NCBI GenBank assembly: GCA_040752415.1
Contig: JBFMGU010000186.1
Span: 1 to 21,181 of the forward strand
Source of the DNA: Myxococcota bacterium
Lineage (GTDB): Bacteria > Myxococcota > JACRCW01
DNA: 21,181 nt
Direction: 5' to 3'
Shown here: positions 1-21,181 of the stretch, in pieces
How the letters are laid out: every line of letters begins with the position of its first letter
How positions within the stretch are numbered: position 1 is the stretch's first letter
Position numbers and translations under genes: made by a program
The notes under the pieces: model-generated
Seen by the model: only the letters and a program-made list of their open reading frames with translations
What the model was told of the DNA's origin: nothing
Database searches by the model: none

Positions 1-824
1 TCGGGGGCAGGCGCGGGGGCAGGGGCAGGCTCGGCGGGCGGGGCACCCGCGGCGTCGACGGCGGCGTTGTGCTTGGCCACCACGTCCGCGGCCTCCTTCT
101 CATCCCACGCGAGCGAGGCGCCCAGGGCCTGCACCGTGGCGGGATCCGGCGGGGGTGGGCCCTGCACCATCTTCCACGCCCACAACGCCGCGGTGGCCAC
201 CACCGTGAAGAGGCCAATGGCCGTCCCCACCAGGCCCGCGACCATGATGGCCAGGCCCTCGCGCGCCATGCTCTGCACCAAGGGCTGATCAATGGGCACC
301 GTCTGGTCCTGCAGCGTCAGCGCCCAGAAGACGCCACCCACGCCGGCCACGGCCAGCCCGACGACCACCATGCCGGCACCCACGCCCAGGATGGCCACGC
401 GGCCAATGAGATCCTGCGTCTTGGCCTGCGGGTCCTCGGCGGAGCCGGCGCGGTCCACCAGGCGCTTCTGCCAGCCCACGTCGGCCAGGCCCTCGCCCAC
501 GCTCACCGCGGTGCCGTCTGCGCGCAGCACGCGCACTTCCGAGCGGGTGGCCGGCTGGCCCGGCGTGGGGCTGGGCACCGGCACGTCCACGCGCGTCATG
601 CGCCAGTGCTTGGGGTTGGCCAACGCTTCGTCGGCGGGCGGCATGGCGGCGGGCGGCGCGGCCTCCGGGGCGGGCGCGGGAGCCGGCTCCACCGACGGAG
701 GCGCGGCGGGCGGGGGCACGGCGGCCGGGACGTCGGAGGGCGGCGGCTGCGGCGGAGCGGCCTCAGCGGGAGCCTGAGCGGAGAAGGTGAGGGTGGACGC
801 GAGGAGGATTGGGATGAGGGACAT
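1..824 (-). CDS. Hypothetical exported/membrane protein, Pro/Ala-rich, 3' end outside the window
   Basis: Not in the ORF track because it runs off the edge. Manual translation from ATG at 824 gives MSLIPILLASTLTFSAQAPAEAAPPQPPPS (signal-peptide-like, then a Pro/Ala linker), two hydrophobic segments (VAILGVGAGMVVVGLAVAGVGGVFWAL; LAIMVAGLVGTAIGLFTVVATAALWAW) and a PAPAPAP tail. No stop before position 1. Starts 32 bp downstream of thiG. Confidence 0.75.
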   Translation of the reverse strand, partial: MSLIPILLASTLTFSAQAPAEAAPPQPPPSDVPAAVPPPAAPPSVEPAPAPAPEAAPPAAMPPADEALANPKHWRMTRVDVPVPSPTPGQPATRSEVRVLRADGTAVSVGEGLADVGWQKRLVDRAGSAEDPQAKTQDLIGRVAILGVGAGMVVVGLAVAGVGGVFWALTLQDQTVPIDQPLVQSMAREGLAIMVAGLVGTAIGLFTVVATAALWAWKMVQGPPPPDPATVQALGASLAWDEKEAADVVAKHNAAVDAAGAPPAEPAPAPAPAP

Positions 825-856
825 GGTGGGATGGCCTGGAGTGTGTTCGGGAGGAA

Positions 857-1669
857 TCAGTTGCCCAGCAGCCCGGTGAGCGGACTGGAGGCCGTGGCAT
901 AGAGCTTCTTGGGAATTCGGCCGGCCTTGAACGCCATGCGTCCCGCCCGCACCGCGTCCCGCATGGCCTCCGCCATCAGGACCGGGTTGCGCGCGCCGGC
1001 AATGGCCGTGTTCATCAGCACCCCCGCGCAGCCCAGCTCCATCACCTCCGCCGCGTCGCTGGCCGTGCCCACGCCCGCGTCGACGATGACCGGGACCCGC
1101 GCCTGCTCGAGGATGATCTGGATGTTGTAGGGGTTGCGCATGCCCAGCCCGCTGCCAATGGGCGCCGCCAGCGGCATCACCGCCGCGCAGCCCGCGTCCT
1201 GGCAACGCAGCGCCAGCACCGGGTCGTCGGTGATGTACGGGAGCACCACGAATCCGTCGGCCACGAGGCGCTTGGCGGCGGCAATGGTCTCCGCTCCGTC
1301 GGGGAAGAGCGTCTTCTGGTCCCCAATCACCTCCAGCTTCACCATGCGACCGTGCTTCTCACCGAGCAGCTCGCGCGCCAGGTGGCAGGTGCGGATGGCG
1401 TCGTCGGCGGTGTAGCAGCCGGCGGTGTTGGGGAGCAGCTGGAAGCGCCCGGAGAGGAGGTCGAACAGGTTGCCCTCGGTGCCCGCCTTGAGGTTCACCC
1501 GACGGACCGCCACCGTCACCATCTCCGCGCCGCTGGCGCTGAGCGCGGCCAGGGTCTCCGCGTTGTCCTTGAACTTCCCGGTCCCCGCGATCAAGCGGCT
1601 CTGGAACTGGTAGGGGCCCAGTTGGAGCGGGTCGTCGTGGAAGGTGGTCTGCGTGGATTGGTCCTTCAT
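857..1669 (-). CDS. thiG: Thiazole synthase
   Basis: Motifs [25 protein letters not shown] (Schiff-base Lys), [13 protein letters not shown] and [19 protein letters not shown] upstream; adjacent to thiS. Confidence 0.97.
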
Positions 1670-1681
1670 GTGTGATCCTCC

Positions 1682-1882
1682 TCACCCTCCGCCCACGAAC
1701 GTCACGAGCTCAACCTGGTCGCCTTCCTGGAGGCGGTGCTCATCATGGCGCGCGCGGGGGATGACCTGGCGGTTCACCTCCACGGCCACTCTCTCGACGG
1801 AAAGACCCAGTGCGCCAAGCAGCGCGCCCACGGTCAGGGGACCGTCCAGGGTCTTCTTCTCGCCGTTGATGAACACGTCCAT
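1682..1882 (-). CDS. thiS: Sulfur carrier protein ThiS
   Basis: 66 aa ubiquitin-like protein with INGE, VAVEVNRQVIPR and C-terminal GDQVELVTFVGGG; directly upstream of thiG. Confidence 0.95.
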   Translation of the reverse strand: MDVFINGEKKTLDGPLTVGALLGALGLSVERVAVEVNRQVIPRARHDEHRLQEGDQVELVTFVGGG

Positions 1883-2001
1883 GAGCGGCTCCGGGCGGGG
1901 GGGCCGGGACCCTAGCCGGACGCGCTGCGTAAAGCACCTGCTGACAACGCTTGCTTGGGAACCGCAAGACGGGTGACAACCTTGCGTGAACCAACATCGG
2001 G

Positions 2002-2691
2002 GTGACCATGACGTCCACCAGGGAGTATCTCCGACGTGTCTCCATCTTCGCGACGATCCCCGACCGGGATCTGGATACCCTGGCGGGTGCGGTTGCCGAA
2101 CGGTCCTACGAAAAGGATGCGCTGATCGTCGGCGCGGATGATCCGGGCGACAGCCTCTTCGTGATCGCCAGCGGTCGCGTGAAGGTGGTGCTCTACGGAG
2201 AGAGTGGCCGCGAGGTGATCCTCTCCGTGCTGAAGGAAGGCGACTTCTTTGGCGAGATGAGCCTGCTGGACAACCAGCCGCGCTCCGCCAACGTCCGCGC
2301 CATCGAGCCCAGCCGCATGCTCATCCTCTCGCGGGAGCCGTTCCACTCGGCGCTGCGCGGCGGACCGCACGTGGCCATTCCCATCCTGGCGGAGATGAGC
2401 CGCCGTCTGCGTCGCGCCGACGAGTCCATTGCCAGCCTGGCGCTGCTGGACGTCTACGGACGCGTGGCGCGTTTCCTCCTGGACATGGCCAAGCAGGACG
2501 GCGTGCAGGTGGAGGACGGCGTGCGCATCAAGGAGCGCCCCACCCAGCAGCAGATTGCGGCCATGGTGGGCACCAGCCGGGAGACGGTGAGCCGCGCGCT
2601 CAATGAGTTCCAGCGGCGTGGCCTCATTGAGATGGATGGCAAGTCGCTTGTGCTCAAGCCTGGCTTTGAACTGGCGGAGTCTCCCGAGTAA
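2002..2691 (+). CDS. Crp/Fnr family transcriptional regulator (cNMP-binding domain plus HTH)
   Basis: Phosphate-binding cassette GDFFGEMSLLDNQPRSANV and a CRP-type HTH TQQQIAAMVGTSRETVSRAL. Start is GTG 2002 or ATG 2008. Confidence 0.93.
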   Translation: MTMTSTREYLRRVSIFATIPDRDLDTLAGAVAERSYEKDALIVGADDPGDSLFVIASGRVKVVLYGESGREVILSVLKEGDFFGEMSLLDNQPRSANVRAIEPSRMLILSREPFHSALRGGPHVAIPILAEMSRRLRRADESIASLALLDVYGRVARFLLDMAKQDGVQVEDGVRIKERPTQQQIAAMVGTSRETVSRALNEFQRRGLIEMDGKSLVLKPGFELAESPE

Positions 2692-2703
2692 GTCCCCGCC
2701 GTC

Positions 2704-3420
2704 GTGTCACAGCGTCGACTCAGGGTGGTGGAGCGGGTGCCGGTCCCGCAGCGCATGGCGCCGCTGGCGTCCGTGCCCAAGGACCAGCTGCTCATCCACG
2801 AGGTCTACGCTTCCGTTCAGGGCGAGAGCACCTTCCAGGGCGAGCCGTGCGTGTTCGTGCGCACCACCGCCTGCCACCTGCGCTGCAGCTACTGCGACAC
2901 CGAGCACGCGTTCTACGAGGGCACCGTCCGCACCGTGGACGACGTGCTGCAGGACGTGCTGGCACGCGGTCTGCCGCTGGTGGAGGTCACCGGTGGAGAG
3001 CCGCTGCTGCAGCCCGCGGTGCACGCGCTCATGCGCCGGCTGTGCGACGCGGGAAAGACCGTGCTGCTGGAGACCAGCGGGGGCGTGAGCACGCGTGACG
3101 TCGACGAGCGGGTGCACATCATCCTGGACGTGAAGACGCCGTCCAGCGGGGAGGCGGAGCGCAACGTGTGGGCCAACCTGGAGCGGCTGCGCCCGCATGA
3201 CGAGGTGAAATTCGTCATTGGCTCCCGGGAGGATTTCCGCTGGTCGGTGGAGAAGCTGCGCGAGCATGACATTGCCCGTCGCTGCACGGTGCTCTTCAGC
3301 CCGGTGACGCCGGGGATGGAGCCGCGCGAGCTGGCGGAGCTGGTGGTGGCGGAGCGGTTGCCGGTGCGCTTCCAGGTGCAGCTGCACAAGGTCCTGTGGG
3401 GCGACAAGCGCGGGGTCTGA
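2704..3420 (+). CDS. queE: 7-carboxy-7-deazaguanine synthase-like radical SAM protein
   Basis: EVYASVQGE...FVR, CxxxCxxC (CHLRCSYCDT), TGGEPLLQ, LETSG, DEVKFVI and C-terminal QLHKVLW...RGV. The start may be ATG 2755. Confidence 0.88.
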   Translation: MSQRRLRVVERVPVPQRMAPLASVPKDQLLIHEVYASVQGESTFQGEPCVFVRTTACHLRCSYCDTEHAFYEGTVRTVDDVLQDVLARGLPLVEVTGGEPLLQPAVHALMRRLCDAGKTVLLETSGGVSTRDVDERVHIILDVKTPSSGEAERNVWANLERLRPHDEVKFVIGSREDFRWSVEKLREHDIARRCTVLFSPVTPGMEPRELAELVVAERLPVRFQVQLHKVLWGDKRGV

Positions 3421-3423
3421 GCC

Positions 3424-4497
3424 TCACCGCTTCCAATTGCACTCCTGCAGCTCCCTGCTCTCCGCCCACGGCGCCAGTCGCGGATGCTGCGCGTCGGTGC
3501 GGACGGCGCGGTAGATGACGTCGCAGCGGGCGGTGGAGGGGGCCGTCATGTACCAGCGCTCGAAACACTCCGCGCGCAGGTCGCGCACCACGGGCTTTTG
3601 CGCGCTGGCGCCCAGGCGTTCCGGCCGCAGCCAGTTGTCCATGAGGTCCACGCACCGACGACACCCGTCGCGATCACACTGGTTCTGCAGCGCGGCGCGG
3701 AAGAAGTCCCGCTTCTCCACCACGTGACGCCCGGCGGGACGCGTGGGGCCCAGCGAGACGTAGCTGAGCATGCTCACCTGGTTGTCCCAGAAGTCGTGGC
3801 GCTCGGCCGCGTCGGCGGCGCGGTTCCAGTAGAACATGGCCACCAGCTCCTCCGGTGAGACGTCAAACGTGGTGTTCTTCAACTCCTCCGGGATGAGGCT
3901 GCTCTCCTCCAACCCCACCATCTGCCGCACCGCCGGGTCCGACTGCTCCTTGAATGTGGTCTCCACGTGGTGCGCTCCGTCGGCGTCAAACACCAGCGCC
4001 AGGATGTGACCACGCATGCCGTACGCGGAGACCACCAGGCCCGCGCGCTGCGCCGTCAGCACGTACAGGCCGGTGCCGGAGAGGCAGTTGAACGCGCCCT
4101 CGTCGAGCACCCGGGTCATGCTGCTGGCGCGGAGCTGGTAGCCCTTCTTCAGCGCCTGGGTGTGCATGGCGTGGTGGATGCGCAGGTAGAGCGGAAGGCC
4201 GGACGGGTCGGCGCGTGCGGCGTCGAGGATGCGCATGATGGTGCGGTCGAGTTTCTTCTCGTACTCGGCGAGCTCGTGGAGGTCGCGGAGGCCGGAGGCC
4301 ACCAGGATGCTGCGACCGAGCCCCCACTCCGCCACCGTCCCGGGACGCCAGAGGCTGCGGTCCAGGTCAAAGCGCTCCCCGCCGCCACCCGGCCCACCCA
4401 CGGCCGTCTCCGACGTGGCGCACGTGGCCACGACGACGCAAAGCCCCAACAGTGCACCCGCCCAAGCCGCCCGCACCGCTGTCCTCCGGCGGGCCAT
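3424..4497 (-). CDS. Exported protein (possible lipoprotein) with a transglutaminase-like (SirB1/Transglut_core2-type) domain
   Basis: Basic N-terminus and hydrophobic stretch ending VVVATC. The core VLDEGAFNCLSGTGLYVLTAQRAGL...RGHI...HVETT resembles the Cys-His-acid pattern of this family. Cys-rich C-terminus. Starts 9 bp after the ALDH stop. Confidence 0.6.
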   Translation of the reverse strand: MARRRTAVRAAWAGALLGLCVVVATCATSETAVGGPGGGGERFDLDRSLWRPGTVAEWGLGRSILVASGLRDLHELAEYEKKLDRTIMRILDAARADPSGLPLYLRIHHAMHTQALKKGYQLRASSMTRVLDEGAFNCLSGTGLYVLTAQRAGLVVSAYGMRGHILALVFDADGAHHVETTFKEQSDPAVRQMVGLEESSLIPEELKNTTFDVSPEELVAMFYWNRAADAAERHDFWDNQVSMLSYVSLGPTRPAGRHVVEKRDFFRAALQNQCDRDGCRRCVDLMDNWLRPERLGASAQKPVVRDLRAECFERWYMTAPSTARCDVIYRAVRTDAQHPRLAPWAESRELQECNWKR

Positions 4498-4506
4498 CCT
4501 AGCGCG

Positions 4507-5928
4507 TCACGGGCGGACCACCATGAGGCGACGCTCGGTCATCTCGTCAATCGCGTAGCGCACGCCCTCCCGGCCAAAGCCGCTCTCCTTCACGCCGCCG
4601 TACGGCATGTGGTCCACGCGGAAGGTGGGCATGTCGTTGTGGATGATGCCGCCCACTTCCAGCTCGTCAAAGCAGCGCCACAGCGCCTTGAGGTCGTTGG
4701 TGAACACGCCGGCCTGCAGGCCGAACTGGCTGGCGTTGATGCGGCGGATGGCGTCGTCAAGGTCGGAGAAGCCTTCCACCGTGACCACCGGACCAAACGC
4801 TTCCTCGCGGTAGATGCGTGCGCGTGGATCCACGTCGGAGAGCACGGTGGGGGAGACCAGGTTTCCCTCACGCTGCGCGCCGGTCAGCACGCGTGCGCCC
4901 AGGCCCTTGGCCTCGTCGATCCAGTCCAGGATGCGGCGCGCGTTTCCGTCGTCGATCATCGGGCCGTTGACCACGGCCACGTCGGCGGGGTCGCCGCTTT
5001 TCACCTGCGTGCGCGCGTGCTCACCCAGCGCTTCCTCGAACCGGTTGCGCACCGACTGCGGCACCATCACGCGCTGCACGCTGATGCACACCTGTCCTGC
5101 GTACGCGAACGCGCCCACGCCGAGCGAGCCCAGGAGCGTGGTCCAGTCCGCGTCGGGGAGGATGAGCACGCCCGCGTTGCCACCCAGCTCCAGCGTCACG
5201 CGCTTGTGCCCGGCGCGCGCCTTCAGCTCCCAGCCCACCTTCTGGCTGCCGGTGAAGCTGAGCATGGCCACGCGCGCGTCGGTGATGAGCGGCGCGGCGA
5301 CGGACGGCTCGCACGGCACCACCTGCAGTCCGCCCTCGGGCAGGCCCGCGGCTTCCGCGATCTCGCCGAGGAGCAGGGCGCTGATGGGCGTGCGCTCGGC
5401 GGGCTTGAGGATGACCGGGCAGCCCGCGGCAATGGCCGGCGCCACCTTGTGGATGGCCAGGTTGAGCGGGAAGTTGAACGGCGTGATGGCCGCCACCGGC
5501 CCCACGGGAACGCGACGCACCAGGCCATGCCGCCCCTCCCCGCGTGGCACCACGTCCATGGCCAGGTACTCGCCGTCCAGCCGTCGCGCCTCTACCGAGG
5601 CCATCAGCAGCGTTTCGGCCGCGCGCTGCACCTCGCCACGGGCGTACTGGATGGGTTTTCCGGCCTCGTCGCGGATGGTCTCGCTGAGCAGCGTGGCGCG
5701 CTCACGCACCAGCTCGGCCATGCGGCTGAGCACCTCCGCGCGACGATGCAACGGCGTCCGACGGAGATCCGGCGCGCGCGCCGCGGCGAACGCAATGGCT
5801 TTTTCAACGTGTTCGGGGTCGGCGCGGGTGATCTCCGCCACCGGGTTTCCGTCGTGGGGACGCTTGATGACCTCGCGCCGCTTCCCTTCCTGCCAACGAC
5901 CCTCGAGAAACAACCGATGGGTGCGCAT
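4507..5928 (-). CDS. NAD(P)-dependent aldehyde dehydrogenase
   Basis: ITPFNFPL, FTGS, LELGGNA (catalytic Glu), AGQVCIS (catalytic Cys), EEAFGPV and PYGGVKESGFGREG. ATG at 5928 lies 6 nt after an AGGAGG RBS (5935-5940). Confidence 0.95.
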   Translation of the reverse strand: MRTHRLFLEGRWQEGKRREVIKRPHDGNPVAEITRADPEHVEKAIAFAAARAPDLRRTPLHRRAEVLSRMAELVRERATLLSETIRDEAGKPIQYARGEVQRAAETLLMASVEARRLDGEYLAMDVVPRGEGRHGLVRRVPVGPVAAITPFNFPLNLAIHKVAPAIAAGCPVILKPAERTPISALLLGEIAEAAGLPEGGLQVVPCEPSVAAPLITDARVAMLSFTGSQKVGWELKARAGHKRVTLELGGNAGVLILPDADWTTLLGSLGVGAFAYAGQVCISVQRVMVPQSVRNRFEEALGEHARTQVKSGDPADVAVVNGPMIDDGNARRILDWIDEAKGLGARVLTGAQREGNLVSPTVLSDVDPRARIYREEAFGPVVTVEGFSDLDDAIRRINASQFGLQAGVFTNDLKALWRCFDELEVGGIIHNDMPTFRVDHMPYGGVKESGFGREGVRYAIDEMTERRLMVVRP

Positions 5929-6218
5929 CCGCAACCTCCTCGTCGTCAGCGGATGGAACGGATGGAACCGGACCGCGCCATCCCCGTGCCGTGGTGGGCG
6001 CTTCTAGCAGAGGCTCCAGCGGCAGGGATCCACCCGCGGTGACGACGTGCCCATGGTGCGGCTCGAGGCCCCGCGCATGGGATGGCCGGTTGGCTCCAGC
6101 GCGAGCAGCTGGCCCGCGGGGTCGGTCGGGTTGACGCGTGAAACCCCACCATTTGGGCTGGAGATTGCGGCCCAAGGCGGCTAGAGGACGGCTCCCTTTC
6201 TTGCGCCCCCACACGGGC

Positions 6219-7700
<1,482 letters not shown>

Positions 7701-7706
7701 CCGGCC

Positions 7707-7746
7707 CGCGTGGACCCGGCCCGCGTGCGTGGGTCGGGTCCGCGTG
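7707..7746 (+). terminator. GC-rich hairpin just after the POT transporter stop (terminator or mRNA-stabilising stem)
   Basis: 18-bp stem (7707-7724 with 7729-7746) made of 14 Watson-Crick and 4 G.U pairs on the + strand, with a 4-nt loop. No U-tract follows. Confidence 0.5.
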
Positions 7747-7759
7747 TCAGCATGGCCCC

Positions 7760-10588
7760 GTGTGCGGACGACCTCTCCAGCGCGCGGGGCTCCTGCTCCC
7801 CCTCCTCCTTCACGCCTGCACCCCCGACGACGGAAGCCTGTCCGAGACCGTTCCGCTCGTCACGCCGTCGTCGGACACGGTGACGCTGGGGCCCATCTAC
7901 CCGGGCCAGACCGCAAGCCACACCGTGCGCATCCGCAGCTCCGGGAACGGCGCGGTGACCGTGCGGGGTGCGCGTGTCGACGGGGATTCCACGTTCTCGG
8001 TGCAGCCGCTGGCGTCGCGCACGTTGCAGCCGGGGGAGTCGCTGGACGTTGCGGTGACGTACACCTCACCCGCGCCGGGGGCGGCCGAGGGAGTTCTCAT
8101 CGTCGACAACGACTCCCGGAACGCGCCCGAGCTGCGGGTGGGCCTGCGCGGTGAGACCGTCGACACGCCGCTTTGCGACGACGGCAACCCGTGCACCGAC
8201 GACACCTTCGACGTGAACGCGGACCGGTGCATCACCACCTTCAACACGCTGCCCTGCAACGACGGAAGCGCCTGCACCTTCGACGATCACTGCGTGGAGG
8301 GCGCGTGTCGCGGGAGTGCGGTGGAGTGCCAGCCGTCCAATCCCTGCCAGCGCGCGGTCTGCAACGCCGCCACCGGTTGCGTCTCGCTGGATGACCCGAC
8401 CATCTGTGACGACGGAAACCCCTGCACCTCCGATCTCTGCGACGCACAGACCGGCTGCATCCGTGAGCCCGCGCCCGACGGAACGGGGTGCGGCGGCGCG
8501 GAGGGCTGCGTGTCCGTGCGCCTGTGCGTCTCCGGCGCGTGCGAGGCCTTCCCCGCCCCCGACTGGACCCCATGTGACGACGAGAACATCTGCACGGTGA
8601 TTGACCGGTGCGTCTCCGGCGCGTGCCAGGGCACGGACTCGACGGAGGCGCCGGCCATCGTGGGACAGGCGTTTACGTGGGGCGGACCGGGCGCGGCGGT
8701 GGCGCGGGTGGAAGCAGGATTTGTCGTCGTGGATGGGCAGGGAACCGTGACGGCGCACGAGGTCGTCGAGGACTTTGTTGAGACGCAGCTCATTCCGTTT
8801 GATGAGCCGCTCATTCTCTCCAACGCCACCGGTGTGTACGCGGGAGCCATTGCCGCGGCGCCGCACTACGTGGCTACCGCGATGTACGAGCCCGACGGCA
8901 CGGTGAGCACGCAGCTCTTCAGCATGAACCCCGCGGTGGGCGGAAACCTGGGCAGGATCACGGGTCTGGCGGCCAACGCGTTCCTTCCCAGCGGCGACTG
9001 GCTCTACGCGTGCGGAACGGAGCTCAACGTCGTCGACGTCTCGGATCTCAGCTCACCGGTGGTGGTGGCTTCGGCGCCGCTCAACGCGGTGTGTCGCGGC
9101 ATGGTGTTGGGGACAGGCATCCTGGTGGCCACCGACGACGGCATCAAGCGGTTCAACATCTCCGGGCCCGTGCCGGTGCTCGACGCCACGTTCCTCCCGG
9201 GTGAGGACATCCGCGACATCGATACGATCAACGGGATGATCTACGTCGTGAAACCGGACCAGCAGCTCGGCCAGGAAGGCAACGTCTTCGGCTACCAGGA
9301 GAGCGGTGGTGACCTCGAGGAGCACGTCCACCTGGCGAACTACACGTGGATCTCCATCCGGACGCAGGGCCAGCTGCTCGCGATGATCCATGACCGCGGG
9401 ACGAGCGGGCGACACTCGCACGAGCTGCACGTGTTCGACATGACCACCCCGCAATCCCCGGCGCTGGTTGCCGGCGTGACCATCTCGCTGCCGCGCTCGG
9501 GCGGGACGGTGGAGCTCAATGAACCTTTTGTCCTCGTGACGTCGGAGGACCGGAGCGTGCAGGTGTTCCGCCTCACCGGTCAGATGGGTCCCCAGGCGCT
9601 CCAGCGCGTGGCCGACCCGCAGCATGGGGCCATGCAGGTGGCGGTGTCGCAGGTGGCGCACAACGTGGTCGTGTCGTCGGACTCCGCGCGTGCGGTGGCG
9701 CTGAACAACGTGGGTGTTCCGTTCTTCCTCGTCGGGGGCGTGTTCGATCATCCCGCGGACCTCGTGGCGGCGGGAGAGCCACCGGTGCCGTCGTTCCTGC
9801 TGGTGCCCCGTGCGCCGACAGGCGGAGAGCCGCTCCGCATCCCGCGGCGCCCCATCTCCTTGGGCGAGCGCTGGCTCTGGGTGGACGCTCACGACGGAAC
9901 GTCGGCCACCATTGCCTCGCGAGACATCCCCTCGTTCATGAACGCGCGTGGCGACGGAAAACGCGTCTACCTGGCATCCGTGGACATCTACGCCAGCCCC
10001 AACGTCGCCAACCTGGCCATTCACGATCTGGCGCTGGAGCCGCAGACCCTGGGCGTCCCGTTGCAGCCTCCGCAATCCTTCAGCCTGGTCGTTGATCTTT
10101 CCGGCTCGGACGCGTTCCCGGCGCCGGATGGGCTGGGGCAGATGACCGCGCTCGTCGTGCTGGGTGACAGGGACGGTGTGCCGGCCTCCGCGCTGGCCAC
10201 GTTCTCCACCGCCGACGGCGCACCGCCGCAGCTCACCGGCACGGCGCGGGTGGATGAGCCGGTGATCAGTGTGTTGCCGCGCGGCGACACGGTGGCCGTG
10301 TTGCTGGCGGACCGACTGGAGATCCGCGAGGCAACCGGAACGCTCGACGTGATCACGTCGGTGGACCTGACGGGTGCGCACCACATCCTCGCGTTTGATG
10401 GAACCACGGTGGTGATGACGACGTCACGCGGCGTGGATTTCGTGCGGGTGACGGGGAACATGGCGCAGGTGATCGGGTCGCTGCCGGTGCCGTGGCATAC
10501 GTCGTCGGCGCTGGTGCAGGACGACCGTCTCCACCTCATCTCCCCCACCGCCTACACCGTGGTTTCTCCGCCGTGTCCGTTGCAGTGA
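7760..10588 (+). CDS. Large surface lipoprotein: Ig-like (ASH/choice-of-anchor D-like) domain, Cys-rich repeats and beta-rich (LVIVD/propeller-like) C-terminus
   Basis: In-frame GTG 7760 gives MCGRPLQRAGLLLPLLLHAC (lipobox-like Cys). Ig-like segment VTLGPIYPGQTASHTVRIRSSGNGAVTV...TLQPGESLDVAVTYT. About six CDDGNPCT-type repeats. LNVVDVSDLSSPVVV and LHVFDMTTPQSPALV motifs. The track start at 7175 overlaps the transporter and is rejected. Confidence 0.8.
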   Translation: MCGRPLQRAGLLLPLLLHACTPDDGSLSETVPLVTPSSDTVTLGPIYPGQTASHTVRIRSSGNGAVTVRGARVDGDSTFSVQPLASRTLQPGESLDVAVTYTSPAPGAAEGVLIVDNDSRNAPELRVGLRGETVDTPLCDDGNPCTDDTFDVNADRCITTFNTLPCNDGSACTFDDHCVEGACRGSAVECQPSNPCQRAVCNAATGCVSLDDPTICDDGNPCTSDLCDAQTGCIREPAPDGTGCGGAEGCVSVRLCVSGACEAFPAPDWTPCDDENICTVIDRCVSGACQGTDSTEAPAIVGQAFTWGGPGAAVARVEAGFVVVDGQGTVTAHEVVEDFVETQLIPFDEPLILSNATGVYAGAIAAAPHYVATAMYEPDGTVSTQLFSMNPAVGGNLGRITGLAANAFLPSGDWLYACGTELNVVDVSDLSSPVVVASAPLNAVCRGMVLGTGILVATDDGIKRFNISGPVPVLDATFLPGEDIRDIDTINGMIYVVKPDQQLGQEGNVFGYQESGGDLEEHVHLANYTWISIRTQGQLLAMIHDRGTSGRHSHELHVFDMTTPQSPALVAGVTISLPRSGGTVELNEPFVLVTSEDRSVQVFRLTGQMGPQALQRVADPQHGAMQVAVSQVAHNVVVSSDSARAVALNNVGVPFFLVGGVFDHPADLVAAGEPPVPSFLLVPRAPTGGEPLRIPRRPISLGERWLWVDAHDGTSATIASRDIPSFMNARGDGKRVYLASVDIYASPNVANLAIHDLALEPQTLGVPLQPPQSFSLVVDLSGSDAFPAPDGLGQMTALVVLGDRDGVPASALATFSTADGAPPQLTGTARVDEPVISVLPRGDTVAVLLADRLEIREATGTLDVITSVDLTGAHHILAFDGTTVVMTTSRGVDFVRVTGNMAQVIGSLPVPWHTSSALVQDDRLHLISPTAYTVVSPPCPLQ
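8174..8632 (+). repeat. Protein-level Cys-rich tandem repeats (Dictyostelium CTDC-like)
   Basis: CDDGNPCTDD, CNDGSACTFDDHC, CQPSNPCQRAVC, CDDGNPCTSDLC, CGGAEGCVSVRLC and CDDENICTVIDRC. Confidence 0.8.
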
Positions 10589-12775
10589 TCACGGTGCGGT
10601 CACGCGCACCGCGTTGTTCCCCGCGCCCAGCCCGTCCAGGAAGTCCGCCGCGGTCTGCTGTGCCTGGTCCACCGGGTTCTGGATGACCATCGTCGACGGA
10701 CGGTCCACGAACGGCGGGAATCCAACGTCGACCTCGCTGTCTTCCTGGCGACGTGTCAGCACGCCGTGTGTGGCGGGATGGAACTGCACGTACGCCACGG
10801 TGGCGCCGTTCACGTTGCCCCGCAGCGGCGCGTCGACGACCGGCATCCTTCCGTAACGCAGCTCGGGCCGGTCGGCGTGACGGAGGGCGTGCGCACCTGC
10901 CTGCATGGCCATGGACTCCTCGGCCTGGTTGGGCACCGCCTCGTCGGAGAAGGGGGCGATGAAGAGGACATTGCGCGCCGGATGGCCGCCGGGGAAACGC
11001 GCCAGCAGCGGAGCGAACGCCGCCGGATCCGCGACGTCGATGGCGTTCTGGTAGAGCTGCAGCTTCCACTCGCGCTCGGGCGGGAAGGCCTCGTAGTTCA
11101 CGGTGAGGTCGGGGTTGAGCGAGTCCCGCAGCGCCAGGTTCTGGTACAGGAACAGGCCGAACGGCGGGCCATACTGCGGACTGTTCATCAGCAGATCCAC
11201 GACGAGACCACCACCTCCCACGCTGAACACCGCGCCGGTGATGCGCGGCTCCATGGCCACAATGGGCACGCCGTGAATGGACCCGTAGCTCTCGCTGGCC
11301 CAGTAGACGCGCGCCGGATCAAACCCCAGTCCCGCGAACCCGGTCAGCCCGTCGACGAGAGGCGCCTTTTCTCCGTCGAGGATCGCCCGCACGAAGCCGA
11401 ACACGTCGGCGTGTCCCTGGCGCAGGCTGTCGCGCACGATCGTCGGGGCCATGGGCTGCAGGCCGGGTGTGTCGCTGGTGATGCCGAGTGAGCGAAGCGC
11501 GTGATCCAGGCCTGCGCTGTCGCCGATTCCGTCGGGCTGGTTGTCTCCGGTGATGTTGTTCTTGGCGTCGCGGGCGGGCAGGGGCGGGGTGCGGCTTCCG
11601 TGGAAGGGCAGGTCAATGCCGGCCACCGCGTATCCTCGTCGACAGAATTCCTCCGCAATCACCAGGACCTCGCTCCGCTGGCCGCCGAGGCCGTGCTGGT
11701 AGACGAGGAGGGGCAGGGCGCTGACGTCGGTGACGGTGTTGGGAAGGACCAGCGTGAACAGGATGTCCTCGTAGCCCTTCACGACGGGCGCGCCGTTCGC
11801 GTCGAACTCCATGACGCCGTTGAAGCCCGCCACGGCGGAGTTGAACAGCGGCGCACGGAACGTCCCGTGGATCACCTGCGCCACCGACGCGTGTGGCACC
11901 GCACCGTCTTTCACGCCAAGGCCAGTGAACGAAGGAACGCCGAAGAGACGGTCCAGGTCGTAGCCCTGCTTGGGGAAGACGTCGGTGCGCACCAGCGTCG
12001 GCGAGGGCTCTGCGTAGACGGCGTTGCGCAGCGCCTGCAGCTCCACCTCCGCTTTCTCGATCGTGAACACCGTCGCCACGGCCACCTCGGCGGGCGCCAC
12101 TTGCAACGTTTCCAGCTCGGCCAGAAGGTCCTGCACCATGGCGTGGGCCGGGGCACAGCCTGTGAAGAGGAACGGCAGCTCATCGCGCGGGCACACGCCC
12201 AGCAGCGCCCTGGTTCCCTCGCTGGCGCGCACGGGTTGTCCGTCCTCGCCGGTGATCTTCGTCGTCACCACGCCGGCGTATTTCTCTCCGCCCAACAGGC
12301 GCTGGCCGTAGTCCGGCGACAGGAACAGCCTCCGCTCGTCGGCGCGGTAGGCCACGCGCGCGGGAATGCGCTGACCCTTGTGCGGACCGCTGATGCCCAG
12401 GATGAACGCCGCGGTACCCTGCGCGGACGCCTCCGCCGACGCCGGCAACGACGACACCGCGAGCGGCTTGTCGAACGTGAACATCACCGCGGCGGTGCCG
12501 CTGAAGCCGTGGCGCTCCGCCAACGCGGCGGCCAGTCGCTCGTGGAAGGGCTTGGTGTCGACGTCACGGTCCTCACCGAAGTCCGGCAGCAGCACGGAGA
12601 CGCGGCCATCCTTCCGCGCCAGGTCGGTGGGCCAGGGATACTGGGTGACGTCGAGCGGGAGGCTGGGCTCCGGGGCGCCGTGGATGCCCATGGGACCGGT
12701 GCCCTCGGGTTGGGAGCGCGGACACGCGAGCGTGGCAAGCAGCAGGAGAACGGATGCGCAGCGGATCATCGGCAT
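10589..12775 (-). CDS. Lipoprotein alpha/beta-hydrolase (extracellular lipase/phospholipase, Pla-1/cef-like)
   Basis: ATG 12775 (or 12769) gives MPMIRCASVLLLLATLAC (lipobox TLAC). Motifs LLVYQHGLGG, GIDLPFHGSR, nucleophile elbow WASESYGSIHG, candidate acid FSDEAVPN and candidate His ATHGVL. The upstream part of the 1507-aa track ORF is antisense to slt. Confidence 0.78.
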   Translation of the reverse strand: MPMIRCASVLLLLATLACPRSQPEGTGPMGIHGAPEPSLPLDVTQYPWPTDLARKDGRVSVLLPDFGEDRDVDTKPFHERLAAALAERHGFSGTAAVMFTFDKPLAVSSLPASAEASAQGTAAFILGISGPHKGQRIPARVAYRADERRLFLSPDYGQRLLGGEKYAGVVTTKITGEDGQPVRASEGTRALLGVCPRDELPFLFTGCAPAHAMVQDLLAELETLQVAPAEVAVATVFTIEKAEVELQALRNAVYAEPSPTLVRTDVFPKQGYDLDRLFGVPSFTGLGVKDGAVPHASVAQVIHGTFRAPLFNSAVAGFNGVMEFDANGAPVVKGYEDILFTLVLPNTVTDVSALPLLVYQHGLGGQRSEVLVIAEEFCRRGYAVAGIDLPFHGSRTPPLPARDAKNNITGDNQPDGIGDSAGLDHALRSLGITSDTPGLQPMAPTIVRDSLRQGHADVFGFVRAILDGEKAPLVDGLTGFAGLGFDPARVYWASESYGSIHGVPIVAMEPRITGAVFSVGGGGLVVDLLMNSPQYGPPFGLFLYQNLALRDSLNPDLTVNYEAFPPEREWKLQLYQNAIDVADPAAFAPLLARFPGGHPARNVLFIAPFSDEAVPNQAEESMAMQAGAHALRHADRPELRYGRMPVVDAPLRGNVNGATVAYVQFHPATHGVLTRRQEDSEVDVGFPPFVDRPSTMVIQNPVDQAQQTAADFLDGLGAGNNAVRVTAP

Positions 12776-12910
12776 GGCACGCGGCAACGTAGCAGAGGCT
12801 TGACCCAGCCTGGTGCACCGGAGCCCTGATGACGTCGGACAAGGCGGACGTGGGCTGGTTCTTGAGCCAGGAAATAGCGATGTCGCGAGGCCGTTGGTAG
12901 CGTCCCACCC

Positions 12911-15265
12911 GTGCGACGGAAGAGCCTTGCCCTGAGCACCGTGTTGCTCCTGGCCCTGGGGGGACCTGCGGCCCAGGGTCGTCCCCGTCCGCCACCGCCT
13001 CCCAGCGCGGAGGAGTTCGAGCCCACCGCGGAATCCAACGACGACATCGAGGACCTGGAAGGCGCGGTGGGGCTCACCAATGCGGCCCAGCTCTACCGCA
13101 AGCGGGACTACCGCGGCGCCCTCGCCGAGCTCGCCGTTTTCGTCGGGACCAATCCGCACAGTCCGCACCTGGCGCGCGCGCGGTTCGTGATGGCGCAATG
13201 CCTGCGTGAGCAGAAGCGGTTCGAGGACGCGGCGGCCATCTACGCTGACCTGGTGCGCGTCTACCCGCTCATGGCCGACGACAGCCTGTTCGAGCTGGGC
13301 AAGACGCGGAGCGCGCTGGGCGATCATGGCGGCGCCGCGGAAGCCCTGGCACGCATCAGCCGTGAGTACCCTCGTTACGGCGAGGCGCAGCGGCTCATGG
13401 CGTGGTCGCTGTACAAGGCCGGCTCCCACGAGGAGCTCGTCAAACGCCTCGGCCAGGCCGACGAGGAGGGCGCGGTCCGCACCCCGGAGCAGCGTTATGT
13501 CCTGGGTCTCTCCCGCCTGGCCCTTGGCGACGGAGCCAGTGCCGCCGCCGACTTCCGCGCCGCGCTCATCGGTGCGCCGTTGACGTCGCTGGCTGCTCGC
13601 TCGCTGGACAAGCTGGTGGGCATCTCCGTCGAGGGGAAGAACGTCTACAAGGAGTCGGAGCGCAAGGCCGTGGCCGCCAGCCTGCCGCGTCTTTCCGCCG
13701 CCGAGCCCGAGGCCATGCCGCGCGCGTTGGCGGAGCTGGAGGGCAGGTTGGGACCGGGGCGTCTCCTCGGCGAGGTGCGCTTCGCGCGGGGTGAGGCGCT
13801 GTTGGTGTTGGGACAGCTCAGCGTGGCGGAGGGCTCGTTCCTGGATGCGTACAAGGCGTTGTCGTCGGATCCCGCGCTGCGCTCCCGCGCCAAGCTGCGT
13901 GCCGCCGACGCTGCGCGCATGCAGAACCGCTTCGGTCGCGCGCTGGAGCACTACCGCACCGCACGGGAGAGCCCCTACGACGTCGACGTGGAAGCCGCGC
14001 TCTTCGGCGTCAGTGAGATGGCCTCCCGCCTCACCCGCTACGACGAGGCGCGCCAGGCCCTGCACGAGCTGCTGGTGCTCAATCCGCTGACGCGCAGCCG
14101 GCCGCGTGCGTTGTGGTCCTTGGGCTGGATTGAGTACCGCGCGGGGAACATGGACGGTGCGCGGCAGTTCTTCCGCAGTCTCGTCGAGGAGGGTGTGCGC
14201 GGTGGCGTGGGCAGTGGTGAGCCGCGCGCGTTGTACTGGATGGGACGCACCAGTGAGCGGCTGGGTGATCGGGCGGATGCGCAGCGCGTGTATGAGCGCG
14301 TCGTCAATGAGTACCCGGTGAGCTACTACGCCGGCCTCGCCGAGCAGCGCCTGTTGGGCATGGAATTGCCGTCGGATCCGTGGCCGCAGACCATGGTGCG
14401 TCCCGCGTCGGAGTCGCACGCGTGTCCCGGTCCGGCGCCGGGTCGGGGTGCGCTGCCAGGTGCCTCCGACGCGCAGCTCCTCCGCGCCAAGGAATTCGTC
14501 CGTCTCGGATTGCTCGACGAGGCGCGCCAGGCCCTGGATGGGTTCAGCGCGCGCGTCACGCCGTCGACCAACGAGGAGGACCAGCTCGCCGCGCAGTTCC
14601 AGCCCCGTCCCGCGGACCTCGAGGAGGCGGTGGCGCTCAACCAGCAGCTTGGGCGTGGCAAGGAGGCGTTCACGCTGCGTCAGTTGCAGGTGGAAGGCTT
14701 CCTCCCCGCGCGCTCCCTCGACGTCCTCACCGACCACCTCCACCGCAGCCACCCGCGCAAGTTCGCCGTCTACATCGAGAGCAACGCACAGAAGCAGGGC
14801 GTGAACCCGCTGCTGGTCTACGCGCTCACGCGCACGGAGAGTCGTTTCCGTCCGGAAGTGGTCTCCAACGCCGACGCGCACGGCCTCATGCAGCTCATCC
14901 CCGAGACCGCCGCGGTCATGGCCGCGGATCTCGGGCTGTCCCCGCCCAGCCGCGTGGCGCTGCACAACCCGGAGCTCAACGTGCGGCTCGGGACCGTGTA
15001 CCTGCGCCGGCTGCTGCGTCGCTTTGGCGGTGAGCCCGTCTACGCCCTGGCCGGCTACAACGCGGGTCCCCAGGCGGTGGAGCGCTGGCAGCGGGAGCGC
15101 GGAACCGGGCAAGTGGATGAATTTGTTGAGGAAATCCCGTTCGATGAAACGCGGCTCTACGTGAAGAAGGTGCTGGCCAGCTACCGCATCTACGAGCGCC
15201 TCTACGGGGACCCCGGCTCCCGCGCCATCCCCCGGAAGCGCGACGCCATGGCGGCGGCGGAATGA
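12911..15265 (+). CDS. slt: Soluble lytic murein transglycosylase with N-terminal TPR-like helical repeats (Slt70-like)
   Basis: Signal peptide MRRKSLALSTVLLLALGGPAAQG and TPR-like repeats. SLT motifs RTESRF (catalytic Glu), GLMQLIPETA, AGYNAGP and IPFDETRLYVKKV. Confidence 0.92.
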   Translation: MRRKSLALSTVLLLALGGPAAQGRPRPPPPPSAEEFEPTAESNDDIEDLEGAVGLTNAAQLYRKRDYRGALAELAVFVGTNPHSPHLARARFVMAQCLREQKRFEDAAAIYADLVRVYPLMADDSLFELGKTRSALGDHGGAAEALARISREYPRYGEAQRLMAWSLYKAGSHEELVKRLGQADEEGAVRTPEQRYVLGLSRLALGDGASAAADFRAALIGAPLTSLAARSLDKLVGISVEGKNVYKESERKAVAASLPRLSAAEPEAMPRALAELEGRLGPGRLLGEVRFARGEALLVLGQLSVAEGSFLDAYKALSSDPALRSRAKLRAADAARMQNRFGRALEHYRTARESPYDVDVEAALFGVSEMASRLTRYDEARQALHELLVLNPLTRSRPRALWSLGWIEYRAGNMDGARQFFRSLVEEGVRGGVGSGEPRALYWMGRTSERLGDRADAQRVYERVVNEYPVSYYAGLAEQRLLGMELPSDPWPQTMVRPASESHACPGPAPGRGALPGASDAQLLRAKEFVRLGLLDEARQALDGFSARVTPSTNEEDQLAAQFQPRPADLEEAVALNQQLGRGKEAFTLRQLQVEGFLPARSLDVLTDHLHRSHPRKFAVYIESNAQKQGVNPLLVYALTRTESRFRPEVVSNADAHGLMQLIPETAAVMAADLGLSPPSRVALHNPELNVRLGTVYLRRLLRRFGGEPVYALAGYNAGPQAVERWQRERGTGQVDEFVEEIPFDETRLYVKKVLASYRIYERLYGDPGSRAIPRKRDAMAAAE

Positions 15266-17340
15266 CGGGGTGGTGGGCTAACATGCCCGGCCGCATGCAC
15301 GCGCTCCGACTGCCACTGGCCTTGTCCCTGGTGCTCTTCTCCTTCGCCGCCGGCTGTGGAGGCTGCGGTCAGACTCCCGGAACGTGCGAGTCCAGCGACC
15401 AATGCGCCGCCGGGGAGTCGTGCGTGAACGGCGCGTGCACCACGGAAGGCAGCAGCTCCGGTTTGACGGCGAGCAGCAGCAGCAGCGGCGGCCTGGTCTA
15501 CTGCGACCTCGACAGCGAGTGCACCGCCGAGGAGTACTGCAACCAGACCATCCACGCGTGCGTCTCCAAGCATGACTGCGACACCGAGGCGGACTGCGAC
15601 CCCGGCCAGGAATGCCGCGACTTCGACGACCCGCCCGATGGCTTCCGCGAATGCGGCTACCCGGGCTGCAATGACGACGAGGATTGCGAGAAGGAGCTGG
15701 GTGACTGCGGGGAGGGGCAGCGTGCGCGGTGTCGGGCCCGTGCCTGCGTGTGTGAGGGCGCGTGCGGCGGCGACTGTCCGACGGGGAATCTGTGCTGCGG
15801 ACTGGAGCCGTCGTCGCAATGTGGAGATCAGCCCTGCTGCATTGCGGACCCGGGTCCCTGTCCCGACCAGGTGTGCTCGCCGGGCTTCGAGCCCAACTCG
15901 GCCACGGGCGCGTGGAGCGTGGACCTGTGCAACTACCTGAACACCCAGTGCGGCTGTCAGGAGCTGCCCGCGTTGCCGCTTGGTGACGTCGGGAATCCGT
16001 CCTCCATTGGCATGGATGGGACGGGGAAGCTCTGGGTGCTGGCGTACAACTCCACCTACGGCGACCTGATGCTCGGCGAGGTGCAGACCGACCGCAGCGT
16101 GGACTGGACGTTCCTCGACGGAGTTCCCGTGGGCGGCGCGGTGACCGGTGGGCCTTCCGGGCCGCGTGGCGGAGTCGCCGAGCCCGGTCCCGACGTCGGG
16201 AAGTACCTGGACATGGCGGTGGCCTCCGACGGCACCGTTCATGCTGTGTACCAGGACAGCACGAACGGGATCCTGAAGTACGCCCGCGTGGAGCAGGGGA
16301 ACGTCACGCGCTTCACGTTGGACAACGAGCGGGAGACGGGTGTGTACCCCACCATCGCGCTGGACCCGAGTGGGGCGCCGCGCGTGGCGTGGTTGGCCCG
16401 TCGTGTCGACGTGGGCGGGACGCCGTACGGACGCCTCAAGCTGTCCGCCGCGCGCGACGCCACGCCGGGCGGGGTCACCGACTTCGTGGTGCACGTGCTC
16501 AAGGAGGTGGATCTCACCACCGTGCCGTGTGAGGGCGGCTGTGCGGAGGGATACAAGTGCGCGTCGGCGGAGGCGCCGGCCATCCCCACCTGTGAGGAGG
16601 AGCTCGACGACAGCGCGTGCTCGGCGGACTGCGGGACGGGCGCGTTCTGCTCCGCGGGTGGCTGCGTGGATGAGCACGCGGGGTCCAATCTCCGCGGCAT
16701 CCCCGAGGGGCCGGGCGTGTGGCCCTCGCTGGCCATCCGCGCCGACGGGAAGCCCATCCTTGTCGTGTATGACTCATTTGACGCGGACCTCGTGCTGCAC
16801 ACCACGCAGGGCGGGGACCCGGTGGACTCGACGGAGGCGCGCTTCACCTCGCAGATCCTCGACGGGAACGGCTCCGACGCGGGCTTGTGGCCGCAGGTGG
16901 CGGTGGACGTGTCGGGACAGGCGCACGTGGTGTACGTGCACAACGTGACGCGCGCGCTCCTGCACCAGACGCTGGACGGCACGCTGTCCACCATCTCCAC
17001 GGCCACCGTCGACGACGCGGCGCGCGTGGTGAACAACGCCTCCGACCTGCACCGCCTGGCCGAGCCTGCGCTCAGCATCCGCTCCGACGGCGTGGTGCAG
17101 GTGGCCTACCAGGACGGCACCACCGGGGAGCTGTTGTTCTGCAGCCAGAATGGCAGCGCGTATGACCGGAGCACGCTGGCGGGTGGTGGGACGGGGACGT
17201 CTTTTGACGGTCTCTACGGCTTCTCGACGGACGTGGCGGCCCGTGGCTCGGGCGCGCCGGTTGTTTCCACGTTCAAGAAGCGTCCCGACGCCGTGGACCC
17301 GCAGCCCAGGGGCGAGCTGGTGTTCTTCAATTGGCCGTGA
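15262..17340 (+). CDS. Cys-rich lipoprotein with a beta-propeller-like C-terminal region
   Basis: Lipoprotein-like signal LALSLVLFSFAAGCGGC (Cys codon 15355). Dense CxxDxxC repeats over about 15385-15957. Repeated motifs of the type IALDPSGAPRVAW, LAIRADGKPILVVYD and VAVDVSGQAHVVY. ATG 15262 overlaps the slt stop (ATGA); alternative starts are 15283 and 15295. Confidence 0.8.
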   Translation: MTGWWANMPGRMHALRLPLALSLVLFSFAAGCGGCGQTPGTCESSDQCAAGESCVNGACTTEGSSSGLTASSSSSGGLVYCDLDSECTAEEYCNQTIHACVSKHDCDTEADCDPGQECRDFDDPPDGFRECGYPGCNDDEDCEKELGDCGEGQRARCRARACVCEGACGGDCPTGNLCCGLEPSSQCGDQPCCIADPGPCPDQVCSPGFEPNSATGAWSVDLCNYLNTQCGCQELPALPLGDVGNPSSIGMDGTGKLWVLAYNSTYGDLMLGEVQTDRSVDWTFLDGVPVGGAVTGGPSGPRGGVAEPGPDVGKYLDMAVASDGTVHAVYQDSTNGILKYARVEQGNVTRFTLDNERETGVYPTIALDPSGAPRVAWLARRVDVGGTPYGRLKLSAARDATPGGVTDFVVHVLKEVDLTTVPCEGGCAEGYKCASAEAPAIPTCEEELDDSACSADCGTGAFCSAGGCVDEHAGSNLRGIPEGPGVWPSLAIRADGKPILVVYDSFDADLVLHTTQGGDPVDSTEARFTSQILDGNGSDAGLWPQVAVDVSGQAHVVYVHNVTRALLHQTLDGTLSTISTATVDDAARVVNNASDLHRLAEPALSIRSDGVVQVAYQDGTTGELLFCSQNGSAYDRSTLAGGGTGTSFDGLYGFSTDVAARGSGAPVVSTFKKRPDAVDPQPRGELVFFNWP

Positions 17341-17352
17341 GTCCGAGGGGCT

Positions 17353-17493
17353 GAGCCAAAGCGGTACTCCATACCGCAGTCCGAAAGTGCCGGACGCTCA
17401 GCTGCGAAGTCGTGACCGGCACGTGCGGCCCACCGTCATGCATGGGAGCGAGGCCGCACCTTCGGACTGCGGTATGAAGTACCGCTTTGGCTC
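17353..17493. repeat. 141-bp nested palindromic element (two inverted ~70-nt units; REP/REPIN- or MITE-like)
   Basis: Outer arms 17353-17390 and 17456-17493 are complementary at 36 of 38 positions. Each unit carries a GCGGTA-N5-TACCGC hairpin and a second GTGC...GCAC hairpin. The centre is GCACGTGC (17419-17426). Confidence 0.85.
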
Positions 17494-17515
17494 GGAAGGA
17501 TTTGTTCTGACTCGG

Positions 17516-17548
17516 AAAGACCGCGTTCCCGTCGTGGGAAGCCCGGTC
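17516..17548 (-). terminator. Possible weak intrinsic terminator after nuoB
   Basis: Interrupted hairpin GACCG..TTCCC/GGGAA..CGGTC (17519-17548) overlapping the nuoB stop, followed by only TTT on the minus strand. Confidence 0.3.
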
Positions 17549-18104
17549 ACGGCAGGATGGCGCGCTTTTCCTTCTGCACCTTGTCCTGCAGCATGATCAG
17601 TGCGTCGAGCACAGCCTCCGGGCGCGGCGGGCAGCCCGGGATGTAGACGTCGACGGGGATGATGTTGTCGATGCCCTGCACCACGGCGTAGTTGTCGTAG
17701 AACCCGCCGCTGGACGCGCAGACACCGAAGCTGATGACCCACTTGGGGTCGCACATCTGCTCCCAGACGCGCTTGAGGGCCGGCGCCTGCTTGTGCGTGA
17801 TGGTCCCGACGACAAACAGCAGGTCCGCCTGACGCGGCGAGAACCGCGGGAACTCCGCGCCAAAGCGCGCAATGTCATAGCGGGGCGCCCACACCGCCAT
17901 GAACTCCATGCCGCAGCACGCCGTCACGAAGGGGTACTGGAAGAAGCTGAACTTGCGCGCCCAGTTCACCGCCGGGCTCGCCACCTCGTTCACCTTCTCC
18001 TTGGCGGCCTGCGCCAGCTTGCCAAAGAAGCCCAGCGCCTCGTCGCGCCGGGTCAGCATGACGTCGTTCTGGACCAGAGCCTCATCACCCTTGAACGTTG
18101 CCAT
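17547..18104 (-). CDS. nuoB: NADH-quinone oxidoreductase subunit B
   Basis: N2 cluster ligands [16 protein letters not shown] and [10 protein letters not shown]; also [26 protein letters not shown]. Starts 3 bp downstream of nuoA. Confidence 0.95.
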
Positions 18105-18107
18105 GCG

Positions 18108-18464
18108 TCACTCCCACTCCAGGGCGCCCTTGCGCCACACGTAGATGAGCCCCACCACCAGCACCGCCACAAACACCGCCATCTCCACCAGGCCAAACAG
18201 GCCCAGCTGCCGGTACATGACGGCCCACGGGTAGAGGAACACCACTTCGATGTCGAAGACGATGAACAGCAGCGCCACGAGGTAGAAGCGCACGCTGAAG
18301 CGCTGACGGGTGGTGCCCACGCTCTCACTGCCGCACTCGAACGGGAGCTGCTTGATCTTGGTGGGCTTCTTGGGGCCAATGAACTGGCTCAGCGCCAGCA
18401 TGGCGCCCGCGACGGCCATGCCCAGCAGGATGAGGAATGCAGCGCCGGCGTAACCTTGATCCAT
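18108..18464 (-). CDS. nuoA: NADH-quinone oxidoreductase subunit A
   Basis: 118 aa from ATG 18464 with three TM helices; [32 protein letters not shown] and C-terminal WRKGALEWE. Confidence 0.95.
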
Positions 18465-18508
18465 GAGAGAACACCGCCTTGGTCCAACAGGTGGGGACCG
18501 GGCCCGGT

Positions 18509-18586
18509 CTTCTAACCGCATGCGCCGTCAGGGGCAAACGCCTTTGTCCCCGACGGTTGAAGCCGCCCCCGCACCACGCCTATGAA
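18509..18586. promoter_or_regulatory. Putative back-to-back sigma70-like promoters for nuoAB and sdhC, with a central palindrome
   Basis: Plus strand TTGAAG(18557-62)-N18-TATGAA(18581-86). Minus strand TTGCCC(18537-32)-N17-TAGAAG(18514-09). Imperfect palindrome at 18525-18556. Both promoter matches to consensus are only partial. Confidence 0.35.
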
Positions 18587-18622
18587 GCCCTCCCCCCTTC
18601 AGCGCCACAACGACGAGGCGGC

Positions 18623-19291
18623 ATGACCACCACCCACGCCCTGCACGCCACCCCGGAGCGAAGGCTGGCCTGGCACTTCCTGCTGCGACGCCTCCACAGC
18701 CTCTCCGGGATGCTCTCCCTGGGCGCGTTCATGGTGCTGCACCTGTGGGGCCTGTCCCGCATGGCGTATGGCGGGCCGGAGGCCTACAACGTCGTGGCGG
18801 CGGCGCGGCGGAGCGCGGCGTACCTGGTGCTGGAGGCCCTCCTGGTGGGCATCCCGCTCATCTTCCACGCCGTCTATGGCCTCATCATCACCCGCGACGC
18901 GCGCCCCAACGTCGGCACGTTCCCCACGTGGTCCAATTGGGTGTTCGTGCTCATGCGTGTGACCGGCGTGATTGCCCTCGTCTTCGTCGTGGTGCACTTC
19001 TTCAACACGCGCGTGCAGGAGCTCTTTCTCGGTCGTGAGATCGACGCCGCGTTCATGCAGCGCGTGCTCCGTCCCATCCCCATGCTGGACTTCTACATCC
19101 TCGGCGTCATGGCCTGTGCGTTCCACCTGGCCGCGGGCACGTGGAGCTTCCTCATCCGCTGGGGCATCACCATCACCGCGCGCTCGCAGCGCGTTGCGGC
19201 GGTGTTGTGCGGGACGTTCGGCCTCCTCCTGACGGCGCTGGGCGTGCACGTGGCCGCCGCCTTCCACGACCCCAAGTACATCATCCCCTGA
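18623..19291 (+). CDS. sdhC: Succinate dehydrogenase cytochrome b558 subunit (type B, Bacillus-like diheme anchor)
   Basis: RRLHSLSG, MVLHLW, IFHAVYG, MRVTG, VVHFF..R and AFHLAAGTWSFLIRWGIT; five TM helices. ATG 18623 follows a GAGG RBS. Confidence 0.88.
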   Translation: MTTTHALHATPERRLAWHFLLRRLHSLSGMLSLGAFMVLHLWGLSRMAYGGPEAYNVVAAARRSAAYLVLEALLVGIPLIFHAVYGLIITRDARPNVGTFPTWSNWVFVLMRVTGVIALVFVVVHFFNTRVQELFLGREIDAAFMQRVLRPIPMLDFYILGVMACAFHLAAGTWSFLIRWGITITARSQRVAAVLCGTFGLLLTALGVHVAAAFHDPKYIIP

Positions 19292-19300
19292 GGCAACCCC

Positions 19301-20950
19301 ATGGCGTCGGGCTTTCGATTCGTGGTGGTGGGCGAGGGGCCGGCGGCGCTCATGGCGTCGGTGCACCTGGTGCGGGCGGGGCACCACGTGGACTTGCTCT
19401 CGGCGGACCGTGAGGTTTCCACGGACGTCTCGTTGAACGCCACGCTCGACGGGGACAGTGCCTCCCTGCACGCGCAGGAAACGCTGCGGGCCGGTGATCT
19501 CCTCGGGAGCGGGCCGCTGGTGCTGGCCATGGCGGAAGCGGCGCCGGCGCTGGTGCACCTGCTGGACCGCATGGGGGTGCCCTTCCATCGCACCGCCGAG
19601 GGGCGGCTGCAGCGACGACAACTGGCGGGATCCAGCGTGGCGCGCTCGGTGTTCGCGGGCTCCGCCACGGGATTCCAGGTGCAGCGCGCGTTGGCGCAGC
19701 AGCTCCTGGGCGCGGAGCCGGGCACGTTCCGCCAGCTTGAGGGCTGGGAGTACCTGGGCCTGATCCGCGACGAGAACGGCGCCGCTTCGGGCGTGGTGGC
19801 GGTGCACGTGTGGACGCAGGCCATCGAGGTGTTCGACGCGGACGCCGTGCTGCTCGCCACGACGGGGCCTTCGCAGATCTACGGGAAGTCCACGCAGGGG
19901 CTGCACGCCACCGGCGCCGCGCTGGCCAGTGCGCTCGTCGAGGGCGCCACGTATGCGAACCCCGAGATGATGCAGTTCCATCCGTTGGGCGTGCCCGGCC
20001 CGGATGGCCACCGGTTCATCAGTGAAGCCGCGCTCGCCGACGGTGCGCAGCTCATGATCGACGGGCAGCGCGTGATGCCGGAGCGCTTGGATGACCTGGC
20101 GCGCAAGGTGTCCAGCCACGACGCGGTGTTGCACCTGGGCTCCATCGCCCGCCCGACGCTGGACGCGCGGTGGGAGCTGCTGCTGCGCACGCATGAGAAG
20201 CTGACCGGGCAGGATCTCCGTCGCCATCCGTGCAAGGTGGTCCCGGTGCCGCACGTGAGCCTGGGTGGGCTGCAGGTGGGCGTGGCGTCGGACAAGAACG
20301 GCAAGCTGGTGGAGGAGAGCGCGCGGAACCAGCAGACCACCGTCGCGGGCCTGTACGCCGCCGGCGACGCGGGCGCGGGTTACCACGGCGCGAACATGCT
20401 CGGCGGGAACCGCCTGCTGGCGTCGTTGTTCTCCGGTCAGCTTGCCGCGCGCGCCATGATGTTCCATGCACAAGCGCGTCCCCAGCGTGCGCCCGCCACC
20501 GACGTCGTCGACGCCACGCGGCGTTGGCGCGACCGGATGCGTGCGTTGGCGGACATGAAGGGCGCCGAGAGTCCGCGCAAGCTCCACGACGAGCTCGGTG
20601 CGCTCATGACCCGCGCGTGCGGCCTCAACCGTGACGACGCGCAGCTCGACGAGGCGCTCACCGTCGTGCGCGCGCTCAAGGAACGCGGGAAGGCCCTGGG
20701 TGTGAGCGACCCGACGACGACGCTGCTGGCGCACCGCCTCCAGCACATGCTGACGCTGGCGGAGATCACGGTGATGGGCGCGCGGGCACGGGCGGAGTCG
20801 CGCGGGGTGCACCACAAGCCGACGCTGCCCAACCGCAATGACACGGCGTGGGAGAAGGTGACGCTGGTGCGCCTGGGTGCCGAGGGCCCCGAGGTCACGC
20901 ACGAGGCGGTGGAGACGGGAATGAACCCGCCGCCGGAGCGGATTCCCTGA
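19301..20950 (+). CDS. sdhA: SdhA-like flavoprotein subunit with degenerate FAD-binding and catalytic motifs
   Basis: Collinear with recalled Bacillus-type SdhA: AMAEAAPALVHLLDRMGVPFHRTAEG, EGWEYLG, YGKST, QFHP, GLYAAG, LHDELGALMT and ESRGVHHKP. Key motifs are altered (see findings). The 549-aa ORF is uninterrupted. Confidence 0.8.
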   Translation: MASGFRFVVVGEGPAALMASVHLVRAGHHVDLLSADREVSTDVSLNATLDGDSASLHAQETLRAGDLLGSGPLVLAMAEAAPALVHLLDRMGVPFHRTAEGRLQRRQLAGSSVARSVFAGSATGFQVQRALAQQLLGAEPGTFRQLEGWEYLGLIRDENGAASGVVAVHVWTQAIEVFDADAVLLATTGPSQIYGKSTQGLHATGAALASALVEGATYANPEMMQFHPLGVPGPDGHRFISEAALADGAQLMIDGQRVMPERLDDLARKVSSHDAVLHLGSIARPTLDARWELLLRTHEKLTGQDLRRHPCKVVPVPHVSLGGLQVGVASDKNGKLVEESARNQQTTVAGLYAAGDAGAGYHGANMLGGNRLLASLFSGQLAARAMMFHAQARPQRAPATDVVDATRRWRDRMRALADMKGAESPRKLHDELGALMTRACGLNRDDAQLDEALTVVRALKERGKALGVSDPTTTLLAHRLQHMLTLAEITVMGARARAESRGVHHKPTLPNRNDTAWEKVTLVRLGAEGPEVTHEAVETGMNPPPERIP

Positions 20951-21181
20951 TGGCCGCGTGGTTGGTCCTGGGGCTCACCGCCGTGGTTTCGGCGCAGGAG
21001 CCGTCGGTGGCCGCGGAAGAGCCGCGCCCGACGGAGAGTCCCGTCAGTGTCGACGAGGAAACGCGCGAGATGAAGGCCACCGCGCCCGCGGCGACCGAAG
21101 TCCAACCCCAGGCCGCTCCGACGAGAAAGCCGGCAACGCCCAAGGAGCCCAGCCGTTTTCCGACGCCAGTGGGGTGGGCCG
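20950..21181 (+). CDS. Hypothetical exported Pro/Ala/Thr-rich protein, 3' end outside the window
   Basis: ATG 20950 overlaps the sdhA-like stop (TGATG). Manual translation gives MAAWLVLGLTAVVSAQEPSVAAEEPRPTESPVSVDEETREMKATAPAATEVQPQAAPTRKPATPKEPSRFPTPVGWA, open to the window edge. Confidence 0.65.
   Translation, partial: MAAWLVLGLTAVVSAQEPSVAAEEPRPTESPVSVDEETREMKATAPAATEVQPQAAPTRKPATPKEPSRFPTPVGWA

Follow-up and report, generated by a model that had tools for sequence, protein, structure and literature searches.

A flavoprotein paralog with an eroded active site in a second complex-II-like operon of a Myxococcota bacterium

Few respiratory enzymes are understood as well as complex II, whose flavoprotein is usually its most conserved subunit. 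In the 21,181 nucleotides analyzed here (the window, contig C97 of genome G000), we identified an SdhA paralog, SdhA′, that has lost its catalytic site, although its Fe-S and heme partners, encoded in the same operon, keep every cofactor ligand. This pattern recurs in a diversified clade. To judge from its residues, SdhA′ cannot serve as the flavoprotein of a canonical succinate dehydrogenase. Covalent FAD, succinate oxidation and fumarate reduction by the canonical mechanism would not be possible for it, and the canonical succinate job would fall to an sdhCAB operon with all motifs on contig C201, found by the genome search that an earlier note on this DNA had suggested. We see an even chance that SdhA′ is a non-catalytic, SdhB′-binding subunit kept by selection. 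It would then be the subunit that derives from the flavoprotein in a second complex-II-like set, sdhC′-sdhA′-X-sdhB′, retained as a folded, essentially non-catalytic cap with at most weak flavin binding, which sits on a presumably functional Fe-S/diheme membrane module. Retention is favored because the partners keep all cofactor ligands, because a sister genus has an ortholog and because the clade has diversified with a conserved scaffold.

The gene and the altered sites in its product are as follows:

sdhA′, 19301..20950, plus strand: 549-residue protein of the SdhA family in which the flavin and dicarboxylate site is eroded; stop codon TGA at 20948-20950
Dinucleotide-binding loop, 19331..19348, plus strand: G11-E-G-P-A-A16 (GEGPAA); GGGLAG is the commonest state in homologs
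Covalent-FAD segment, 19409..19432, plus strand: R37-E-V-S-T-D-V-S44 (REVSTDVS) against RSHSVCAQGG, with the AQGG loop deleted or replaced
ATTG for ATGG, 19856..19867, plus strand: residues 186-189
SEAALADGA for SESxRGEGG, 20021..20047, plus strand: residues 241-249; Ser and Glu retained, Arg replaced by Leu and Gly by Ala
His273, 20117..20119, plus strand: in or close to the position of the proton-donating catalytic Arg (E. coli SdhA R286, FrdA R287), in a shortened stretch of the cap
Met366, 20396..20398, plus strand: HGANMLG for HGANRLG, at the position of the Arg for substrate binding and flavinylation (E. coli SdhA R399, FrdA R390)

These residues were compared with E. coli SdhA (1nek_A) and the 119 nearest database proteins, and were also read on the DNA. 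The earlier note, written from the sequence alone, had described the four altered motifs GEGPAA, REVSTDVS without a His, ATTG and SEAALADGA, and both the DNA and the homologs bear this out. Relative to RSHSVCAQGG, the covalent-FAD segment has a deletion of 3-9 residues, Arg37 aligns with the flavin-linking His45 of E. coli SdhA, and there is no His nearby that could be the equivalent of FrdA H44. The four Gly-rich loops that contact the flavin are altered jointly, and the changes G16A, G44S and G188T affect flavin-proximal columns that are kept by the clade. In the cap region, which the note had called shortened and without a clear equivalent of the catalytic Arg, we find in-frame deletions of approximately 13, 23 and 8 alignment columns; the column of E. 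coli R286 holds His273 in two alignments, a gap in three others and an Arg in none. The replacement of the substrate-binding Arg by Met at position 20396 is likewise correct, but the extra Arg that was placed four residues further on is R371, five residues past Met366. Residues that are retained include His227 (in QFHP), Ser241, Glu242 and His318 (in HVSLGG), as well as the C-terminal ESRGxH, GLYAAGD and HGA motifs, and the claim that both active-site His and the scaffold are kept holds, with conserved scaffold columns across the clade. According to PMC5773532, FrdA H44 is the flavin ligand and R287 the proton donor, R390 is required for substrate binding and flavinylation, and H232, T244, E245 and H355 have dicarboxylate-binding or catalytic roles. 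E. coli FrdABCD and SdhCDAB (1kf6, 1nek) share the fold of SdhA′ (TM 0.86-0.89), which retains counterparts of FrdA H232, E245 and H355 but has lost those of H44, R287 and R390.

The reading frame is open, as had been claimed. When seven homologs were aligned to the DNA with tblastn, a single match segment in frame +1 resulted and no other frame gave a convincing match. Every insertion or deletion relative to homologs is in frame, and the GC content at the three codon positions (0.75/0.49/0.905) resembles that of genuine genes in the genome. A 767-residue open reading frame on the minus strand (18599-20902) was discarded as a shadow of the coding strand; Pfam gives no match to it, and the homology and the third-position GC pattern are on the plus strand.

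The protein has the SdhA/FrdA architecture, with matches to PF00890 (124.8 bits, residues 8-372) and PF02910 (79 bits, residues 429-547). The best NCBIfam match is PRK08641 with 376.1 bits against a cut-off of 855, followed by TIGR01811 (296.5 against 541.35), and none of the curated cut-offs is reached among the 25 listed families. An AF2 model has a pLDDT of 92 and is structurally most similar to 9a55_A (TM 0.93). No homolog above 36% identity was found among 5.8 billion clusters. With a GARP content of 0.368, the highest among 120 homologs, and a FYMINK content of 0.117, the lowest (others 0.18-0.27), the protein has shifted toward amino acids with GC-rich codons; together with the first-position GC content of 0.75, this is the expected product of relaxed constraint in a GC-rich genome.

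NadB and soluble fumarate reductases bind FAD non-covalently, and NadB resembles SdhA′ in the lack of a covalent His and in its similar length. An identity as NadB was nevertheless rejected, since the score with TIGR00551 is 181.2 bits against a cut-off of 452.75, the motifs have been lost and the genome has its own nadB on contig C445. The NadB encoded there stands alone and keeps AQGG, ATGG, RGEGG, the catalytic Arg and HGANRL, whereas SdhA′ is encoded between sdhC′ and X/sdhB′.

The genes around sdhA′ are distributed over two contigs, C97 and C50:

nuoB, 17547..18104, minus strand: PF01058; only close copy in the genome
nuoA, 18108..18464, minus strand: PF00507; divergent from sdhC′; only close copy in the genome
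sdhC′, 18623..19291, plus strand: five-helix diheme cytochrome b of the b558 family; TIGR02046 94.5 bits against a cut-off of 96
Gene X, 5′ part, 20950..21181, plus strand: signal-peptide-like, Pro/Glu-rich membrane protein; runs off the contig
Gene X, 3′ part, C50:26879-27397, minus strand: followed by sdhB′ and then a histidine phosphatase gene
sdhB′, C50:26140-26883: B. subtilis-type, at the end of C50, behind the 3′ part of X

The order is thus sdhC′-sdhA′-X-sdhB′, adjoining nuoAB. The stop codon of sdhC′ (TGA, 19289-19291) overlaps a GAGG located 7 nt ahead of the ATG of sdhA′, and the ATG of X overlaps the stop codon of sdhA′ (TGATG). There is no exact overlap between the ends of C97 and C50, and the join rests on synteny with the sister-genus genome G001, where nuoB-nuoA, divergent from sdhC′-sdhA′-X-sdhB′ and a histidine phosphatase gene, lie unbroken on one contig; the nuoA/sdhC′ adjacency is conserved there (locus L039). 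That the locus is an artefact, through mis-assembly or a contaminant contig in a metagenome-assembled genome, could be suspected from the 520 contigs, the contamination of 4.29% and the split of the operon, but we regard this as very improbable, given that the same order, including the single-copy nuoAB, is seen on one contig in the sister genus and that overall and codon-position GC agree with the genome. As for gene X, a stricter first look at 401 genomes of the phylum gave convincing matches in G000 and G001 only, a metagenome scan gave no match, no Pfam family was recognized and all atlas matches were below 0.9.

All four heme-ligand histidines of SdhC′ (H40, H82, H125 and H168) are present and are invariant in the five aligned SdhC proteins (5/5). 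Likewise, SdhB′ has 11/11 cluster-ligand cysteines in G000, G001 and G401, as do 29/29 aligned SdhB proteins. A structure prediction for SdhA′ with SdhB′ reached an ipSAE of 0.93 in 3/3 runs, although a similar complex has been solved and the score may reflect this likeness only; at least 92% of contacts are shared between the runs, the partner pLDDT is at least 90, and the best of three controls had an ipSAE of 0.00. The mark applied to such predictions is reached by 116/157 solved complexes and 2/215 mismatched pairs, and the present case is a textbook pair run with purpose-made alignments. Conservation is not significantly higher among the residues predicted to form the SdhB′ interface than elsewhere (17/47 versus 98/345, p = 0.31).

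The nearest known systems are the SdhCAB enzymes of the B. subtilis type (type B, with a diheme cytochrome b558), with which the set shares PF00890 and PF02910, the best NCBIfam match PRK08641, a five-helix SdhC with four His, an SdhB with three cluster motifs and the order C-A-B. The nearest canonical relatives of SdhA′ are SdhA of Sorangium and Labilithrix (P0103, P0042) and those of G035 and G012. Compared to SdhA of the B. subtilis type, SdhA′ is 35-38% identical and about 76 residues shorter; its cap is shorter, the covalent His, the AQGG loop and the catalytic Arg are missing, and R399 is replaced by Met. Furthermore, operons of the B. subtilis type lack X, whereas here this membrane-protein gene is located between sdhA′ and sdhB′, and the canonical sdhAB genes of G035 and G012 belong to an icd-mdh-sdhAB-sucCD cluster, while the sdh′ operon lies outside any such cluster.

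The ortholog in the sister genus is further reduced, to 415 residues. It lacks the whole cap and the HGANRLG motif, keeps 36/77 of the clade-conserved columns described below and retrieved only itself when used as a search query. The codon-position GC of its gene is flattened (0.82/0.61/0.85), and its predicted fold has a pLDDT of 72. Pro14 and Ala16 of the dinucleotide-binding loop are common to both orthologs. Identities between G000 and G001 are only 37% for SdhB′ and 40% for SdhC′, against 82% for canonical SdhA and 69% for canonical SdhB. When compared with the G035 enzyme, SdhA′ is 35% and SdhB′ 51% identical, the reverse of the canonical order.

These numbers bring up the explanation that we are witnessing slow decay. 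Once the other sdhCAB had taken over succinate oxidation, the second complex II would have become redundant and the whole sdh′ operon would be drifting toward loss, and its frames would still be open for no other reason than the scarcity of stop codons at 70% GC and the short time elapsed. The rates speak for it, with dN between G000 and G001 of 0.65-0.81 for sdhC′, sdhA′ and sdhB′ against 0.13-0.19 for nuoB, canonical sdhA and nadB, that is, a 4-6 times faster non-synonymous evolution. Crude NG86 dN/dS values point in the same direction (0.76-0.86 against 0.20-0.27), as do the compositional shift to GC-rich codons, the progressive and lineage-specific erosion, with the cap lost in G001 and variable catalytic positions in the clade, and the antisense frame, which shows how easily long frames without a Pfam match stay open here. 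However, pairwise NG86 estimates are saturated and unreliable at these distances, and since canonical pairs of 53-61% identity span 0.14-0.77, the value of 0.86 for SdhA′ of G000 and G001 cannot be read as neutrality. Two degenerate pairs of 60-62% identity gave 0.14 and 0.42, much like the canonical pairs, and the dN/dS check that the earlier note had proposed yields values on both sides, all subject to saturation.

Other observations argue against mere drift. All four genes are intact in two genera with overlapping start and stop junctions, all indels are in frame, and 11/11 Cys and 4/4 His ligands are kept at an overall identity of just 37-40%. The second-position GC of sdhA′ is still coding-like, at 0.49. 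Consensus retention in SdhA′ increases with the conservation of the column, from 9% where homologs vary to 65% where they are invariant, and conservation between the two orthologs is concentrated in columns that are conserved in the family, with identity at 57/138 of these versus 43/188 of the less conserved ones (Fisher p = 4e-4). Taken with the clade-wide scaffold discussed next, this makes slow decay somewhat unlikely in our view. The earlier note had left the choice between a role other than succinate dehydrogenase and a paralog in slow decay; the partners, the ortholog and the scaffold incline the balance to retention, with decay as the lesser possibility. The operon, its division between two contigs and the extent of the erosion over a whole clade are additions to that note.

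An HMM of the two SdhA′ orthologs was searched against 1.84 billion representatives, and an IQ-TREE maximum-likelihood tree was inferred from 52 sequences. SdhA′ of G000 and G001 fall within a clade of 18 myxobacterial SdhA paralogs (SH-aLRT 84.9; 96.2 with P0126 and P0131), although the profile search is biased to degenerate sequences and the clade, which was delimited on an earlier tree, may partly be a long-branch artefact. Its sister group is SdhA of Sorangium and Labilithrix (SH-aLRT 99.4), and the clade would descend from a B. subtilis-type (diheme, type B) enzyme whose dicarboxylate and flavinylation site is no longer under constraint in these paralogs. The terminal branch of the query is 0.59 with clade members in the tree, like that of its neighbors, as compared to 2.5 in the first FastTree. 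The catalytic Arg is present in 0/18 members, the covalent His in 2/18, R399 in 11/18 and H354 in 8/18; as far as the alignments tell, the erosion is a clade-wide pattern rather than private to this SdhA′. In 13 canonical sequences, 194 columns are conserved to at least 90%. The clade, whose members are approximately 37-57% identical to its first aligned member (P0135), keeps 77 of them conserved, has lost constraint at 58 and has a new conserved residue at only 2. Our SdhA′ keeps 62 of the 77, compared to 64-75 in clade members. The order sdhC-sdhA-sdhB fits all eight clade-like loci for which DNA was available (G000, G001, L069, L080, L095, L100, L110 and L113), with the provisos that L080 has no sdhC within the available flank, that L113 ends before any sdhB and that for G000 the order is pieced together from two contigs.

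The retention of 77 scaffold columns over 18 such divergent proteins speaks against decay. It is reminiscent of pseudoenzymes, catalytically dead paralogs retained as scaffolds or regulators, such as the pseudokinases, in which the full-length fold is kept and scaffold columns are constrained while catalytic residues are lost or variable. The "selective loss" of residues claimed in the earlier note is real with regard to the residues themselves, but the clade's catalytic positions have become variable through lost constraint and were not replaced by new conserved residues. The same substitutions recur in part among relatives, with Pro14 and Ala16 shared by G001 and the catalytic Arg absent from all 18 members, whereas the R399 equivalent is still there in most members.

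Yet another explanation is that SdhA′ is an active oxidoreductase, which binds FAD non-covalently and acts on a substrate less anionic than succinate or serves as an electron relay that links the Fe-S chain with an acceptor. Across the clade as a whole, flavin binding has probably been preserved, given that GxGxxG, xTGG, AxGE and HGA are present in most members, and GxGxxA is a tolerated variant of the dinucleotide-binding loop. The retention of His227, Glu242, His318, ESRGxH, GLYAAGD and HGA fits this explanation, the loss of both Arg may have made the pocket less cationic, and intact SdhB′ and SdhC′ would be expected if electrons still flow. However, the four flavin loops of our SdhA′ are altered together, its G001 ortholog has neither the cap domain nor HGANRLG, and the catalytic positions of the clade are variable instead of re-fixed, which makes a defined new active site less likely. 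We consider such an activity unlikely and continue to prefer a non-catalytic subunit under selection.

Relatives of the clade were also sought with a 5-sequence clade alignment in a scan of the sequence collection and with P0126 as a probe in 401 genomes of the phylum. The probe (132/401 genomes, including the unpublished G195, on which none of our conclusions depends) found only canonical SdhA matches, at 33-37% identity, and no clade ortholog. Some metagenomic relatives have lost just one of the residues, with Ser in place of Arg in L101 and L102 and Asn in place of His in L089; from their residues they look like ongoing inactivation, which lends some weight to decay. In the literature searched we found neither a description of such proteins nor an earlier case of a complex II with a dead flavoprotein subunit, and the passages of PMC12727194 consulted give no such description.

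A bolder and more tentative hypothesis, which we hold possible rather than probable, is that the clade has uncoupled the Fe-S/diheme module from dicarboxylate chemistry. The flavoprotein would then be a dead or merely flavin-carrying lid, and the module would be re-used as a quinone-linked electron conduit for some other partner, having gained here the membrane subunit X, whose translation would be coupled to that of SdhA′. Such complexes would form a functional class new among the relatives of complex II. If the operon is instead decaying, it would offer a rare graded series in the loss of a multi-subunit redox enzyme, from single-residue loss to deletion of the cap. If the complexes are functional, the electron-transfer module of SdhB and SdhC could be re-used without succinate chemistry, and to annotate such genes as "succinate dehydrogenase flavoprotein" or "FAD-binding protein" would overstate the TCA or respiratory capacity of their carriers. 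Members of the clade carry the database names "FAD-binding protein" or "FAD-dependent oxidoreductase."

SdhA' is not a succinate dehydrogenase. Its gene and the neighbors considered here lie at the right end of the window:

18623-19291 (+): sdhC', directly upstream of sdhA', a cytochrome b of the b558 family (94.5 bits; cut-off 96)
19301-20950 (+): sdhA', 549 aa, with FAD_binding_2 (124.8 bits) and SdhA/FrdA C-terminal (79 bits) domains
20950-21181 (+), continued at C50:26879-27397 (-): gene X, located between sdhA' and sdhB', start and stop codons overlapping
17547-18464 (-): nuoA and nuoB, divergent from sdhC', the sole close copies in the genome

The top curated family for SdhA' is PRK08641, the model for SdhA of the B. 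subtilis type, where its 376 bits fall short of the 855 cut-off; none of the curated SdhA, FrdA and NadB models reached its cut-off. An earlier note, made from the sequence alone, had listed losses of FAD-binding and catalytic residues; with the motifs judged on the DNA, every substitution was found and each proved abnormal against both E. coli SdhA and the 119 nearest database homologs. Where the homologs have GGGLAG, ATGG and SESxRGEGG, SdhA' has GEGPAA, ATTG and SEAALADGA, and REVSTDVS replaces RSHSVCAQGG, with a deletion there and no His. The cap is shortened and lacks the catalytic Arg, the place of which is taken by His273 in two alignments and by a gap in three others, while Met366 occupies the substrate Arg position. 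According to PMC5773532, one of the lost residues is the ligand of the flavin, one donates the proton, and one, an Arg, is needed both to bind substrate and for flavinylation. His227, Glu242, His318 and the C-terminal ESRGxH motif are retained. The reading frame is unbroken: with seven homologs as queries, tblastn gave a single full-length HSP in frame +1 and no convincing match in other frames over the gene, which has a codon-position GC of 0.75/0.49/0.905. A 767-aa antisense ORF covering sdhC' and sdhA' (18599-20902, -) has no Pfam match and was rejected as a shadow frame, of a kind typical of GC3-rich genes.

A genome search for canonical sdhCAB, suggested in the earlier note, recovered one sdhC-sdhA-sdhB operon in the source genome (G000), on contig C201 and with every motif present; nadB is on C445. 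A second, B. subtilis-type sdhB' lies at the extreme end of C50, preceded by a 5'-open ORF for a Pro/Glu-rich membrane protein and followed by a histidine phosphatase gene. The sdhC' stop overlaps a GAGG located 7 nt before the sdhA' start, and the sdhA' stop overlaps the ATG of gene X, which runs off the end of the window contig, C97. The ends of C97 and C50 share no exact overlap; however, the two X halves align to opposite ends of X in the sister-genus genome G001, and the contigs thus abut within this gene. In G001, the sole other genome in the family, a single contig carries nuoB, nuoA, sdhC', SdhA' (415 aa, named "FAD-binding protein" by NCBI), X (231 aa), sdhB' and the histidine phosphatase; there too, the isolated two-gene nuoA-nuoB unit, away from the other nuo genes, adjoins the sdh' operon. 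We regard an assembly artifact as very improbable. The X product is a Pro/Glu-rich, signal-peptide-like membrane protein of two helices; its C-terminal block is conserved, it has no Pfam family, and only G000 and G001 were positive for it among 401 genomes of the phylum.

Pro14 and Ala16 in the altered dinucleotide loop are common to both SdhA' proteins, as is the absence of the His segment; G001 SdhA' additionally lacks the entire cap domain and the HGANRLG motif. All 11 cluster Cys of SdhB' are retained in both genera, as are all four SdhC' His.

Identity and crude NG86 dN/dS between G000 and G001; the dN/dS values are saturated, and canonical SdhA pairs at 53-61% identity span 0.14-0.77
nuoB: 82%, 0.20
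canonical sdhA: 82%, 0.23
nadB: 77%, 0.27
sdhC': 40%, 0.80
sdhB': 37%, 0.76
X: 43%, 0.51
sdhA': 31%, 0.86

Against genome G035, SdhB' is 51% identical and SdhA' just 35%, an inversion of the usual order, and the composition of SdhA' is the most GC-codon-biased among 120 homologs. Together with the higher dN/dS, these comparisons point to an sdh' operon, and an SdhA' above all, much more weakly constrained than the housekeeping genes. Slow decay of a redundant operon would fit such a pattern and is possible, if rather unlikely. Set beside it are several signs of selection. The share of the homolog consensus kept in SdhA' rises from 9% to 65% as column conservation increases, all indels are in frame, the four genes are unbroken in both genera with junctions that overlap, and the two SdhA' are identical at 57/138 family-conserved columns versus 43/188 others (p = 4e-4). 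For two pairs of degenerate sequences, 60-62% identical, dN/dS is 0.14 and 0.42.

A word-indexed search yielded no close homolog (top match 36% identity), and a profile from the two orthologs was searched against 1.84 billion representatives, giving 7273 proteins at E <= 0.001. Among the 140 matches listed (at least 430 aa), the His is missing from 112, the catalytic Arg from 98, the R399 equivalent (E. coli numbering) from 81 and all three from 63, and the full set of five residues checked is present in only 14; these counts are not natural frequencies, because the profile is biased to degenerate sequences and NadB-like proteins are normally His-less. Named matches are "FAD-binding protein" or "FAD-dependent oxidoreductase" from Polyangiaceae, Myxococcales, Deltaproteobacteria and Acidobacteriota MAGs. 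An IQ-TREE analysis used 52 chosen sequences (the two queries, 18 members of a group 600-700 aa long, 12 members of a shorter group, 13 canonical proteins and seven others). With groups delimited beforehand on an earlier FastTree and long-branch attraction possible, it placed the two SdhA' as sisters within an 18-member clade of eroded myxobacterial paralogs (SH-aLRT 84.9 for the queries with the clade; 96.2 with P0126 and P0131), and that clade as sister to Sorangium/Labilithrix SdhA (99.4). A second, shorter group of eroded SdhA-like proteins (about 440-590 aa; P0127, P0130, P0137-P0139, P0143 and others) includes a 17-member Acidobacteriota cluster named "FAD-binding protein," and many of its proteins lack the cap region.

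In the 13 canonical sequences, 194 columns reach 90% conservation or more. The clade preserves 77 of these, constraint is gone at 58, another 57 are intermediate, and just two have a new conserved residue. The catalytic Arg is kept by 0/18 members, the covalent His by 2/18, R399 by 11/18, H354 by 8/18 and the HPT His by 12/18; the 77 scaffold columns are kept at 62 positions by G000 SdhA', at 64-75 by clade members and at 36 by G001 SdhA'. At the sequence level, this pattern reads as the signature of lost catalysis with the fold maintained, not of a newly fixed active site. It seems quite unlikely to us that SdhA' is an oxidoreductase that binds FAD non-covalently and uses a different substrate or acceptor.

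The AF2 model of SdhA', built with the homolog alignment as input, has an SdhA-like fold (pLDDT 92, pTM 0.93), closest to 9a55_A in the PDB (TM 0.93); the G001 model is poorer (pLDDT 72). A complex prediction with SdhB' reached ipSAE 0.93 in three runs (best of three controls 0.00), with contact agreement of at least 92% and partner pLDDT of at least 90. The ipSAE mark was reached by 116/157 solved complexes and 2/215 mismatched pairs, but our own alignments were used for a textbook pair, and the score may therefore reflect likeness rather than binding. Conservation at the predicted interface is not significantly above that of the rest of the protein. The most likely account, to which we give about an even chance, is that SdhA' has been kept, within an Fe-S/dihaem module that still functions, as a remnant that binds SdhB' but has no catalytic activity. 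We found no published description of such eroded SdhA-like proteins in the literature searched.

A comparable arrangement occurs in a Polyangiaceae MAG (L069, genome G401), with sdhC' (four His), an eroded SdhA' (P0144) and sdhB' (11 Cys). As in G000, a second SdhA of another type and NadB are also present; no canonical B. subtilis-type SdhA was found in this genome. In a metagenome scan, 36 of 79 loci were examined, all in the order sdhC-sdhA-sdhB wherever flanks permit. SdhA motifs were readable in 35, of which 26 are canonical at every visible motif and nine deviate: L080, L100, L095, L110 and L113, the less eroded L115, and three with single losses. These three are Sorangium-like SdhA, canonical but for one key loss (catalytic Arg to Ser in L101 and L102, covalent His to Asn in L089), in sdhC-A-B operons, and may represent early steps of the same erosion. 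Separately, the myxobacterial genomes G035 and G012 (L031, L032) carry canonical B. subtilis-type sdhA-sdhB within an icd-mdh-sdhA-sdhB-sucC-sucD cluster without an adjoining sdhC, the top SdhC match being on a different contig. The canonical sdhA of G019 (L033, C77:2108-4245) appears in two reading frames separated by a run read as X, which could reflect either masking or a frameshift.

Elsewhere in the window lie:

7790-10588 (+): large Cys-rich or repeat-bearing secreted protein, one short match above cut-off to PF00526 (Dictyostelium repeat)
10589-15277 (-): 1500-aa ORF, no Pfam match
12878-15262 (+): TPR and SLT transglycosylase gene
15262-17340 (+): large Cys-rich or repeat-bearing secreted protein, no Pfam family

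The 7790-10588 product also has weak Ig-like domain matches below the Pfam cut-offs. The 1500-aa ORF overlaps the opposite-strand transglycosylase gene, and at least its overlapped part is probably a shadow frame.
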